From the sequence record NC_061418.1: a stretch of 64,000 nucleotides of DNA. One strand, 5' to 3'. Position numbers and translations under genes: made by a program. Shown piece after piece: positions 1 to 64,000 of this stretch. The notes under the pieces are model-generated. The model ran no database searches, was not told the origin of the DNA, and saw only the letters and a list, made by a program, of their open reading frames with translations. Numbering within the stretch: the stretch's first letter is position 1; every line of letters begins with the position of its first letter.

Positions 1-251
1 AAGTTAACTTGACTGTCGAAGATCTCTTTACGTGCCGAGACGAACAGCAGAGCACGAGCAGCGGGGGAAGACGGGCGATCAGACGACTGTGTTAATTCGC
101 GGATTTTTTCTGCAGGGACATTGCCGCCAGGCTCACGAAACACCACGACAGATTCACCACGTTCTTTCAACGCCTGTCGGAGTAATGAGACCGCTTCTGT
201 TTTCCCTGCGCCATCGAGTCCTTCAATGATCAATAGTTTTGCTCTTGCCAT
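1..251 (-). CDS. tmk: Thymidylate (dTMP) kinase, 5-prime part; runs off the window edge
   Basis: Not in the ORF track. Manual translation from ATG at 251: MARAKLLIIEGLDGAGKTEAVSLLRQALKERGESVVVFREPGG...ARALLFVSAR. It has the P-loop IEGLDGAGKT, FREPGG and LLF..AR motifs typical of Tmk. Confidence 0.92.
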   Translation of the reverse strand, partial: MARAKLLIIEGLDGAGKTEAVSLLRQALKERGESVVVFREPGGNVPAEKIRELTQSSDRPSSPAARALLFVSARKEIFDSQVN

Positions 252-261
252 GTTTACCTTC

Positions 262-843
262 TTAAATTATACCCGTTAATTCCCGTTTCCATTTAAGGAA
301 CAACCAATACCCGATGGCGATTGAATCGATGCTGTGTTCATCGAGTTCATCGATATCTAATTCGCTATCAACATACAACGTCTTTTCTGCAATCAATTTT
401 TTCACCGCTTTACGAACGGCTTCTTTGTCCCCGCCTTTACCTGGTGCACCAACCGCCTTTTTTGCCGTGGGTGGATCAACTAAAAATAACGGTAATGTAT
501 TTTTAAAATCCCAGACTGCCTCGCGCGCCATCACAATCCCTTCTACCAGAGACTGGAAAGCGGAGACAAATTTCAATTTCATGAACGCCGATTCGCAAGA
601 GACTAAGACAGGGTTAAAATAATGCAAACGTTCGATAAGGAACTCTCTGCACTTTGCATGTCGCGCACCTCGGTCCCCTAAGACCAATTCCGGACTAACG
701 TCAGTTAAGAAGCGATCAGCGTGGAAAGTCTCAGCGTGACGGAGGTAAACTTTCCCGGTATCGAGATCGTAATCTAAAATCGAAATCCCAAAACAACGAC
801 TCCCTGGGTCAATACCCATGATTCTAAAAAATTGGTCATTCAT
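262..843 (-). CDS. ruvC: RuvC-like Holliday junction resolvase
   Basis: IMGIDPGS (catalytic Asp), VSCESAF (Glu), K..V.K, DEHSIDSIAIG (Asp pair). Confidence 0.9.
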   Translation of the reverse strand: MNDQFFRIMGIDPGSRCFGISILDYDLDTGKVYLRHAETFHADRFLTDVSPELVLGDRGARHAKCREFLIERLHYFNPVLVSCESAFMKLKFVSAFQSLVEGIVMAREAVWDFKNTLPLFLVDPPTAKKAVGAPGKGGDKEAVRKAVKKLIAEKTLYVDSELDIDELDEHSIDSIAIGYWLFLKWKRELTGII

Positions 844-890
844 TGTCGTTCCTTAACACTATTTCAAAATAAATACATGGTCTATAAAAT

Positions 891-918
891 AAGAAAGGGG
901 ACCGAAGCCCCCTTTCTT
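891..918 (-). terminator. Intrinsic terminator, UUCG hairpin
   Basis: Minus strand reads GGGGGC-TTCG-GTCCCC followed by TTTCTTATTTT, just after the stop of 926..2071. Confidence 0.8.
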
Positions 919-925
919 TTGTCTG

Positions 926-2071
926 TTATTCTTCGGTTTCGATATCGTAACGCAGTGAAGCCTGACCGACAACAAACGACACCGTAGACGGCGTCACATT
1001 GACTGTCTCTGTCCAGCCATGAATAGACCGTTTACGCGTGATCGAGGTGACTCTGGCGTTAGTGAACGCGGTGGTCAATTTCGCTTTGTTCGCTTCGGTA
1101 TTCATCGTAGCCCAGTTTGCGGCAATCATGTTCACGATTGCTTTAACCAGACTAGCGTCCGTGATTTCACTGCCTACACGGAACTGCTGAATCGCATTCT
1201 GATAATCCGAGAAATCCAGAGGACGAGTCAAGACCAAGGCCGAGTAACGATTGGTACCGACACCAGTCGGATAATCAAATCCTACCAACGCACCCGTGCG
1301 CAGGCTGCTCAGGTCAATCACCGGCGGGTATTCCAAGCCATTGAGTTCGGAAGTGAAATTATTCAGGGCGATGTCACTTGGGTACTCAAGGCCATTAAGT
1401 TCTGTAACCGTGATTAACGTATTGAGGTCCTGACTTCCTGGGTACTCCAGACCGTTCAGATCAGTTTCAACAATCACCTTATCAAGATCAAAGATCGACG
1501 GGTAGTATAACCCTTCCATCGCCGTCTGACGAATTGACCACGTAATACCCGAGAAACTATTGCCTTTGAAGGCATCCAGATTATCGGTAATAATGCTGCT
1601 GAGAGAAGTTTTCGTATTACGGAGGTAAAACTCGACAGAGCCTGTCCAACTCCAGCTGGTTTCTGCAATCGGCCACGAGATAAAGATTTCTTCATCTCCG
1701 GCATCCGTGTTCAGATCCAACAAGCCGGCGGCAAAATCGCTGTCCTCAAATGGTGGTAGACCATACGTTTCACAGAGCGACGCGAGGATTTTCCGATTAT
1801 TTAATCCTGAGCCTGCCTGAACGTGTAATTCAATCCCTTTGAACAACGTTTGGAAGTTACGTTTAAACAACGAGATATCATCACGGACACCGTAATACTT
1901 GCCCGAGGTGTCTTTAACGATGAACTTCTGACGTGCCTCGAAACTATCGTATTCGCCCCTTTCAATTGATAACGTATCAACTGTGAACGCTGCGCCGTGA
2001 TCCGCGTTAGCTTTGTTGATGAGACCAACAATTTCTGCTTCAATCGTAGGGTAACCAAAAACGGTACTCAT
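926..2071 (-). CDS. Putative virion tail/baseplate-associated protein with tandem ELNGLEYP repeats
   Basis: 381 aa in the tail cluster; five copies of an L(N/E/V)G(L/F)xYP motif at about 18-20 aa spacing. Confidence 0.55.
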   Translation of the reverse strand: MSTVFGYPTIEAEIVGLINKANADHGAAFTVDTLSIERGEYDSFEARQKFIVKDTSGKYYGVRDDISLFKRNFQTLFKGIELHVQAGSGLNNRKILASLCETYGLPPFEDSDFAAGLLDLNTDAGDEEIFISWPIAETSWSWTGSVEFYLRNTKTSLSSIITDNLDAFKGNSFSGITWSIRQTAMEGLYYPSIFDLDKVIVETDLNGLEYPGSQDLNTLITVTELNGLEYPSDIALNNFTSELNGLEYPPVIDLSSLRTGALVGFDYPTGVGTNRYSALVLTRPLDFSDYQNAIQQFRVGSEITDASLVKAIVNMIAANWATMNTEANKAKLTTAFTNARVTSITRKRSIHGWTETVNVTPSTVSFVVGQASLRYDIETEE

Positions 2072-2084
2072 TGGTCACCTCCTG

Positions 2085-3002
2085 TTAAGCCAGTGAACGG
2101 ATGGTGGCCGTAATGCTGGATGTTGTAGACAGGGTCGCTACGCTATTCGAGGTCAGCATCGGTTCGTTAGCGCCCATTTCCAGCGTGATAACAAAGCCTT
2201 GGTTATCGAAGGACAGCTGGCGATACGTCGACAGCCAGGTCAATACCTGGGCGTAGATCGCTTCATTCATGTTGATTTGCGCGCCGCCCGGACCCACCGC
2301 TTGTACAGTACGCTGGATAGCGGAAACCAAACCGATCTCCGAGATAATCGCACGCTTCTGTGAACCGTAGAGAATGCTGGCGACATTATTCAGTTCCGCA
2401 ACATCGTTCTCGTCGAAAGGTACGTCAACTTCCATACTGGCAGTCAGGTACTCAGAGTTCGTTGTGGTCGCCTGGGCAGAGGTCAGCGTTGGGCGGGTCG
2501 GGAACAGGTTCGATGAGTTCGGGACAAATTCGGTAGTGGTTGCTTCCCCGTCCACTACAACGGTATGGCGCAAGGTCGGTTTCGCAGCAGAGAGATCAAC
2601 CTTTTTCAAATAGTAAGAAAAATAGTTCACGCCGTTCAGATTCTCTAATTTACGGAGACCGTAGTTCGCCCGTTCAGCAACAGAGAGATCATTGGTTTCC
2701 AGACGCATGACAAACGGGATCATGTTGAACGGCCCAAAGTCGGCGGCGGTGTGTTGCGCAGGTTCGATAATGATTTCGTTATCGGCGGTCGGGACGTTAT
2801 AATGTCCTTTATCACCGATACAGTAGTAAGCAAACGTAGGACGATCAGTGGTAGCAATTTGGGCATCGCTATTTACCGCGAGTCTTTCGTTTAGCGTGGT
2901 GTACTTTAATGCAGTCAACGGCAGGCCCGCTAACAGATGGGTCTGGAGCAGTCCGCTTAACGCCGTCCGGGCGATGAGATTCGTATTTGTGCTGGCACTC
3001 AT
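2085..3002 (-). CDS. Virion structural protein (tail/baseplate region)
   Basis: 305 aa with coding-like composition; position matches the conserved phiKZ-like block downstream of the portal. Confidence 0.6.
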   Translation of the reverse strand: MSASTNTNLIARTALSGLLQTHLLAGLPLTALKYTTLNERLAVNSDAQIATTDRPTFAYYCIGDKGHYNVPTADNEIIIEPAQHTAADFGPFNMIPFVMRLETNDLSVAERANYGLRKLENLNGVNYFSYYLKKVDLSAAKPTLRHTVVVDGEATTTEFVPNSSNLFPTRPTLTSAQATTTNSEYLTASMEVDVPFDENDVAELNNVASILYGSQKRAIISEIGLVSAIQRTVQAVGPGGAQINMNEAIYAQVLTWLSTYRQLSFDNQGFVITLEMGANEPMLTSNSVATLSTTSSITATIRSLA

Positions 3003-3075
3003 GTTTAAGTCCTATGCGAAAAATTCAATCGAGAAGAAGGTACGCCGACTCAGGACGGCGAATGTCATAAAAAGC

Positions 3076-3102
3076 GAAGGAGAGCGCTAAGCGCTCTCCT
3101 TC
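3076..3102 (-). terminator. 12-bp hairpin terminator
   Basis: GAAGGAGAGCGC-TAA-GCGCTCTCCTTC, with a T-tract on the minus strand. Confidence 0.75.
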
Positions 3103-3118
3103 CGTATCTTTTTCTTAA

Positions 3119-3655
3119 TTAGCTACCAAAGCCATCCTGGGTACCAGGGATGTCGGTGGTGTTCATTCGCGTTTCAGCGGCGGTGATGGTCAGAGTGATC
3201 GTACCGAAAAGGGTCAGGTGGTTTTCAGCCATCGTCACTTTAACGGAAACGGTACTATCTTCATTGGTGACCGGCGCGTCGACGACAATGTCACTCGCTA
3301 CCATTGAAGAGGAAAATTTATCGACCAGGTACGCTAACGCACTGGCGGCGGCATCAGCTTCGTCCCAATTAGCCAGGTCATCAGTGATCGCCTTTTCAAT
3401 AGCGTAACCCGCGATATCTTTACGGAGGTAATACACCGTTTTCGCTTCACCGTAAACCAGCGTTGAACTGGCCACCGGGGTTAACAGTACTGATGTGTTC
3501 GCGCCATCTTCACGTCCAGAAACGGCGGTGATATTGGACGCGGTCAAATCGGCGTCAGTGAATACTTCACCCTCAGGGAGAGCAGTGGTTGATTTAGTCA
3601 ATAAATCATAGAAGGCCGCTTTGGGGGTTTTCGTTAAATCTAATGAGACCGCCAT
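3119..3655 (-). CDS. Virion structural protein, phiKZ gp131-like tail family paralog
   Basis: 178 aa; resembles the N-terminal half of 3675..4529 (LI...N..FT..DL...N.T; T...Y.R.DIA); tandem arrangement. Confidence 0.55.
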   Translation of the reverse strand: MAVSLDLTKTPKAAFYDLLTKSTTALPEGEVFTDADLTASNITAVSGREDGANTSVLLTPVASSTLVYGEAKTVYYLRKDIAGYAIEKAITDDLANWDEADAAASALAYLVDKFSSSMVASDIVVDAPVTNEDSTVSVKVTMAENHLTLFGTITLTITAAETRMNTTDIPGTQDGFGS

Positions 3656-3674
3656 CGTCTATTTTCCTCTTTGA

Positions 3675-4529
3675 TCAACTTAAATTGTAGTGCAGAATTA
3701 AATGTCCTGCAACATTAGTACATAAGGTACTGTCTAAATGGATCACGACGCAACGCTCGTAGTTAGTGTTGACGTAAACGGGAGCAGAGGTTGTTAGTCC
3801 GTTAAAGTACACGGTGGCGCCAGCCATGTTCCATGCGGCGGGTGTTGGGGTATTAACCCAGGCTTCTGGAGACTTACGGTTGAGGATCGTGAGGAGTTCC
3901 CCCTCGATCAAATCACCGTAACCAAACCGCTGCATGTTATCGGCGTCGTAAGTGTAATCCTGAGCATAGAGGTAGAGCGGGCCCTGAATCTTCACTGACT
4001 GGTTTGTTGGGTAAGCTAAACCGTCGAGGTCTTTGTTCCGAATAACCGTATCGATGGCCTTTTTCGGATCGCCGATGTTGACTTCCAGAATCCCCGTAAA
4101 CGCCGGACAGGTTGGGCGAATACGAATCTGGGTCACAGTCGGAACGATGCTGAGGTTGAGTACTTCGTCGTAAATGTCTTCTGCGGCTAATTGAAAACCA
4201 AAGTTAAGATTGATCTCTGGTAACAGATCAGATTTCTTAAACTTGTTGCTGGCGGAGACATAAACGTCAACTTCAGCAAAGATTTCAGCGATATCTGGAC
4301 GGTTCCAGGTCAGGGCAATTTCCCCTTCGCGGCCCATCCCTAAGATCGCAACAAGTTTACCCGCGGTGTTGCGCTTGGGATCCCCGTTTGTATTTTCGGT
4401 AAAATTGGTCAGGCGGACCTGATCTTGCGTAAAGTCGCTTTCTGGGTTCGCTTCTTTGATCAAATCAAAGACGAGTTCGTCGGTGGGTTTATTGTAGTAA
4501 CCGTTCGGTGTGGCCATTATAGACTCCAA
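3675..4529 (-). CDS. Virion structural protein, phiKZ gp131-like tail family
   Basis: 284 aa with W.RPDIA and DLDGLAYP motifs; synteny next to the gp130-like gene and portal. Confidence 0.6.
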   Translation of the reverse strand: MESIMATPNGYYNKPTDELVFDLIKEANPESDFTQDQVRLTNFTENTNGDPKRNTAGKLVAILGMGREGEIALTWNRPDIAEIFAEVDVYVSASNKFKKSDLLPEINLNFGFQLAAEDIYDEVLNLSIVPTVTQIRIRPTCPAFTGILEVNIGDPKKAIDTVIRNKDLDGLAYPTNQSVKIQGPLYLYAQDYTYDADNMQRFGYGDLIEGELLTILNRKSPEAWVNTPTPAAWNMAGATVYFNGLTTSAPVYVNTNYERCVVIHLDSTLCTNVAGHLILHYNLS

Positions 4530-4591
4530 GTGAAAACTGTTATGTCATAACAAAAAAGGCGGTGACCCGCCTTTTCCGTAGCACAATCTTT

Positions 4592-7036
4592 TTATTCGAA
4601 AGGCAATAAAACCGACGTCGGGAAAAACTCATCGAGTAACAGCGGCTCAGTGAACCCCAAGAGTCTATCTGGCATAACTTGCCACAACTGAACACGCGGG
4701 ATCTTCCTTACCCATATACCGTCGAGAGTCGTTTCCCCTAAAACAATCTCAGGATCACGTTCGATCTTTTTCACCCAGAGACCGTCCAGATTTCGAACGA
4801 GGACTTCCGTTTGAAGCAGGTCGTCGGCTTCCGGCGGGTAAACCCAAAGACCGGGGAGCGCCAATGTTTTAATGATGTCGTCAAGAGGACGGTAATCGAC
4901 ATGGTACAGCCACAACCCATTGAGCTCGGTGTTCTTCACGTCAATAGTGATATCTTCTGTCAGACTTCCTTTAAAGCGTACCTCGGCAATCGGGATTCGA
5001 TGAATCGTTTTGATCGCTGTATCGCAAAGTAATCCGATACCCCAATCCAGTCGGTAATAGTAGTTAGCGTAGATCTCTTTAACATTGAGATCAATCGCTT
5101 TAAACGACGGGATCACCGTACTACTTTTTCCTTTCTGTTTTTGACCAATGACCTCTACACGCGAAGGCAGCTGAACTTTACCGTACCCCTTACTTTCCAC
5201 TTTACCGTAACGGACTGCCAGGTTGTCTAAAACGATACCCGGAGCAGCGATCGTTTTGTGGACGTACTGAACGCCGTAAGAAGAAAGTTGAGTCATGATC
5301 CCGATCATTGCGCTGTGAATATCCGAGATACTGATTGTCGACCGGAGATCTGAACCTGTCGCAATAGTGAATATACTCAGTGCAAAATCTGACCATTCCT
5401 GCGGGGTTGACATGGACAATGTCCAGTTCTTTTCTTTAAACCACGTCGCGTATGTTGTCGGTTGATCGACCAGCGTACAAGGTTCGTCACAATAGAATTT
5501 CCGACAGAGGACTTCCCACTCACCACGTTGGTAAAGATCTTCCATTGACGTATACATCATCCGGTGGGCTGACAAGTTCCCTTGTATAGCAACTGCCGTG
5601 GAATAAAAGGCTTCCGTAGAGATGATCGTACTTACTGAGGTCGTCTCTGTCATTGCCACTTGTATTCCGAGTTCTGTCACATACGTTTTCTGCGTTGCTT
5701 TACGCAGCTCTGAGAACGTTGGACTTGGAATACGTTGCGCGAAAAAAGCGGTCAGCTTAGGAATGTCCGTGAGCGTTATTTCAAACTGCTGCATCACCGC
5801 GTAGACCCAAAGTACCAATGCCTCCTTCACTGACATTGACATCGCTTCCTGCGAAATAGGGTCAGTTAAGATAATATTGGCAGTGTACTTTCCGTGAGAG
5901 GCGAGGTAGATCCATTCCGTTAATAACGTATCGGTCAGCTTCCGCGGCATGGCATCAGACTGGTCGACCATCACCGATTCGAGTACCTTCGTGGGGAGTA
6001 TGTTTGTGATCGCGTTTTTGACCATATTCGGCACGGTAGATTTTTGCGTCTCAAGATAATCGGCGTTATCTTTTGCGGAGTCGACTTCATTCTCTAACGC
6101 GTCTTCGATCGTGATATACTGAATACCGCTGACAGATTCAGCCAACGTATTCTGCGGGATCTTAGCCACGGTACCGGTGCTGTAAATCCCTTCGCCGATA
6201 CTTGACGTATCTTGTTGTAATTCGTACGCGGTGAGCGGGATACGTCGCTCCGTCAGGATGTTCGCGATAAGATCAACAAAGGTACTGGTTTTCCCGGCGT
6301 GCGCCTCGATGTATTCAATGTTACGGTACAGGTACAGCGCCTGTTTGAGGCTCGTGTAGTCTTTGAACTTATTGAGTCGACCATGCGACCCCAGATAACA
6401 CCAAAGATGATAACTGTGCACTTGGGGCGTTCTTACGTACCGATTTCGGATATTAATAATTTCGCCAGGAAGGTGAGAAAACATTAAACCGAAAAAGGTC
6501 GCCGGATATTGCAGTTGTACACGAGCAGGGAGCGGCATGTACCAGCGGTTGGTAAAATTATTAATCCACTCTTGCAGGTCGCTGATTAAATACACCTCTT
6601 GTGACTCAACGTGCTCTGAATCGTAATAGAGGATTTCCCAACTCTTCGCGCTCAGAATCGTCTCCATGGGAACCGGGTTGAGAATCCCACGTATCAGCGT
6701 TTCTTGATTAGGGTAACGGGAGAGTAGATTCTGATAATAACTTGTCCCGTACGCGTAGGCTTTACGCGTGGCGCGGTGTAATAGTAAGTTATCATATGTG
6801 AACTCGATCGTCTCGAGTGTATCTAAAGAAACAACCGTCATTGGGGTATCGCTGGCATGGTATTGTCCTGCCAGATTCATATAGTACGCCCATGTGCTAG
6901 GTGCACTTGGGTCGACGTTATACCCGATAAGTGAAAGGTATTCGTTACGCATCGTGGCGGCGGCAGGAAATTTAATCGTCAATGTCTGTGCCAATGCCAT
7001 AACGCTATCTAAATATAACTTCTGCGTGGTATCCAC
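4592..7036 (-). CDS. Large virion structural protein (phiKZ gp130-like, probable baseplate)
   Basis: 814 aa, divergent from the portal; YYMNLAGQYH N-terminal motif; C-terminal L(N/D/P)G(L/I)W repeats. Confidence 0.6.
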   Translation of the reverse strand: MDTTQKLYLDSVMALAQTLTIKFPAAATMRNEYLSLIGYNVDPSAPSTWAYYMNLAGQYHASDTPMTVVSLDTLETIEFTYDNLLLHRATRKAYAYGTSYYQNLLSRYPNQETLIRGILNPVPMETILSAKSWEILYYDSEHVESQEVYLISDLQEWINNFTNRWYMPLPARVQLQYPATFFGLMFSHLPGEIINIRNRYVRTPQVHSYHLWCYLGSHGRLNKFKDYTSLKQALYLYRNIEYIEAHAGKTSTFVDLIANILTERRIPLTAYELQQDTSSIGEGIYSTGTVAKIPQNTLAESVSGIQYITIEDALENEVDSAKDNADYLETQKSTVPNMVKNAITNILPTKVLESVMVDQSDAMPRKLTDTLLTEWIYLASHGKYTANIILTDPISQEAMSMSVKEALVLWVYAVMQQFEITLTDIPKLTAFFAQRIPSPTFSELRKATQKTYVTELGIQVAMTETTSVSTIISTEAFYSTAVAIQGNLSAHRMMYTSMEDLYQRGEWEVLCRKFYCDEPCTLVDQPTTYATWFKEKNWTLSMSTPQEWSDFALSIFTIATGSDLRSTISISDIHSAMIGIMTQLSSYGVQYVHKTIAAPGIVLDNLAVRYGKVESKGYGKVQLPSRVEVIGQKQKGKSSTVIPSFKAIDLNVKEIYANYYYRLDWGIGLLCDTAIKTIHRIPIAEVRFKGSLTEDITIDVKNTELNGLWLYHVDYRPLDDIIKTLALPGLWVYPPEADDLLQTEVLVRNLDGLWVKKIERDPEIVLGETTLDGIWVRKIPRVQLWQVMPDRLLGFTEPLLLDEFFPTSVLLPFE

Positions 7037-7100
7037 CGAGCAGTCTCCTCAATAGAACAATCGATTCCCCTTTTCAGAGTGAGAGAAGGATTCTGAATTT

Positions 7101-9899
7101 ATGAATAGTTACGAAAAGAAAACGGTGAATCCTACCGGGATCAAAGTTTCCAGTCGTCCACAGGATTGGCTCCAACGCACCCCTTCGGCTACGGCAATTA
7201 TGTCGAAACTGGTTCAGGATGCGGTACATCGTACGACTACACCTGGAAATGGTGTCGATGTTCCCGACCCAACGATTTTCGACCGTCTCGTCAGTCGTCG
7301 CGCCAGAAAGAACCTGGACGCAGAAACAATCATCTCTTTAGCGCCCGACATTAAATTGATTAAACAGATGATTGTTTCCACTACCCTTTCTCCGGTCGAT
7401 ATGACCCAAGGAGAGTTAGGATTTAAAACCGAGGCGTCAGAGATCCCGCCAAGCGTCCTCAATCAAGTCACAGAGGTCATACGGGATCATTTTGAGTCAT
7501 ACTACCCCTTACGCGATAAACTCCCTGAGATCATCGGAGAGGCGTTATTTGAAACAGGTGCGTGGGTCGGTGTAATTGTCCCGGAAGCTGTTATCGATGA
7601 CATCATCAACCTTCGCGAAGTCGGCAGTTATCTGGCCACGGAAAGTTTCAACGAGAAACTGAAAACGCATTTCGTTGACGGAACCTTAAAATCTGTCGGC
7701 ATCTTAGGTGACCCAGGAATTACCGATCAGGAAATCCGTGATGCGAATAAAGGTAAAAAGAACATTCGCAGTAGTGCACCGGCACCGTCTTTAGAAAGCA
7801 TGTTCTCCATGCCGGTTATGAACCCTAATCAGGTTCGTATTAATGACAGTGCCACCATCACCGATAACCTCGGAATTATGGGTTTGAGCCATATCCGTAA
7901 CCAGATTAATGAAGAGCGTTTGAGAAACAAATACCGCTACGGACGTAGCGGAGCAGGGATGGAGGCGTACCGGTCAAGAAACGGTCATAACAACGTCTCG
8001 ACGGTCGCGAGAACGCTTTACAACTCACGGTCTGGTCAAACTAGCGTTAACCCTGTTAAAGTCATTCCTGCGGCCTCAGAAGCCAGCAGAAGCAGTATTG
8101 GTCATCCGCTGGTCATTAAGTGCCCCTCAGAATCGGTGATTCCGTGTTACCCGAAAGGCGATGAGCGAAACCACATCGGTTACGTCATTGTCCTGGATGA
8201 GCTGGGTAACCCGATCAACTTAACCGATGAACTGAACCAGGCGGCCACTAATGGTCAGATCGGTACAATGGGTGCTCAGCAACAACTGGACATGACCTCC
8301 AGTTTAATCCAGCAAACCCGCATTGCGCAGAACGGTATCTGTATGGATACCGACAAAATGGCGGCGGAAGAACGTATTCGCGTCTATAACCAGGTCTTAG
8401 AGGAAAACATCCTCAACCGTATTAAAAACGGTTTGATCGGTCGTAACGTGAAGATGGCCTGGAACGAAGATATCATGCGTATCATGATGTTCCGTCAGTT
8501 TGCGAACCAACGTACTAACCTCGTCTTTGTCCCTGCTGAACAAGTCGCGTATTTCGCTTACGACTACGACAGTAACGGGATGGGGAAATCGTTGCTTGAT
8601 GACATCAAACAGGTCTCTGCACTGCGAGCCATGACCACCTTCGCTAACTTTATGGCGGGCGTGAAGAATGCGGTAGGACGAACCAAAGTAACGATGAACA
8701 TCGACCCGCGTACACCTGACCCCGAGAAAGCTTATGCGATCTTGATTGATGAGTATCAACGAATGACCAGCACCGTTACTCCTACGGATGTCAGTTCTTC
8801 GGCGGAAATGTTCCGCGTACTCAGAATGATGGGGACGACGATTGAGGTACAGGGTAACCCACGTATCCCGAATACCACTGTGGACATTAATGAGTACCAA
8901 TCTCAGAAACAGATCATTGATGAGAACTTTACCAATGATCTTCGTCGTCAACAGTATATGGGTCTCTTTGTTACACCGGCGATGGTGGACATGACTGACG
9001 AGGCAGACTTTGCTATCACCCGTTGGACGTCTAACCAGCTCTACGCTAAACGCATCATGATGATTCAAGACGACACCTGTAAGCACGGGAAGAAGCTCGT
9101 CAGATCATACGTGAACTCGGACGGTGTTTTAATCGGACGTATTCAGAAGATCTTTGCCGAGAACAACGATAAGCTCCCTGAAGAATATCGTCTCGATAAA
9201 GAAAGTCAAATCCCGGAAGATTTAAAATACCTCGATGCGATCGACGCTTATTTTGACGCATTCTACCTTGAGTTACCTCGTCCGGAAAATAACCGGATTG
9301 AGAAACAAAAAGAAGAATTCGACAAAGTGAAAGATATGATTGACGACATTGTCGACTGTTACATCTCGAGCGAACTTCTGGGGGCATTTGCACCGGAAGA
9401 TCAATCTAAGATCGATATGCTCAGGGCACACATGACAGCGTACCTGAAACGCGACTGGTTACAGAGTCAAGGCTTCGATATGGGCTTTGTGAAGATCCTG
9501 TCGCCGGTCACGGAAGAAGATCCATCGCTGGATATGATCAAAGTCTTTACTACCGACATTGTCAATATGCTGCATAACTTTGGCGATTTCAGTTCGGCAT
9601 TGGCGGCCACCCGTGACGCGTTACTGAAACGGATGGAAGTAGAGAACCCGAAACAACATGAGATCCTTACAGCCAATAATGACGCTGGCGGCGGTTGGGA
9701 CAATGGCAGTTCCGGAAACGATTGGGACAACAACGATTCCGGTGGTGGCGACGCCTTTGGCGGTGGCGACTTCGGTTCCTTCGAAGATACCGAGGAAGAT
9801 CCTTTCGCCACGGACGAGTTAGAAGGAGGAGGAGAAACTTCCACTGAAGAGGAAGCAGATCCTTTCGCTACACCAGAAGAAACAAACGGACCTGAATAA
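7101..9899 (+). CDS. Portal protein (phiKZ gp129-like)
   Basis: 932 aa; conserved position between the nvRNAP-beta block and the gp130-like gene; candidate prohead-protease sites LATE-SF, PSLE-SM and AGME-AY; acidic disordered C-tail. Confidence 0.7.
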   Translation: MNSYEKKTVNPTGIKVSSRPQDWLQRTPSATAIMSKLVQDAVHRTTTPGNGVDVPDPTIFDRLVSRRARKNLDAETIISLAPDIKLIKQMIVSTTLSPVDMTQGELGFKTEASEIPPSVLNQVTEVIRDHFESYYPLRDKLPEIIGEALFETGAWVGVIVPEAVIDDIINLREVGSYLATESFNEKLKTHFVDGTLKSVGILGDPGITDQEIRDANKGKKNIRSSAPAPSLESMFSMPVMNPNQVRINDSATITDNLGIMGLSHIRNQINEERLRNKYRYGRSGAGMEAYRSRNGHNNVSTVARTLYNSRSGQTSVNPVKVIPAASEASRSSIGHPLVIKCPSESVIPCYPKGDERNHIGYVIVLDELGNPINLTDELNQAATNGQIGTMGAQQQLDMTSSLIQQTRIAQNGICMDTDKMAAEERIRVYNQVLEENILNRIKNGLIGRNVKMAWNEDIMRIMMFRQFANQRTNLVFVPAEQVAYFAYDYDSNGMGKSLLDDIKQVSALRAMTTFANFMAGVKNAVGRTKVTMNIDPRTPDPEKAYAILIDEYQRMTSTVTPTDVSSSAEMFRVLRMMGTTIEVQGNPRIPNTTVDINEYQSQKQIIDENFTNDLRRQQYMGLFVTPAMVDMTDEADFAITRWTSNQLYAKRIMMIQDDTCKHGKKLVRSYVNSDGVLIGRIQKIFAENNDKLPEEYRLDKESQIPEDLKYLDAIDAYFDAFYLELPRPENNRIEKQKEEFDKVKDMIDDIVDCYISSELLGAFAPEDQSKIDMLRAHMTAYLKRDWLQSQGFDMGFVKILSPVTEEDPSLDMIKVFTTDIVNMLHNFGDFSSALAATRDALLKRMEVENPKQHEILTANNDAGGGWDNGSSGNDWDNNDSGGGDAFGGGDFGSFEDTEEDPFATDELEGGGETSTEEEADPFATPEETNGPE

Positions 9900-9905
9900 A
9901 AAAAA

Positions 9906-9961
9906 AAGAGGGCACAAACCCTCTTCCCTCCCACAGAGAGCGAAAGCTCTCTGTGGGAGGG
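9906..9961. terminator. Double hairpin at a convergent junction (bidirectional terminator)
   Basis: AAGAGGG/CCCTCTT (9906-9925) and a perfect 16-bp stem CCCTCCCACAGAGAGC-GAAA-GCTCTCTGTGGGAGGG (9926-9961). Confidence 0.8.
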
Positions 9962-9971
9962 TTATTACCGA

Positions 9972-12191
9972 TTAGTCTTGACGACGCAGAGCCAGTACAA
10001 AGCTATCGGATTTAGCATCCTGATAATCTTTGCGGACTTCTAACCAGCTGTTATCGGCGAACCAGATATAGTTCAGGCACGCGATATCGCTACCGGCATT
10101 AAAGTTCATGGCTTTCAGCGCGTTATGCAGTTTAGGTGAGGTTTCTTGGGACACGAAGAAGATTTCACCCGGCTGAGCATCAGCACTGATTCTCAGTTTC
10201 AGGTCGTTAACCAGCATCGGGGCGATAACCATATTGATACGTTTTACCACATAGATGGTACGCGCATCGGTGGTTTCGTTGACACCGGCACCAATAATCC
10301 CTGAACCCAATTTAAACATCTGGAAGTTAGCCAGGTGGAACGAGAACGCGCCAGCCAGTTTCTTCGCAAACTCAGCGCCACGTGCTTTAGTGACGTCATC
10401 CGCCAACGTCGCCAGATCTTCAAAGCTTTCAATGCGCAGACCGCAACCCATTTCCAGACGGAAGATAGAGTTCACCAGTTCGACGATATGGCGTTTCGCA
10501 GCCACTACCAGCGCAACAGGAACACGATCGATGACACGCTTCAGGTTATCGTGGATATCCTGAATATAGCTCAGTTCAATATTGTCATTGAAGTTGAGGC
10601 CCGTCATCTCCAGTTGACGCAGCGTGAACCGTGCTTCTTCCGGCGTAGCGCAAGTGTAAATCGGTTCGTAGGATTCCGCGGCGGTTTGGAACGCATTGAA
10701 GTTGGTGTGCAGGTGACCGTTCTGATCGTTGGTCATTTCTTCGGTACGAGACATTTCCTGCATACGGATATGACCCAGACCGAACCCCTTCACCGTTTCA
10801 TCTGAACGGAGAATATTCTCGAACGAGATTGTTCCCGCGTTCGGGGCTTCAGGAACCACCTTCTGTTCTTCCGGCGGCAGGGCGCTGTTTTCTTCCTTGA
10901 TACTGGCAACCACGGCTTCGTACTCCTGACGGTCCTGGTCACGAAGTTCGCGGTTAGCTTTCACGTTAAAACGTGGGCCGGCGATCGCTTTACGGATCTC
11001 GGCGTTTTTCGGGTGATAACGATTATCGGCTTCTTTTGCGCCGATGACGTTCAGTTCGTGAATTTTACGATCCACTTCTTTTACCTCTTCAGCGGTTAAC
11101 GGTTCAAACGCCATGTAACGATAACCGTCACTGGTGATGTCCCATACAGGGCGAACAGAGTCCACTTCCCATGCGATTGGGCGGTGGTTATTCGCTTCGT
11201 TCGGATGGAGCGGGATAGACATGACCACTTCGTAATCGTCTAATTTGATCAGACCCGATTCAATGTCTTCACGGGTAATAGGACGATTCGCTAAGCGGTT
11301 ACCTTTTGATGAGTAACCCGGTGCAGATTCAGCCGGCGCGGCTTTCTTTTTACTGAATGAAGCGGGGCGAGTGACTTCATGCGGTTCTACTCGCTCGTAC
11401 GCCGGCGCGGCGTTCGCAGTGCGTGGGTCTGGCATTTCGAAATCGTCACGTTCGTCACGATTCACTTCATTCCCATTTGCTTGTTCGCGCATACGGGCGG
11501 TGGCGACATACGGGTTAACACGACGGCGATTGTTACGGGCAGCATTAATATCTACCGCAGGTTCCCGACGAGAGTCGGCACGACCACGAGTAGGGATAGC
11601 GCTTTCGTAACGGCCGGGGCGAGAACCGAAACCACCGGAACTTCGTCCACGATCATCGCGATCTTCGTAACGACCTCTGCGTTCATCACGACCACGGCCT
11701 TCATAACGCCCACGACGCTCTTCTTCGCGTCCACGACCGAAGCCGCCACTGCTACGACCAAAACCACCACGACGGTCGTCGCGTCCACGGTCACCAAAGC
11801 GACGACCACGATCAGCTTCTTCCGCATACTCTTCCAGTGCACGACGCAGTTTATTAGCATTGTCAGCCAAAAACAGCATGTCGTCTTCTGTACGGCGATC
11901 GGGGATATCGACACTACGGTCTTCTTTGATCAGTGCCCCGGCAAAGAATGAGGCGAGTTCAATTGCTCCTTCCCAAAGGTCATCTGGTTCTTTACGGAGG
12001 TCAACTAACATTTCCATGGAGTCGAAAACGAAGTTGATTAAGTTTTCACGGGTCTGACGACTGCGACGAATCGCATCGTCAAGGTATTCGAAGAACGGAT
12101 CGTCACGGGACAGTTCGCTGATGCGTTCATCCAGGAAAGCAGCCAGGTTGCGATCGTTAAAATCCATCTCATTACGACGACGGTTATACAT
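9972..12191 (-). CDS. Conserved jumbo-phage protein with an Arg/Gly/Asp-rich low-complexity region
   Basis: 739 aa immediately downstream of the nvRNAP beta gene; RGRDDRRGGFGRSSGGFGRGR...RRGRYE repeats. Confidence 0.75.
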   Translation of the reverse strand: MYNRRRNEMDFNDRNLAAFLDERISELSRDDPFFEYLDDAIRRSRQTRENLINFVFDSMEMLVDLRKEPDDLWEGAIELASFFAGALIKEDRSVDIPDRRTEDDMLFLADNANKLRRALEEYAEEADRGRRFGDRGRDDRRGGFGRSSGGFGRGREEERRGRYEGRGRDERRGRYEDRDDRGRSSGGFGSRPGRYESAIPTRGRADSRREPAVDINAARNNRRRVNPYVATARMREQANGNEVNRDERDDFEMPDPRTANAAPAYERVEPHEVTRPASFSKKKAAPAESAPGYSSKGNRLANRPITREDIESGLIKLDDYEVVMSIPLHPNEANNHRPIAWEVDSVRPVWDITSDGYRYMAFEPLTAEEVKEVDRKIHELNVIGAKEADNRYHPKNAEIRKAIAGPRFNVKANRELRDQDRQEYEAVVASIKEENSALPPEEQKVVPEAPNAGTISFENILRSDETVKGFGLGHIRMQEMSRTEEMTNDQNGHLHTNFNAFQTAAESYEPIYTCATPEEARFTLRQLEMTGLNFNDNIELSYIQDIHDNLKRVIDRVPVALVVAAKRHIVELVNSIFRLEMGCGLRIESFEDLATLADDVTKARGAEFAKKLAGAFSFHLANFQMFKLGSGIIGAGVNETTDARTIYVVKRINMVIAPMLVNDLKLRISADAQPGEIFFVSQETSPKLHNALKAMNFNAGSDIACLNYIWFADNSWLEVRKDYQDAKSDSFVLALRRQD

Positions 12192-12233
12192 GTAGAATTA
12201 CTCCTGCGAGATTAGTTAATTATTTAAAATGGT

Positions 12234-13850
12234 TTATTCGGTAATTTCCCGCTGTACCATATCGAGGAGTTCAATGTTTTTCGGATTACGAATAAATTTC
12301 CCAGCGTCGTCGGTGTGGGCGTAAACGTTTAGACGTCCACGGCCGTCGGGGATACCTTTCGCAAAGTTGCACACTGAACCACATTCCATGATACTTGAAT
12401 GCAGGTGGTAAGCCGTTTCGTTAGGTTTGAAACTTTTTGTCTTACCTTTACCGATAACAGCATTGACTTGACGGATAGCGATACACGTGTGTTTGAAAAT
12501 CATGTTATCGCCCGGGTACTGAACAGAGTTAAGTTCGCCGTGTCCCCGTTGGATACCGAGGAATGCGTTAGTGGTTAGGAAACTAGACAGCTTCCATGTT
12601 AACCGCTTCAGTCGCAGCGTTTTCTGTTCTTTTTCTAACTGCCAGGTAAAGTTAAAGATACTCTCCGTGATGCCCGATAACGCATACCGTTTCACCAGGA
12701 GATATTTCCCCCACATGTTACCCGAATTATCGTCTTTCAGTCGATCCTGGATTGTTTCAAGGATATGGATAAACAACTCGTAAAGGTCATTGGCCATGAT
12801 CCCTTCTTGACGAAGATTTTTCTTCGTCTCGCCATCGACGTAAGAGTCGAGCGACTTAAGATGGAGATCAACCTTGTTGAGCAGTTTCCCTTCGTTCTCG
12901 TTCCCCTGATGCAGAATAAAACCCATGATAATGCGCCACGTGTCTGGCATATCGATGTACTGCAAATTGAAGCGTTGCGGGTAACGATCGACGACGTAGA
13001 AGAAATGCGTCGCCAGTAACTGAACACCTATGTTGTTCAACACCGCTTCACGCGGAATGATCAACGCCAGGTTCGTGGGTTTCCAATCGCTGATTGCGCG
13101 GCGGCGTTCCGGCGGCGGTAACCCTTGCGTGGTAAAGATCACGTAGTCTTGCTCTGGGTAATCCTCACGTAAGTTGTGACGGTTCTCTTCGATCACGACG
13201 TCAATGTCGTAGAAACGTTTAAAGGTTTCCGTTACGCCATACTTACAGAACAGGTAATGACCCAGCGTCGAGTTAAACGACGATTTCTTCCCTTCGTTCC
13301 CTGTTTTACCTTGATAGATATTTCCGTAGACTACAAAGGACGGGATTGATTCGCCGTCTTGTAGGACACTGTAAATACTCCGTTTCAAAGTGAACTTCGC
13401 TCGGAAGAGGATCGTGAACAAATCATTCCCGGCTACCGAGAAAACCAAATCCGCCAGGATCGGATGAATTGTTGCACGTGAGCCGCCTAACCATAACGTC
13501 CCTGCTTCCCTGACAAACGGAATATTGATGTTCCGTGGTAGGATGTGGATTTTCTGAAAACGCAGTTTCATTTCCGACATCACCGCGTCAGTTTGCGCAA
13601 TATCAACTTCCCCGCGACGTTCCGCCTTTTCATTCCCTTTAATGATCGCCTGAGACTCTTCGTAGGGCGTCAGTCTACGCATCCCCAGGTATTCGACATC
13701 GGGAGGAAAGTCCTGTGCCGCACAATGCGCAATTCGATCGATATACTGTTCGGCATCCTCTAAATCCTTAACAGCAAATCCACCGGCAATGTCTTTGTTG
13801 AACTTGGGTAACGGTTCAACAATGTCATTAAACAATGCTATATCAGCCAC
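12234..13850 (-). CDS. Non-virion RNA polymerase beta-like subunit (phiKZ gp123-like)
   Basis: 538 aa; C-terminal YHLHSSIMECGSVCNFAKGIPDGRGRLN resembles the RNAP beta VHxSHYGRxCPxETPEG region; synteny near the capsid gene. Confidence 0.8.
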   Translation of the reverse strand: MADIALFNDIVEPLPKFNKDIAGGFAVKDLEDAEQYIDRIAHCAAQDFPPDVEYLGMRRLTPYEESQAIIKGNEKAERRGEVDIAQTDAVMSEMKLRFQKIHILPRNINIPFVREAGTLWLGGSRATIHPILADLVFSVAGNDLFTILFRAKFTLKRSIYSVLQDGESIPSFVVYGNIYQGKTGNEGKKSSFNSTLGHYLFCKYGVTETFKRFYDIDVVIEENRHNLREDYPEQDYVIFTTQGLPPPERRRAISDWKPTNLALIIPREAVLNNIGVQLLATHFFYVVDRYPQRFNLQYIDMPDTWRIIMGFILHQGNENEGKLLNKVDLHLKSLDSYVDGETKKNLRQEGIMANDLYELFIHILETIQDRLKDDNSGNMWGKYLLVKRYALSGITESIFNFTWQLEKEQKTLRLKRLTWKLSSFLTTNAFLGIQRGHGELNSVQYPGDNMIFKHTCIAIRQVNAVIGKGKTKSFKPNETAYHLHSSIMECGSVCNFAKGIPDGRGRLNVYAHTDDAGKFIRNPKNIELLDMVQREITE

Positions 13851-13873
13851 ACATGCATCCTTATTTCAATCAA

Positions 13874-14872
13874 CTATAACACAACCGCGGCCGCGGTCGC
13901 ACCCAACACCGCCTTCTTCGTCAAGAAAGACAGTAACCATTTTCCGGCTTTCATCATAGTCGGTAGAATGGATTTAATAAATTCTCCGCCGGCTTTAATC
14001 CAGGCTGAGACCACTTTCGCTTTCTTCTCTTTATCTTCGCTTTGCTTCCCTTCCTTTAACGACGCCTTTTCCATCTCAAGTTCTTTCAAAGCTGCTTCTC
14101 GGGACGTATGGAACTTAATCCCTAACGGATTGTTTCCCGATATTGCATCTTCGAAAGAAAAGAAGCTTTTAGTCGCTAATAAGCGAAGTCCCTCCTTAAT
14201 TTTGCCGTAGTTTTGAACAGTGACGCCATCGGGCTCGTTAGACGCACGAGAGATATTGACTTTCAATACCTGGTTACCGATGGTATAATAAAGCCCTTCG
14301 ACAAATCGTTCTTTGTCGACAGCACTCACGACAATACCTGACACCTTACTGATTTTACACCCGATATCATCCTGGACAATATCGTGAATGGTTTCTTCAC
14401 GATCAACCAATGACGCTTTAGAAATCCGCATCCCTAAACCCGGGACGCTAATCTCCGACCCTAACGTATCGAAATCGCTTTCGTCTATCAAGAACACCAT
14501 ACGGTATTTGTAATGGTTTCTCGAGCAACGTAGGTCCTCGTCAAAGTGCACCATGCAGTTACCTTTGACAGCATCATAAAGGCCGAAGCTCGCCTCAGCA
14601 TAATTATTCTTCGGGTCGTCAATATTGACCGTATCAGTGCAATAGAGTACGGTAAGGTGGATGATCAAATACCCACGTAACTTTGCCGTTCCGTGAGAAA
14701 ATACAACATTGTCAGTCCCATCGGATTTCTGTACAGCAAGATCGTACCGATAGTTGTTAGTGATCTCCATGGTAACGGATAAATCACAATTCCCTGTACG
14801 GTAATCATTTGCCATCACTAGAAACTCATGGGGCATCTTTTCTTTTCGAGGATTATCTCTCTTATAGACCAT
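13874..14872 (-). CDS. Hypothetical protein with a C-terminal coiled coil and amphipathic/hydrophobic tail
   Basis: 332 aa ORF; ends VVSAWIKAGGEFIKSILPTMMKAGKWLLSFLTKKAVLGATAAAVVL. Confidence 0.7.
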   Translation of the reverse strand: MVYKRDNPRKEKMPHEFLVMANDYRTGNCDLSVTMEITNNYRYDLAVQKSDGTDNVVFSHGTAKLRGYLIIHLTVLYCTDTVNIDDPKNNYAEASFGLYDAVKGNCMVHFDEDLRCSRNHYKYRMVFLIDESDFDTLGSEISVPGLGMRISKASLVDREETIHDIVQDDIGCKISKVSGIVVSAVDKERFVEGLYYTIGNQVLKVNISRASNEPDGVTVQNYGKIKEGLRLLATKSFFSFEDAISGNNPLGIKFHTSREAALKELEMEKASLKEGKQSEDKEKKAKVVSAWIKAGGEFIKSILPTMMKAGKWLLSFLTKKAVLGATAAAVVL

Positions 14873-14961
14873 CCGTACTTCCTGTTAGTGAATTGAAATG
14901 GAACTTTCGTTCCGGCCAGTTTGGATCTTTCTCAAGGATCCTTCTATACACTCTCAATAAG

Positions 14962-14969
14962 GTAATATA
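14962..14969 (-). promoter_or_regulatory. Candidate early (virion RNAP) promoter core TATATTAC
   Basis: Minus strand AAAAAATGTTCAGACC-TATATTAC, about 90 nt upstream of the operon that includes the nvRNAP subunit; matches the published phiKZ early motif. Confidence 0.65.
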
Positions 14970-15002
14970 GGTCTGAACATTTTTCGATTTGACGGACATA
15001 GA

Positions 15003-15032
15003 CCCAGTCTCCCGCCGAAGCGGGAGACTGGG
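15003..15032 (-). terminator. Capsid-gene terminator hairpin
   Basis: CCCAGTCTCCCGC-CGAA-GCGGGAGACTGGG (13 bp; UUCG loop on the minus strand). Confidence 0.8.
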
Positions 15033-15066
15033 CTAAGAGTTAGTAAACTAACTTACGCGCGTTAAC

Positions 15067-17352
15067 TTAGGACGCAGGAACAACCTGAGTTTCGTTAACG
15101 TCGAGCGCGGTACGCTGTGCGATCGCTTCTTCCAGGTTGACCACGTTGATGACCAGCATGATCGGCAGGAAGTTGAAATAGCGGTAGCGCGGGGTCAGGC
15201 GGATTTCTTTACCGATACGTTGGTTACGGATCATGTTGAAATCAACCAGGTATTCCGGGATGAAGCCCAGAACGCCGTGCTGCAGCGGATGCGGTTCAGA
15301 CTCGTTCGGCAGGATGAAAGTCATGACGATCTTGTCTTTCATACGCAGATCGGAGATACGCGCGATGGTGTAATCGTAACCGATACCCACGGTGCGGTCG
15401 TCGCCGTTGATCTGGATGTACTGCGGCAGACGCATGTCAGTACCGATCGCTACGTGCGGCTTCGGAGAACGGCCAGAGAAGGCAGCTTCCAGAGCAGCGG
15501 TGTAACCGGTCAGCTGATCTGCGGTGTAAACCATTTCGTTGATCTTGGACACGATCAGGCCCTGAATATCGCTCTGTTTTGCAGCAGAGGTCAGGCTGTT
15601 CAGATCGTTCAGAACATCGATGGTCGCTTCGTTGAAGTACGGACGCACGTAATACTGACCAACACCTTCCAGGCCCAGGTTGGACTCGATCGGGTGCGGA
15701 ACGCCAACGCCCAGATAGGACTTCAGGGTGTCTGCGCGGTTCAGCAGGGTGGTTACGGCGTTGTTACGCATCTGGATACGATACGCGGTGGTCAGAGCTT
15801 CCAGGCGCGGATAGGTTTTGTCGTCTTCAACCATGGCCGGTTTAACGATAACCAGCGGCGGCAGAGTCGGGATCATGAAACCTTGTTTCTGTACGTCGGA
15901 GTCAATCAGCAGACCCATTTCCAGCTGGTTGATGTTGGTCAGACGAGCTTCCAGGCTATAGCCTTCGCCTTTCACTTCCAGACCGGACAGTACCGCAGCA
16001 ACGCGCGAATCGGTCAGCGCGATTTCTTTACCGTCTTTGTCGAATACGCGAGCAACGCGCAGAGAACGCAGAGAGGTGTCGCCATTACCGTTTTCAACGT
16101 TCATTTCGCCGTCGATTTTCACGTCCAGCTCAACGCGATAACCCTGATCGAACAGAGAACCGAAGAGTTGGGATTCAGCGCCGTTCACCAGACGAGTCTG
16201 ATCGCCCAGACCGATAGCGGTGTGGAATTTCAGCTGCATCTGACGGAAGTTGTATTCGCGGGTCGCGGTGTACGCAGCGTACTGGTTCTGGTTAACGTCC
16301 AGCGCCAGCAGTTCAGTGGTGCCGCCTTTGGTGACGGAGACCAGCAGTTGTTTCAGGGCAATACGGCTGTCCAGGGAGTCGGTAAAGGTCATGGAACCTT
16401 TTTTCAGACGGGACGGCGTTTGCGCCAGCATCAGCAGGTTGAAGCCTTCGCCATTTTCGCTGAATTTCAGGAAGTTGGTATCGAAGGTGTCTTTACCCTG
16501 TTTCACGGTCTGCGCAGCCAGAACCGACGGGGCGATGAACTGGTCGTCGTTTTCGCCAGACTGGATAACCGGGATCAGCTCGGTGCTGTTGGTTTCCAGA
16601 GTGGTGTAATCCAGCAGGCCCTGCAGGATGTTACGCTTGATGATTTCTTGTTTCTCGCCGCCCAGACCTTCACCGGTCCAGCCTTCCCACACCATGTTAC
16701 GACGGATAGACAGCTGGAAGCCAGCCTGGTCCGGGGTCACGATATAGGTGCGATAGAACAGTTCAGCGAACTCGTGTTGTTTCGCTACGATCATGTTGAT
16801 CGCGTAGGAGTGTTCGCGCCATTTTTCGGTTTCTTTCTCGTCGAAAGATTCCAGAGACGGCAAGGAACCGGCCGGCAGGGTCGCGATGGAACCGTTAGCA
16901 CCCGCAGAAACGAATTCGTTAACACGAACGTCGTTTTCAAAGGACGGAATGCTGTAACCGTCACGGTAGTAAGCACGCGGTGCGTTGTGAGACATCGCCA
17001 GGACAGCAGCTGCTTCAACTGCAACTTCTTTCTGGTGTTCACGCAGTTCTTCACCGCCGTCAACAAAGCCTTCGCCTTCGCCGTCTACTGCATCAGCAGA
17101 TTCGGTGATGGAGCTGATCTGATCGACCGCGTCGTTCAGGGACTCTTTGACCGCTTCCAGGGTGGATTCTACTTCTTCCGGGTTTACGCCCAGTTCACCG
17201 TAGCTTTCCAGCGCAACAGACATGACACCAGCGGCAGCGCCCTGCGGCAGCAGGGTGTGGTTCTTTTCAACGGACTGGCGAACGCTGTCGACCAGTGATT
17301 TAATAGCACCAGCAGCGCCGGCGCCCAGTAGACCTTTTTTAGGACGTGCCAT
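15067..17352 (-). CDS. Major capsid protein (phiKZ gp120-like)
   Basis: 761 aa with strong highly-expressed codon bias; acidic N-terminal propeptide with VALE-S and PSLE-SFD sites; C-terminal RYRYFNFLPIM; conserved position between DnaB and nvRNAP beta. Confidence 0.9.
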   Translation of the reverse strand: MARPKKGLLGAGAAGAIKSLVDSVRQSVEKNHTLLPQGAAAGVMSVALESYGELGVNPEEVESTLEAVKESLNDAVDQISSITESADAVDGEGEGFVDGGEELREHQKEVAVEAAAVLAMSHNAPRAYYRDGYSIPSFENDVRVNEFVSAGANGSIATLPAGSLPSLESFDEKETEKWREHSYAINMIVAKQHEFAELFYRTYIVTPDQAGFQLSIRRNMVWEGWTGEGLGGEKQEIIKRNILQGLLDYTTLETNSTELIPVIQSGENDDQFIAPSVLAAQTVKQGKDTFDTNFLKFSENGEGFNLLMLAQTPSRLKKGSMTFTDSLDSRIALKQLLVSVTKGGTTELLALDVNQNQYAAYTATREYNFRQMQLKFHTAIGLGDQTRLVNGAESQLFGSLFDQGYRVELDVKIDGEMNVENGNGDTSLRSLRVARVFDKDGKEIALTDSRVAAVLSGLEVKGEGYSLEARLTNINQLEMGLLIDSDVQKQGFMIPTLPPLVIVKPAMVEDDKTYPRLEALTTAYRIQMRNNAVTTLLNRADTLKSYLGVGVPHPIESNLGLEGVGQYYVRPYFNEATIDVLNDLNSLTSAAKQSDIQGLIVSKINEMVYTADQLTGYTAALEAAFSGRSPKPHVAIGTDMRLPQYIQINGDDRTVGIGYDYTIARISDLRMKDKIVMTFILPNESEPHPLQHGVLGFIPEYLVDFNMIRNQRIGKEIRLTPRYRYFNFLPIMLVINVVNLEEAIAQRTALDVNETQVVPAS

Positions 17353-17466
17353 TTTATTACGTTCCTTTAATAACGTTATTTTAGAAACTCTCTCGACAGC
17401 GCTGTCAAGAAATTGTCATATGATTCAATAAACACGAATGCAGTAATGTTTCATAATATACTACAA

Positions 17467-18027
17467 TTAGCCGGATACCGCTACACGAAGGTAACGTTTA
17501 AAGAATTCGTATTGTTTGAATTCCCCGTACTCCAATTTACCACCGACGGTTTCCAATAAAGCATTGAAGAAAGCACGCTCATCCTGAAAAACCGGGACAC
17601 GGCTCCCTATAAGAACTAATGTATCGGAATCCACCAGTAACGGCAGGTAATACTCTTTCGCCATCAAACCCGTTGCCTGGAATGAGAGCGGCGATTCGTT
17701 CTTTTCGGCTAGAGCGTCTGACACATTAACAGAGATACGCACGTTCTCAACCTTTTTACTGCGATCGGCGAGGAACAGCGCGTTGGCATCGGTCGAAGCA
17801 ATAGAAGGAATATCTTCGAAAGCGCGATCCGTGAAGGCATTCACGAAATTCTGCGTCAGCGCATAAATAATGACTTGCTCCTCTGATAATATAGAAGACT
17901 TCGTCTCCAACAATTTAGAAAAGCAAAGAAGATCTTGATAGCTGAGGTCCGGGGATGCGGTGACTACCTCATCCAACCAACTCGGAACCACCGCGACACG
18001 AAGACGTTTTATTGGTGTGATCTTCAT
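17467..18027 (-). CDS. Conserved hypothetical protein upstream of the capsid gene
   Basis: 186 aa ORF, divergent from DnaB. Confidence 0.7.
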   Translation of the reverse strand: MKITPIKRLRVAVVPSWLDEVVTASPDLSYQDLLCFSKLLETKSSILSEEQVIIYALTQNFVNAFTDRAFEDIPSIASTDANALFLADRSKKVENVRISVNVSDALAEKNESPLSFQATGLMAKEYYLPLLVDSDTLVLIGSRVPVFQDERAFFNALLETVGGKLEYGEFKQYEFFKRYLRVAVSG

Positions 18028-18084
18028 AACGGCCCCTGTGGGTGAAAAATATTTTTTAACATAAAATTTGAGTGAGATGGAACC

Positions 18085-19644
18085 ATGAATTATAAAATGA
18101 CGATTGTGAACGCCTTGGCGCTGTTGTTCTGGGAAAACCAGATTAGTTCAGGAAGCGATAGTAAGGCACTCGTCAAGAATATCATGCAGTATGCTAACCC
18201 CGGTAAAAACTCCACCGACAGTGACAGAGTAAAAGAAATTTACGAAGGGTTACAAGTTCTCATTCTTAAGATGACGTCACGTCAGGATCTTTGTAAGAAT
18301 AGAGAACTCATTGTACAGAACGTCAGAATGATTGCAGCGGATGAACCTTACGTTGTCGACATTGTTGAAGGGGCACTCGATTTACACTTAGACGAAGCCG
18401 CCATCAAAAACCATTGTCGTCTCCTGATTCAGGAGTTAAACGACGTCATACGTAAAGCAGAGTTTCGCAAACGCTTCCAAGAATTCAGTAAAGATGTGCT
18501 TTACGGTGACGGGGAATTTCAGCTGAACGAAGTCGCCAGAAGCATGATCACGCATTTTGAAGGTTATGCGCACGATAAAAGTGATAAGCCTGAACATACA
18601 CCAGGCGTTATGGATTTCGTTGACTTCAACGATGAAGAATCCCTGAAAGCAATCTTCACCCGAGCCCGTGACCAGATCTCTCCGGACGAGATTATCAAGT
18701 TTGGTCTCCAGGGGCTCAACCGGATGTTTGGTGAGCAAATGGGTGGTCGTCGCGGTGAGATGGTTTTAGTCGGGGGTTTACAACACCATTTCAAATCGGG
18801 TCTGACAATGATGATGACTCGGGGCGCAGCACTTTATAATATCCCTAAATTAAAAGACCCGACGAAGAAACCGGCAATCGTACTGATATCGTCTGAGAAC
18901 GACCTGCCGATCAACATGCAAACCATGTATAAGCAATGTGTTGAACCGACGTTAGGACGTCAGATTAAGAAGAACGAAATTGATCCTAATATTGCAGCAC
19001 AGTTCATGAAAGAGAAGTTTGCCGAGAATGGTTGGCATTTCTTGATGTTCCGCATTAACCCGGATGAATTCACTTTCTCTTCACTGCAATCGTTGACGTT
19101 AGGTCTCGAAGCAGACGGTTACGAAATTGTCGTCATGACGTTCGACTATTTGGCGATGATGTCCAGTAAAGGTTTTGATAACGGTGGAATCACTGGACGT
19201 GAGAAACAAGCCATGTTTAAACGCACCCGTAACTTTATGGTCATGCGTCATGTTCTGTTTATCACGCCTCACCAGTTGTCAACCGAAGCCTTGAGCATCG
19301 AACGTGATCGCCCTGGGCAGTTCCTTAATGAGATACTTAACCGAGCTTACTATAACGAATGTAAAACCATCGCTCAGGAAGTAGACTTTGAAGTCAATAT
19401 CCAAAAACAAATTGTCGATGGCGTCGCGTATTTAAACTTGGGGCGCGGTAAACACCGTGGGGTAGATAACACACCAATTCAGGATCAACGTTGTACCTAC
19501 CGCTTTACGGACATTGGGATTCCTGATGACATTTACACCGAAGACCAATCGATGAAAAAACCAGGTGCCCAGACCGCAGGACAGGGTGGGGGTGCAGCTT
19601 GGTTCCAAACTAACGACCAACTCAACGATTTCGTACTCAACTAA
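18085..19644 (+). CDS. dnaB: DnaB-like replicative helicase (phiKZ gp118-like)
   Basis: GLNRMFGEQMGGRRGEMVLVGGLQHHFKSG (variant Walker A), FDYL (Walker B), PHQLS, RGKHRG. Confidence 0.85.
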   Translation: MNYKMTIVNALALLFWENQISSGSDSKALVKNIMQYANPGKNSTDSDRVKEIYEGLQVLILKMTSRQDLCKNRELIVQNVRMIAADEPYVVDIVEGALDLHLDEAAIKNHCRLLIQELNDVIRKAEFRKRFQEFSKDVLYGDGEFQLNEVARSMITHFEGYAHDKSDKPEHTPGVMDFVDFNDEESLKAIFTRARDQISPDEIIKFGLQGLNRMFGEQMGGRRGEMVLVGGLQHHFKSGLTMMMTRGAALYNIPKLKDPTKKPAIVLISSENDLPINMQTMYKQCVEPTLGRQIKKNEIDPNIAAQFMKEKFAENGWHFLMFRINPDEFTFSSLQSLTLGLEADGYEIVVMTFDYLAMMSSKGFDNGGITGREKQAMFKRTRNFMVMRHVLFITPHQLSTEALSIERDRPGQFLNEILNRAYYNECKTIAQEVDFEVNIQKQIVDGVAYLNLGRGKHRGVDNTPIQDQRCTYRFTDIGIPDDIYTEDQSMKKPGAQTAGQGGGAAWFQTNDQLNDFVLN

Positions 19645-19684
19645 TTCATTCATAACCTTTTCACTCAATAACGGCATAGTGCCG

Positions 19685-19716
19685 CTCCCATGGATAGCGA
19701 AAGCTATCCATGGGAG
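19685..19716. terminator. 14-bp hairpin at a convergent junction
   Basis: CTCCCATGGATAGC-GAAA-GCTATCCATGGGAG. Confidence 0.78.
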
Positions 19717-19726
19717 GCTTTTTAGT

Positions 19727-20089
19727 TTATACGCTTTTTAGCGGATTCAGTTTGTCTACTTCGGGGTTACACGGGTACTGCTGTTTGAGCTTGCGGTAAA
19801 GACACCCTTTATACCGTGTCAGGTTATCCTCCACCAACTTCAGTAATTCATCGCCGGTATAGTCCGCACCTTCGTCTCCCGTAAAGAAACCGACGTAGAT
19901 CAGATGGAGACAGATAGCGGCGGTACTGTCCTGCTGTTGATGTTTGTATTTGAGCAGTTCTAACATTTCACTGGCCGACTTGATCACGAAATGATCTATT
20001 TTATCGATGAGTCGGTAGACGTGTTCTATCTGTTCTGTTGTTGTCATACGTTCCATACGACGTTCGCCAAGATTAATCAAGTCAGCCAT
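19727..20089 (-). CDS. Hypothetical protein
   Basis: 120 aa ORF with AAGG RBS, same strand as its neighbours. Confidence 0.65.
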   Translation of the reverse strand: MADLINLGERRMERMTTTEQIEHVYRLIDKIDHFVIKSASEMLELLKYKHQQQDSTAAICLHLIYVGFFTGDEGADYTGDELLKLVEDNLTRYKGCLYRKLKQQYPCNPEVDKLNPLKSV

Positions 20090-20092
20090 AGA

Positions 20093-20266
20093 TTATCCTT
20101 CAGTTAGTTCTGCATACCGTTGTGCGATTTGATTGTCAGACATATTGGCCAGTTGAGCTTCGGTATAACCGAAACGATACTGTAACACGGTTTCCTGGTA
20201 GGCACGTGGAGAGAGTTCAACCTCACCGCCCGCGTCGATATGGTAAGATACCTTATTATCGCTCAT
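20093..20266 (-). CDS. Small hypothetical protein (57 aa)
   Basis: Not in the ORF track. MSDNKVSYHIDAGGEVELSPRAYQETVLQYRFGYTEAQLANMSDNQIAQRYAELTEG; GAGG RBS; fills the gap exactly. Confidence 0.6.
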   Translation of the reverse strand: MSDNKVSYHIDAGGEVELSPRAYQETVLQYRFGYTEAQLANMSDNQIAQRYAELTEG

Positions 20267-20298
20267 TCTCGTGATTCCTCATTAAGAAATAAAAAGTC

Positions 20299-20324
20299 CA
20301 CTGGTGAGGAAACCCTCACCAGTG
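20299..20324 (-). terminator. 11-bp hairpin terminator
   Basis: CACTGGTGAGG-AAAC-CCTCACCAGTG, with a T-tract on the minus strand. Confidence 0.7.
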
Positions 20325-20347
20325 TAACCAAATGGTTTCTAATCTCA

Positions 20348-21175
20348 TCAGAAGTCGAAACGTAGGATATACGACAGAACAGGATTGCAGTAAACTGCCG
20401 CATCGGTCAATACCGCTAAACGCCGTGACCAGAATTGCTTTGTCAATTTCGTTTTATCGGTTAAGGCTTTCGCCATTACCCCATAAAGCGAATAAGCGAT
20501 GCCTCTGGCCTGCGACTGCATTTCAAATGCAGCACGTTCTTTACCGAAACTATAACCTTGTCCTGGGAAGTAAAGACTGAAGCTTTCTTCCTGATACGGG
20601 AAACGATTGACGGCAAAAGCCGACCAATCATCGATCTTCGTTAACCACGTTTCAATTTCATAATAATCCTTCCCGCGTAAAAAGAAATCCGGGGATTCAT
20701 TATTCACTAACGCAGCACGTTCCGCGTAAGTGGGTGGATCGTTACCGAACAGCACTTTGACACAGATATCTTCCGGATGAACTTTGTCTACCCAGACCAA
20801 CTCCGTATTCCACGCATAGAGCCATGAAAAGAGTTTTTGAATATGGGTACGAATGAGTTCATCGCTTTGATCGGTATCAAAACTGACGGTCTCCAAAAAG
20901 TTAACAATTTCTTGCGTGGCTTCGATAGCCATAGGGTAACGATCAAGTAAAGGTTCGTAGACCCCGTCCTTTGGAAACGTCGGCATGATATAGCCATCGA
21001 CTAATGAAATCGCGTAATTGATCGTGTTGTGTCCCCACGGGTCGCTGAAACACGGATTCAGTACTTCGTCGATAGTGAGAAGCTGGCGTTGATTGTACGT
21101 CTTGGTTCGGGCCAAGGAGTCAGTAATCCATTCCTTGACCTTCGGTACCCATTTCTGGTTCTCGGGATAAAGCAT
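20348..21175 (-). CDS. Hypothetical protein
   Basis: 275 aa ORF in the operon. Confidence 0.7.
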   Translation of the reverse strand: MLYPENQKWVPKVKEWITDSLARTKTYNQRQLLTIDEVLNPCFSDPWGHNTINYAISLVDGYIMPTFPKDGVYEPLLDRYPMAIEATQEIVNFLETVSFDTDQSDELIRTHIQKLFSWLYAWNTELVWVDKVHPEDICVKVLFGNDPPTYAERAALVNNESPDFFLRGKDYYEIETWLTKIDDWSAFAVNRFPYQEESFSLYFPGQGYSFGKERAAFEMQSQARGIAYSLYGVMAKALTDKTKLTKQFWSRRLAVLTDAAVYCNPVLSYILRFDF

Positions 21176-21755
21176 AAAGACTCCTGTCTGACGACAAAGG
21201 CGGGAAAATGATTAAGTGCGTAAAACGAGAAAGATGATCAAAGTCAACGAAGCCACCTTGGGCGAGATAGAACCCTAAAGCAACCTTGTCTTTGCGCACA
21301 ACGATTAACTTGATTGCGTGATTCTTTTTCGCCGCTCGAATCGATTGGAGTAATTTAGTTCCTAATCCTTGTCCTCGATATTTTTGACCGATGATCAATG
21401 TGTCGATGACGGGGTGTTGATCAATCAAACTGACTGCATACCCGACGACTCTTCCGCCATCGCGCAGCAGCCATAATTCAACTGATTTCTGATGGACGTC
21501 CATCACCTCAAGTACGGCTTCAGTAAACGTCTGGATTTGTAACCGATGACAATTGACTTTATTAAGATGCTGTTGTAGTTCCGACGTGAGTTTATTCAGC
21601 TGGGCGAGTTCACTCCCGTTTAAATTAAATTCTTCGTCTGGATTTAATACCCTGTGCTCTACCTGTAGTTCGGTTAAGGTTTCGCCAGGAAAAAGGTGAG
21701 TAAAGCGGCTGATACTTGTAATTTTTGCATCAGCCCTGGAGTTTCCGTGTTCCAC
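21120..21755 (-). CDS. GNAT-family N-acetyltransferase
   Basis: VVGYA, IIGQKYRGQGLGTKLL (acetyl-CoA motif A), ALGFY..GG. Confidence 0.82.
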   Translation of the reverse strand: MEHGNSRADAKITSISRFTHLFPGETLTELQVEHRVLNPDEEFNLNGSELAQLNKLTSELQQHLNKVNCHRLQIQTFTEAVLEVMDVHQKSVELWLLRDGGRVVGYAVSLIDQHPVIDTLIIGQKYRGQGLGTKLLQSIRAAKKNHAIKLIVVRKDKVALGFYLAQGGFVDFDHLSRFTHLIIFPPLSSDRSLYALSREPEMGTEGQGMDY

Positions 21756-23017
21756 TGTTCTTCTGCCCGTATAAGTGTACCTTCAAGGATCGTTGTCACT
21801 GACCCATTGTCGTAGTAAACGCGAACTGGCATTCCGGGGGTAAGTAACCGGATGTCAGACCGCTCCCATTTCACTGCCATGATCAGCCCGTCGTACGCAG
21901 CGATACGCGATTGTTCTCTCGCTAGGTTATCCGTAATAGGATTATCTGAAACATGGGCAATTGTTAACCCGTCGCTACGGGGCTTGCGCATGATATCGAC
22001 AGAGACCGCTTCACGGTTGTAAACCGCGCGGTTATCGCCATCAACCACCACCGGACTCTCAAAGAAATTACTGGCTTTCTGGAAGTGAACACCGTTACCA
22101 GACGACACGTTACCGGAGACAGAGATATCTTGTGTCTTTGCGCCACCGGTGGCGATGACCTTTAACGTTGACCCTTCCCACTTATACGTGCAATCTGCCG
22201 TGGGGAGTTTTAGCGAATCCGCCACAAAGACCGAGAGGCGTTTTTCGGTTTTAGTAAACCGTTGCGTGTTGTACAACGGGAAAATAAACCACCGCTGATT
22301 CTCAATAAACGAACCGATACCGTGGTTATACAACCCGCCCTCTTTCACCTGAAGATAATGCGGTAAACTCGTCATCTTCACTTGATGGTCAACGATGATC
22401 TGTTCACGGATCGCGCTTTCTCCGGTGACATCAGCATCAACCATCTCCAGCCCTAAGAGCGGCGGAAGACCCGCTTGCTTGTCCTCGTTCGTTTTCGCAA
22501 TGATATACGCCCGTAGGACGTCACTGGCGGTACTGAAGCGGAATACACCCTGTGCCGATTTAGCCGACATGCTCAATGCGATCGGGTCGACTAACTGTAC
22601 GTGAAAGATTCGGAGATCATCAGAACCGTCTGTGTAAGGCGTCGATTGTAATCCGGGTGTCCCGCCTAATGAGGCGATTTCGTTATTCGAAAAGAATGCC
22701 CGGTATGTCGTCTGAATGGTAAGGCCATTACTGAACTTCACTTCGGACACCGCATCCACCTGTTCCTGGAACAGTGTCAGGTAGAGATTGTCTCTGACTG
22801 CAAAGAGCTGATTAAAGTCTTTTGTAATCATGGCAATCTCAAGGGTGATATTCGAACAAAAACGCTCACCGTACTCCGATCGGATTCGTTTCCCGATAAC
22901 AGCCTTTACGGGATACTGAACGCCTTGCACCGTAAAGATTGCCCGGAGTTGGTAACGAGGGTTGGCGCCACTCGCCGCCAATGTCATGATTTGCTGGCGA
23001 AGTAATTGAGTATTCAT
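21674..23017 (-). CDS. Virion structural protein (phiKZ gp101-like, possible baseplate hub)
   Basis: 447 aa; C-terminal LLTPGMPVRVYY resembles hub-protein OB-like ends; synteny. Confidence 0.55.
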   Translation of the reverse strand: MNTQLLRQQIMTLAASGANPRYQLRAIFTVQGVQYPVKAVIGKRIRSEYGERFCSNITLEIAMITKDFNQLFAVRDNLYLTLFQEQVDAVSEVKFSNGLTIQTTYRAFFSNNEIASLGGTPGLQSTPYTDGSDDLRIFHVQLVDPIALSMSAKSAQGVFRFSTASDVLRAYIIAKTNEDKQAGLPPLLGLEMVDADVTGESAIREQIIVDHQVKMTSLPHYLQVKEGGLYNHGIGSFIENQRWFIFPLYNTQRFTKTEKRLSVFVADSLKLPTADCTYKWEGSTLKVIATGGAKTQDISVSGNVSSGNGVHFQKASNFFESPVVVDGDNRAVYNREAVSVDIMRKPRSDGLTIAHVSDNPITDNLAREQSRIAAYDGLIMAVKWERSDIRLLTPGMPVRVYYDNGSVTTILEGTLIRAEEQWNTETPGLMQKLQVSAALLTFFLAKP

Positions 23018-23637
23018 GAACGGTACCTCTTACGTTTCTTGAGGACGTCGTAATCAATACGTTCTTCGATAGGGATATAATCCGCCGCACTGCGTTTAGA
23101 GACCACCGCTTTTTGACCGAAAGGATCGAGGCCGATCGCGGGTGCAGCACTCTTGATAACCTTAGCCAATCCAGTGACGTTATCGTCTTTGCCGTGTTGA
23201 CGGACTTTGTTGTAAATCTGGCGAGCGAATTCGTCCATCTTACGAAGATCTTCTAAACGCTGCTGTGTGACACTTGGGTCTTCTCTGCGAAGGCCGTACT
23301 GCTGCGATTGGTGCCAACGCGTACAGTCTGCTAAATGTTCCTGTATGATTTTGTTGATCTTCTCGGCATCAACCATACCGTTGACCAGCTCCATCGCCAC
23401 GCCGTCATGCCATAACTCCACCATCTCCGCAATCGTTCGCCAGACCACGGTAGGACGTTTTGCTGCCTGTGCATCAATATCCGCATAACCGGTTGTAAAC
23501 ATCCCGCGAGAATGAACATCGTTTTCGTCCATGGCATCCACAACGGACATCCTCACGCTAAACATTTTGTCAAAGATAATCTGACCTGCAGTTTTTGGTT
23601 TGGTGCGTGCGGTTTCAATGACCACGGTTGTCGTCAT
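23014..23637 (-). CDS. Conserved hypothetical protein (phiKZ gp100-like)
   Basis: ORF 23014..23715; start moved to MTTTVV at 23637, which forms a TAATG overlap with the upstream stop. Confidence 0.65.
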   Translation of the reverse strand: MTTTVVIETARTKPKTAGQIIFDKMFSVRMSVVDAMDENDVHSRGMFTTGYADIDAQAAKRPTVVWRTIAEMVELWHDGVAMELVNGMVDAEKINKIIQEHLADCTRWHQSQQYGLRREDPSVTQQRLEDLRKMDEFARQIYNKVRQHGKDDNVTGLAKVIKSAAPAIGLDPFGQKAVVSKRSAADYIPIEERIDYDVLKKRKRYRS

Positions 23638-25010
23638 TACGATAACCCTCTTAAAGCGGCAGGGATCAACGCGTAAAGGATCGGCAAGTAATAGAACTGG
23701 TTCAAGTCGTCCCAATTGCGTGCGTCGTTAAACAACGCCATAACGTCCTGTGCCGATACTTGTCCTTTTTCGATGGCCTGCCAAACTAACGTTTCGAGAA
23801 CGGAAAGTTCCCCTGTCCGACGTCCGTAGAAGTCTTCACTAAAAATGTAGTAATCGTCAATCGTAACGTCTTTGATCCCTTTGTTCCATCCCTGGGAATA
23901 CGGAATGAGCACCTCTTCCGGGAAATACTGCTCAAGGGTATAACGTACTTTTGGTCGGGTACGGTAGCCTTGTTTCAACGAAACTGCTTTCGGTTTCACC
24001 TCCCAACTGTTCCGATACCGGTCAGACCGATTAGGGAAACAGACATACGGGATACCCATGTACTGTGGGCCACGGAAGAACGGATCATTCAAAAAGAAGT
24101 TTGAAGCGACGGCAGGGATCTTCGTCTCGACGATATCCATCATGATATCTTCTTGATCTAATAGCGCATCGAATACGGTTTTGATCTCTCTGATGGTACC
24201 GTCCATCACGTTAAGGAAAGCCATCCCGTGAAACGAGCCGATATTTTCATGGGACCAGAGCGCTGCTACAAAGGTGGTCAGGAAAGGATCGTAAATGACA
24301 TTCCGTCCTTGACCCGGTAAGGTCAGCGTGGCGTATTCCTTATCGTAGAACTTACTGAGATGGAACATCGGGATCTTTTCTCGCCATTCCATCAGACTTT
24401 GGTAGTCGCCATGCGCAGAGTCTGAAATAACGGGGTTAATCCCGGAATCCAGGAAGCTGGGAATAAAGAAGTATTCTTCGACCGTTTTGTCAGCGAGCTT
24501 CTTTGCGTAATCAGCGTTAAGGAAATCCCGCATGACGTATTCAATGCGGTACGTGGACTGCATGTAGATAGAGCGTTGCTCCGGTGGCGCTGACACTTGG
24601 AAAATCCCTACACGCCCGTCTAACAGAGTTGCCGTGAAAAGGTCTCCCACGTTTGGCCGTACGCCCGGGTACATGTTCGCTCCACCACGAACAGTGAATT
24701 CCTGGATTTCTGGTCGGAATTCTGGACTGACTTGAATAGGTTCTGTTACTTTCAGTTCAAGGTTATTGATCTTCTTGTACTGTTGGTTGATTTCAAGACG
24801 AGAAACCTGTAAGCCCGCTGGCGCGTTATCGCCGTTCAGAATTTGACTGTACCACGTCACCGGCCAACGTTTCCCTTCTATCGTCGTCAGGATTGTTCCT
24901 ACGGGCGTATAGGCGGTATCGATGGCAATATCCCGATACGGGGTTTTGTTCGCTTTAAACTGGGGAAGGGGCTGTGACGGTGCATCGTCTTCTTCGTTAA
25001 ACAGGGACAT
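23637..25010 (-). CDS. Virion structural protein (phiKZ gp99-like)
   Basis: 457 aa; VRPNVGDLF motif; synteny. Confidence 0.6.
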   Translation of the reverse strand: MSLFNEEDDAPSQPLPQFKANKTPYRDIAIDTAYTPVGTILTTIEGKRWPVTWYSQILNGDNAPAGLQVSRLEINQQYKKINNLELKVTEPIQVSPEFRPEIQEFTVRGGANMYPGVRPNVGDLFTATLLDGRVGIFQVSAPPEQRSIYMQSTYRIEYVMRDFLNADYAKKLADKTVEEYFFIPSFLDSGINPVISDSAHGDYQSLMEWREKIPMFHLSKFYDKEYATLTLPGQGRNVIYDPFLTTFVAALWSHENIGSFHGMAFLNVMDGTIREIKTVFDALLDQEDIMMDIVETKIPAVASNFFLNDPFFRGPQYMGIPYVCFPNRSDRYRNSWEVKPKAVSLKQGYRTRPKVRYTLEQYFPEEVLIPYSQGWNKGIKDVTIDDYYIFSEDFYGRRTGELSVLETLVWQAIEKGQVSAQDVMALFNDARNWDDLNQFYYLPILYALIPAALRGLS

Positions 25011-25021
25011 TTACCGTGCTC

Positions 25022-26563
25022 CTATTGGAATGTGAATAAAGTGTTGAGTTGAGTCGGGAGAAGAATGTACCGGTATTTTGGCGAGTAGAACCTTCTGGCG
25101 GTGACGGCCAGATTACGGGCGGCGTCAACATAGTCCAGTTTCGATACTAATCTCCCCGGTTTAGCCGTCGGGTAGCTATATTTCTTACCGTACTCTGGGT
25201 CAAGACCATCGATGGCCATTTTAAGGTACTCAGGACGTTTTCTAAGAAGATCTACGGCAAAAGGCTGTAATGACATCAACTGAGTAAATAAACTGATTCT
25301 GACGTGATACAGGGACCTTAAATCAAGTTCTGTGTCCACCCAGATAGTCAGGTCTTCGTCAATCGTTATTGAACGAGGATCTAAAGGACGGTCATTTTGG
25401 TAGACGGCGACATGCACCCAACTACCCGTACGTTTGGTTAAGTACGCACGAGTTTCCTTCATGTATTCGACCAGTAGCGGATCGAAAGACATCTTAGGGA
25501 GGTCCGTGAGCGACAAGACCTTCTTCCGGTTCGTGGTATCGACTTGAATCAGGAACTGGGTCAGGTTCGCAGTATCGGCAGCCACCTGTGTCGGCATCCA
25601 GTCGTCAAACGAAGGGACAATGTTCCCTCTGTTTAAATTCTTGTAGAAATACTGCTCCTGGAATAGTTTACGGTAACGGGTCGAACTGATTGACCCGCGA
25701 CCCGTTAGAGGGTCAGCGTCATACCACGAAGTTTGAGTCCGGTGAGTTCTCGGAACAATCTGATTGTGGATAACTAACGGGTGTTTCATCATAAAGCCGA
25801 TAGGACGGTCAAAACCAAATCGATAACTGAACTCGATTTCGTACGCGGTACCGTCATCGACCTTATCTTCAATGGGTGGGGTATCAAACTCAAAGTTCCC
25901 TAAGATATCGAGCTGGGTCTCACGGAAAACGAACTGAGGTTTTTCAGCCCCTTGCGTAACCAGTACGGTGTTGTCAGCCAACAGTCCTTGTTTGAACCAC
26001 TCGCTAAAGCTGTCACCGTAACCTTCGACCTTTTCTCGCATTTTGTAAAAGAGATCGAAGAAGTCAAACAGTGTGTACGGTAATACGTAATTGAAATCGG
26101 CGTAGAACGATTGGTCGATAAAATGGTTGCGCATTAGTTTACGCATTCTACTTTGCCAATTCTTGGCTTCGTTTTTATCTTTAGTTCGGTAAGTAAACGT
26201 CAGGCGTGCTTTGACCGGTTCACGGAAGGTGGTCAGGTACGTGTTGATTTTGGGATCCGCCCAGACAATGTTATTGTCCGGGTAGTAGTACGCACTGGTT
26301 AGAATGTTATCCGGTTCCGGTTCTTCGCTGTAGGCGACCTTTACCTTCCCGTAGAACCCAAACCTTGCGGTATCAGTAGGATCCCATTCTTGCTGATTGA
26401 GCGTGGTTCGCCAAGTGGGGATTCCTCGCTCATCGCCCGCGTATTCGATAAAGGTGTCTTCGGGCATACCGGTTACACCGATGATCGAGCGAGTGACCGC
26501 CATCACGATTGGGCGGGTAATCATGACGTCAACGTCAGGTAACTCATATGTGAAACGTGGCAT
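25022..26563 (-). CDS. Virion structural protein (phiKZ gp98-like)
   Basis: 513 aa; synteny after the inner-head paralog cluster. Confidence 0.6.
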   Translation of the reverse strand: MPRFTYELPDVDVMITRPIVMAVTRSIIGVTGMPEDTFIEYAGDERGIPTWRTTLNQQEWDPTDTARFGFYGKVKVAYSEEPEPDNILTSAYYYPDNNIVWADPKINTYLTTFREPVKARLTFTYRTKDKNEAKNWQSRMRKLMRNHFIDQSFYADFNYVLPYTLFDFFDLFYKMREKVEGYGDSFSEWFKQGLLADNTVLVTQGAEKPQFVFRETQLDILGNFEFDTPPIEDKVDDGTAYEIEFSYRFGFDRPIGFMMKHPLVIHNQIVPRTHRTQTSWYDADPLTGRGSISSTRYRKLFQEQYFYKNLNRGNIVPSFDDWMPTQVAADTANLTQFLIQVDTTNRKKVLSLTDLPKMSFDPLLVEYMKETRAYLTKRTGSWVHVAVYQNDRPLDPRSITIDEDLTIWVDTELDLRSLYHVRISLFTQLMSLQPFAVDLLRKRPEYLKMAIDGLDPEYGKKYSYPTAKPGRLVSKLDYVDAARNLAVTARRFYSPKYRYILLPTQLNTLFTFQ

Positions 26564-26595
26564 TATTCTTCCCTCTGGGGCCCGAAAAAGTCATA

Positions 26596-26624
26596 GGAAT
26601 GCAAGGCCAGAAGCCTTGCATTCC
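26596..26624 (-). terminator. 12-bp hairpin directly followed by TATG
   Basis: GGAATGCAAGGC-CAGAA-GCCTTGCATTCC; CATA at 26592-26595 on the plus strand. Confidence 0.65.
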
Positions 26625-26631
26625 GGGTTTC

Positions 26632-27531
26632 TTAGAGGTAGATACGGCCTGGGACTTCTTTTCCTGGGAGATATTCTTCCCGACCAAACTCGGTGCCTTC
26701 CAGCGCGTTGTGGTCTTGTACTGCGGAACGGATCAAGTCCTCGAAACGGGACGCTTGTGCCTCAGAGACTGCCAACAGACGACGTCCGTTATCGGCCGTG
26801 GTGAGGACACCGTTCTGATCGAGATACCCTTTTAGTGTCTCAGCGAATGCAGTGGTCTGAAGACGATGTGCGATAGGGGAACGCAGCACAACTTCAATGA
26901 TAGGGTTTCCGATCCGACAAACCAGAATCCCTAATTCCTGCATTTTCTCTTCGCGTTGAGCGGCGACAACAGGGCGACCGTTTTTTACTTCCACCGGCAC
27001 ACGAGGCGCGACTTCAGTCTCAGGAGTGAAGAGAGGTTCTGCTGCCGGTGCTTCTTTTGGTACCGGGGGCACAGCGGTGTCCGCAGGGAAATCGTTACGA
27101 ACGGAGATCAGGAATTGCTCGAAGATCTCAAACATCGCTCGAGAACCTCTGATGTAGTTCAGGACATGATCGACAGAGTTCTGCGAATTGATTTGACAGG
27201 TAAATGAATCGATCCCGCCAACTTTGAACTGGTACGTATAAAGACCGTTATCTACGCTGGTGTTTCCTTCGAACTGGTCGTTCTTAATTCGAAGAAGACG
27301 AGGGTCAGCTTTACTGACCAGGTCGAACAGTTTCTTGTACAGCGCCGACCCGCTCACACCAAACTCAGTGGAGATACCTGACGGAGTAACGTTAAAGATG
27401 TTTTCCCCGGCTTTGTCGACGTTGACCAAATTACGGATAGTATAAATCCCCCTTTGGAATTCCTCGATGGTACCTTCGTAGGAAAACGATTGCTCAAAGG
27501 GAGCGGCGATAAAGTGAATAACAATAGACAT
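26632..27531 (-). CDS. Hypothetical protein
   Basis: 299 aa ORF with AAGGA RBS; Pro/Ala/Glu-rich linker between two domains. Confidence 0.7.
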   Translation of the reverse strand: MSIVIHFIAAPFEQSFSYEGTIEEFQRGIYTIRNLVNVDKAGENIFNVTPSGISTEFGVSGSALYKKLFDLVSKADPRLLRIKNDQFEGNTSVDNGLYTYQFKVGGIDSFTCQINSQNSVDHVLNYIRGSRAMFEIFEQFLISVRNDFPADTAVPPVPKEAPAAEPLFTPETEVAPRVPVEVKNGRPVVAAQREEKMQELGILVCRIGNPIIEVVLRSPIAHRLQTTAFAETLKGYLDQNGVLTTADNGRRLLAVSEAQASRFEDLIRSAVQDHNALEGTEFGREEYLPGKEVPGRIYL

Positions 27532-27586
27532 AGTGTTTCCTTATTGAACGACGTGTCAAATTAAACTGATAAAAAGTCAAAAATAA

Positions 27587-27610
27587 CAGAAGGACCTAAC
27601 GGTCCTTCTG
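27587..27610 (-). terminator. 10-bp hairpin ending the head-protein cluster
   Basis: CAGAAGGACC-TAAC-GGTCCTTCTG. Confidence 0.65.
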
Positions 27611-27611
27611 C

Positions 27612-28841
27612 TTATGCTTTTAATAGTGACTCTTTTGCAAGCTGTTGCAAGGTGCGGGAAACATCGAGCAGTAAACTCGACAGTTCTACAGCCGGCGTTT
27701 TGACCCAGCGACTATAAGCGATCGGATAATCGATCAGGGTACTTAGCCGAACGTTCCTCGGTTCCTGAAGACCGTCTAGTTTCCGGTACGCGTCTTTCGT
27801 GAATTGTTTCACGCGACGCTCTAACCCAGTGAAGTTTTGATCCTCGATAAAACCGAGTACCGATAACCCAACCGATTTCACGTCGTCCATCAAATCGATT
27901 ACCTCTTGCGGTTGGAAAGGCGTAAAGGCGATCTTTTCTTTATCGATATAATCGGGGTCAGAGATCATGATCACTTTCTGTCGTTGGAGTTCTTTTGCGA
28001 GTTCCAACGTAGAGGCGGCCACAACATCCGTTCGGTCTACGACTAACGAAACACCCCCTAAGAGCGAGAGTGGCGTCTGGAGTTCACGTGGGAGTTTCTT
28101 CCAGAGTTCCTTAGCGAGTTCGTTCTGGTGCTCAATTGCGTTCAGTACGTTCTCGTGGCCTTCACTGGTGATTTTTTCAACAGACTTTTCACCTTGGTCA
28201 GCGACGTCCTTACACCACCCTTTGAGAATATCCAATATGGTTTTTTGGAGGGTACTATACTGCTTACGGACAGCACCGAAATCCTTAACCGTATTATTGC
28301 CAACAGAAAGGTGACGGATTGTTTTACCGGAAACAATCGACAATTTCTTATTAGAGTAGGATCGACCGATCTTCTCTTCTGCCATATTACGAATGGCGGT
28401 AGAGAGGTTAATCATACCGCGAATACGAATACGGTGGTGTTCCCAATAATCTGTGAGTTTCCCCCAGAGCGTATCGAGTAAAGCAGCGGCGGCTTTCAAG
28501 AGCTCCGAGAGTAATGAATTCAGTGACTCTAATGCAGGGTGACCCGATAATGCCGATTCTGAAGAAGGCATCACGGCGGCGTACTGTGCACCGGTGCCTT
28601 CAGCAAGGGATTCAGTGAATGCGAGGATAATATCCATTTCTTCTTGGGTAATTTCCTCAGGGGCGATTTGCAACCGCCCCTTCTGTTCTTCCTGGGTCAA
28701 ATAACGTTGACCCAGTTCTTCGCGTTCACGTATTTCGCTTATTTCAGAATCAATCTCATCAAGATCACGGCGGGTTTCAACACTGCCTTCGGCAGCGGTG
28801 ATCTCCTCCTCAAGAGAAGGAGCGCTAAATTGATCTTGCAT
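27612..28841 (-). CDS. Inner head (ejection) protein, phiKZ gp93-like paralog family
   Basis: Acidic propeptide, PSLE and PALE-SL sites, then an amphipathic helix (LLKAAAALLDTLWGKLTDYW). Confidence 0.72.
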   Translation of the reverse strand: MQDQFSAPSLEEEITAAEGSVETRRDLDEIDSEISEIREREELGQRYLTQEEQKGRLQIAPEEITQEEMDIILAFTESLAEGTGAQYAAVMPSSESALSGHPALESLNSLLSELLKAAAALLDTLWGKLTDYWEHHRIRIRGMINLSTAIRNMAEEKIGRSYSNKKLSIVSGKTIRHLSVGNNTVKDFGAVRKQYSTLQKTILDILKGWCKDVADQGEKSVEKITSEGHENVLNAIEHQNELAKELWKKLPRELQTPLSLLGGVSLVVDRTDVVAASTLELAKELQRQKVIMISDPDYIDKEKIAFTPFQPQEVIDLMDDVKSVGLSVLGFIEDQNFTGLERRVKQFTKDAYRKLDGLQEPRNVRLSTLIDYPIAYSRWVKTPAVELSSLLLDVSRTLQQLAKESLLKA

Positions 28842-28853
28842 TTTACCTCCCGA

Positions 28854-30113
28854 CTACGCTGGCGCGTTCAGGCGCATCGAAGTTGAGACCGCCTCTGGCG
28901 CAGTAGACTCAACAGAAGCAGAAATATACCGGAGCGAAGCCCTTACTGTTTTAACAACGTAACGGTAGGTTTTAAAACGGTCGCCTTCGATCAGTTTCAC
29001 CGAAGAACGCATTAAAGAACCCAGTCGAGAGATATTAATACTGGTTTGACTTTTCTTGTCTTCCAGAGTCTGAATAATAGCTTTAAACTGTTTTTCTACT
29101 TTATCGTAGCTACCTGAACTTTCGCGGCTGTTTTTTACGATATTGAGTAAATTTACCCCTTCGTCAATAATAATTTTTGCTTTGGCGGCGTTCAACGGTG
29201 CGCCGGAGAAAGTAATTCCACTTTGATATACTTTCACAAGGTTAGGTGAGAGCCCATCGAGCATTTTTATTAATGTATCAACAGCATTAACGAAAGAGTC
29301 GTCCATGCCCATAAAACCTTGACCGTTGATCTTTTTAACTAAAATAGAAGTCACTGCATAACCACCCGGTAATGGGAGGGATGCGACGTCTTGTACTTTT
29401 TCAAAGTTTCTACCGCCGAAGATAGCTTCGTTATGTGCGCGATTAGGGCCCGAAAATGTTTTTGATTCATTAGGTTGAGTCAGCACTCTCGAAATAGGTT
29501 CAGCGACTTTGGCGTAGCTCTGAATGACTGCGGCGGCTTCTTTCGATTCCTGGCCCGTGAAATGATCCTCTGCGTTAATCCATTTTTCAGCGACCGCCAT
29601 CGCGTTCTCGGCCAAGTCGGACAAACCATCGCGAACGTTAACCATCATTTCAAGTACGCCGCGAAGATTTACAAACTTATTCGGGAAGCTTTCATCTAAA
29701 GAACCTTGTACAGCTAACGCTCCTGTCACCGTTGGCAATAACGTAATCTTTTCTGTTTTAAAGTTACGATGCTCTGACAGCAGACCTTTTGCGGCTTCAA
29801 TTTCTTTTTCCGCCTGCTCTACGCCAATCAGATACGTTCTGGCCCAGTCTTTGAAATCACGGAAACGTTCCATGACCCACTCGATGAGGTTTTTGAGTGT
29901 TTCTTTGATTCTACTCGAAATTTTACCGAGTGTGCTATTTTTATCCCCATCGATTGTCACGGATTCGCGGTCGGCTTCGACAGATACTTCTGAACGCTCG
30001 CCCATGAAAATACCCAGAATTTTTTGGGCATCGGTAGGAATCGCTTGACAGGATTCCAAAGAAGCCTTTACTTCGCTGTAAACCGCTAAGTCTTTTAAAA
30101 GTTGTTCGCTCAT
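28854..30113 (-). CDS. Inner head protein, gp93-like paralog
   Basis: VSVE-AD site; helix IKETLKNLIEWVMERFRDFKDW; AKIIIDEGVNLL and VRASLRYISAS motifs shared with paralogs. Confidence 0.72.
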   Translation of the reverse strand: MSEQLLKDLAVYSEVKASLESCQAIPTDAQKILGIFMGERSEVSVEADRESVTIDGDKNSTLGKISSRIKETLKNLIEWVMERFRDFKDWARTYLIGVEQAEKEIEAAKGLLSEHRNFKTEKITLLPTVTGALAVQGSLDESFPNKFVNLRGVLEMMVNVRDGLSDLAENAMAVAEKWINAEDHFTGQESKEAAAVIQSYAKVAEPISRVLTQPNESKTFSGPNRAHNEAIFGGRNFEKVQDVASLPLPGGYAVTSILVKKINGQGFMGMDDSFVNAVDTLIKMLDGLSPNLVKVYQSGITFSGAPLNAAKAKIIIDEGVNLLNIVKNSRESSGSYDKVEKQFKAIIQTLEDKKSQTSINISRLGSLMRSSVKLIEGDRFKTYRYVVKTVRASLRYISASVESTAPEAVSTSMRLNAPA

Positions 30114-30130
30114 TTTTTCTACCTTAAGAA

Positions 30131-31618
30131 TTAATTTGGTTTCTGGCTATTTTCGTTTTCGTCTTGCTTCTCACCTTCAAGGGAAGCTTTAGCGTATTTC
30201 AACGCAGCACGCGAAGTGGAACCGAAGAAACTCACTAAGCTACTGGTCACTGAGGATGGCATACTTGCAACGGTAGAAACGATGGAGCGTAACGCTGAGG
30301 AGATACTGCCGCCGCCTTCGCTGGTTTCGTTAATGTTCATGTTAGCGATGTTCTGGCCAGCCTGATCAACGGCGCGATCGACTTGGGACTTCTTACTTCC
30401 CGAGTTCTTCAGTTTTAACATCGCGTTCGCTACCGCCAAGGCACCGTCTGCGATCTTCGCGGCGTCTGTCGGGGAACAGCGTGAGACTTCTTTGTCCTCA
30501 ACCTGGTGGTTACGTGAGTTCCAAAGTTTATTCTCTGCCGACAGATCAACTACGATAACCTTAGAGAACTTATACGCCTTTTCCAGCGCTCTGATTCCTT
30601 CGATCGGATTTTCTGTCGGGTTAACGGTGACCACAACTGCCGCTAATCGCGCGTTACCTAAGAAAGGTTCGGACGCTTCAACAACGGCATTAACAGAATC
30701 GTCGCCTTTGAGTAACACTTCATTAGCATCGCCTGGTAAACGAATGGTGAGTTCACCTGCAATCGCTTCGGACGGATGTTTTACGCTTTCGGCGAGCGTT
30801 TTAAACAATTGATTGAACGACGCTTCGCCGCCCGGCTGGTAGCTACCAATCGCGCTTGCTACCGCCTGTGCGTTACTGTAGGTATCCTCGATGACATTGT
30901 TCAATACCATGTCGGAGATACGACCCAGGCGCATCATTTCATTCGGAACATTAGGCCAGTTACCCTCGATGAGCAGTTTACCTTTCTCAGAGAATTCAAT
31001 GTCACCAGAGCCGGGCCTGGCGTGGGTGACTTCTTCTTTGAGTTGTTCAGCTAAACTCTTAAGTTGTTCAGCGCCGTTAAAGGCGTTTTCAAGCCAGTGA
31101 CCGAACCGACTGCGGGCTTCTTTCAAAAAGGCGGAGAATTTCTGCCACCATTCACGAAGGACTTCTTTAATCCCTTCCAGTGCAACTTTCGATTCATACG
31201 GCGTGATATGCGACGCAGACTCATTGGCGACAAAGGCACGGGCAGTTTGGATACCCATGCTGTTCGAGAAAATATTCAGAATCACAGCGGCTTCGGTAGA
31301 GAGAGATTGCCCTGCATTGATCTCTGGCGCGATGGCGTCGTAAACCGCTTGGTATTTATTCGTGGTTTCAGTCAAAGACGTCAAGCCCATGATGTCGGCA
31401 TCTACCGGATCAAGAGCGTTATCAATTTCGTCGGGTAATTCGCTTTCATTGGAGTCGAAGCCGATGGGACGTTCGTCGAACGATTCGACGGATTGTTTTT
31501 CTGGTTCTACAACGGCGGACTCAATCGAGACTTGTGGACGTCGTGCGAGGACGTTTTTAATCTTGGTCATTTTAAGTATTCCTTTCCCGGGAGAAGGCGT
31601 GTTAGGAAGAAAAGTCAT
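30131..31618 (-). CDS. Inner head protein, gp93-like paralog (true start probably MTKIKNV, about 31570)
   Basis: VSIE-S and VALE-GI sites; helix EWWQKFSAFLKEARSRFGHW; PFLGN and RAALKYAKAS. Confidence 0.75.
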   Translation of the reverse strand: MTFLPNTPSPGKGILKMTKIKNVLARRPQVSIESAVVEPEKQSVESFDERPIGFDSNESELPDEIDNALDPVDADIMGLTSLTETTNKYQAVYDAIAPEINAGQSLSTEAAVILNIFSNSMGIQTARAFVANESASHITPYESKVALEGIKEVLREWWQKFSAFLKEARSRFGHWLENAFNGAEQLKSLAEQLKEEVTHARPGSGDIEFSEKGKLLIEGNWPNVPNEMMRLGRISDMVLNNVIEDTYSNAQAVASAIGSYQPGGEASFNQLFKTLAESVKHPSEAIAGELTIRLPGDANEVLLKGDDSVNAVVEASEPFLGNARLAAVVVTVNPTENPIEGIRALEKAYKFSKVIVVDLSAENKLWNSRNHQVEDKEVSRCSPTDAAKIADGALAVANAMLKLKNSGSKKSQVDRAVDQAGQNIANMNINETSEGGGSISSALRSIVSTVASMPSSVTSSLVSFFGSTSRAALKYAKASLEGEKQDENENSQKPN

Positions 31619-31619
31619 A

Positions 31620-31652
31620 CAAACCTACCGTCCACCAGGGACGGTAGGTTTG
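31620..31652 (-). terminator. 14-bp hairpin directly followed by TATG
   Basis: CAAACCTACCGTCC-ACCAG-GGACGGTAGGTTTG. Confidence 0.72.
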
Positions 31653-31669
31653 GAAGTATGCATGTTTAA

Positions 31670-33928
31670 TTACGCAGCGGTTTTCGCTGAGGCTACAGCA
31701 TAATTCAGTGCTGCATTCACTGTACGAATAGACAGAGAGACCGTACTAGAACTGAACGCGTTCAAGAAACTAACGGTGTTTTGGAAATATGCGCGCAGCG
31801 CAGTGATTTCCTGTTTAACGTTTTCACCGGTCCCTTCAACGTTGTTCGACAGTTTCAGTAAACGATCGAGGTCGGGGAGCAGCGCACTCTCAGTTTTGCT
31901 GATATCGTCTGCCAGAGAAGAGTTTTTGATTTTCTTCAGAATCTCAATAGCGCTCTCGGCAACGGCGTTGATATCAGCCACAGAAAGCGCGGGCGCTTCT
32001 TTGACTTCACTACTTTCAGTGGCGACACGGAAAGCAGGTTCTTTCGCCCACTCGTGACCAGTGACGATGACAGTAAACACGTTGCCGCCTAACAGATTAG
32101 CGGTGTATTTAAACCCTTCGCCATCGACGTCAAACGGGCCGCGTTTAAGTACGTTGCTGTATTTCTCGTAAAGAGAGCTCAGGACTTCGCGTGTACCGCC
32201 ATTACCGCTGTAGTCTTCACCGTTCATGACTTTATCAAGAACGTTCTGACGAACCGCTTTGTGGATTTCGTTAGACGCGTCAATGACAAACCCTACGGTA
32301 TCGATCATGCCGGTTGATTTGTTTTTGAACTCATTGAACGCTTTAGCGAAGTTACCGTCAACTTTCCCGCCGGTAGTTAACTGAGAAAGAAACTCGCCTG
32401 AGACAGATCCGTTTGGTGTTTTACCCTGGTCGAGACCTTTCAGCGCTTCTGCTTTACGAATCAAAATGTCAGTGCGGCTAAAGGCGGAACGGATGAATTC
32501 TTTCCCTTTGGCCATTTTATCTTTGATGAACGCGATAATACGTTCGAACCACACTTTCATGTCTTCTTGAATTGACTCAACCGCTAAGCGAGTCTGGGTA
32601 CGAGAAGTGAAGTTGTAGTTCTCCAGGGAGACATCAGACTGCAGCGGGTTACCGTCGCGTTTCATGAAGATGTTCAGAATCATCATGGCTTCAACAGAAA
32701 CACCCTTACCGTCGAGGGATTTTTCCAGGACGTCAACCACCTGAGGATAGGTGTCAAGGGCTTCGGTCAGGATACTTTCTTCATCTTCGGTGCCGGTGGT
32801 GAAATCTTCAATCACCAGGTCGCCGTCGTCAGATTCCGGTGACAGGTCAACGGGTTCTTCCGCAACCGCTTCGACAACACCTTCTGCCGGTGCTTCCGCT
32901 GCCGGGGTCTCTGCTTCCGGGGTCTCGGTGACGACTTCTTCGACTACCGGGACTTCGCCTTCCACAACAGCAGCAACTTCTTCTGGGGTGTTTTCAGACG
33001 GCGCATCAACAACCTGCTCTTCCACAACCTCAGCACTTTCAGCGGAAACAATTTCGCCATCGTGCGTGTTTTCGCCTTTACCTTCGTCCACCACTTCACT
33101 TTCGCACGGTAGAGTTTCTTCACCCTGACCTTCTGCGGCAGGTTTTTCCTGGTCGACTTCGATATCGGATTCACCGGTGCCTTCGTCTACCGGTTTTTCC
33201 TGGACGGGTTTAACTTCTTCGCCTTTACCTTCGTCGACTGCAACCTGTTCAGACGGGAGATGCTGTTCACCCGCACCGGTACCGCCTTCATTCGGCGGAT
33301 TAGTGCCGTCAGATTCACACGCGCAATCTTCAGAGGAAACTTCTTCCACAACTTCTTCGGTATCGCCAACCACTTCGTCACTTGAAGGGACTTCGCCTTC
33401 TGGGGTGACGTCAGCAACGTCAACTGGCGCTTCTTCGGTTTCGGTCAGTTCTTCGGTGGCTTCTGGGGTGACATCGACTTCGTCGGTTTCCGCCGGTGCT
33501 TCCGCTTCGACTTCTTCTGCTTCCTCGATCACTTCTTCAGCAGTGGTGTCACCGCCTTCTGCGTTGTCGACTTCTGCAACAACTTCAGCAGCTGCTTCTG
33601 GGTCGCCTGCGGCGATGGCTTCAACCTGATCGACTGTGGCTTCGCCTGAGTCAGTTACCGGAACCACCTGCGGGGGTTCGATCGGCTCAATACCGTCTAC
33701 CGGGGCATCAGTCGCTACTGGCTCTTCTACGGTGGTTTCTTCCACAACTTCTTCGGCAGGGTCTTCGCTAACAACCGTTTCATCAACGGTGACGTCATCG
33801 GATACCGGAATATCTTCAGACGGCTGGGCATCGATAACTGCTTGATCGACGACTTCTTCCGTGTTCTCATTCTCAAGCGCTGGGCTTGCTTTACGTGAAA
33901 GAACACGTTGAGTGTAAGATAATTTCAT
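31670..33928 (-). CDS. Inner head protein, gp93-like paralog with an about 440-aa acidic propeptide
   Basis: PALE, VSLE-NY and LAVE-SI sites; helix VWFERIIAFIKDKMAKGKEF; LLGGN and NAALNYAVAS; E/V/A/P-rich N-terminus. Confidence 0.75.
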   Translation of the reverse strand: MKLSYTQRVLSRKASPALENENTEEVVDQAVIDAQPSEDIPVSDDVTVDETVVSEDPAEEVVEETTVEEPVATDAPVDGIEPIEPPQVVPVTDSGEATVDQVEAIAAGDPEAAAEVVAEVDNAEGGDTTAEEVIEEAEEVEAEAPAETDEVDVTPEATEELTETEEAPVDVADVTPEGEVPSSDEVVGDTEEVVEEVSSEDCACESDGTNPPNEGGTGAGEQHLPSEQVAVDEGKGEEVKPVQEKPVDEGTGESDIEVDQEKPAAEGQGEETLPCESEVVDEGKGENTHDGEIVSAESAEVVEEQVVDAPSENTPEEVAAVVEGEVPVVEEVVTETPEAETPAAEAPAEGVVEAVAEEPVDLSPESDDGDLVIEDFTTGTEDEESILTEALDTYPQVVDVLEKSLDGKGVSVEAMMILNIFMKRDGNPLQSDVSLENYNFTSRTQTRLAVESIQEDMKVWFERIIAFIKDKMAKGKEFIRSAFSRTDILIRKAEALKGLDQGKTPNGSVSGEFLSQLTTGGKVDGNFAKAFNEFKNKSTGMIDTVGFVIDASNEIHKAVRQNVLDKVMNGEDYSGNGGTREVLSSLYEKYSNVLKRGPFDVDGEGFKYTANLLGGNVFTVIVTGHEWAKEPAFRVATESSEVKEAPALSVADINAVAESAIEILKKIKNSSLADDISKTESALLPDLDRLLKLSNNVEGTGENVKQEITALRAYFQNTVSFLNAFSSSTVSLSIRTVNAALNYAVASAKTAA

Positions 33929-33953
33929 TTACAAATTCTCCTGGAGAGGGGGT

Positions 33954-34511
33954 TTACCGGCTACTACCGGCGACGTGACTTATTTCGCCGAAGATGACGT
34001 TGACGGTCGCCAAGAGGTCTTCAAAGCCGTTATCGTGCTTCAACCAATGATACATATAATCTTTGCCGTCGATATTCAACATCATTTTAAGTTTTGGTGT
34101 TGAACGACCACGGCGGTATTTTGGTTTGTTCGGTAGCTCTCGTTCTGCCTGTAGACAGTAAGCGCGAGAGACGATTGCCATCCGGCGACGACCTGTATTA
34201 ATAAAGGAAAGTGTATCCTCTAAAAAGGCGCGCATATGAGGCGTGAGTTTTGGGTTTTCTTCTTGCGCCTGTAACCACTCAGGGAAGAAACGGAACAGAT
34301 CCATCGCCCGGTTAATAACCTTACGGCGAAATTCCCAGGAACTGGCGTCACCTTTCGGGTCAGTCGTCAACTTTTCCCATGCGGCAGTAATCAGGTCATC
34401 CGGTTCAGGTTCGGTTTTACCCCCCTCATAGAGGGGGGAGCGGAAGCCAATCGGACTGAATTGGTAAGACTGAATGTTCATCGTACTTACACTCCGTATT
34501 CGCGTTCCCAT
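33954..34511 (-). CDS. Conserved head-associated protein (phiKZ gp91-like)
   Basis: 185 aa; synteny. Confidence 0.55.
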   Translation of the reverse strand: MGTRIRSVSTMNIQSYQFSPIGFRSPLYEGGKTEPEPDDLITAAWEKLTTDPKGDASSWEFRRKVINRAMDLFRFFPEWLQAQEENPKLTPHMRAFLEDTLSFINTGRRRMAIVSRAYCLQAERELPNKPKYRRGRSTPKLKMMLNIDGKDYMYHWLKHDNGFEDLLATVNVIFGEISHVAGSSR

Positions 34512-35392
34512 TTGGAAATCTTATAGTTAAGGTCACGGAGCCGTTGTTCGGTGACTTCAATGACTTTATCCTGTGCAGCGTCGCCTTGACCTTGTTTTGC
34601 CGCCATCATCTGTGCCAGACGAAGTTCCAGCGCACGACGTTCTTCTTTGGCACGTTTGAAGCTCTCGGCCTGGTACTCAACGTAATGGGAACCGATGAAC
34701 CAGATGATGTCAGAGACAACAGGAACGAATCCCATGCGCAGCGGGTCGACTTTCTGTTTCCCAACCATCGCATTCACGTCGTCTTCTTTACCCGGATCGT
34801 AAACGATATCGGGCACGGACTCAAGGGTGTTCAGAACCTGGCGCATAGGTTGCGCAAAGACTTTCGCACAACGGCAGAAGTTCACTAGGTGATCTTCGAG
34901 CCATTTCACTTCGCCTTTGGTAAACGGTTCAACCGTAGCACCATAATCTTTACCCAGCTCCGGAATCTCTTTACCGTAAGTGTACAGCAGTACCCGGCGC
35001 GAGTAGAGACTGAAGAAATTGATCAGACTGACAACGCGCATCAACGAGATCTTGTTGTACGTCAGACCATTTTTCATAATGGCTTCGGTTTTAAACGACG
35101 AATCTAAAGCAGCCTCTAAATTCGGCATCCCTTCAGCCAGGTTACTGATAACCATCGCCAGTGAATTCACGAAATTAGAACGCGCACCCGTTTCACGAAC
35201 GTACAAAGCGTTGATACGTTTGATCGCTGGTGATTTAAACGGGTTGTTCCCGATGAAGAGTTTGTTCTCTGCGGCTGTTTTATACGGCGGCAGGGTTTCT
35301 TCAATAAGGCTCTTTCTGGCCAGCTCATATTCTTCGATAATGCGCGAGCGCTCGAAGTTAGGGACCAGTGATCTGAAAAAATCTTTCAACAT
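34487..35392 (-). CDS. Inner-body/head protein (phiKZ gp90-like)
   Basis: 301 aa; DPLRMGFVPV and C-terminal coiled coil; synteny. Confidence 0.6.
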   Translation of the reverse strand: MLKDFFRSLVPNFERSRIIEEYELARKSLIEETLPPYKTAAENKLFIGNNPFKSPAIKRINALYVRETGARSNFVNSLAMVISNLAEGMPNLEAALDSSFKTEAIMKNGLTYNKISLMRVVSLINFFSLYSRRVLLYTYGKEIPELGKDYGATVEPFTKGEVKWLEDHLVNFCRCAKVFAQPMRQVLNTLESVPDIVYDPGKEDDVNAMVGKQKVDPLRMGFVPVVSDIIWFIGSHYVEYQAESFKRAKEERRALELRLAQMMAAKQGQGDAAQDKVIEVTEQRLRDLNYKISKWEREYGV

Positions 35393-35406
35393 GATTTTGC
35401 TCTCCC

Positions 35407-36657
35407 TTAGAAAGTAGGCGCTTTCATTGATTTGTACATCTCGAAAATCTTCATGACGTCTGGCCCGGTATTCTTCGAGGCATTTTTCATGGCGTTGATT
35501 GACAGCTCAGTAGACCCTTCAATCCCGCGGTGGAAGATTTCAACTTGTTCGAAACTCCGATCAACGACGACCAATAACATAATACCGGAGTTACGTTCGA
35601 GCGTACGGCGACCTGCTAAAGTGGAGAGTTTAATGTTCAGTTCGCGTTCCAGGATTACGCGCTGTTCCTCTGTGATGACCACGATGTTTGAAGCGGAGGC
35701 AACGGACGGACGACCGGAGATCAGACCAGCCAGGGTGTTCTTACGCTTCTGCTGAATCTGTTTCAGGTAAAGGCCGGTTTCATCTTTAATGATGTTTTTA
35801 CGGTGCTCGTCTAACAGATCGCGGACGCCAATCAGGTCAGCGAAGAAAGTCAGTTTATCCGCTTTGAATTCGTACCAGCGTTCTTTGAGGTTGCGGTTCT
35901 GAGCGCCAGCGGTCAGGAAGAGAGTCATGCTGCGCGTGGGGACCGGGACAGTCTGCAGACGAACGTTGACCGGAACTTTTATTTGGCTCTCGTCAACTGC
36001 CACAGTGACTTCGAGCATTTTACCCACTGCCAGGTTACTGTTGTCACGTAACGCCTGGAGAGTTTCTTTCGATACCAGTTCAGCGGAAATCGGTTTAGCG
36101 CCGCGGGCTGGTTTGTCGTTTTGTTCGTCGATACCCTCATTACTCATCGGATTAGGGTTGTGACCGACGCGCATTGCCTCGGTACTATGAACCGACCAGT
36201 TAATGGCCCCGACTTGATTGGCCTTAGCCAAGACATTCATGTTCTCTAAAGACGGCAAACCAAACTTGGTACCGTCCTCAAGCGCGACGGCACCGATGAC
36301 GGCGTCAGCAAGGTTGTTCAACGGATCACGTTTCGGATTAAAACGTTCTAAACGTTTAGTGACCGAGATCCCTTTGATTTCGGCAGCAAGGGCGACAGCC
36401 TGCATGTAATACCCAGAGAAGATGTTGAGCAGGGTCTGCATCAGATCTTCCATATACGGTTCACGCCATAGATTTTGTTCTACTAACGTGAGTGGCTCAA
36501 TACGGGTCGGCTGAGTGTATTCAATGAGTGAATCAGAAAAAACATCACTGGCTCGGTTATTTTTGGCTTCTGCCTTCCAGTTACTACCCGCTGCACCCAC
36601 TGCAGTCATCACCGCGGTCATAGTAGGAATGGCAATACTTTCTACTGACAGTTTCAT
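35407..36657 (-). CDS. Inner-body/head protein (phiKZ gp89-like)
   Basis: 416 aa; LSVE, VALE, PSLE and STE sites; FSGYYMQAVAL. Confidence 0.62.
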   Translation of the reverse strand: MKLSVESIAIPTMTAVMTAVGAAGSNWKAEAKNNRASDVFSDSLIEYTQPTRIEPLTLVEQNLWREPYMEDLMQTLLNIFSGYYMQAVALAAEIKGISVTKRLERFNPKRDPLNNLADAVIGAVALEDGTKFGLPSLENMNVLAKANQVGAINWSVHSTEAMRVGHNPNPMSNEGIDEQNDKPARGAKPISAELVSKETLQALRDNSNLAVGKMLEVTVAVDESQIKVPVNVRLQTVPVPTRSMTLFLTAGAQNRNLKERWYEFKADKLTFFADLIGVRDLLDEHRKNIIKDETGLYLKQIQQKRKNTLAGLISGRPSVASASNIVVITEEQRVILERELNIKLSTLAGRRTLERNSGIMLLVVVDRSFEQVEIFHRGIEGSTELSINAMKNASKNTGPDVMKIFEMYKSMKAPTF

Positions 36658-36692
36658 CTAGTTTCCTCTGTGTTAAATAAAGGAGTGGAGTA

Positions 36693-37868
36693 ATGGCTTC
36701 ATATAACCAAATCATGCAAGACAACCTGGACCTCGTTTTTCGTGCGGGTGGTCTGGGTTCTCGTCGTGCTGCGGCCTATGAAATGTTGTTCGGGTTAAAT
36801 TATCGAGCAAGAGGACAGGTCGTTCCGGCGCAACGAGATCAGGTAGGTCTCACATTTTTTACTCGTCCAGACCTGAACTTACACAGGGACAACGTTACAC
36901 AAGATAGGACGCTGACCGATTTGATTTCCACTGACGAGATCACGTATCCTCGTGCGATTCGTGCGATTCTCGACCCCGTGGGCTCAAGTGATCCTAACTT
37001 TGATTACAGTTGTAAGTTGGTCAATCCACGTAACCCTTTCATGTGCGTTTTAACGAATACCTTAAAAAGCGTTTCAGGTTTCCCTGACAACGCCATTGGT
37101 AAATACACCAGTAATGAAGGGATTGCCGGTGAACAATGGGGGATGGCAGACGGCTATTACAACATCCGTGGTAACTATCAATTGACAGCTTCATTCGCTA
37201 ACGTTGACGGTTCCCCGGTTCTCAGACTCTTCGATGTCTGGGAACGCTATATGGAAAATATCCGCACCAAAAAGATGAAGCCGTGGAGCCGAAATATTTA
37301 CCGTAATCGAATGGATTACACCACACGTATTTATCGTCTGATATTGGACCCCGGTCGGCGCTTTGTTCAACAGATTGGAGCCACCGGTTATGCGTTCCCT
37401 ATCACTAACCCACGTGGCGGTGTCATGAACTTTGATGCGGACGATAACTACGACCGCAGTACGGATCTGATTTCCATTCAGTTTGACGCTTACGGTGCGA
37501 TTTATGACGATCCGTTATTGATTCGTCAATTTAATAAAGTCGTGGCCATGTTTAACCCGGATCTGCGTATCATCAATGAAACCAGTTTAAACAAAAGTAA
37601 TATCGCGGTGAAGAGTAACAACTATTATCGTGTCACTCCCGATCAACGAGAATACCTGAACTATTATTGTTACCCTCTCATTCATCCGTATACTCGAGAA
37701 CTCTGCTGGTTTATCGAGAAACCGATTTACGACTTAATCATGGCGAACAATTACGCTGTTCCTAACTACGACTATAACGCACTCCCTAACGATACTGATG
37801 ACACTTATACCGGTTATCAGTCTAATGTTTGGGATACCCTTGACCTCACGAAATCAGGAGACAATTAA
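36693..37868 (+). CDS. Virion structural protein (phiKZ gp88-like; tail tube/hub-like)
   Basis: 391 aa; FFTRPDLNL and DYTTRIYRLILD; translationally coupled (TAATG) to the next gene. Confidence 0.6.
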   Translation: MASYNQIMQDNLDLVFRAGGLGSRRAAAYEMLFGLNYRARGQVVPAQRDQVGLTFFTRPDLNLHRDNVTQDRTLTDLISTDEITYPRAIRAILDPVGSSDPNFDYSCKLVNPRNPFMCVLTNTLKSVSGFPDNAIGKYTSNEGIAGEQWGMADGYYNIRGNYQLTASFANVDGSPVLRLFDVWERYMENIRTKKMKPWSRNIYRNRMDYTTRIYRLILDPGRRFVQQIGATGYAFPITNPRGGVMNFDADDNYDRSTDLISIQFDAYGAIYDDPLLIRQFNKVVAMFNPDLRIINETSLNKSNIAVKSNNYYRVTPDQREYLNYYCYPLIHPYTRELCWFIEKPIYDLIMANNYAVPNYDYNALPNDTDDTYTGYQSNVWDTLDLTKSGDN

Positions 37869-40774
37869 TGTCTGATTACGACGTTAGTGCGGCGTTAGCG
37901 CGCGCACCGATTAACCCGGAATCCTTTCAGCGTGTAGGGATCGAATTCCTGACGAGCAAATTGAACGGTGACTCGTTAGTGGATGTAAATGCGCCCGCTA
38001 TTCACTTGCTCGAAGCGAGCAGTTCGATGGCGGCTTATCATATCCAAGAAAACTTTGCGTTAGACCGTCGCCATTATCGTTTACTTGCGCAGAACTACAT
38101 GGACCTTTATGGCCATCTTTCTGACGTTGATTACCTCGGTCGTTTTAGTTCACCGGGGAAAGTCACCATGCGGTACACTGTGAGCTACGATGACATTATT
38201 GCCAGCATGATCGAGGTCCCTGACACCAACCTGAAACGCGTGGTGATTCCGCGTTACACTGAAGTCAGACCAGGCGGTGATTACCCGTTAACGCTTCTCT
38301 ACCCGATTGAGATTCGACAGCTCCCGCATGACGGTTTACAAGTGGTGTTCAACACCGACGAGACCAGTCCGATTCAAACTTTGACTGATAACGTTCTGAA
38401 CTGGCAGTTCTTAAAAGACGCCACGAGCGATCAAGCAACTTATTTGCAGATTGAGATCCCCATGTTCCAGTTGGCCAGGAACAGTATCATCGAACAGATC
38501 TCCGACGGTAATTCTCGTTTCGCGGTACCGTTCACTGACAAATATTACTACGCCCGTGTTTTCCAGGGAACAAGCGGAAATTGGAAAGAACTCGGTACTA
38601 CGCACTCTCTTCAGGTTTACGACGCATCGTCTCCCACGGCGGTATTGCAAGTAGGCGACGGGGTTCTTAACGTTACGATCCCGCCTATCTATTACACAGC
38701 GGGCTTAGTCTCTGGTAACCTTCGTATCGACGTTTATACTACGCAAGGCGAGATCTACGAAGACCTGACTAACTTCGCAACCGAGAAGTTTCAGATCACC
38801 TGGGGAAAAGACGCCGAGATTCCTGATCTCGACAACTACTCATCGAGTATTCCTAACCTCCCTTATGCGTGGACGTCGACAGAAGCGATCACTGGGGGAT
38901 CAGACGGTTTGACGTTTGAGGAACTTCGTGAAAGAAGTATTTTTAACGTTTCTAATAGCGTAGATAATACTCCTATTACTCCGGCACAAATTTCTGCACG
39001 CTTGAATTTGTTAGGGTTTGATATTGTCAAATCCAGAGATGACATTGTTGATCGTCTTTATCTGGCGACCACGAATATGCCTACTGCACCGGAATCAATT
39101 CTCAATGCAGGGATTCCCGCAGCGATGACGACGCTTCAAACCAGTATTGAAAAGTTAACGAAAGTCCAGGGTGTTTACGATAACGGTGATCGTATTACGT
39201 TATCGCCGGAAGTGCTCTTCTCGTTAACTAACGGGGTGTTATCACTGGTCGATAATAACATGCGACCGGAAGTACTGTATAAAACCCCGGAAACATTTGT
39301 CAATGGAATCAACCAAGCGAACTACGCGTTTACTCCGTTCCATTACGTATTAGATACGAGTTCGAATGCGTTCTCATTACGACCGTATTACCTGCAAAAC
39401 CCGGAACAAACCAAACGCCGTTTTATCCGTGACAACGCCACGCTCCTGATTGACGTCAGTACAACCGGTTTCAACATCACCCGTACGACAACAGGCTACC
39501 GACTGACCATTGCTTGCACAGTGGGGCAGAGTTACTTAAACATCGAGGCAAGTAACCGTCATGTTCAGTTGGCCTTTATCCCTGCCGGGGAAAACGCTTA
39601 TGCTTATCTGAACGGAACCTTTATGGGGATTACCGGGAAAACGGCAGTCTGGGCGTTTGACTTTAAAACCAACTTCGATCTGGACAGTGACAACAATCTC
39701 ATTATCACCAACTTCAGTATCTTTGAGGAAGAACCGCGTAAACTGGCATTACCGTTAGAAACGGAGTTTATGTTATTACATGCGGTCAGCGGTGATGTTG
39801 ACGACGGTTATCAGTATTCGGCGATCGACGGATTGCTCGGTGAGTTTTTACTCCCTGACGACACGAAAGGGATCTCGCAAGAGTTTGTTACGCTGAAATT
39901 TGGTACAGCGTTAGAACGACTCTGGCACGGTGCACGTAACGTAGCCGGTTCTTACGTTTATCAGACCTACGCAAGTGACGTCTACGATTATTACACCGCA
40001 GACATCCCGGAATACGATGCAAACGGTGTCCCGGTCTTTGTCATTGAAAATGGTCAACCGGTGATCTCTTATGCTCACAAATCAGGGGATCAAAAAGTGG
40101 ATGGTTCGGGTAACCCGATTGTCTTACATAAGGCGGGCGACCCCGTTTTAGACAGTGGCGGTAATCCGGTTCCCGTATCCGCAAGACCGGTACTTCGTCT
40201 CATCGATCTCTTGATCTTTGACGGTAACTACGCCTACGTCTCTCAGGATACGGATTTGACAGATTTGAAATGGACAGCAAATAATCTGGCTAATACACAA
40301 CTCGAGAAATTAGCGGAATTAGGAAACGCAGTCCTGGAGAAAACCAATATCTACCTCTACCCGAAACGCGGCTTCGGTCCAATTTCGGTTGTCGTTGATG
40401 ACGGGGTGGAGAAAGTTATTGACTCGTCACTGACCTTTTCCGTGAAGTTCTATTTAACTGGGACGGCGTATCGTGATATGGACTACCGGGCTGCGTTACA
40501 AACGTTGACTGCGAAGATTCTGAACGATGGTATCCGAAACGAAACCGTTTCTGTCTCAACACTGGTTACGTTGTTGAAACCACAGCTCGATGAGAACGTA
40601 GTCGGCTTTGATATCAACATGTACGCACAAGGGACGGAGATGACCACCTTCACGCTTTCTGACGCATCGGTTCAACCTACCATTGATCGGGTGATTGAAT
40701 ACACCGAGGACGGTAAATACGCCGTGAAAGAAAACATTGAGTTTCTGTTTAAAAACCATACGGTAAGTAACTAA
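37868..40774 (+). CDS. Large baseplate wedge-like virion protein (phiKZ gp87-like)
   Basis: 968 aa; AITGGSDGLTFEELR resembles the baseplate-J-like GG.D.E..EELR motif. Confidence 0.65.
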   Translation: MSDYDVSAALARAPINPESFQRVGIEFLTSKLNGDSLVDVNAPAIHLLEASSSMAAYHIQENFALDRRHYRLLAQNYMDLYGHLSDVDYLGRFSSPGKVTMRYTVSYDDIIASMIEVPDTNLKRVVIPRYTEVRPGGDYPLTLLYPIEIRQLPHDGLQVVFNTDETSPIQTLTDNVLNWQFLKDATSDQATYLQIEIPMFQLARNSIIEQISDGNSRFAVPFTDKYYYARVFQGTSGNWKELGTTHSLQVYDASSPTAVLQVGDGVLNVTIPPIYYTAGLVSGNLRIDVYTTQGEIYEDLTNFATEKFQITWGKDAEIPDLDNYSSSIPNLPYAWTSTEAITGGSDGLTFEELRERSIFNVSNSVDNTPITPAQISARLNLLGFDIVKSRDDIVDRLYLATTNMPTAPESILNAGIPAAMTTLQTSIEKLTKVQGVYDNGDRITLSPEVLFSLTNGVLSLVDNNMRPEVLYKTPETFVNGINQANYAFTPFHYVLDTSSNAFSLRPYYLQNPEQTKRRFIRDNATLLIDVSTTGFNITRTTTGYRLTIACTVGQSYLNIEASNRHVQLAFIPAGENAYAYLNGTFMGITGKTAVWAFDFKTNFDLDSDNNLIITNFSIFEEEPRKLALPLETEFMLLHAVSGDVDDGYQYSAIDGLLGEFLLPDDTKGISQEFVTLKFGTALERLWHGARNVAGSYVYQTYASDVYDYYTADIPEYDANGVPVFVIENGQPVISYAHKSGDQKVDGSGNPIVLHKAGDPVLDSGGNPVPVSARPVLRLIDLLIFDGNYAYVSQDTDLTDLKWTANNLANTQLEKLAELGNAVLEKTNIYLYPKRGFGPISVVVDDGVEKVIDSSLTFSVKFYLTGTAYRDMDYRAALQTLTAKILNDGIRNETVSVSTLVTLLKPQLDENVVGFDINMYAQGTEMTTFTLSDASVQPTIDRVIEYTEDGKYAVKENIEFLFKNHTVSN

Positions 40775-40780
40775 AGCACA

Positions 40781-40810
40781 TAGACTGAGAGGCGAATGCC
40801 TCTCAGTCTA
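40781..40810. terminator. 13-bp hairpin at a convergent junction
   Basis: TAGACTGAGAGGC-GAAT-GCCTCTCAGTCTA. Confidence 0.75.
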
Positions 40811-40814
40811 TTTA

Positions 40815-42050
40815 TCACGCATCGGTAGATTCGGGTTGTGCACTAACCATGTAGATGTAAAGCCGTTTCAACCAGCGGCGGTTGTCATCGTAAAAATCCA
40901 GTGAGACGTCCGTCACAAATTGCAGAATGGTCAAACATTCATGGACATGTTCACTGACGTGACGGATCTGCTGAACAACGGTTTTATCACGGTCGTTATA
41001 CTTCGACTGCTCAACTAACTTCTCGGTCGCTGACAATGAAGCATGTACCCGCTTTGAAACCGCAATGATTCGATCACCATCGGCATCGCTGAACAGTAAC
41101 GGGGAGGTTTCGACTTTTAAGTTATCGTACGCATGTTTACAAAGGTCGGCGATCTTGGTGCTGTCAAAAGCAATATCATTATTGACGGCGACTTCTTTAA
41201 GATCGGCCAACGTTTGATAACCGCTTTTGATTTTTTCCAGCGTACTATCACCTTCTGCGTTCAACAACTTAAAGATCTTCTCGAGATCCGTTGACTTAAA
41301 CCCGGTGCTCTCTGCGGAAGTGATCTCGTGACCCTCGTCCCACTTCCCAGTTACTACAGCCTTCACTAACGCTTCAAGGCGGTCCACGTTCGTCTCGAGA
41401 TAGTCAACGATTTTACCCGGATGTCTAATAAAGGCACCGAGTGCTTTGTGCAAGTTTGTATCCGTGATCGCCCTGGCGCTATATTGGCTGTAGTTATCGT
41501 TGATGGCGGCAGCGATAGGGGAAAGCTTTTCGTCGTTAACGATTTCTTCTTTGCTGCGCATCTTAAACTGGAAGCCCAGTTCGTCAACCTTTTTCAGAAA
41601 CGCATCAGTCTCTTCCCGTTTGACCTTCCCGATTGCCTTGTTAAAAAATTCACCAAAGGCTTTGATTTTCTCACCCACCCATTTTAACGCCCGTTTGATC
41701 ATGCTTAAAATGGAATGACCGATCTGTTTAATGATCTCTTCACAGGCGACGTTCTGTTGTGTTTTGGAACGCTTCAGGGTATAGGAGTTAGTCGGGTAAT
41801 GATCGGGGAAGGGGAGAATATTCAGAGCTTCCACTGCCGCCATACTGGCACGATCAACACCGTTCTTCTCCACGTCTTCGAGTGTCTCTTCCAGTGCCTC
41901 AAGTTGCGCATCGTCACCCACACGTTTCACCATGTAAAATGACCACTGGTTATTTAACTCCATGACGATATCGCGGAGATTTTTACCGTCCTCACCGACA
42001 AACGTGAATACGCCGGGTACCGGCTTCACAATTTGATTATTCGTTTCCAT
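40815..42050 (-). CDS. Inner head protein, divergent gp93-like paralog
   Basis: VACE-EI site followed by the same amphipathic helix (ILSMIKRALKWVGEKIKAFGEFF). Confidence 0.62.
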   Translation of the reverse strand: METNNQIVKPVPGVFTFVGEDGKNLRDIVMELNNQWSFYMVKRVGDDAQLEALEETLEDVEKNGVDRASMAAVEALNILPFPDHYPTNSYTLKRSKTQQNVACEEIIKQIGHSILSMIKRALKWVGEKIKAFGEFFNKAIGKVKREETDAFLKKVDELGFQFKMRSKEEIVNDEKLSPIAAAINDNYSQYSARAITDTNLHKALGAFIRHPGKIVDYLETNVDRLEALVKAVVTGKWDEGHEITSAESTGFKSTDLEKIFKLLNAEGDSTLEKIKSGYQTLADLKEVAVNNDIAFDSTKIADLCKHAYDNLKVETSPLLFSDADGDRIIAVSKRVHASLSATEKLVEQSKYNDRDKTVVQQIRHVSEHVHECLTILQFVTDVSLDFYDDNRRWLKRLYIYMVSAQPESTDA

Positions 42051-43056
42051 TGTCTTGGTTCTCGCTTAAAATGGGTTTCAGCTTAATCATAATGACGGCT
42101 TTGAGAGCGGTATCTTTCTCTGCGTCTAATTGTAATTTTAGATATTGACGCTGGATCGTTAAAGCGCTCTCTTGGACAGAAAGGTGCGTATCCAAAAGGA
42201 ACATTAAAAGACGAATCTGTTCGGCTGTCCGTGTCCAAGCTTGGAGCAACGGTGTTTTCGCTTCGGCCAGTAAAGTTTTAATTAGCGTGTTTTTTACAAT
42301 ATTGAAACGAAGCGCCAAAACCTGGGATTTAACTTCATCTACGCCTTCTCGAATAACTTCCGGGATAAACTCTCTGAGGTTCTGAATAGGGTCATTGGTC
42401 AAATAACTGTTTGGCCAACAGACCTCGTTACCTGAGGTTGGGATGAAGTTTTCTTCGATAGTAGGGAGAAGCGATTCGCTGACGTCACGGTTCCGTAATT
42501 GACGGCAATGTAAATCAAAATGTTTGTGGTAATTCTGGTCGCGGCATTTCTCTAAATTCGAGAAGGTTTCCGCAATGAGTTCTGGGTCGTTATCGAGTAA
42601 CGGATGGATTACCCCGGAAGAAAAACTTCGTGTTCCTTGAATAAGGTCAGGGAGATCCATGTAGATCGTTTTAACGGCCGAAAAATACTCTTCAACCAAA
42701 ACACCGTTACGATAAAATTGATCAGTGAACCCAGTGCGTTTCGCATTGAGTGCCTGAATCGCAACTTTTAAACCCGGATCATCAATCGGCGTATGCGGGC
42801 GAACCGTTCGCATGTACACCAGACAATCATTGATTAAGGTATTCTGTTCGATAAGATTATCGAGTGCTTTCTTGGCGCTAAAGAATAACGCAAGTCCCTC
42901 ATCTACGTAATGTATCTTCGGTAAAAAGACATCGAGCACTGAAGCGCTCGATTGCGCTTCAGTATCCGTAGATTTATCACTGACCATCTCCGCGATTCGA
43001 CAACGAAGACCAGGAGGGAAATGCGGGCGCTGATATTCCAACGTAGTGATGGTCAT
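42037..43056 (-). CDS. Hypothetical (probable virion) protein
   Basis: 339 aa ORF in the operon. Confidence 0.65.
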   Translation of the reverse strand: MTITTLEYQRPHFPPGLRCRIAEMVSDKSTDTEAQSSASVLDVFLPKIHYVDEGLALFFSAKKALDNLIEQNTLINDCLVYMRTVRPHTPIDDPGLKVAIQALNAKRTGFTDQFYRNGVLVEEYFSAVKTIYMDLPDLIQGTRSFSSGVIHPLLDNDPELIAETFSNLEKCRDQNYHKHFDLHCRQLRNRDVSESLLPTIEENFIPTSGNEVCWPNSYLTNDPIQNLREFIPEVIREGVDEVKSQVLALRFNIVKNTLIKTLLAEAKTPLLQAWTRTAEQIRLLMFLLDTHLSVQESALTIQRQYLKLQLDAEKDTALKAVIMIKLKPILSENQDNGNE

Positions 43057-43068
43057 CTTTTTAAACCC

Positions 43069-43530
43069 TTATTTCACTGCCGCTCCCGGACGCGACATAT
43101 CGAGAATAACCGGGGTGATCTTGTCCTTCAATAAGAAGGCGGCATTTGCAACAACCGAGTAGTCCATCCCGTCACCTGCGTATTGCGCCAGGAATACCGC
43201 AGCAGGCGTATTACCGGTCAGTACCGCTTCCACCTCGGCTTGGGTATGGACATGACAGGCACGGTAGCGCCCTAACCACACTTCGTGAACGCCGGCCTGT
43301 ACCAGATTAATATCCACCAGGAAACGTTCGTTAAATTCAGAAACAAACTGGGTGACCTTCCAGCGGTATTGTTCCTGGTACCAAACTGCCGGGTTTTCAA
43401 CGGCGGCATTAGGTAAAGGTAAGGCGTACCCCAAACCGATAGCCAGCGCCAGAGAAAGTCTGACTTTGTCGACACCAACCACTTTAGTCAGCGGTTCAAC
43501 GATGTCTTGGACGAATTGACGATTCATCAT
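43069..43530 (-). CDS. Conserved hypothetical (probable virion) protein
   Basis: 153 aa ORF with AAGGA RBS. Confidence 0.65.
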   Translation of the reverse strand: MMNRQFVQDIVEPLTKVVGVDKVRLSLALAIGLGYALPLPNAAVENPAVWYQEQYRWKVTQFVSEFNERFLVDINLVQAGVHEVWLGRYRACHVHTQAEVEAVLTGNTPAAVFLAQYAGDGMDYSVVANAAFLLKDKITPVILDMSRPGAAVK

Positions 43531-43536
43531 TAATCC

Positions 43537-44838
43537 TTATTTCAACGTGTTGAGTAAATTCGCAGCAGCGAAGAGATTGTTATTCGCCACGGCTTGGAGA
43601 TCTTGCAGTAAGATACGTTTTTCTTTTTGGTCGCGTAACTTACTCGAGAAGAACAACCAGAGTTTTTCATAATAGCTTTCTTCATCGAGATTACTTTTCA
43701 GATTGGCAATAACATCGATATTCTGACTCAGCTCCACACGTTCTTCAGGCAGAAGACCAGGTTCTTTCATCCGTTGGATAATATCCTGACGTAACCTTTC
43801 TAAACGCTCGTCTGCTTTATCGTAAACGCGATCTACGGGTTTGATTAAAAGTACCAGTAGTTCAATGTATTTACGGAAGTTAAAACCGAACTTGTTTACC
43901 GCAAAACCAAGAATGAAGAAGAACCGAATAATTTTCATTCCCCATAACTGGAAATGATCTTTGAGTGTTTTCTCGGTCATGTTCTTTTGGATTTTATCCA
44001 ACCCAGTGGCCAGCGGTACGGTCAAACCCATACGGGAAGAAAATTGGTCGGACAGACTCTCCCATGATCGCATGTCGTAAATGCTGGCACCGAATTCAGA
44101 CTTCGTTTGGTCGTAAATATCAGAGAAAATCGAAATGGCCAATACGTCAGGATTGATGTCTTCCTCGGCGACGACATCAAGATTGCTGATTTTAATCCCG
44201 GAGAAGTTTTCCACGCCCATCAGAATTTTGACTTTTTCTTCTGGTGAATTCGATTTCTCAAGACGTTTAACTGTATCAACAAGGATAAAGCAGGTACTGA
44301 AAGTATAAGCCAGGGTCTCGAGATACGTAAAGATGTGACCGACTTCATGGAGAATGATAGCGACCACTTCGTCTGGGTTAACATCCGGGCTAGAGATTAA
44401 CTCTTGGGTCACCATCACCGAACACGGCATTTCCTGGAAAAACCCGCCTACTGTCGCTGTGGCACGGTTCACCCAACCTACCCCATTATTGAGGTTCTTA
44501 TCTATTGCGGCTTTACCGGCACCCGCGTGACCAAGTTGATTGCTGTACGTTCTGACCATCACGCTGTTTTTAACAATAGACGGGGTTTGGGCGATGGCGT
44601 TGAAACCTCTTTCCGGGATTATTTGGAACGTGAGTCCTTTCAGTTTGAAACGGTCTCTCAGGATTCGTTGAAAAATCGTGCAGAATGCTTTGTTTACTTT
44701 TTCATTTACCTCACCGTTACTCTCTGTACGGTAGTCTTCTATCGTAATGATCAGTTTCTTACAAACAGGGTCGTAGCCCTGAAAATCAATTGACTCAAAT
44801 GCAGGCAGTGAGAGTCGGGTAATTTTTTCATCTAACAT
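43537..44838 (-). CDS. Virion protein with a zinc-metallopeptidase signature (phiKZ gp84-like)
   Basis: AIILHEVGH (HExxH), ESLSDQFSSRMG (E..AD.F-like third ligand), hydrophobic segments. Confidence 0.7.
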   Translation of the reverse strand: MLDEKITRLSLPAFESIDFQGYDPVCKKLIITIEDYRTESNGEVNEKVNKAFCTIFQRILRDRFKLKGLTFQIIPERGFNAIAQTPSIVKNSVMVRTYSNQLGHAGAGKAAIDKNLNNGVGWVNRATATVGGFFQEMPCSVMVTQELISSPDVNPDEVVAIILHEVGHIFTYLETLAYTFSTCFILVDTVKRLEKSNSPEEKVKILMGVENFSGIKISNLDVVAEEDINPDVLAISIFSDIYDQTKSEFGASIYDMRSWESLSDQFSSRMGLTVPLATGLDKIQKNMTEKTLKDHFQLWGMKIIRFFFILGFAVNKFGFNFRKYIELLVLLIKPVDRVYDKADERLERLRQDIIQRMKEPGLLPEERVELSQNIDVIANLKSNLDEESYYEKLWLFFSSKLRDQKEKRILLQDLQAVANNNLFAAANLLNTLK

Positions 44839-44964
44839 TTCGTGGCTCCTCAGGGGAAAGCGCTACCATAAAGGAAGGGTTACACAAGAAAGCGACACGC
44901 TCCAAAAAGAAGACGCTATCTATTCCTGTAGACCTTGAAAGTTTGACTCAGGAACCAGCCCGTT

Positions 44965-46701
44965 ATGAAAAATATTAAGCGCGATGACATTGAAGGTTAT
45001 GAGTTTAAAAACTCCTTTTTTGTTCAGTCTGCCAATACGCCTGGAAGCGACCTATTAGTCGTTAAAGAAATTATTCATCTTAAAAATAAAGAACAAGTCC
45101 CTAATCTTCGTTTTATCAAAGACTTTAAACGTCCTTATTACGTTACTCGTGAGAGCCAACGTAAGTACAAAGAAAAACGTGTTTGGGAAAGCCTTGATAA
45201 TCTGCGCCGTTACGAGTGCACGCAATCAGCCTTAGCCTCTGATATTCAACGCAAATTAAAAACCGGTAGAGGCGGCGTAAAAACACTCAATCGCAACCCA
45301 TATCTTTTTGGTACTGATATCACTAGTTCTGTTCTGATCAAACATCAGTACATGACGAAATTCCCGCACCTTAAAAGTTTATACCGTGTCGCGCATCTCG
45401 ATATTGAATTTGACGTGGTCGACGGAACGAACAGTATCAACATGATCTCGGTGTCCTGTGGTGACCGTGTCTTTCAAGCGATCACTAAAGCCTATATCGG
45501 AACGAGTATTGATTTCGTTGAGAAAGTCAAACAGTGCTACGAAAGGGAAGTTGTCCCTATCCTTCGCGAAGTCGATCAGAAGATAAAGCAGTTTAAAGAT
45601 AAAAAGATTCATCACCATTTTGACCTCGAAATCTACGAAGCCGCTGACGAAGCTGATGCGGTACAATGGATCTTTAATATTCTCCACAATGTCTTAAAAC
45701 CTGATATGCTATCGATTTGGAACCTGCCTTACGATACCAAAAAGATGATGCAGGCATTAGACCGGAGGAATATCCCACGTGAGTACGTTTTCAATGATCC
45801 TTCTATCCCTGACGAGTTTAAGTTCTTTAACCTCAAAGAAGGCGAAGCGAAGATCTTTGACGCGAACGGCGTAGGGGAATCAAAAGACCCATGTGACCGT
45901 TGGCACCGTGTTCAATCTCCAGGGCACTTCTTCTGGGTTGACCAGATGTCTGTTCGTCGTGCTGTTCGTAAACACCTGAACAAAGAACCCTCTTATGCCT
46001 TAGGCGACATTCTGTACAAGGAATTGGGTTTTGGTAAGTTGAAAGGCGATAAGGGCGTTCGTTCCACCGGGATCGACTGGCACAAACACATGCAGCGCGA
46101 AGAAAAAGTTTTCTACTGCGTTTACAACATGTTCGATAACATCGGTGCCCAACTCCTCGACGAGAAAACAGAAGACTTACGTTCTACGTTTCCTGCTCAA
46201 TGCGGATTCAGTGAACTGCAGTCGTACGGTTCTCAAGGTCGTAAACTTGCTGATGACTTTTACTTTGATCTCTTAGAGAAAGGGTACGTCTTAACGGGTA
46301 CGTCCGATAAGATGGAGAAAGAGCTCGACAAGCATCTGGTTCCACTCGATGGTTGGATCTCTACGTTAGCAGCGCATCTTATCCACGAAGAGATGGGGAA
46401 CAAAGTCCTTAAAGAGCACCCGGGTACATTCACTAAGATCGTTAAGTGGGTATTGGACATCGACGTTAAGTCTTCCTATCCTTCTACTGGGGTATGGATG
46501 AACCTGTCGCAAGAAACCACGAAACGGGCGATGTGTAAAATCATTGGGGTCGATTTCGAGGAACAAAGACGGGCAGGGTTGAACTTGTGTGCAGGGAGGG
46601 TCAACTCCGTCGAAATTGTGACAAAGCTCTGTAAAGCGCCTACTCAATTACAGATGCTTCAGCGCTTCTGTAAGGCGAAGGGAATTAAACTTGAGGATTG
46701 A
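44965..46701 (+). CDS. Split family-B DNA polymerase, exonuclease plus motif-A subunit (phiKZ gp82-like)
   Basis: ExoI LDIEFD, ExoII WNLPYD, ExoIII YNMFD and PolB motif A DIDVKSSYPS; motifs B and C are absent and presumably on a separate gene. Confidence 0.82.
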   Translation: MKNIKRDDIEGYEFKNSFFVQSANTPGSDLLVVKEIIHLKNKEQVPNLRFIKDFKRPYYVTRESQRKYKEKRVWESLDNLRRYECTQSALASDIQRKLKTGRGGVKTLNRNPYLFGTDITSSVLIKHQYMTKFPHLKSLYRVAHLDIEFDVVDGTNSINMISVSCGDRVFQAITKAYIGTSIDFVEKVKQCYEREVVPILREVDQKIKQFKDKKIHHHFDLEIYEAADEADAVQWIFNILHNVLKPDMLSIWNLPYDTKKMMQALDRRNIPREYVFNDPSIPDEFKFFNLKEGEAKIFDANGVGESKDPCDRWHRVQSPGHFFWVDQMSVRRAVRKHLNKEPSYALGDILYKELGFGKLKGDKGVRSTGIDWHKHMQREEKVFYCVYNMFDNIGAQLLDEKTEDLRSTFPAQCGFSELQSYGSQGRKLADDFYFDLLEKGYVLTGTSDKMEKELDKHLVPLDGWISTLAAHLIHEEMGNKVLKEHPGTFTKIVKWVLDIDVKSSYPSTGVWMNLSQETTKRAMCKIIGVDFEEQRRAGLNLCAGRVNSVEIVTKLCKAPTQLQMLQRFCKAKGIKLED

Positions 46702-46732
46702 TATCAAAAAAGAAAAGTAACGGCACAGAGAG

Positions 46733-46764
46733 GCTACTGGAACCCTTAACGGGGTTCCAGTAGC
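46733..46764. terminator. 13-bp hairpin at a convergent junction
   Basis: GCTACTGGAACCC-TTAACG-GGGTTCCAGTAGC. Confidence 0.78.
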
Positions 46765-46810
46765 GATTGTGTCTTTAGTATCGACAAAGAACCGTTTTTC
46801 TATTGCGGGT

Positions 46811-48184
46811 TTACTTCAATGCACTCTTCCAGTCAAACTTCTCCACTTTCAATGACCTTCCATGCATCGCACTCATCTGGATACCCATAATTATCGATCC
46901 GACCTCTGTAGCCAGTGCCCCTAAAGCGGTCTTCGTATTCTCGAAACGTTTCCCGATACACTTCACGCAGAAGTTACCGTCGGTCGTGTGGCAAAAAAGC
47001 GGTGAGCGGAACAGATAACGTTTCCCATGTGAGGCAGCGGCGATCTCTGGCGTCATGAGAGTGAGTACGTTCTTCTCATCAAAGAAGTAAGACCAATGAA
47101 AACCTTCCTCATTCTCTTTCGTTACCGTGTGCTCCAGCCCAAGTCTGGAACCGCAATCGTCTTCTGCAATAGCCGTGTTCATGAAGAAGCGACCAATGAA
47201 CTTAGCGGCCTCGCCCCCTAAGGCGGTCATAGCGCCTCGGTTGAAGGAACCGTCGATAAGGGAGTTCGCCATCTCCGGAAGTTTATTGATATCCCATTGC
47301 TCTGACAGCGGGTTTTGAATAACCGTGATTTTGTTTCGGTTTTCAAAGTCGTATTCGATAGCGTGGGAGATATAAGCCTTAGCACGGACGACGTCGAAGT
47401 CTTTAGAACCGGGTCTCAGGAATCCTTTCTCGGGGTCTTGGGACTGGAATTCGATATCGTACTTGATCAGTTCGGACATGATTTTGGCGACAATTGCAGG
47501 ATCGTCAAGTTGGTCCTTATACTGTTCGTACAGTGCCGTACGGCGTTTTGCCATGTCAGGGGCAGTAACGATCGTGTAGGGTGTTGCAGCGGGTGTTGCG
47601 AGCTGACACCAGCCCGTTAAAGAGAAAGCGGCCGGATAGTATTTACTTTCCAGTTCATCGGTGTAGATCTTCTGTGGATCGCGTTCACTGGGGTCTTCCG
47701 GGGGTGTTTCTAACAGTTCGGCAATCTTATCTTCGATCTTGCCTATTTTGATCTCACCCGCTATAAAAGGAATACGGTCTTTGAAAGGGTAACAAAGTAC
47801 CGTTTGATTAACCATGACATTCCCTACAAGTGTAGTGACTTTCTCTTTTACGTTGACGAGGTCGCCTGGTTCTAAATCAATTTTGTCTTTGAACCGGAAA
47901 GGGGCGATACCTGGTTCAGCACCTTGAAGAACTTCCCATTCTTTACTGAAGGGATTAAAGAAGACTACCTGACCGTCTTCCTGGAAAAGTTGAAAGGGGT
48001 ATTCCTCGAAATCTTCGCGACGGGGTTCATCTTTAAAGTAAAGCGGGTACTTCCCGTTCGGTCTGCGCTCAGGGTCTTTCTCCGGGTAGTTGACGATACC
48101 AAAAGCATCGATGACCCATCCTTTATAAAGGAAACTGCCGTAGTTCAGAGCAGTTAATAAATAATCGCGTTTAAGCATGGTCAA
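46811..48184 (-). CDS. Virion RNA polymerase beta-prime-like subunit (phiKZ gp80-like)
   Basis: EDDCGS, FRSPLFC..DGNFCVKCIG (beta-prime Zn site), GSIIMGIQMSAMHG (trigger-loop-like). Confidence 0.85.
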   Translation of the reverse strand: MTMLKRDYLLTALNYGSFLYKGWVIDAFGIVNYPEKDPERRPNGKYPLYFKDEPRREDFEEYPFQLFQEDGQVVFFNPFSKEWEVLQGAEPGIAPFRFKDKIDLEPGDLVNVKEKVTTLVGNVMVNQTVLCYPFKDRIPFIAGEIKIGKIEDKIAELLETPPEDPSERDPQKIYTDELESKYYPAAFSLTGWCQLATPAATPYTIVTAPDMAKRRTALYEQYKDQLDDPAIVAKIMSELIKYDIEFQSQDPEKGFLRPGSKDFDVVRAKAYISHAIEYDFENRNKITVIQNPLSEQWDINKLPEMANSLIDGSFNRGAMTALGGEAAKFIGRFFMNTAIAEDDCGSRLGLEHTVTKENEEGFHWSYFFDEKNVLTLMTPEIAAASHGKRYLFRSPLFCHTTDGNFCVKCIGKRFENTKTALGALATEVGSIIMGIQMSAMHGRSLKVEKFDWKSALK

Positions 48185-49010
48185 ACTCCGGGAGTGGTAA
48201 TTTAGTCACAATTCTTGAAATTGTTAATAGCGTTTTCGGGTCGATGAAATAATGCGGCAGTTCTTCGCCAATACGCTCTTTGATTTTATCGTTCGGAATA
48301 CCAGCAGCAATCGCAGAGAAAACTGCTAACTTACCAATAACCTCCGGTGTATTCTTTTCCTCTGAAAAGTAATAATCCAGGAAATTAGTTAATGGCTCAC
48401 CTACACTACCGCCGTCTTTGAAGAAACGCACTGCTCGTTCGATCCCGTAGAAATTCAGGGCGTTCTTTGTTCTTTCAACCAGGGCGGTGTCGACGGAATC
48501 GTCTTCGGGGAAACGATAGGTCATTTCGTTGAGGTAATCTCGGAGACGATAGAGTAATGAAGGTGAGACTTCGGCGGTGAGTTCAAGGATCTGATTAGTG
48601 TCGAGCGTATTGTCCACCACGTGCAGTACTTCGGCGATTTTTTCTTTTGGGTCCTCGGCGATTTCTAACGCGTACTTAACCGACTGAAGATCCTCGTGTG
48701 AATCGACGTGATATAAAGCCTGACAGATCTTTGCGAGGAGTTCGAGTTTACCGTAAAGCGGTTGGTCATCGCTCAGGTATAGACCGAACTCTTCAATACC
48801 TTCTACCAACAAGTCGGTGACGATCTGGTCGAATTGTGCGACGTTGTCTACTGTCGTAAATTCATCGAGGTAGGTGGTAAACTGATTAAACTGTAGTTCG
48901 AAAGTACCTGGGTCTAAACGATACAAAAACGGCAGTACAACTTTATATGTTGAAACTCTGGCTTCTGACACCGTACGTGTCAGATAGTTGAGTAAATTGT
49001 CGATCAGCAT
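48171..49010 (-). CDS. Conserved hypothetical protein
   Basis: 279 aa, overlapping the start of the RNAP subunit by 14 nt. Confidence 0.7.
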   Translation of the reverse strand: MLIDNLLNYLTRTVSEARVSTYKVVLPFLYRLDPGTFELQFNQFTTYLDEFTTVDNVAQFDQIVTDLLVEGIEEFGLYLSDDQPLYGKLELLAKICQALYHVDSHEDLQSVKYALEIAEDPKEKIAEVLHVVDNTLDTNQILELTAEVSPSLLYRLRDYLNEMTYRFPEDDSVDTALVERTKNALNFYGIERAVRFFKDGGSVGEPLTNFLDYYFSEEKNTPEVIGKLAVFSAIAAGIPNDKIKERIGEELPHYFIDPKTLLTISRIVTKLPLPEFDHA

Positions 49011-49052
49011 TATTGAGCCCTTATGTAAATTTTAATTCACAGTAAGCGTAAT

Positions 49053-49517
49053 TTGAATGAAAATCTTTTTCTAACTGAGGCAAATGACATGTCTAAAGCA
49101 CGTAAGAAGAAACCCACTAAAAAGCCCGGTTACATGAAGTTACACGGGTTTCAATACATCAATGACATTATTCGGAAATCACCGAAGTTACTCTCCGAAG
49201 CCGCCACTATAGTAGTGCAGTTCGACGCCTTAGATGAAAAAACTCTTTCTTTAGGGGAAATCCTGAAAGGGAAAGAAGAGATCAAGAAGATCGCAGAGAA
49301 AGCACCCTCTATTCGAACGACGCTCGAAGAACTGAAAACCGATTTCGAAACGCTGGTTGCGACACCGGGTAAAAAGGAAGAAGAGCACTTCGCCGATTTG
49401 GTTGGACGTGCTGCTGAATTTATTTCAATGATCACCGAAGACGTGATTGCTCCGATGGCAGAGATCGCGGAGATTGTAGAAAAACGCATTAACCAAAAGG
49501 AAACTGTCAATGTCTGA
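49053..49517 (+). CDS. Hypothetical protein (start probably MSKARKKK)
   Basis: 154 aa with a basic N-terminus; helical. Confidence 0.65.
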   Translation: MNENLFLTEANDMSKARKKKPTKKPGYMKLHGFQYINDIIRKSPKLLSEAATIVVQFDALDEKTLSLGEILKGKEEIKKIAEKAPSIRTTLEELKTDFETLVATPGKKEEEHFADLVGRAAEFISMITEDVIAPMAEIAEIVEKRINQKETVNV

Positions 49518-51234
49518 TTTTGAAAACGAACAGTCCGGTACTGAAGAAACCCCTACTATTCCTACCACGGGTGTAGGTATTCCGGTCACCAAACACGTTA
49601 TCACTGACGACGTGTTTGAGGAAGCGCCGGTAGCAGTCTCCGATGAGACTGTTCAGGAAGACACTGTCACTCCGGCGGAAGAAGAAACCAAACCGGAAGA
49701 AGAGACGGAAGAAAAAGAAGAAGAAGAACATCTTCTCTTTGACGTCGAACCGAATAAAATCGTGATTGATCCGACTCGCCCTATCTTTGTCAGGATCGAT
49801 CCTAATCAACGCGGCATTGCAGCGTTAAGTGTATTACCCACGACGCGTGCTGATGCAGAGACGTTTGAAGAAAGTTTGAATAACGTCACTAACGAAGACC
49901 TTGAATGGATTCTCTCGACTCGTAACGCGACGGATTCAGCGTATCCCGGAAACGGTCTTCTGAAAGCGGCGATACGTAACGGAGCAAAGTGGAAGACTCA
50001 GATCGAGAACCCGACGACAGCAATTCCGCTTTGCGATTACCGCAGTGCGTATAAGATCTTTGATCAACCGGCTACCAAAATTTCGGGTATTGATGCAATC
50101 GATATGTTCACTGCCGGAACTAACCTGGGTCGTCCTGTCACGGTACCGCTGTGGCACTCTGGTTTTTGGGTGAAACTCCGTGCACCGTCGGCTGCATTCT
50201 TAGCGGATATCGACCGTGCCTTAGCCTTCTCGCGTGAAGAGCTGGGTCTGGAAGTCTTTGGGGCGATTGGGGCCAATGACCGTTTGATCTTTGACGAGAT
50301 TCTCGTTGACGCGGCGTTGAAACTCGTTGTAGAAACCAATATCCCGATTGCGAAATCCCCGATGGAATTAAAAGAGGTTATTGACTTCTTTGATATCGAC
50401 AACCTGATCTGGGGTATGGCATTAGCAGCATTCCCGGACGGTTGTGAGATCGCCATTCCGTGCCCGAGCTGCCGTGGTGTGAGTCACGTCAAAGCAAACC
50501 TTCTCCGTATGCGTTTTGTCGACGAGTCGCGTTTGACGCAGGTTCAGATCCGTCAGATGGCCAAAGGGATTAGCCATAAGACAACGCTGGAAGAACTGAA
50601 AAAATACAAAGAAGAGTTCCAAATTCTCAATACCCAGAAATGGGAATGGAACAAACGTACCTTCACCTTCCGTTCGCCGACGATCGAAGAGTACTTAACG
50701 TCAGGTCGAGAGTATATCACTTCGGTTTCCCGTGCGTTAACCGAAACGCTGCGCGATGATATCACCGATGACTACCGTCGCGGTCAGAGCATGAAGTCAA
50801 TCCTTAACACGGAAGAGACAGCGCGGTTCATGCACTTCATTCGTGAGATTCGTATCCCGAACACCAATGAAAAAGGTAATCCGGATAACTACGGGATTGT
50901 TACCGATTCCCATGCTATCCTCGATATCATGCGTTATATTTCGGGTGACTTCGAAGCCAGTGATGGTTTAATCGTGGCAATCAATGATTTCATCAATGAC
51001 GCCATCTGCACTATCATTGGATTCCCTAACGTCAATTGCCCGGCCTGTGGTAAATTCTATCTCTCGAAGACCGGGGAAGCGACAATCATTGTTCCGTTTA
51101 ACCCTGCTGTGGGTTTTTTTATCCTTGCGCAACACAAGATTACGGAAGCGGGGTCGGAGCCACTGACGAATTTAATGACGTTAGGTCTGACCGGTTTGCT
51201 ATCCAAGGTATCGGCCAGCGAGGCTCAGGGTTAA
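49510..51234 (+). CDS. Probable tail/baseplate assembly chaperone (G-like), two CxxC pairs
   Basis: 574 aa; acidic N-terminus; CPSC and CPAC; slippery G GGT TTT near the 3-prime end. Confidence 0.55.
   Translation: MSDFENEQSGTEETPTIPTTGVGIPVTKHVITDDVFEEAPVAVSDETVQEDTVTPAEEETKPEEETEEKEEEEHLLFDVEPNKIVIDPTRPIFVRIDPNQRGIAALSVLPTTRADAETFEESLNNVTNEDLEWILSTRNATDSAYPGNGLLKAAIRNGAKWKTQIENPTTAIPLCDYRSAYKIFDQPATKISGIDAIDMFTAGTNLGRPVTVPLWHSGFWVKLRAPSAAFLADIDRALAFSREELGLEVFGAIGANDRLIFDEILVDAALKLVVETNIPIAKSPMELKEVIDFFDIDNLIWGMALAAFPDGCEIAIPCPSCRGVSHVKANLLRMRFVDESRLTQVQIRQMAKGISHKTTLEELKKYKEEFQILNTQKWEWNKRTFTFRSPTIEEYLTSGREYITSVSRALTETLRDDITDDYRRGQSMKSILNTEETARFMHFIREIRIPNTNEKGNPDNYGIVTDSHAILDIMRYISGDFEASDGLIVAINDFINDAICTIIGFPNVNCPACGKFYLSKTGEATIIVPFNPAVGFFILAQHKITEAGSEPLTNLMTLGLTGLLSKVSASEAQG
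51111..51120 (+). promoter_or_regulatory. Candidate -1 programmed frameshift site G GGT TTT (TTT)
   Basis: X XXY YYZ heptamer in the correct phase; the -1 frame opens at TAA 51099-51101 and stays open to 51638. Confidence 0.7.
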
Positions 51235-51251
51235 TTGAGAAGACAGGCGGA

Positions 51252-51638
51252 TTGGGGAACCTTTCCGCCAAAGTGGCGTTGCGCAGGGCGTACGACCTCG
51301 ATAACGGGATTTACTCTGAAGCAGTAGATGCCAAAGTCCCATTCTCTCTTATTGCGATGCATGAACCTGAAGCGGCTGCAAACAAAGGGAAATGGGATGA
51401 GTTACTCGAAAAATATCACACGCACCAGATTAAAGATTACTTCAACTTTACGTTTACAGATTGGGTGAGTCAACCTAATGATATGGTTGAAAAGCAAATC
51501 AACACTTCTATTCGGTGGCGTGAACGAGAAGTCAATGCTAAATCGGAAGAAACGAAAGAGTTAGAGGCACAACTTTCCCAACAGGGTATTACGGTCCCTA
51601 ACGTTCAAATGATGAAGGAAAAAGGCCATGGCCAATAA
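51252..51638 (+). CDS. Probable C-terminal (T-like) extension of the frameshifted chaperone
   Basis: Only a TTG start with no clear RBS; in frame with the -1 frame of the upstream slippery site. Confidence 0.62.
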   Translation: MGNLSAKVALRRAYDLDNGIYSEAVDAKVPFSLIAMHEPEAAANKGKWDELLEKYHTHQIKDYFNFTFTDWVSQPNDMVEKQINTSIRWREREVNAKSEETKELEAQLSQQGITVPNVQMMKEKGHGQ

Positions 51639-52266
51639 GTTTGATAAAATCCAAAAGAAATCTCAGGAACTCTCTGACGCAGCAGATGCGGTAGCAGAAA
51701 CGGCTGCTTCGGGTGAGAACGACAACGCTCCTGTTTCAGCAACCGTGGCAACCGAGTCTGCGGTAGGTGGCAGCGTGAAAGTAAGCACGGTCTCTGAAAC
51801 TGCGGCTAAGACTTCAGCTGATGTTTACGCTGGAGAAAGCGATGCGGTCAAATTGATCATTGCACACCTCGAAGACTACGTTCTGAAAATGGCGCCAGAA
51901 AAAGCGCAGACTGAATCTTCACTGAAAGAAAATCAGAGCGTGCTCTATCGGACACTGGAACAACTGGTTAATCTGGACAATGTTGCGGATTTTGCGGTCT
52001 GTATGAAACGTCTGTTTGCGCTGGTTCGCAAATACGAAGACGGAGCCTTTGCGCCCAATATGCGTTTTCGCCGTCTGAGCCTTTTAGCGAAGGGTGATAA
52101 ACAACTCGACAAATACATCGCGTTCGTCGACATGGTTTGCGCGTTTGCTACTCCTGCAGTGCGTAAAACTATCATTCAGCGTTACAACTTGGCACGAGCG
52201 GCAGAATTCGCTAAACCGGATTACCGTGAGCGTCTGATTGAATTCGTGAAGGCGATCAGCGGTTAA
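51628..52266 (+). CDS. Conserved hypothetical protein (phiKZ gp77-like)
   Basis: 212 aa; Ala/Ser/Thr-rich N-terminus; GAFAPNMRFR. Confidence 0.65.
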   Translation: MANKFDKIQKKSQELSDAADAVAETAASGENDNAPVSATVATESAVGGSVKVSTVSETAAKTSADVYAGESDAVKLIIAHLEDYVLKMAPEKAQTESSLKENQSVLYRTLEQLVNLDNVADFAVCMKRLFALVRKYEDGAFAPNMRFRRLSLLAKGDKQLDKYIAFVDMVCAFATPAVRKTIIQRYNLARAAEFAKPDYRERLIEFVKAISG

Positions 52267-52273
52267 GTTATAA

Positions 52274-52307
52274 CTCCCCTCTTCCCGTAAACACGGGAAG
52301 AGGGGAG
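52274..52307. terminator. 15-bp hairpin at a convergent junction
   Basis: CTCCCCTCTTCCCGT-AAAC-ACGGGAAGAGGGGAG. Confidence 0.78.
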
Positions 52308-52324
52308 AATATATGTTATTTCAA

Positions 52325-53281
52325 TTAATTCGTTTTATCCCATTCCAACAGAATAAGGTCTACCAACTTTTCTTTTTGAGTCTGGTTAAGACCATCTCCC
52401 AAAAAGAAATAAATAAGGTCTTTTACGACGACTTCTTTTTTATTATCGTAATCAGGGGCGAGGAGAGCGACACGACGTTTTATCTCATCTGGATTAGTCA
52501 GAGAGAGGTCAATGAGAGGTGAATTGATATTAATGAATTTTTCTGTCAAAAAATTCAGTTCAGCAGGGTCATTAAGATCTATCACATACTTATTTCGCGA
52601 GCTTTCATTTACTGGGGTGGGTGTAAAACTCGGATCAGGGCGGTCGTTTGGCATTAACCCAGTTACCGTGAATTGCGGTGTGCGATACGATGAAAGATCT
52701 GGGGATTTACATTTACCAAAAATATCATTGATTTTTTCAGTAATATGTTCTTCATGAGTTGGTTGAGGGGCAATTTCCAACTGGTCGCTGATATATCCGT
52801 TAAAAATAAGATCGAATCCGGTAATGTTAACATTACCATTATTTCCCTCGGCTTCTTTACTCGTGTCTAATGCAGGATAAATATAACGTCCATTGACGGA
52901 TAAACGCGGATAAAAACTGAATTCACCGTCACGTAATCCGTTTGCATATTGGAGGAAATGTTCGTGTGGGGTATTGGGGTTCAGTAATGTGATTTTGACC
53001 GAATAAATTGTTCCGGAAAGATCGCCCTGAAGCTGATGGGTATTTAGGGTGAATTTGGCTTCGGATAAAGAAGGGAAATAATCCATTTGGTTATTTTTAT
53101 TTTTAGCTTCTTCACGAGACACAACGGAAACATAAGCCAAAATAGGCGGAGTAGTTTGTTTTACGGCGCTTATTACCTGGGCTACTTTTTCGATGGGCAG
53201 CAGGCAGGCTTTAGCGACATCCTGCAATGAGAAATAAACGATCATGGAGTCGTTACTTACAATTTTTACTTGATGGTTCAT
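52325..53281 (-). CDS. AT-rich hypothetical protein with NUMOD1-like N-terminal motifs
   Basis: YFSLQDVAKACLLP and YFPSLSEAKFTL; visibly AT-richer than its flanks. Confidence 0.6.
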   Translation of the reverse strand: MNHQVKIVSNDSMIVYFSLQDVAKACLLPIEKVAQVISAVKQTTPPILAYVSVVSREEAKNKNNQMDYFPSLSEAKFTLNTHQLQGDLSGTIYSVKITLLNPNTPHEHFLQYANGLRDGEFSFYPRLSVNGRYIYPALDTSKEAEGNNGNVNITGFDLIFNGYISDQLEIAPQPTHEEHITEKINDIFGKCKSPDLSSYRTPQFTVTGLMPNDRPDPSFTPTPVNESSRNKYVIDLNDPAELNFLTEKFININSPLIDLSLTNPDEIKRRVALLAPDYDNKKEVVVKDLIYFFLGDGLNQTQKEKLVDLILLEWDKTN

Positions 53282-53383
53282 CTTGACCGTACCTTTTCTT
53301 TGTTAGAGCCTCCTAGCGGGCTCATAATAGCTGTGGGTACGTATTTTTTGTTATGAGATCAATTTATCACGAAGGGTCAGATT

Positions 53384-55348
53384 ATGTTTAATTTTGCTAA
53401 AGCCGCATTTGGAATGGTTGAAGTAGAAGAATCGAACGGAAAGATTAAGATCACCGCTATTCGTTCTAAGGACGCTTTAGGGGAAATTTATAATACCTGG
53501 CGTACCTCTCGTATCGAACAAAGTATGTTCACTAAGATTACGCCTTACAGTATCGAATTTTACAGTTTCTTCGCGGTAGAGTTTGTTTACATTCTCGATC
53601 AGATTATCGCCAAACAGGGGCGAAGTATGATTGCGAAGAAAACATTGAAACAAGTGAAAGAAGGTATTCTCACTAATACTTGGATGCGGTCTACTCAGGT
53701 AGATCACGACCCTATTTTGGATCGCAGTAAACTGAGCCTGTTTACCAAAAGCCCGCTGCGCCATCAAATGGAATTCATTGATCATTACGATACTGTTGTT
53801 CCTAAATGGCAGCTCAGCGGTTACTGTATGGCTATGAATACTGGGTCCGGGAAAACCTTGTCTTCGTTAATGATCGCAGAAATGCTCAATGTTGATATCA
53901 TTATCATGGTATCATTAAAAGCGTCTATTTATCGTGTCTGGGAAGATGCGATGCAAAATGATTACAAAAAGACGCCTGAGTACTGGGTTCAGGCACGAGA
54001 TGGATCATTGCCCTCGGGAACATTACCGAAGTATTTAATCTACCATATGGAAGCTATTGGTAAATTACTGGAAGATTCCGGGCGATTCACTGGTAAGAAA
54101 ATTGCATTAATACTCGACGAATCTCACAAACTGAATGAGCTTAGTTCTCAGCGCACTCAAGATATTTTACAATTTTGTAAGCGTATACAACCCGTTACAA
54201 CGCTATGGGCTTCCGCAACACCGATCAAAGCGTATGGTTCAGAAGCTATCCCAATGCTGGCGACGTTTGATAAGATGATGACGTTAGAGGCCATGGAAGC
54301 CTTTAAGAAACTATACGGGAAGTCAAGTAAAAAATGTTTTGACATCATACGTCATCGTATGGGCAATGTCATGTTTAAAGTGGAAATTGTTAAAACCAAC
54401 CCAATCATCGAGAATGTTCCGATCAAACTGAAAGACCCGGATAGGTTTTTACTGTCTACGTTGAAAATGGACATGAAAGACTATATTCTGGAGCGGATTG
54501 AGTACTGGAAAAAACTTGAGCCGCAAGTTAAGTTAGGTTACTATTCTGGCGTAGACAAATATGCTCGTACTGTTAAGACTAAAGAACAAGAAGCTCAACT
54601 AAAACAATACCGACGTTTTGTTGAGCAAATCTCTAAAACCACCGATTACCAAATGGTGAAAGAAGAGATGATGTTCTGTAATAAGTTTGAAAAGAATTTA
54701 ATCGAGCCCTTGCTGCGCGGAGAAGATTTAAAGAATTTCCGTAGTTACAAATCAGTGATCAAATATTTACCGTTAAAAGTTCGTGGTGAGTGTTTAGGTA
54801 ACGTCGTAGGGAAGCGCAGAGAAGAAGTTACACTTGCTTTAATTGCGGAGTGTGATCTTCCTAAATACATTAAAGCGGCAGAGAAGAAAACTATCATTTT
54901 TACTAGCTACGTGAAAGCGGTAGAAATGACAGAAAACTATCTGGTGTCGAAAGGATTCAAACCTGTAACCGTTTACGGGGAAGGTGAGGATTTAACTAAA
55001 CAAGTGAAGCGATTCTTTGATGATAGTAGTATTAACCCATTGATTGCAACCTATCAAAGTTTATCTACTTCGGTTCCCTTGATCGCAGCGAACGTTATTT
55101 TAGCCATCAACGCGCCATTCCGCGATTACATCATGGAACAGGCTATCGGTCGTATCGACCGTATTAACCAAAGTGCCCAAACCTATGTCTTTAAGTTCTA
55201 TTTGGAGACATCGGAACCTAACATCAGTAGTCGAACACTTGATATCTTAACCTGGTCGGAAGAACAAGTGAACCAAATACTTGGTGTGAAAGAGGAGGCG
55301 GTAGCCCTGGAAGCTTGGTCACTTGAAGCCATTCCGCAATACACGTAG
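53384..55348 (+). CDS. SF2 (SNF2/RAD-like) DExH helicase (phiKZ gp75-like)
   Basis: MNTGSGKT, LILDESH, WASATP, QAIGRIDR. Confidence 0.88.
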   Translation: MFNFAKAAFGMVEVEESNGKIKITAIRSKDALGEIYNTWRTSRIEQSMFTKITPYSIEFYSFFAVEFVYILDQIIAKQGRSMIAKKTLKQVKEGILTNTWMRSTQVDHDPILDRSKLSLFTKSPLRHQMEFIDHYDTVVPKWQLSGYCMAMNTGSGKTLSSLMIAEMLNVDIIIMVSLKASIYRVWEDAMQNDYKKTPEYWVQARDGSLPSGTLPKYLIYHMEAIGKLLEDSGRFTGKKIALILDESHKLNELSSQRTQDILQFCKRIQPVTTLWASATPIKAYGSEAIPMLATFDKMMTLEAMEAFKKLYGKSSKKCFDIIRHRMGNVMFKVEIVKTNPIIENVPIKLKDPDRFLLSTLKMDMKDYILERIEYWKKLEPQVKLGYYSGVDKYARTVKTKEQEAQLKQYRRFVEQISKTTDYQMVKEEMMFCNKFEKNLIEPLLRGEDLKNFRSYKSVIKYLPLKVRGECLGNVVGKRREEVTLALIAECDLPKYIKAAEKKTIIFTSYVKAVEMTENYLVSKGFKPVTVYGEGEDLTKQVKRFFDDSSINPLIATYQSLSTSVPLIAANVILAINAPFRDYIMEQAIGRIDRINQSAQTYVFKFYLETSEPNISSRTLDILTWSEEQVNQILGVKEEAVALEAWSLEAIPQYT

Positions 55349-55371
55349 CAAAAAAAAAGAATATAGCGGAT

Positions 55372-55405
55372 AGTTTCCCTACTGCCACTAGGCAGTAGGG
55401 AAACT
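55372..55405. terminator. 15-bp hairpin at a convergent junction
   Basis: AGTTTCCCTACTGCC-ACTA-GGCAGTAGGGAAACT. Confidence 0.78.
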
Positions 55406-55409
55406 TATA

Positions 55410-55793
55410 TTAGTTTGCGTCTGTCAAATCAAGGAATTCAATTCCCATGAAAACACAGAGAGAAGGGTTAGTAGTCGATGAGTTAGCGTACATGACCCGT
55501 ATACGCGTATCATTGAATCGTGAGACGGCCGCGGTAAACTCGATAGGGTGAATGTATTGCTCTGGACGAACCGGGTTCTTGAACGCTTTAGGGAACGCTG
55601 GGGGAAGGTTATCAACCTGATCGTAATTCCATTCTCCCATCGCCGCGTATGTCTTGAGCATGATCGCCGCTTTTTGTTTGGCTTCCGCGACACACGGTTT
55701 AGCATATTTAACATCAGGCGATGCGTATCCTTCTGCTGCAAAGGAGGTGGCGGAAATGACGGAGAGAATCAACGCGATAAAAATGTTTTTCAT
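55410..55793 (-). CDS. Secreted/periplasmic hypothetical protein
   Basis: Sec signal peptide MKNIFIALILSVISATSFA-AEG; two Cys (possible disulfide). Confidence 0.72.
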   Translation of the reverse strand: MKNIFIALILSVISATSFAAEGYASPDVKYAKPCVAEAKQKAAIMLKTYAAMGEWNYDQVDNLPPAFPKAFKNPVRPEQYIHPIEFTAAVSRFNDTRIRVMYANSSTTNPSLCVFMGIEFLDLTDAN

Positions 55794-55834
55794 TTATGAA
55801 TTCCTTATTGACTGAAGTAAGTAGGAGGGGGTGT

Positions 55835-56380
55835 TTAAACACTAACGGCGAAATTAACCATGCCAAGTTCTAAAATTATTTCAGCCAACTTTTTACAGTT
55901 AGCGTAACTTGAATGTTCAAACGTACGAACCATGTCGATGGTTAAGCCATCGATGTTTTCATAGTCTTTCACGTTGAAGGTTTTAAAATTAACTTTACCT
56001 GCATCCGGGTCGTTAACGTAATCAGGTTTAACTGGCAAAACAGAATCGATAATGTCGGAATAAAGTTCCTTAATTACACTCACCGCCATTGCGTCAGTAT
56101 CGTAGCTACTAGTCTCAGTGATGATAGGTCCGATAAAATACAACGTTCCGTCATTGATGCCATAGCTAAAGGCTTGGACGCCGAGTGCTTCAAAAAATTT
56201 TAAGAAGTGACCCCAATGTTCATTTTCATTGTTTTCACGATACGTGTGCGTCGGACAAAATTTGTATTCAATACCCTTATTGTAATGAAAATTACAGTCT
56301 TTAATCTCTGACCCCAAAAATATTTTTGCACACGCTTCAACATATTTTTCGATTACGACTTCAGTTAATTTAATCCGCAT
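55835..56380 (-). CDS. Hypothetical protein, tandem paralog of 56455..57099
   Basis: Shared LTE...K.VE..AK.FL...I..CNF.Y and W..FL........GV..FSY motifs. Confidence 0.7.
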   Translation of the reverse strand: MRIKLTEVVIEKYVEACAKIFLGSEIKDCNFHYNKGIEYKFCPTHTYRENNENEHWGHFLKFFEALGVQAFSYGINDGTLYFIGPIITETSSYDTDAMAVSVIKELYSDIIDSVLPVKPDYVNDPDAGKVNFKTFNVKDYENIDGLTIDMVRTFEHSSYANCKKLAEIILELGMVNFAVSV

Positions 56381-56454
56381 TTTAAATTCCTTAATATTAG
56401 TTTAGTTTGTTTATATTCACTAAATGAAAAATAAATTTCACTTTGACCGGAAAC

Positions 56455-57099
56455 TTAGCCACTGTACTCGATGGAAGTAATGCCAAGATCTCGATAGAGA
56501 CTGGCCGCTTTAAGCGCTTCGAAATACGTTAAGGTATCAAACCTTTCACCGAGAGCGTGAGCAAATTCGGTCGCAGAAGCGTAGCGCTGTGGACAGAACT
56601 CTTTGTAGAATAACCGCTGCTGTTCTGCGATATCGAAATGGCTCGCGGCACAATTACGAAGATACGGTTCGGTGAATAGTTCCCGTATCGTAACTATCGC
56701 GGTTGTATTAACTCGATGTGACGGAGCTTCGCTAATGATCGGGCTGATAAAGTAAAGTTCATTGCGGTCAAAGCAATAACTGAAACCTTTGACGCCGATG
56801 AGATTAAGGTGGTAAAGAAAGTTTTCCCAGGGTGTCTTTTCACCTGGGGTTGGTGCAGACGTCGACTGGAACTTAAAGTCGTACATGTTGGTGTAATAAA
56901 AATTACACGCTGTGACATTCTCAGATAAAAATCTTTTCGCGGCGAGTTCAACGTGTTTCTTAACTTGGTCTTCTGTCAGGACAGTGTTCATTTCCTTTCC
57001 TTTGTTATCGGATTTCAATAGCGTGATATATACACAAAACAGATTGGAGACTGATGTCTCCAATCTGTCAGTTATAAGTAAGGTTTTACTACCGCCCAT
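56455..57099 (-). CDS. Hypothetical protein, tandem paralog of 55835..56380 (true start probably MNTVLTEDQ, about 56990)
   Basis: GGAAAGGAA RBS before MNTV; paralogy. Confidence 0.7.
   Translation of the reverse strand: MGGSKTLLITDRLETSVSNLFCVYITLLKSDNKGKEMNTVLTEDQVKKHVELAAKRFLSENVTACNFYYTNMYDFKFQSTSAPTPGEKTPWENFLYHLNLIGVKGFSYCFDRNELYFISPIISEAPSHRVNTTAIVTIRELFTEPYLRNCAASHFDIAEQQRLFYKEFCPQRYASATEFAHALGERFDTLTYFEALKAASLYRDLGITSIEYSG
57023..57030 (-). promoter_or_regulatory. Candidate early promoter core TATATCAC
   Basis: One mismatch to TATATTAC, about 33 nt upstream of the MNTV start; same TATATATCAC as upstream of the HNH gene. Confidence 0.5.
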
Positions 57100-57573
57100 C
57101 TTTCTTCTTCTGTTAGTTCGTCTAAATCACGACTAGTCGACCCTCTGCTGAAGTTACGACTAAACTTCTCACCTGCTTTATCATCGTCTCCCAAACAAAC
57201 AAATTCGTAGGGAAGTAATAATAACTGTTGTTTCAGTTGAGGGGAAAGGTCAGAACCTAATGCGCTCCAGCTATTTAAGTCCAGGACATGAAGACTGGCT
57301 GATTTAAAGACAGACTCCGTTAAGAATACGGGACCGGGTTTCAGTTCTAATTTCTAAACCAAAAACACCGGCATTACCAAGAAGTCTCGTGAAATAACGG
57401 GCTTCTTTTGGGTTCTTTGTTTTCTTGGGGGCGTCGGGTGTATATACCTGATAACCGCGCAGTTTATAATCGAAACCAAACAAAGGTACGGTAAGACTGG
57501 TTTCTGTTAACCAATTAGTCGGGTAGCGGTTTACGTCGTAATGACGTTCGAGCAAGTGTTCGGTTAAGTTCAT
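57072..57573 (-). pseudogene. Frameshifted primase-like TOPRIM gene
   Basis: ORF 57304..57573 gives the N-half (RGYQVYTP...KEARYFT...VFGLE). The +1 frame continues LELKPGPVFLTESVFKSASLHVLDLNSWSALGSDLSPQLKQQLLLLPYEFVCLGDDDKAG...KPYL-stop(57072). Confidence 0.75.
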
Positions 57574-57680
57574 GACTTGGTCTCTCTTTTATCTTGAGCT
57601 GAGTGTTTTCATACGGGTTTGCAGTAACTGCGGAAAACAGATTTAATCTTTGCATCCCGATAAAAATAGTAAGTGCGTTC

Positions 57681-57881
57681 TTAGCGAACATAATTCCTCC
57701 TTTGGTTTAATTCTGTTCTGGTCGGTTTTTCAGCATCGATAGGTTCTAGCCAAAAATGTTTACATTCCCTACATTCCCAAGTTATTTCATTGTCGTCCTC
57801 ATCGTATACTTGAGAGCAGTGCATAGCTTGGCACATAGGGCAATCCATCCCGGTCCACTGGAACGTCATGGTTTTGCACAC
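57681..57881 (-). CDS. Small zinc-ribbon protein
   Basis: CPMC...CREC. Confidence 0.6.
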   Translation of the reverse strand: MCKTMTFQWTGMDCPMCQAMHCSQVYDEDDNEITWECRECKHFWLEPIDAEKPTRTELNQRRNYVR

Positions 57882-58342
57882 AGGTATTTGGTCTGCTCCA
57901 GGAAACCCTGAGACTCATAGAATTTCTGGGCAGTGGTGTTGTACAGGTGGACGGACAAACTAACTTGATCAACGGCTAAATGCTTTGCGAACATCCTAAC
58001 CTGATTCAGTAATGCTTTACCGTAACCATTACGACGGTATAGGCGTTTAACGTAAAGATAACTGATCGACATCCAGTTAATGCTGCCATTAGCGATAGGG
58101 TGCGTATACTCAACAAACCCTACGACATTCTCTTTATCCACTACCAGAAGAATGTTAGTTTGGTCAGTCCAACGATCAACGAGTCTTTCTGTTTTTAACT
58201 CGTTAGTAAGGATGTCGAGATTACTTCTCGATTTCCATAAAGTCGCTTCATTTTTATCCATGACATGAAACATGTCTAAAAGTTCTTTTTCATACTTGAT
58301 AGCTTCCGGATCTTCAGGACCCAGTAATAAAACAAATTCCAT
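57866..58342 (-). CDS. GNAT-family N-acetyltransferase
   Basis: VVGFVEY, LYVKRLYRRNGYGKALL, NTTAQKFYESQGF. Confidence 0.88.
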   Translation of the reverse strand: MEFVLLLGPEDPEAIKYEKELLDMFHVMDKNEATLWKSRSNLDILTNELKTERLVDRWTDQTNILLVVDKENVVGFVEYTHPIANGSINWMSISYLYVKRLYRRNGYGKALLNQVRMFAKHLAVDQVSLSVHLYNTTAQKFYESQGFLEQTKYLCAKP

Positions 58343-58539
58343 AGTTTCTCTCCTGAATTGATGGCATAAAGGGAAGAGCTTCCGCCCTCCCCTTAGCCCG
58401 ATTATTTGAATGTCTCACGACAAGCAAAGTCGTATTGTTGCCACGCTGATTTCTCAGACGAAGCTACCGCGCTGGCATCGCGATTCGGTTAACAGGTGGT
58501 GCTGTTTACATAATAACAGGTCACCGCTGTTAATTTAAA

Positions 58540-58692
58540 TTAGCTGCCCAGTTTATCGCTAACCTTGTCTTTCACTTCGTTAAATTTTTCCGCTACTTTG
58601 TCCAGCGCCGGATCCATTTTAGCTTTGTGTTTACGATAAACAAAGATCGCAATAATTGCAACTACTACTACACCGAGAATAGTACCGATCAT
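58540..58692 (-). CDS. Small single-pass membrane protein (50 aa)
   Basis: Not in the ORF track. MIGTILGVVVVAIIAIFVYRKHKAKMDPALDKVAEKFNEVKDKVSDKLGS; GAAGG upstream. Confidence 0.65.
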   Translation of the reverse strand: MIGTILGVVVVAIIAIFVYRKHKAKMDPALDKVAEKFNEVKDKVSDKLGS

Positions 58693-58752
58693 CTTTTTGC
58701 GCCTTCAATTGATGAAAAAGAAAATGTATGGTTCATAAAATTAACAGCATAA

Positions 58753-58776
58753 AGAGAGGGTCTTTCGACCCTCTCT
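58753..58776 (-). terminator. Terminator hairpin at the end of the RNA cluster
   Basis: AGAGAGGGTC-TTTC-GACCCTCTCT (GAAA loop on the minus strand). Confidence 0.72.
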
Positions 58777-58789
58777 CGTACTGACTAAT

Positions 58790-59450
58790 AGTCAAAAGGA
58801 TCTCAGTGTTTAGCTCATAGATGACTTATCGCACATCATCCTTTTCATGTTAAGGTCGCCACCGAAACATGTTTATTCTCGGCTATACGAGTTAGCTTAA
58901 TTTCCAGATTTTTAATACCCGATCCCTTCTACGTTGGAGAAATGGATCGAATAGGGTGACGCCCCCGGACATTTTTGCCGGCTCCTTGCACCTCTTTCGC
59001 CGGAATCCCCGGCTGAGGTCTATGGTCTATGGCCGCCTATTTTCGCTCTAAGGCGTAGGCCGCCGAAATTGACAGGCGTCATAATTAGTACCCCTCGGCC
59101 GATTCCGCGGCGCGTTTAACCGGCGGGTCGCCGAAGTCTTTGTCTCACGAGAGTTACCAATAAGTTATTGCTTATTGGACAAATCATTCGGATACGATTC
59201 CGAACTCCCTTCCTACCGAGCCTCTACTACCGAGCAGGAGTCGAACCTGCACTCTCTGTAAACAATATCACTTGACTAGAGCAGTATTGTAAAGGTTACG
59301 TGGACTTTAAAAGTGTAGAATGGGTATCAGTTAATTTGTTGCGGCCGCATACCGGTAACTGACTTCTTCTACTAGCGCCACCACTGACTCCGGTGTCTCG
59401 CCTAGTGGCGTTGTGCGACCCATTAACTCGCACTCTCTCTTTTAAGTCCA
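58790..59450 (-). ncRNA. Putative large structured ncRNA(s)
   Basis: No ORF of 60 aa or more; many nested inverted repeats; orphan T-arm at 59234-59250; lies between tRNA-like genes and a terminator. Confidence 0.55.
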
Positions 59451-59454
59451 ACTT

Positions 59455-59562
59455 TGGTTGATAGGTACCGAATCGAACGGCTATCTCAGGCTCCCATGTT
59501 AAGGCGCCCCTCGTATGAGAGGGGGCCTAATGCCCGCGCTTTACCTTTAAGCTAGCCTATCA
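59455..59562 (-). ncRNA. tRNA-like RNA with a 40-nt expanded anticodon loop
   Basis: TGATAGG/CCTATCA acceptor, GCTT/AAGC D-arm, CGGGC/GCCTG stem, T-loop TTCGATT, ends ACCA. Confidence 0.78.
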
Positions 59563-59815
59563 TTGAATAGGTTCCCTAGCACTCAATGAGTATCATCTAC
59601 ACCAGCAGCGCCCGGTGTTTAGCCGAGATGCAATTATGCTTAAATGGGTCGTATTTAACGGCTCATTTATTCGTCGATGATTTACGTAGGGATAACAAGG
59701 AGACATCCCCCTCAGCACGCCGAGGTCAACTTTTTCCTTAGGTCAAGATTAACTCTCCGCAACATTAAGTCGCCTGGTTAACCCCTGCCTTTAGTCTAAG
59801 CAAGATGTCATTATT

Positions 59816-59905
59816 TGGCAGAGAGTGAGAGATTCGAACTCTCGGTACCCTTTCGGATACACTCCCTTAGCAGGGGAGCGACTTAAACCGCTCATCCAAC
59901 TCTCT
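59816..59905 (-). tRNA. trnS: tRNA-Ser(GCT)
   Basis: AGAGAGT/ACTCTCT acceptor, CTCCC-CTGCTAA-GGGAG, long variable arm, encoded CCA. Confidence 0.95.
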
Positions 59906-59912
59906 ATTAAAA

Positions 59913-59989
59913 TGGCGACTCTTCCAGGACTTGAACCTGGGACCTACAGCTTAACAGGCTGCCGTTCTAACCAACTGAACTAAAGAGTC
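59913..59989 (-). tRNA. trnN: tRNA-Asn(GTT)
   Basis: GCAGC-CTGTTAA-GCTGT anticodon arm, TTCAAGT T-loop, CCA. Confidence 0.95.
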
Positions 59990-59995
59990 ATTATT

Positions 59996-60070
59996 TGGCG
60001 GTGCTACGGAGAATCGAACTCCGGTCTCCTCCGTGACAGGGAGGTATCCTTTCCGCTAGACGATAGCACC
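59996..60070 (-). tRNA. trnD: tRNA-Asp(GTC)
   Basis: CCTCC-CTGTCAC-GGAGG, TTCGATT, GCCA. Confidence 0.95.
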
Positions 60071-60077
60071 TTTTGTT

Positions 60078-60179
60078 TGGTTGTTCCCTTCCGGATTTGA
60101 ACCGGCAACCTCCTGCTAAGCAGTGGGCGGCGCAGTGGCCGCCGATGCAGGCGCTCTACCTAGTTGAGCTACGAGAACA
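60078..60179 (-). ncRNA. tRNA-like RNA with a 30-nt expanded anticodon loop
   Basis: TGTTCTC/GGGAACA acceptor, GCTC-AACTAGGTA-GAGC D-arm, CCTGC/GCAGG stem, TTCAAAT T-loop, ends ACCA. Confidence 0.8.
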
Positions 60180-60186
60180 TTGAATC

Positions 60187-60262
60187 TGGAGCAAGCAGCG
60201 AGGTTCGAACTCGCGACCTATGACTTGGAAGGACATCGCTCTACCAACTGAGCTATACTTGC
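60187..60262 (-). tRNA. trnG: tRNA-Gly(TCC)
   Basis: GCAAGTA/TGCTTGC acceptor, loop CTTCCAA, TTCGAAC, TCCA. Confidence 0.95.
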
Positions 60263-60340
60263 TTTGAATTTCGTTCATAAGATGATGAAATTACTTAATT
60301 TTTGATCCGCGCACCAGTATTCTCGTTAACCAACGGGGAA

Positions 60341-60796
60341 TTATATCTTTGGTTTCTTATTAGCCTTTTTACAGGCAGCTCTGTAACCGACCGTATCAAA
60401 AATACCATTGATGGAATGTTTAATGATTATACCCTGAGAAAGTCCGGTAAATAACGCGGCATCTCTAATCGTGTCATAGATCCACCCATCAATAACCCAA
60501 CAAGTTCTCCGTTTCACGTCGGCGTAATAATGAACTTCTTTACTATCATGATAATTATCACGATCCGTACCAATAGACAAATGCTCAGGATTACAGCAAC
60601 GGGTGTTATGGCAAGAATGTCTTACTACTTTACCAATTGGCACTGGCCCATAAACTGTAGTGAAGACAAATTTATGAGTTGTCCAATATTTACCGTTCCG
60701 TGTAAACTGGCCGTAACCAGCGCTATTGCAAGATTTATTCCAATTCCAGCAACCGGTTACTTTATCTACCGTTGTATTTTCTTTAATAAATTCCAT
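60341..60796 (-). CDS. Free-standing HNH homing endonuclease
   Basis: GCWNW, GYG, VVRHSCHNTRCCNPEHL..GT..DN; C-terminal NUMOD1-like YDTIRDAALFTGLS; AT-rich. Confidence 0.9.
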   Translation of the reverse strand: MEFIKENTTVDKVTGCWNWNKSCNSAGYGQFTRNGKYWTTHKFVFTTVYGPVPIGKVVRHSCHNTRCCNPEHLSIGTDRDNYHDSKEVHYYADVKRRTCWVIDGWIYDTIRDAALFTGLSQGIIIKHSINGIFDTVGYRAACKKANKKPKI

Positions 60797-60835
60797 GTGT
60801 TTATAATCTCTTTCTGTTAATTGTTTATCAACAGA

Positions 60836-60843
60836 GTGATATA
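60836..60843 (-). promoter_or_regulatory. Candidate early promoter core TATATCAC for the HNH gene
   Basis: AAAATA-TATATCAC about 40 nt upstream of the HNH ATG. Confidence 0.5.
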
Positions 60844-60860
60844 TATTTTAAGGAATTTTG

Positions 60861-60889
60861 GTTGCTCTATCCTGCTGAGCTAAGAGGAC
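60861..60889 (-). pseudogene. 5-prime fragment of a tRNA-Arg-like gene
   Basis: GTCCTCT-TA-GCTCAGCAGGATAGAGC-AAC, i.e. acceptor 5-prime strand plus D-arm with A20; no anticodon or T-arm follows. Confidence 0.7.
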
Positions 60890-60894
60890 GTAGA

Positions 60895-60979
60895 TGGTGC
60901 CCAGGGCGGGGCTCGAACCCGCACGCGATAAAGCGAGGGATTTTAAATCCCTTGTGTCTGCCGATTTCACCACCTGGGC
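60895..60979 (-). tRNA. trnL: tRNA-Leu(TAA)
   Basis: GCCCAGG/CCTGGGC acceptor, AGGGA-TTTAAAA-TCCCT, variable arm, ACCA. Confidence 0.95.
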
Positions 60980-60984
60980 AAATA

Positions 60985-61060
60985 TGGTGGGTCCAGCAGG
61001 TTTTGAACCTGCGACCAAGCGATTATGAGTCGCCTGCTCTAACCACTGAGCTATGGACCC
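60985..61060 (-). tRNA. trnI: tRNA-Ile2(CAT, lysidine type); Met less likely
   Basis: AGCAGGCGACTCATAATCGCTTGGTCGC core closely matches enterobacterial tRNA-Ile2; ACCA end. Confidence 0.88.
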
Positions 61061-61111
61061 GAAAACGATGTTTTATTAAGAGCACATAAATGTACCCTTT
61101 GTAAAATACCG

Positions 61112-61276
61112 TCAGCTCGATTGTTTCTTTTTCTTTCTGAAAGCAAGCTGCACATAAACGGCAATTGCACCAGCAAGAATAATAAGCAGGACAATATCAA
61201 TCAATACGCCTGCCATTCGAAACAACACCAAAAAGATGACGGCCAGTAATATTAACCAGCCGATCTTTTTCAGCAT
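61112..61276 (-). CDS. Small membrane protein (54 aa, two hydrophobic segments)
   Basis: Not in the ORF track. MLKKIGWLILLAVIFLVLFRMAGVLIDIVLLIILAGAIAVYVQLAFRKKKKQSS, starting 3 nt after the TAXI stop. Confidence 0.65.
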   Translation of the reverse strand: MLKKIGWLILLAVIFLVLFRMAGVLIDIVLLIILAGAIAVYVQLAFRKKKKQSS

Positions 61277-61279
61277 AAC

Positions 61280-62137
61280 TTATTTTCCCGACGCTGTACC
61301 CTGAACGCGCGCAGAGTTCTTCAGAAGAATTGTAGAGGCATCTTCAAGGAACTGGTCGCTGTCGCCTGAGGTATTCGCTACCACCAGGGTTTTAGTGCAA
61401 GGGACTTTTACTGTCGAATTGAAAAGGATGCCCGAGTCGGTTGTTGCTTTTTCGATCGTGTACACCGCTTTACCGTTCGGCAGTTTTGCATCAGCATTCC
61501 AGGAGTTGAAATCAATGATCTCGAGTCCCGAGTCTTTTTGCATGACTGCGTCCAGGAATTTATTATTCCGGTCGGGTGCAGAAACCCAAAGGAACGCGTC
61601 GTATTCGCCAGTATTCACTTTAGCCAGGGAACGGATACCGCCTTTGGCATACGTTTCAACTTTCGCGTAGTTTTTCTCCAATGTCTGGAGATACTGCCAC
61701 GAAGCGTAAGATCCAGAGGTAGGTTCGCCCACAGCGATCTTCGTACCTTCTTTTAAATCACCTTTACTGGTGACCTTACCGTCTTTCTTGACGGCGACAA
61801 AGACGCACTCGCTGGCCAATTCGCCAATGATATCAACGTTCTGTGCTTCATTGGCATGACGCGAACGCCAGAACTGATAGGCATCAGCTTGGGTAAACCC
61901 GATAGTGGCTTCTCCCGAGGCTACACGATCAAGGTTATCGAGTGAGCCTTTAGAAGGGACAACCGAGGTCTGGTAACCGTACTCACCCAGAGCACTGGCT
62001 AAGTTTACACCATAAATGGCGTTATAGGTTAAACCTTGTTGACCGGTGGTAATAACAATTTTGCCATCGGCCGCGGATACGCCAGCACTCATGCAAAGTA
62101 ACGCTACCGAAATCACGGCAAAAGCAAGTTTCTTCAT
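61280..62137 (-). CDS. TAXI-family TRAP transporter solute-binding protein
   Basis: Signal peptide MKKLAFAVISVALLCMSAGVSA; ITTGQQGLTY, SKGSLDNL, GFTQADA, DLKEGTKIAVGEPTSGS; start moved to 62137. Confidence 0.85.
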   Translation of the reverse strand: MKKLAFAVISVALLCMSAGVSAADGKIVITTGQQGLTYNAIYGVNLASALGEYGYQTSVVPSKGSLDNLDRVASGEATIGFTQADAYQFWRSRHANEAQNVDIIGELASECVFVAVKKDGKVTSKGDLKEGTKIAVGEPTSGSYASWQYLQTLEKNYAKVETYAKGGIRSLAKVNTGEYDAFLWVSAPDRNNKFLDAVMQKDSGLEIIDFNSWNADAKLPNGKAVYTIEKATTDSGILFNSTVKVPCTKTLVVANTSGDSDQFLEDASTILLKNSARVQGTASGK

Positions 62138-62303
62138 TTGCATTCCCTTTAAGGAAAGTATGGGTGTCAAGCGGCATAACCGCCACAGTGAATTTGAGAG
62201 GCTGACAAGTTGGCCCAACATGTGCATTAATCATGTCACGGAATAAAGAGGCGCCTTTGTTTCGTGCTACCTGTAAGGGTTTAAGATTAAGTTAGTTGCA
62301 AGT

Positions 62304-62427
62304 CAGCCCCTCAAAAGGGGCGATGACATCTACAAACTTTCAGCTTTCCTATCTTTGGATTCCGGGCCACAGTAGGAGTAAGTTGAATTATGCCGATTTA
62401 AGGTCAGCCTTATCTGTAGATGTCATC
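62304..62427 (-). ncRNA. Putative small structured RNA closed by a perfect 13-bp stem
   Basis: GATGACATCTACA (62322-62334) / TGTAGATGTCATC (62415-62427) plus an adjacent GCCCCT/AGGGGC hairpin. Confidence 0.45.
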
Positions 62428-62432
62428 TATTG

Positions 62433-62470
62433 TAAAAAGACAGGCGCCTGAATTAGCTAGGCGCCTGCGT
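62433..62470 (-). terminator. Intrinsic terminator
   Basis: Minus strand CAGGCGCCT-AGCTAATTC-AGGCGCCTG-TCTTTTT. Confidence 0.65.
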
Positions 62471-62672
62471 CGGTGAAGAAGTGTCGTCGTCTCTCCATTC
62501 ATGGAAAGAACCTTGAAAAAGGAATCACCTGTTTATCTTACCAGCCAGCCCGCATTGAGATAAAAGAGTTGTTGTGATTCCCTTGGCGTTCATTCGCAAC
62601 GACAGGGGTTTACTACCGTGAAAAGGAACCTGAAGGTTGGGTTCATAAATGACTGACCAGAGTATTTTTTGA

Positions 62673-62828
62673 TCAATTCGAGTCTTCAGGTAAAGGAGTT
62701 TGCTGGAAATCATCCGACCCGCAGTTCTTACAAAGTAGTGGTTTATCTTGCAGTTTAAATTCCTTTAACTGCTTATCTGTTGGGGAGGTCAAGCAATTTT
62801 TGCATTCGTATTCGTGATGCTTTTTCAT
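62673..62828 (-). CDS. Small zinc-ribbon protein (start MKKHH)
   Basis: YECKNC...LLCKNCGS; AAGGAGG RBS before MKKHH. Confidence 0.7.
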   Translation of the reverse strand: MKKHHEYECKNCLTSPTDKQLKEFKLQDKPLLCKNCGSDDFQQTPLPEDSN

Positions 62829-62851
62829 AACCTGTCCCTCCTTGAAGGGAA

Positions 62852-63739
62852 TTAAATAAAGTTCCACTCTGCCCATTCTGGTCGTTTAGAATAGCAACGG
62901 GCGTAAACTTCTCTCGGTTGAATAGATTCTCCCTGAGAGCATTTGAAAGCGTTTTGGTACTCTTTCTTACCTACTTTCACTCTTCGCTTGTAATCCGGGT
63001 TATTCGGATTTTTACTTTTTGGCTTCTGACGAGACTCGGCGAATTTATCACGCCAAACCGGTTTGGTTTTTCTTTCCTGTCCGTAGTCGTCGCTCTGATC
63101 TTCAGTAACCGTAGGGTAACCTTGACGAGTGTCTTTCCACCACATAGAGAAACCTTTTGAAACTGCCCAGCATTTCTCATGGTCGTTCACTAACAAGAAT
63201 CGTGACGCCAGTAAATTGATAGGGGTAGCATCAAAAGCGTTCTGAAGGACTTTGCTACTATGGATACCCAGGCGAAGAAATTCTTCTGTTTGTACTACTG
63301 CGTGCCTTGGCATTCGACTGACTTCACTATAGTACACCGCGGAGTCTTTCGGATGGTAAACTACAACGCCCTCTATCGTCTTATCATTAACGTCGGGAAT
63401 CTTCAATCCGTTAATGATAGTCCAATCCGGGAAATGTTTAGGGTCACGATTTGCAAAGTGTAACCAAACCGTGTCATCTTTCCATTCTGCTTTTTGTAAC
63501 CCGTAACCCATCCGAACCTTAAAGAATTCCTCTTCGTGCTCTTTGAGAAAGCGTTCGTAGAGATCTTTGAAGATAGGGATCAATTCTACCGGTTTACGTG
63601 AAACAAATTGTTGCACCGACCATTCCAATAGGCAATGGGAGAGAATCATCCAATCGCTATTCTCATTAGCCAGTGTAGTCATTGATTTACGGAGCCTATG
63701 GCTCAACGTCAAAATAATGACAACGGTTGAGTTATCCAT
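62852..63739 (-). CDS. Hypothetical protein with a basic C-terminal DNA-binding-like tail (start probably MTTLAN)
   Basis: 295 aa ORF; C-terminus ESRQKPKSKNPNNPDYKRRVKVGKKEY...ARCYSKRPEWAEW. Confidence 0.65.
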   Translation of the reverse strand: MDNSTVVIILTLSHRLRKSMTTLANENSDWMILSHCLLEWSVQQFVSRKPVELIPIFKDLYERFLKEHEEEFFKVRMGYGLQKAEWKDDTVWLHFANRDPKHFPDWTIINGLKIPDVNDKTIEGVVVYHPKDSAVYYSEVSRMPRHAVVQTEEFLRLGIHSSKVLQNAFDATPINLLASRFLLVNDHEKCWAVSKGFSMWWKDTRQGYPTVTEDQSDDYGQERKTKPVWRDKFAESRQKPKSKNPNNPDYKRRVKVGKKEYQNAFKCSQGESIQPREVYARCYSKRPEWAEWNFI

Positions 63740-63799
63740 AAATTCCTCAATTAAAAAGTGTCTTCTACATTAAAACGGTTTACCGTAAAAAAGCATAGG

Positions 63800-63827
63800 A
63801 GAGAGGAGGGAATTCCCTCCTCTCTCG
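63800..63827 (-). terminator. 12-bp hairpin followed by TATG
   Basis: GAGAGAGGAGGG-AATT-CCCTCCTCTCTC. Confidence 0.7.
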
Positions 63828-64000
63828 ATTAATTCATTTATCAAAAAGTGATCTCTTTGAAAAAGAAACTTTTGTGGTAAGAAGGGCGGAGGTAAGGATA
63901 TAACCATCCCCAACACCGCCCATAGCCATTCAGCTATAAACAGAATTTAGCGCGACCTATCTAAGAATAAGATTGGAAGTTTTATTTTATAATCTAGTGC

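Follow-up and report, generated by a model that had tools for sequence, protein, structure and literature searches.

A conserved T-run and an open −1 frame point to recoding that joins core gene cg18 to the following small ORF in phiKZ-like jumbo phages

The window analyzed here is a 64-kb stretch of DNA from Klebsiella phage KpLz-2_45. It contains a pair of open reading frames, ORF1 and ORF2, flanked by a virion-RNAP beta' cluster (gp80/79/78-like) and a helicase gene. The neighbors are DNA polymerase, RNAP beta', the gp79- and gp78-like genes, and the helicase, in agreement with a preliminary description of this DNA that had placed the pair among RNAP and helicase genes. ORF1 is the ortholog of phiKZ gp77, 201phi2-1 gp136, and the Chimalliviridae core gene cg18 (gp81 in Goslar), and its invariant cysteines are C318, C321, C510, and C513. 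The features of the locus are as follows.

49089..49517, + strand: gp78-like upstream gene, 142 aa, phiKZ gp78 ortholog (GenBank MGA_189)
49510..51234, + strand: ORF1, 0-frame product of 574 aa, cg18 ortholog with four invariant Cys
51099..51101, + strand: TAA, last −1-frame stop before the slip site and 5' limit of the shift window
51114..51120, + strand: T TTT TTT, a conserved slippery T-run in the phase of ORF1 (codons F536-F537)
51114..51638, + strand: whole −1-frame piece, with ORF2 as the helical C-terminal domain of the putative −1 extension
51121..51251, + strand: dual-coding overlap, with the C-terminal 37 residues of ORF1 in the 0 frame and a start-less linker in the −1 frame
51177..51200, + strand: conserved (H/D)V....F(G/A) motif of the −1 frame, within the dual-coding overlap
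51252..51638, + strand: annotated ORF2 of 128 aa with a TTG start, the gp76-position gene (PHROG 12109/7580)
51628..52266, + strand: ORF3, 212 aa, closing gene of the unit, named "virion structural protein" in phage MJ359
52274..52307, + strand: terminator-like hairpin with a 15-bp stem

These genes form one transcription unit. The gp78-like gene overlaps the start of ORF1 by 8 nt; its orthology follows from its synteny with 201phi2-1 gp137, a gene annotated in that phage as "similar to phiKZ gp78." The ATG of ORF3 lies 11 nt ahead of the ORF2 stop, and the terminator-like hairpin, located between convergent genes, closes the gp78-like/ORF1/ORF2/ORF3 unit.

Near its 3' end, ORF1 reads GCT GTG GGT TTT TTT ATC in the 0 frame. 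This reading contains two overlapping heptamers, G GGT TTT (51111-51117) and T TTT TTT (51114-51120), each an in-phase X XXY YYZ site. The preliminary description had singled out the first of these in the 574-aa ORF, and its phase is correct. The −1 frame is closed by the TAA at 51099-51101, four codons ahead of the T-run, and then stays open until the stop at 51636-51638, for 174 codons downstream of the T-run. The first ATG, GTG, or TTG in this open frame is the TTG at 51252, and the +1-frame ORF closes at 51166. The earlier account of a −1 frame running open into an ORF with only a TTG start, and of an early-closing +1 frame, is thus borne out, as is the size of the predicted fusion, which is 709 aa for a shift at either heptamer.

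The T7 tract is the sole run of at least seven T on the + strand of the window, and homopolymers of at least seven are otherwise nearly missing from it. Across 72 in-phase heptamers in the long ORFs of the window, the −1 frame remains open for a median of 11 codons and for 75 codons at the next-best site, compared to 174-175 codons here. The combination of the T-run and the open −1 frame in the window is far beyond chance.

We compared this locus with relatives from 12 GenBank phages, 50 IMG/VR loci, and 5 Logan contigs, at 20-99% identity. ORF2 lies in the −1 frame of ORF1 in all relatives examined, and the same arrangement extends to about 60 relatives down to ~20% identity, including a Bacillus jumbo phage. 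A T5-T8 run occupies the homologous codons in 56/56 tabulated loci (T5, n = 2; T6, n = 8; T7, n = 31; T8, n = 15). The heptamer T TTT TTT/C/A is found in 45 of the 50 IMG/VR loci, with T5-T6 at the same codons in the other five, and every slip site is either an in-phase X XXY YYZ site or a P-site slip site. GGGTTTT, which the preliminary description had treated as the key heptamer, is confined to the Siatvirus/Maaswegvirus/Ea277G/PCH45 group. Alignment of the orthologs across Chimalliviridae therefore supports the anticipated open −1 frame together with a slippery T-run, but not a conserved GGGTTTT. As judged from these alignments, the conserved element across relatives is the T-run (T TTT TTT/C/A).

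The −1 frame past the T-run is open for 152-183 codons in 51 loci and for 139-176 codons in five more. Going upstream, the −1 frame meets its first stop at a median distance of 9 codons (range, 0-54) from the T-run, and in locus L020 this stop directly adjoins the run. The density of −1-frame stops within ORF1 is 0.10 per codon, and at least 150 open codons would arise by chance at a rate of ~1e-7 per locus. Synonymous-site conservation peaks in the overlap, at 0.61-0.66 versus ~0.47 elsewhere, and where the residue is the same, codons agree more often in the dual-coding overlap than anywhere else in the gene. A 67-nt identical block is shared by phages that are only 78% identical overall.

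One way to obtain two overlapping frames is a homopolymer miscount in sequencing or assembly that splits one continuous gene. Homopolymers are error-prone, and the GenBank record marks another CDS of KpLz-2_45 as frameshifted. However, ~60 assemblies produced independently by different laboratories on different platforms all place ORF2 in the −1 frame of ORF1, and their runs range from 5 to 8 T's. No in-frame ORF1-ORF2 fusion was found among the 150 best of 1726 family representatives or in a 696-aa outlier, and in long homologs (645-721 aa) the extension is N-terminal. The 0-frame tail of ORF1 past the T-run is also conserved as protein, with synonymous changes. We consider such an artefact exceedingly improbable. 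The conservation of this tail further suggests that both products, short and long, are probably made.

Public annotations always present ORF1 and ORF2 as two separate genes, and the small ORF after cg18 is either annotated inconsistently (77-153 aa, with arbitrary starts) or left uncalled. Taken at face value, the split annotations would make ORF2 a gene of its own, translated from TTG 51252 through termination-reinitiation or from a non-canonical codon (compare T4 gene 26*), and the T-run and open frame would be by-products of Phe-Phe in ORF1. A start does occur at the homologous place as TTG in KpLz-2_45 and as ATG in FBKp24 and Centimanus, with GAGAAG(G) 9-15 nt upstream. In the clade of the window, this TTG or ATG lies 17 nt past the ORF1 stop and has a weak SD-like GAGAAG. 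The −1 piece is modeled with low pLDDT over residues 1-47 and is predicted to be disordered there, which is also compatible with a separate gene. Independent initiation at TTG 51252 (ATG in FBKp24) may thus take place in this clade, but the start is not conserved. It is missing in relatives at 51-56% identity, where the first −1-frame start comes after the most conserved motif. Because a start of the TTG 51252 type is not conserved, ORF2 has been annotated as truncated products of 77-153 aa.

The −1-frame translation itself argues further against a separate gene. It constitutes a real family (alignment A2; PHROG 12109/7580/13274) with a near-invariant Phe, and in 32 of 40 loci no ATG, GTG, or TTG lies between the T-run and this residue. 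In 35 of the 40, the Phe is located past ORF1's own stop; therefore, ORF1 coding cannot explain its conservation. An RRAY-type conserved motif in the same frame has no preceding start in 9/40 loci. In every locus examined, this frame stays open past the T-run, and it is closed within a median of 9 codons upstream. TTT and its preceding T are fixed at the slip site, versus a TTT share of 43% among Phe codons elsewhere in ORF1, and Bacillus phage AgentSmith retains T7 although its 0 frame there encodes Phe-Leu. Expression of ORF2 without any recoding is accordingly very unlikely in our assessment.

The comparative evidence strongly supports a programmed −1 event that would join ORF1 to ORF2 and that is conserved across Chimalliviridae and beyond. 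We infer that ribosomal −1 frameshifting is the most likely mechanism, and its efficiency and the role of the products are inferred in the same manner. Our preferred reading, to which we assign a probability of about 0.57, is that ORF1 and ORF2 are a recoded pair in which a ribosomal −1 slip on the T-run yields a two-form hub-assembly factor. Most ribosomes would stay in the 0 frame of ORF1 until its stop at 51232-51234, producing the 574-aa protein. Some would slip back one base on T TTT TTT (51114-51120), with the Phe-tRNAs re-pairing in the −1 frame, and would continue through a flexible linker of ~45 residues into the ORF2 domain until the stop at 51636-51638. The resulting long form would comprise 709 aa and would have its first ~536 residues in common with the short form, a two-form logic that we liken to lambda G/GT. 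Disordered linkers to the downstream domain span 25-85 residues in the family. The AlphaFold model of the −1-frame piece has a pLDDT of 60, too low for a fold search. The two ORFs are the phiKZ gp77/gp76 pair (cg18 and the following small ORF), and the device would be common to the whole phiKZ-like jumbo-phage group.

The same 709-aa protein would result from transcriptional slippage, in which the phage or host RNA polymerase stutters on the template A-run and adds one U. The preliminary description had raised this caveat for the T7 run, and it stands, as 46 of the 56 loci carry T7-T8, a classic substrate for transcriptional slippage. In E. coli, homopolymeric U/A heptamers are known to provoke slippage of both the ribosomal and the transcriptional kind. 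Among relatives, the 5' end of the T-run also falls into two codon registers while the total length is kept, and the run is accompanied by neither a universal downstream structure nor an upstream SD-like stimulator. The near absence of homopolymers of at least seven from the window, which suggests that such runs are costly, also agrees with polymerase stuttering. On the other hand, 10 loci carry no more than T5-T6, a short tract for the polymerases known to be prone to slippage; transcriptional slippage usually needs 7-9 or more. The T5 loci have a strong hairpin just downstream, which can act on a ribosome but not on a polymerase that has yet to transcribe it, and every site is also a valid in-phase site for tRNA re-pairing. 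We therefore rank transcriptional slippage as a serious competitor that is nonetheless less probable than a ribosomal slip. The boldest version of the proposal assigns the shift to the phage's own unusual multisubunit RNA polymerase, which would stutter on the T-run. Were this the case, programmed slippage would be described for enzymes of that class for the first time.

Potential stimulatory elements for the favored ribosomal slip differ among clades. Hairpins of 8-14 bp are present 2-10 nt past the T-run in several of them (L035-L044, L048/53/56, L032/41, and L059), and both T5 loci are included. Single-sequence folding of the downstream region in 47 loci gave a mean z of 0.06, and the consensus fold of the window's own clade (−5.3 kcal/mol) has no covariation and no hairpin. 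A search against Rfam returned no match. An upstream SD-like motif was found in 3/51 loci versus a background of 9%, showing no enrichment, and the correlation between run length and hairpin strength was not significant (Spearman 0.16, p = 0.23). We rejected one terminator-like candidate, a 5-bp hairpin (AACCC...GGGTT) just before the T-run, as it stems from Asn-Pro and Gly-Phe codons and is missing in distant relatives.

The AF2 model of ORF1 has a pLDDT of 86.8. A Foldseek search of this model against BFVD returned at least 15 matches named baseplate hub assembly protein or hub subunit (probability, ~1.0; E, 6e-5 to 1e-2; target TM, ~0.45-0.59), all of which are predicted structures with names assigned by databases. 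The annotators of phages DT01 and AgentSmith gave the same hub-assembly name to their ORF1 homologs. The same model found no match in the PDB (best E, 0.5), and sequence searches of solved structures with ORF1, ORF2, and profiles A1 and A2 yielded nothing usable. In Pfam, NCBIfam, and PHROGs, ORF1 and its relatives match unnamed PHROGs only and no chaperone family, and 10 family members produced no sequence or profile match to the gp26 family in Pfam, PHROGs, or NCBIfam at E <= 1. The preliminary description had suggested a G/GT-type chaperone, which fails on size (574 aa), position, and fold. It had also proposed a comparison with T4 gp26/gp51; the ORF1 model resembles gp26-like hub proteins in BFVD, the PDB offered no match, and the −1 piece was modeled too poorly to contribute.

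Structure prediction thus suggests that the core fold of ORF1 resembles that of T4 gp26, a protein of baseplate-hub assembly. A published listing (PMC3004832) gives T4 gp26 as a chaperone of hub assembly. In the Goslar preprint, the hub and inner-baseplate density is all assigned to other gene products, and gp81 is unmentioned. This assignment and the lack of PDB relatives are consistent with the absence of the cg18 product from the mature particle. By analogy and from the model, we propose that ORF1 and ORF2 encode two forms of a factor that would assist baseplate-hub assembly without entering the virion. For phage Churi, the gp077 homolog is reported by a proteomic study as one of the proteins detected early, which fits poorly with a late tail-assembly role of cg18.

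Conserved −1 frameshifts are known from the tail-assembly chaperone genes of long-tailed phages, such as lambda G/GT and P2 E/E+E'. As in lambda G/GT, the shift proposed here would occur near the 3' end of the first gene, with the second ORF extending ORF1, and would generate two products with a common N-terminal body, the rarer of which carries an extra C-terminal domain. In both cases, the members of an entire phage group retain the device even at low sequence identity, and the cg18 products, too, are probably assembly factors missing from the virion. ORF1 has 574 residues, in contrast to ~140 in lambda G and about 100-150 in small G-like first products; it is not located between the tube and tape-measure genes, and it lacks a match to a chaperone-family sequence or a solved structure. 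The shift would take place on a T-run and not on G GGA AAG, and the downstream domain would be reached through a disordered linker of 25-85 residues.

T4 gene 26 also gives a shorter product, gp26*, by internal initiation. ORF1 is like T4 gp26 in that its predicted core fold matches BFVD entries named for T4-like hub assembly or hub subunit proteins, its product is not found in mature baseplate structures, and its gene is proposed to give two nested products. It is more than twice as long as gp26, shows no detected similarity at the sequence level, and does not adjoin hub genes, and its second product would arise by frameshifting instead of same-frame internal initiation.

Outside tail genes, −1 frameshifts occur in IS1/IS3 OrfA-OrfB and E. 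coli dnaX, and transcriptional slippage occurs in Thermus dnaX and IS elements. The cg18 site resembles these as bacterial-type −1 recoding on a homopolymeric or nearly homopolymeric heptamer, where either the ribosome or the polymerase can make use of one and the same run. It differs in having a U-rich run in place of A AAA AAG or A-runs, and in having no general stimulator in place of the usual hairpin, pseudoknot, or internal SD.

We found no report of a frameshift at cg18 in searchable annotations or full-text literature, in line with the preliminary description, which knew of no such annotation for phiKZ-like phages. Should the two ORFs prove to be a single recoded unit, the annotations of hundreds of genomes would have to be corrected, and the two-form hub-assembly factor provides the first functional lead for the cg18 pair. 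Such a unit would also add a new protein family, in a new genomic setting, to the assembly factors whose two forms tailed phages keep in proportion by frameshifting. A broader claim, which we offer tentatively and hold to be doubtful as a whole, is that the T-run at cg18 is an ancient unannotated recoding signal in all phiKZ-like jumbo phages, the Chimalliviridae of Pseudomonas and enterobacteria as well as a Bacillus jumbo phage, that yields a short and a long gp26-like hub factor, with the G/GT principle independently reinvented. The T-run also lends itself to the question of slippage by phiKZ-type RNA polymerases. The gene concerned, cg18 (phiKZ gp77), is one of ~68 core genes of nucleus-forming jumbo phages and is still labeled "hypothetical." The name "gp77" in the Goslar and PCH45 papers follows those phages' own numbering and denotes unrelated genes.

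The window belongs to Klebsiella phage KpLz-2_45 (MN871446; genus Siatvirus) and is 100% identical to that record, in which every position is higher by 124000. Four rightward genes form one unit around ORF1 and ORF2:
49089-49517, + strand, upstream gene of 142 aa
49510-51234, + strand, ORF1, 574 aa
51252-51638, + strand, ORF2, 128 aa, with a TTG start
51628-52266, + strand, ORF3, the last gene of the unit
52274-52307, + strand, terminator-like hairpin with a 15-bp stem, where the unit ends

The ATG of ORF3 (51628) lies 11 nt ahead of the ORF2 stop, with a good SD-like GAAGGA upstream. In phage MJ359 the ORF3 product carries the name “virion structural protein”; ORF3 also has a weak match to a head-and-packaging PHROG.

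Rereading the window confirmed the frame relations that the preliminary description had used to propose a -1 frameshift. ORF1 (0 frame) reads GCT GTG GGT TTT TTT ATC. The -1 frame, which is that of ORF2, has a TAA at 51099-51101 and is then open until the stop at 51636-51638, with the TTG at 51252 as its first ATG, GTG, or TTG, and the +1 frame closes at 51166. The predicted product is 709 aa, as proposed, whichever of two overlapping heptamers is used. The T TTT TTT at 51114-51120 (the T-run) is the sole run of at least seven T residues on this strand in 64 kb. Behind this heptamer the -1 frame is open for 174 to 175 codons, against a next best of 75 and a median of 11 among the 72 in-phase X XXY YYZ heptamers of the window's long ORFs. 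The combination of T7 and a long open -1 frame in the window is not a chance pattern.

The orthologs of ORF1 are phiKZ gp77, 201phi2-1 gp136, and EL gp47. Genes like gp78, gp79, and gp80 (virion RNA polymerase beta') lie to its left and a gp75-like helicase gene to its right, while ORF2 sits at the gp76 position. The phiKZ gene is core gene cg18 of the Chimalliviridae, listed as “hypothetical protein” in the supplement of the core-genome paper (PMC10299810). The ORF1 family comprises 1,726 representatives at 50% clustering. Two CxxC pairs (C318, C321, C510, and C513) are invariant in 129 family members and suggest a putative zinc site. The slip site follows the second pair by 23 residues.

We compared the junction in 12 GenBank phages, 50 IMG/VR loci, and 5 Logan contigs, with identities to ORF1 ranging from 99% to about 20%. 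The GenBank phages were FBKp24, Centimanus, Moabite, Ea277G, PCH45, DT01, 201phi2-1, OMKO1 (Phikzvirus), SA002, and EarlPhillipIV; AgentSmith, RSF1, Aphrodite1, and JM-2012 were added later in place of near-duplicates. The outcome was uniform across all three sequence sets. All relatives compared have the downstream ORF in the -1 frame relative to ORF1, and the T-run occupies the family's invariant Phe-Phe codons. Of the 50 IMG/VR loci, 45 carry T TTT TTT or T TTT TTC in phase, three carry ACG TTT TTT, and two carry CTT TTT ATT; the Bacillus phage AgentSmith has T TTT TTA. Across 56 loci, the run is T5 in 2, T6 in 8, T7 in 31, and T8 in 15, and TTT accounts for just 43% of Phe codons elsewhere in the same genes. 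Past the run, the -1 frame stays free of stops for 152 to 183 codons in 51 loci and for 139 to 176 in five more; given a -1-frame stop density of 0.10 per codon inside ORF1, a stretch of 150 open codons would arise by chance with a probability of about 1e-7 per locus. Upstream of the run, the median distance to a -1 stop is 9 codons, and in one locus (L020) the stop directly abuts the run. The +1 frame of the relatives has a median open length of 9 codons.

The preliminary description had centered on G GGT TTT (51111-51117) as the slippery heptamer. The open -1 frame behind it is kept across relatives, but GGGTTTT is confined to the Siatvirus/Maaswegvirus/Ea277G/PCH45 group, and the conserved element is instead the T-run. 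The T-run, the frame relation, and the openness of the -1 frame provide strong comparative support for a predicted programmed -1 frameshift joining ORF1 to ORF2. No natural in-frame ORF1-ORF2 fusion was seen among the best 150 of the 1,726 representatives (438 to 657 aa) or in P0015 and EarlPhillipIV. The long homologs, among them P0015 (an outlier at 696 aa) and the EarlPhillipIV protein (721 aa), carry an N-terminal extension and end a few residues past Phe-Phe.

Translation, searches, and folding treated the two frames independently. Forty -1-frame translations, running from the T-run to the stop and kept separate from ORF1, align as a genuine family, and 38 match PHROG 12109. They share a C-terminal helical domain, with an RRAYDLDNGIY-type motif in the window's clade, and a conserved (H/D)V....F(G/A) motif 23 to 43 residues past the T-run (51177-51200 in the window). 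The near-invariant Phe of the latter lies past ORF1's own stop in 35 of the 40 loci, so 0-frame coding does not explain its conservation. ATG, GTG, and TTG are absent between the T-run and this Phe in 32 loci and even ahead of the conserved Tyr of the C-terminal domain in 9. The first start codon comes 87 codons past the T-run in OMKO1, within the conserved domain, 79 codons past it in Ea277G, and 61 to 71 codons past it in relatives at 51 to 56% identity, downstream of the most conserved motif. The window's TTG at 51252 is replaced by ATG in FBKp24 and Centimanus. Because -1-frame starts are late or missing, gene callers and annotators give truncated products of 77 to 153 aa or none. Four loci of relatives, at the coordinates below, have the conserved domain without any preceding start codon; the public annotation of the gp76-position gene in each is as follows:
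L010 (OMKO1), 3712-4227, begins deep within the conserved domain
L006 (Ea277G), 2827-3345, begins deep within the conserved domain
L067 (AgentSmith), 3073-3574, begins deep within the conserved domain
L071, 3558-3977, gene not called

The 0-frame tail is long in the window's clade (39 codons) and conserved as protein too, which argues that the overlap there is dual-coding. Consistent with this, codon identity given the same residue reaches 0.61 to 0.66 in the overlap, the highest of the whole gene (about 0.47 elsewhere), and KpLz-2_45, the phage of the window, shares with FBKp24/Centimanus a 67-nt block (51176-51242) of 100% identity that spans the ORF1 stop and the end of the overlap, at an overall identity of about 78%. 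Since the 0-frame tail is conserved, the short and long products are both probably functional.

The shift would be confined to an interval set by two stops: on the 5' side the nearest -1 stop, immediately next to the run in L020, and on the 3' side the nearest 0-frame stop, which in 201phi2-1 and OMKO1 comes 8 to 13 codons past the run. Within that interval, no slippery element other than the T-run is conserved. Phe-tRNA could re-pair in the -1 frame at every site, through tandem slippage at T TTT TTY/A sites and P-site slippage at T5 to T6 sites. Transcriptional slippage, a caveat already raised for the T7 run, would yield an identical protein, and T7 to T8 runs are good substrates for it. 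Perfect hairpins of 8 to 14 bp occur 2 to 10 nt past the T-run in some clades (L035-L044, L048/L053/L056, L059, and L032/L041), including both T5 loci (L032 and L041), and point to the ribosome, since polymerase cannot be influenced by a hairpin in the downstream RNA. We consider transcriptional slippage possible, at odds well short of even, and place ribosomal -1 frameshifting at the T-run modestly above even odds; recoding by either route has a probability of about 0.9.

No general stimulator was found: downstream folds do not exceed control windows in stability (mean z 0.06). T-run length does not correlate significantly with hairpin strength overall. There is no conserved or covarying RNA structure in the window's clade, no Rfam match, and no upstream SD-like enrichment. 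Five otherwise diverged metagenomic relatives (L035, L036, L037, L039, and L044), all with T TTT TTC sites, keep a perfect 8-bp stem, ACTCAGCG / CGCTGAGT, 7 to 10 nt past their T-runs. This stem is a candidate clade-specific frameshift stimulator; its pairs are invariant and thus provide no covariation. A 5-bp hairpin, AACCC...GGGTT (51100-51115), flagged as terminator-like, lies directly 5' of the window's T-run. It originates from Asn-Pro and Gly-Phe codons, has one wobble pair in FBKp24, and is missing in distant relatives.

The AlphaFold2 model of ORF1, built from 129 sequences, is confident (pLDDT 86.8, pTM 0.84) and matches no solved structure. Against predicted viral structures, orthologs rank at the top, followed by at least 15 proteins of 220 to 290 aa from unrelated myoviruses (probability about 1, E 6e-5 to 1e-2, target TM about 0.5), named “baseplate hub assembly protein, T4-like,” “baseplate hub subunit,” or “hub assembly chaperone.” The annotators of DT01 and AgentSmith gave the same hub-assembly name, and one publication (PMC3004832) lists T4 gp26 as a chaperone of hub assembly. 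No sequence profile supports a gp26-like identity of ORF1, and we therefore take the modeled similarity as a fold-level resemblance. For the -1 piece, the low-confidence prediction shows about 47 residues of disordered linker and then helices. In the Goslar preprint, other proteins account for the whole of the hub and inner-baseplate density and gp81, the cg18 ortholog, goes unmentioned, and a sequence search found no relatives among PDB entries; both are consistent with a non-virion role. In phage Churi, the phiKZ gp077 homolog gp256 appears in a list of 15 proteins seen early in infection (PMC11849849), which counts against a purely late role and is unexpected for a baseplate-assembly factor.

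As in lambda G/GT, the predicted -1 shift falls near the end of the first gene, the products share a body to which one adds a C-terminal domain, and the arrangement is conserved family-wide. The label of G/GT tail-assembly chaperone finds no support as membership, as ORF1 departs from that family in position, size, and family or fold. The most fitting description of the pair is the G/GT principle carried over to another, gp26-like assembly protein, with a different genomic context and a U-run slip site. The frameshift indeed appears unannotated in phiKZ-like phages: a joined CDS is absent from all 16 inspected GenBank records, and full-text searching of the literature covered found no published report, though journals beyond that coverage may contain one.

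Long homopolymers are otherwise nearly absent across the 64-kb window. Just two runs of at least seven A residues occur on the + strand, at 9898 and 55350, the latter beginning 2 nt past the end of the helicase ORF (53384-55348). In addition, the CDS KpLz245_1980 (57304-57573, - strand), which overlaps a small CDS at 57515-57691, is marked in GenBank as frameshifted (one frameshift, per the submitters) and could be a further recoding site or an error.

Follow-up and report, generated by a model that had tools for sequence, protein, structure and literature searches.

The tRNA operon of Klebsiella phage KpLz-2_45, a jumbo phage, has at its end a structured non-coding RNA on the minus strand. 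Its most widely conserved part is a module of about 205 nt that, judged from sequence comparison, represents an RNA family specific to phages and not described before. The predicted family fold consists of a T-arm-like hairpin and four covarying hairpins, with invariant linkers and two long-range pseudoknots. The DNA analysed (the window) was a 64,000-nt stretch of record NC_061418.1. The reading that we prefer, at a probability of about one half, is that tRNA-processing enzymes excise it as a stable RNA acting in trans, possibly a tRNA mimic.

The record gives Siatvirus and leaves the family blank, lending no support to the Chimalliviridae attribution of a first-pass annotation made from the sequence alone. 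The tRNA array occupies 59816-61060 on the minus strand; HNH homing endonuclease genes lie inside the tRNA arrays. The RNA is downstream of the array on the same strand and ends at the terminator (58753-58776), which is followed by a small membrane-protein gene. The largest ORF in 58780-59815 (both strands examined) is 51 aa long, so the ORF-free tract downstream of the array covers about 1030 nt; the first-pass annotation had rightly called the region ORF-free but had put its extent at 430 nt. Coding by a small ORF was rejected, as the largest one (59296-59451) sits in an insertion missing from FBKp24. The strand was assigned from one G.U pair that is invariant in 16/16 sequences and would be A.C on the opposite strand. 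Module and tRNAs are co-oriented at every locus having tRNAs. Compensated changes were found in the terminator stem of MJ359, Centimanus, FBKp24 and L007, and the FBKp24 annotation likewise places a terminator at the matching site. A 10-nt identity to the sarcin-ricin loop adjoins the terminator.

All nine inverted repeats listed in the first-pass annotation were confirmed, either where it had placed them or only a few bases away (Table 1). The GC content, described there as raised, was 0.49-0.51 over 58800-59300 versus 0.38-0.43 in the flanking genes. The folding energy was better than that of dinucleotide shuffles: for the 431 nt of 58790-59220, z was -2.84 (minus strand) and -2.20 (plus strand), and for the 552-nt minus-strand RNA 59296..58745 it was -4.28. 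Hairpins are kept in relatives by compensatory changes. The earlier proposal, that the phage tRNA operon has a structured non-coding RNA at its 3' end, is borne out. The 5' boundary given there, 59220, was misplaced: the structured unit reaches at least 59296, and tRNA-like elements continue to 59815. By sequence comparison the interval 58790-59220 is composite, with 59077-59220 falling in the module and 58790-59076 in a clade-specific 3' extension that makes up most of what had been described.

Table 1. Features of the RNA and its surroundings in the window, from the terminator upwards. Inverted repeats (IR) were seen in the sequence.
Feature	Position	Strand	Remarks
Intrinsic terminator hairpin	58753..58776	-	closes the tRNA/ncRNA transcription unit; from sequence
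3' extension, H10	58782-58794	-	distal hairpin
3' extension, H9	58794-58845	-	distal hairpin; kept in FBKp24; IR AAAAGGAT/ATCCTTTT (58794-58845)
3' extension, H8	58846-58871	-	distal hairpin; loop with invariant UCGGUGGCGAC; kept in FBKp24; IR CATGTT/AACATG (58846-58871)
3' extension, H7	58878-58891	-	followed by A/U-rich invariant linker; IR CTCG/CGAG (58878-58891)
3' extension, H6	58917-58958	-	long hairpin; 2 single substitutions, both keep pairing; IR ACCCGATCC.../...GGATCG..GGGT (58917-58958)
3' extension, first subdomain E1	58957..59081	-	MFE and consensus folds; closing stem UGACGCC/GGCGUCA, then CC
E1, H5	58990-59019	-	predicted folds; GGCGAAAG bulge; IR ACCTC-GCCGG/CCGGC-GAGGT (58990-59019)
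E1, GCCUA...UAGGC hairpin		-	predicted folds
Inverted repeat CGCCT/AGGCG	about 59034-59058		
Conserved ~205-nt module	59077..59296	-	covariance model and covariation on 11 and 16 sequences
Module 3' tail, GAGGGGU	59090-59096	-	after H4
Module H4	59097-59112	-	loop CGGAAU; after GGUUAAAC
Module H3	59120-59134	-	after GAGACAAA, then GGUUAAAC; IR CGGCG/CGCCG (59121-59133)
PK2 5' strand	59125..59128	-	loop of H3; partner is the 3' tail, 59090-59093
Module hairpin i	59144-59153	-	between GUAACUC and GAGACAAA
Module H2	59157-59178	-	after AUGAU..GUC, then GUAACUC; IR CCAATAAG/CTTATTGG (59157-59178)
Module H1	59185-59206	-	after GAAGGGAGU, then AUGAU..GUC; IR TTCGGA/TCCGAA (59187-59204)
Module hairpin c	59222-59234	-	after T1, then GAAGGGAGU
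PK1 5' strand	59226..59228	-	loop of hairpin c; partner 59135-59137, just 5' of H3
Module T1	59234-59250	-	T-arm-like; after H0
Module H0	59262-59290	-	first element at 5' end
Insertion domain, ~150 nt	59302..59449	-	11-bp closing stem, 59302-59313 with 59439-59449
tRNA-like gene 'Pro(UGG)'	59455..59562	-	ARAGORN with intron option; 33-nt hairpin in anticodon loop; encoded ACCA end
Conserved non-coding element	59574..59700	-	spacer after tRNA-Ser; similarity matches

The covariance model matched 59077-59286 with 178.8 bits over its full length, at one copy in the window and one per locus. The window copy has every feature by which the family was defined (H1-H4, the linkers GAAGGGAGU, AUGAU..GUC, GUAACUC, GAGACAAA and GGUUAAAC, the loop CGGAAU, PK1 and PK2). 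The invariant linkers and loops GUAACUC, GAGACAAAUGAC, GGUUAAAC and CGGAAU are conserved from phages of Klebsiella to those of Pseudomonas and Shewanella. In the alignment of 16 sequences, 94.9% of the cells of the module pairing were paired versus 75.9% in shuffles, 23 pairs had changed on both sides, and slid controls were at most 47% paired; with 11 sequences the values were 95.8% and 77.7% for pairing and shuffles, respectively. PK1 was paired in 100% of cases across the 16 sequences, and 3/3 of its pairs covary (AGU/ACU, as in the window, and GGU/ACC, AAC/GUU, GAC/GUC and UGC/GCA elsewhere). PK2 was paired in 92%, with 3/4 pairs covarying (ACCC/GGGU, as in the window, GCC/GGC, GCUA/UAGC and ACAC/GUGU). 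RNAalifold also proposed a long-range helix joining the T1 loop to the GGGG tail; it was dropped, since the local T1 hairpin and PK2 covary instead. The flanking genes have 75-88% identity, and the central part is conserved well beyond that.

These patterns bear on the possibility that the tract has no function as RNA and is either a remnant of tRNA genes or a feature acting at DNA level, such as a homing-endonuclease scar, a recombination site or an origin. Such a reading would fit the HNH genes of the arrays and the tract's own tRNA-like fragments and T-arm-like hairpins. Double substitutions nevertheless keep pairing across distant phages, the pseudoknots and the strand-specific G.U pair included, and the centre is conserved above its coding flanks. 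Pseudogenes would show neither pattern. The covariation largely refutes this explanation, which we regard as very improbable.

Word-pattern scans of IMG/VR, GenBank phages and metagenomes were used to search for the module. Homologues were found in at least nine lineages beyond the Klebsiella clade (E 1e-16 to 1e-55), among them Shewanella phage SXP01, Pseudomonas phages OBP, D6, Holyagarpour and Ebordelon, Salmonella phage SA002, and seven IMG/VR contigs. Three candidates (L017, L018 and L021) were thrown out as chance matches by nhmmer and the covariance model. Synteny through the upstream TAXI-family protein led to more distant loci (L010-L012) that had neither tRNAs nor the RNA. When GTDB genomes and JGI metagenomes were scanned with a degenerate pattern, no bacterial copy was found, and the RNA had no match in E. 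coli genomes or in plasmids. Cross-locus comparison and a Pfam scan of the neighbouring genes revealed no conserved partner protein.

The module often fills the place of a tRNA and directly abuts the neighbouring tRNAs. In L030 it lies exactly between tRNA-Leu (end 1196) and tRNA-Ser (start 1398). A tRNA follows after about 5-15 nt in OBP, SA002 and L034; on the upstream side, FBKp24, D6 and L030 have the end of a tRNA or tRNA-like gene at a distance of 0-20 nt. An ORF is next after the module in SXP01, Holyagarpour and D6, starting about 40-60 nt downstream in the first two, and no tRNA was found within the examined stretch of Holyagarpour, L032 and L035. The module thus commonly, though not always, has a tRNA beside it. 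In the window itself no tRNA bounds the module at its 3' end, where the 3' extension follows directly.

The same positions could be explained by an element that acts in cis on the processing or stability of the polycistronic tRNA transcript and has no function as a free RNA; the pseudoknotted fold and 3' extension might then form an exonuclease barrier or organise cleavage by RNase E, P and Z. The module does stand within or at the edge of tRNA arrays whenever tRNAs are present, directly abutting them, and in the window the last tRNA-like gene precedes it and the terminator comes after it. Invariant linkers and loops with two pseudoknots kept across hosts, however, go far beyond the needs of a barrier, and the module also occurs at the three loci with no tRNA in the examined stretch. 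A purely cis-acting element is thus unlikely. A riboswitch-like or other cis-regulatory leader, controlling a downstream gene or the terminator, would agree with the aptamer-like size, the invariant junctions and variable stems, the ORFs close downstream in SXP01 and Holyagarpour, the terminator and membrane-protein gene of the window, and an alternative pairing of the T1 3' strand with a covarying downstream linker. But what lies downstream varies, from tRNAs (OBP, SA002, L030 and L034) through unrelated ORFs to the 300-nt extension seen here; the loci share neither a regulated gene nor a conserved expression platform, and the chance that the module is a leader seems small indeed.

Known RNA families were searched with Rfam 15 cmscan. 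In 58780-59815 there was no match to the GOLLD or ROOL models at gathering score or at E<=10, and none to either in 12 homologous loci. Across the window and 12 related loci, the Rfam matches were tRNAs, weak YrlA-like matches outside the module and an unrelated group I intron. The region of the window had no match to RNase P RNA at E<=10 and none to group I or group II introns; a comparable scan found the group I intron of L034 (73.7 bits), and the tool is thus able to detect one. For tmRNA, ARAGORN (including relaxed mode) and the Rfam tmRNA clan gave nothing, and no conserved small ORF was seen. Neither RF00005 nor ARAGORN called a tRNA inside 58780-59454; only isolated T-arm-like hairpins occur there (T1, and H1 in relatives). 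Being structured and without a match to any named family at gathering score, as the first-pass annotation had supposed, the RNA is a new phage ncRNA, though composite rather than one large unit of 430 nt.

GOLLD (RF01998) and ROOL (RF03087) have no known function and resemble the present RNA in being large, GC-rich, multi-hairpin and often phage-borne beside tRNA genes; a preprint describes them as RNA-only multimers (bioRxiv 10.1101/2024.12.08.627333). A comparable self-assembling 'ornate' RNA, forming a multimeric particle that works with the phage tRNAs, is suggested by the size of about 550-700 nt that the module attains with extension and insertion. Yet no homology to either model was found, and the unit common to these phages of Gammaproteobacteria is only about 205 nt, the larger part being limited to one clade. 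We regard such a self-assembling RNA as improbable.

A positional parallel is offered by T4 rnaC and rnaD ('species 1 and 2' RNAs), small stable RNAs whose genes stand last, at the 3' end, in their tRNA operon. The T4 operon ends in rnaD and rnaC and has a homing endonuclease gene, the roles of the RNAs are unexplained, and rnaC carries a T-arm (PMC3014915). They differ in length (119 and 139 nt) and have no sequence or covariance-model similarity to the module; nhmmer at E<=100 and covariance model R1 found nothing on the T4 tRNA region. The module family would thus be a second, unrelated family of phage tRNA-operon stable RNAs beside T4 RNA C and D, with strong comparative support and a range covering jumbo and mid-sized phages of Klebsiella, Salmonella, Pseudomonas and Shewanella. 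The culturable carriers OBP, FBKp24, D6 and SA002 make the role of such RNAs testable in several host systems, and the two-pseudoknot model shows which mutations to make. Klebsiella jumbo phages under study for therapy would gain an unannotated functional element.

YrlA and other Y RNA-like RNAs reuse tRNA parts (a T-arm and a D-arm-like GG loop), and tRNA enzymes can act on them; GNCGAAN0-1G is a motif of their Ro60-binding stem (PMC4201824). In the RNA studied here the motif occurs once, as GGCGAAAG in the H5 bulge (58994-59001), against a chance expectation of about 0.3 per 550 nt. The module is about twice as long as YrlA (RF02553), is pseudoknotted and has no match to that model at any locus. 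YrlA matches in the window were weak and fell on true tRNAs (22.5 and 18.1 bits), and YrlA-like matches lie beside the module in L020, SA002 and L031. Among the ORFs of the 297-kb genome, the neighbouring ones were scanned and show no Ro60/Rsr (TROVE) domain. The tRNA-like structures of plant viruses of the TYMV type have a 3' tail folded onto a hairpin loop, and a T-loop. By its predicted fold the module would be similar in having its tail on the H3 loop (PK2), a T-loop and, usually, a conserved A after the pseudoknot; it differs in having no encoded CCA after PK2, in its setting in a DNA phage and tRNA operon, and in a tail that in the window runs 300 nt further.

In the preferred reading of a stable trans-acting RNA, the last part of the minus-strand tRNA operon transcript would be a structured RNA, with transcription stopping at the terminator. 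We infer processing and action in trans from the position of the module. Host tRNA-maturation enzymes would free it as a discrete stable RNA, RNase P cutting at the 5' end of the next tRNA and RNase E or Z, with exonucleases, acting at the 3' end of the previous one. Once freed, the RNA may act while the phage infects, its likeliest role being that of a tRNA-like scaffold, or decoy, engaging a factor that recognises T-loops or tRNA elbows. In the Klebsiella/Serratia-labelled clade the module is fused to the 3' extension. A more specific proposal, which we hold only tentatively, makes the module a 'pseudo-tRNA', a pseudoknotted tRNA mimic in a tRNA slot that is cut by RNase P and RNase Z and hijacks or decoys a host factor reading tRNA shape, for example a defence of the anticodon-nuclease type, RNase P, the CCA-adding enzyme or the ribosome. 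Such an RNA may gain a CCA tail and even an amino acid; tRNA-like genes with anticodon-loop hairpins might be part of the same counter-defence toolkit, and the Klebsiella-clade extension could add a second function.

The 3' extension (58790-59076, about 300 nt) is near-invariant and limited to the Klebsiella/Serratia-labelled jumbo-phage clade. Having almost no variation, it offers covariation for few of its predicted helices. In FBKp24 both sides changed in H9 (AAAAGGAU/AUCCUUUU to AAGGAA/UUCCUU) and H8 (CAUGUU/AACAUG to GUGUU/AACAC), and H5 has two compensated pairs. The segment 58878..58958 is almost invariant in nine sequences, the changes in H6 being U.G to U-A and G-C to G.U. Beyond the clade, relaxed blastn and an nhmmer profile found, with two exceptions, no match, and exact-word scans of IMG/VR with invariant stretches returned the own clade only. 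The exceptions were 26 nt in L031, where GACGUCA/UGACGUC and ACC follow the module and match the E1 site with one compensated position, and, in Erwinia Ea35-70 phages, 25 nt (E = 4) lying downstream of tRNA-Asn, a match that went no further.

The insertion domain between the module and the tRNA-like gene was found in KpLz-2_45, MJ359 and L007 and is cleanly absent in FBKp24 and Centimanus. The 'Pro(UGG)' gene upstream of the module is complete and unsplit, near-invariant in relatives and annotated as 'tRNA-OTHER' in MJ359; the FBKp24 copy directly abuts the module. Several phages have, close to the module, tRNA-like genes with inserts of 23, 33, 46 and 94 nt; these could be substrates if the module were a ribozyme, either acting on such insert-bearing neighbours or self-cleaving. 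Small ribozymes typically have a core of this kind, double-pseudoknotted and with invariant nucleotides at its junctions. However, the sole match to a ribozyme family in Rfam was a weak one to pistol (19.5 bits, E = 1.6) in the 3' extension, a conserved cleavage-site context was not found, and several module loci have no insert-bearing tRNA-like genes, so that catalysis has a low probability. Further upstream, the conserved non-coding element matches Erwinia phage pEa_SNUABM_10 next to tRNA-Ser (89% over 65 nt and 86% over 29 nt) and Shewanella phage SXP01 (91% over 46 nt).

The window was matched to Klebsiella phage KpLz-2_45 (MN871446, genus Siatvirus, 297 kb), with 58700-59900 corresponding to record positions 182700-183900. 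Its minus-strand tRNA array carries six standard tRNA genes plus an unusual tRNA of 97 nt. No ORF longer than 51 aa was found on the minus strand from the array down to the terminator (a hairpin and U-run), and the ORF-free tract therefore measures ~1030 nt. The first-pass annotation had described an ORF-free, GC-richer, hairpin-dense domain of about 430 nt at 58790-59220; the lack of ORFs held, the length did not. GC content is 0.48-0.51 over the tract and tRNAs versus 0.38-0.43 in adjacent genes, as had been noticed, and all inverted repeats listed at that stage were found at their positions. The minus strand folded better than dinucleotide-shuffled controls, with z = -2.84 for 58790-59220 (431 nt; plus strand, -2.20) and -4.28 for 59296..58745 (552 nt). 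Comparative testing of the structure gives stronger evidence than these z-scores. An HNH homing-endonuclease gene lies in the array; a relative in IMG/VR contig L019 (47% identical) directly follows an apparent tRNA 5' half (acceptor and D-arm) and looks as if inserted into a tRNA gene.

Coordinates of features in the window and in related loci (strand in brackets)
Feature	Locus	Position	Remark
Terminator hairpin and U-run	window	58753-58776 (-)	
AGUACGAGAG	window	58777-58786 (-)	immediately 5' of terminator stem
ORF-free tract	window	58780-59815 (-)	
3' extension	window	58790-59076	
First subdomain of 3' extension	window	58957-59081	
Module	window	59077-59296 (-)	covariance model, 59077-59286
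T1 hairpin	window	59234-59250	
Stem-closed domain	window	59302-59449 (-)	
Insert-bearing tRNA-like gene	window	59455-59562 (-)	'Pro(UGG)+33 nt'
Conserved non-coding element	window	59574-59700 (-)	
Same element	pEa_SNUABM_10 (L014)	3584-3709	
Same element	SXP01 (L013)	3619-3664	
tRNA array	window	59816-61060 (-)	
Insert-bearing tRNA-like gene	window	60078-60179 (-)	'Ser(GCU)+23 nt'
HNH gene	window	60341-60796 (-)	
HNH relative	L019	4340-4813	
TAXI/NMT1-like gene	window	61280-62227 (-)	
Insert-bearing tRNA-like gene	L002		
Insert-bearing tRNA-like gene	L007		
Insert-bearing tRNA-like gene	L034	7775-7903	
Insert-bearing tRNA-like gene	L023	2662-2843	
YrlA match	L020	10676-10742	
YrlA match	L023	1900-2017	
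YrlA match	L031	4311-4372	
Group I intron	L034	4445-4755 (-)	Rfam, 73.7 bits
Small ORF and 23-bp stem	Holyagarpour (L024)	2030-2260; 2360-2494	
25-nt match	Ea35-70 (L026)	2001-2025	

The tract was found in 13 phage records, comprising ten near-identical ones (Klebsiella or Serratia labels), two of FBKp24 (Maaswegvirus) and one of Centimanus, and in a single IMG/VR contig (L007). Between KpLz-2_45 and FBKp24 the flanking genes are 75-88% identical and the tRNAs 97-100%; the central tract contains long runs that are invariant in every lineage. Differences in FBKp24 and L007 within the tract are mostly paired changes: UUCGGA/UCCGAA to UUCAGG/CCUGAA or UUUGGG/CCCAAA, CCAAUAAG/CUUAUUGG to CUACCGUG/CACAGUAG or CUCGCGGA/UCUGCGAG, CGGCG/CGCCG to CGACG/CGUCG, ACCUC/GAGGU to ACCCC/GGGGU, GCCGG/CCGGC to GCCGA/UCGGC and CAUGUU/AACAUG to GUGUU/AACAC. 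Four kinds of change occur in the terminator stem, every one compensated. The stem-closed domain (~150 nt, between a tRNA-like gene and the module) is present in KpLz-2_45, MJ359 and L007 and precisely absent from FBKp24 and Centimanus; it has the look of an RNA domain that is optional or mobile.

A profile of the clade gave a partial, significant match in Shewanella phage SXP01 (E = 1e-16). Further members were collected using a degenerate word pattern of common invariant motifs and blastn with new members as queries, yielding homologues in Pseudomonas phages OBP, D6, Holyagarpour and Ebordelon, Salmonella phage SA002 and IMG/VR contigs of 34-277 kb (L015/L019, L016/L020, L030, L031, L032, L034, L035). 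Homology to SXP01, the other phages and the contigs is limited to a ~205-nt unit, the module. A covariance model built from the module alignment found exactly one copy per member locus (178.8 bits in the window) and nothing in T4, the Erwinia loci or three chance pattern matches. The pattern scan of one genome per GTDB species detected no copy of the module, and searches of 5,426 E. coli genomes and of PLSDB plasmids were likewise negative; its distribution is phage-specific.

RNAalifold, proposed earlier for the homologues, was run on an 11-sequence alignment and gave compensatory changes in 18 of 36 pairs. Over 31 hairpin pairs in these sequences, 95.8% of cells were paired, a level that 0 of 500 shuffles reached, versus 77.7% after shuffling and 33-42% in slid controls, and 17 pairs had changed on both sides. 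Two long-range pseudoknots were revealed by an all-against-all covariation scan of 16 sequences and afterwards confirmed. In PK1 the loop of the hairpin following T1, a T-arm-like hairpin, pairs with the three bases immediately 5' of hairpin H3 (AGU/ACU, GGU/ACC, AAC/GUU, GAC/GUC, UGC/GCA; 100% paired, 3 of 3 pairs covarying). In PK2 the H3 loop pairs with the 3' tail (ACCC/GGGU, GCC/GGC, GCUA/UAGC, ACAC/GUGU; 92% paired, 3 of 4 covarying). With both included, 37 pairs in 16 sequences were 94.9% paired versus 75.9% shuffled and at most 47% in slid controls; 23 pairs had changed on both sides (114 cells). Invariant segments between the helices are GAAGGGAGU, AUGAU..GUC, GUAACUC, GAGACAAAUGAC and GGUUAAAC, together with the H4 loop CGGAAU and GAGGGG. 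Nearly all members have a seven-base T-loop hairpin of the UUCRANU kind, located in T1 (KpLz-2_45, L020, L032, L035) or in H1 (FBKp24, L007, D6, L030, L031, L034, Holyagarpour, SA002, OBP); the sole such loop in SXP01 and L019 is a variant of eight bases in T1. The minus-strand assignment is settled, because one G.U pair that would be A.C on the opposite strand is invariant in 16 of 16 sequences, and because module and tRNAs share orientation at every locus with tRNAs. The module is a conserved, pseudoknotted, strand-specific RNA fold. Junk left over from tRNA genes is largely excluded as an explanation, the only rival of which this can be said.

The module behaves like a unit of the tRNA array, located inside tRNA transcription units with boundaries coinciding with tRNA ends. 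In L030 it fills the gap between tRNA-Leu (end 1196) and tRNA-Ser (start 1398). The 3' neighbour is tRNA-Asn in OBP (within about 8 nt), a tRNA about 5-15 nt past the module in SA002, and tRNA-Tyr immediately after it in L034; on the 5' side, tRNA-Leu stands about 20 nt ahead in D6, and in FBKp24 an insert-bearing tRNA-like 'Pro' gene has its ACCA end right before the module. tRNA-Asn(GUU) and tRNA-Ser(GCU) are linked to it in OBP-like and Klebsiella clades alike. A tRNA neighbour is not universal: for Holyagarpour, L032 and L035 the stretch that was fetched contained no tRNA. SXP01, D6 and Holyagarpour have unrelated ORFs 3' of the module, and neighbouring proteins compared across clades had nothing in common. 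The RNA would be co-transcribed with the tRNAs, freed by the enzymes trimming its neighbours and persist as a stable RNA acting in trans. The probability of this overall picture is put at about 0.5; a processing element acting in cis and a leader or riboswitch are among its rivals. In T4 the operon likewise runs from tRNAs to a homing endonuclease and then stable RNAs, which makes its RNA C and D analogous in position; they show no similarity.

Rfam gave no match to GOLLD, ROOL, tmRNA, RNase P, group I/II introns or any ribozyme, in line with the earlier failure to name a family; by these models the RNA is unrelated to GOLLD and ROOL. The sole exception, pistol ribozyme (19.5 bits, E = 1.6), was taken as chance. 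A ribozyme and a ROOL/GOLLD-like assembly are kept as rivals to the tRNA-processed, trans-acting RNA. No description of the module RNA was found in a literature search, and it is regarded as a previously unnamed family, firmly supported by comparison and provided with a concrete model of its structure. Among the readings of its role, mimicry of tRNA shape, by which it would decoy a factor that recognises tRNA or serve that factor as a scaffold, is tentatively favoured, at a low probability, because of the T-loop, the GG-containing invariant loop and a 3' tail that folds back onto a hairpin. The YrlA model did not match the module; its matches were to adjacent tRNA-like elements in L020 (39.7 bits), SA002 and L031, the tabulated matches scoring 27-40 bits, below the gathering score. 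The element in L020 combines a T-arm and a D-arm with a closed acceptor-like hairpin of 7 bp.

The first-pass observation is confirmed and its interpretation partly supported: a new phage ncRNA is present, not as one unit of the extent proposed but as a composite, longer RNA on the minus strand. Most of 58790-59220 is the 3' extension, which starts seven bases past PK2 and has no detectable relative beyond the Klebsiella clade apart from 26 nt in L031 and an E = 4 Erwinia match. Its first subdomain is closed by UGACGCC/GGCGUCA, then CC, and is followed by long hairpin H6, an A/U-rich invariant linker, H7, H8, H9, H10 and the terminator. Covariation is confined to H5, H8, H9 and the terminator (FBKp24), and single changes in H6 preserve pairing; the centre is invariant and therefore neutral, for or against, on its predicted helices. 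L031 has the first 26 nt of the extension in common with the window and, at the same place, a 7-8-bp acceptor-like stem (GACGUCA/UGACGUC), then ACC, enclosing tRNA-like arms, which hints that the first subdomain descended from a tRNA-like unit. The Erwinia match, GGGGGCGUCACCCUAUU.GAUC, occurs in Erwinia phage Ea35-70 and about 15 relatives in an unannotated gap 140 nt downstream of tRNA-Asn; it falls against the closing-stem region and does not extend past 25 nt. The ten bases AGUACGAGAG, invariant in 9 of 9 clade sequences, equal the core of the 23S rRNA sarcin-ricin loop, probably by chance, since the 3' half of that motif is missing.

Further elements were recorded around the tract. The non-coding element adjoining tRNA-Ser (~125 nt, no Rfam match) recurs at 86-91% identity in Erwinia phage pEa_SNUABM_10 and in SXP01; one of its hairpins shows a compensated change from CUCA/UGAG to CCCA/UGGG. 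tRNA-like genes with a GC-rich anticodon-loop hairpin insert (23-94 nt) and an encoded ACCA end, detected only in ARAGORN intron mode, are conserved among relatives. Bacteria are not known to splice out such inserts. The genes may be permanently expanded, for instance as decoys or as forms that resist anticodon nucleases. The group I intron in L034 (258 kb) lies ~3.5 kb from the module. In Holyagarpour an unannotated small ORF rich in cysteine lies upstream of the module; the phage also has a perfect long-range stem of 23 bp, which encloses about 88 nt. The window's tRNA array is closely preceded by a gene for a TAXI/NMT1-like periplasmic solute-binding protein, unusual for a phage, with copies 73-75% identical in unrelated viral contigs.
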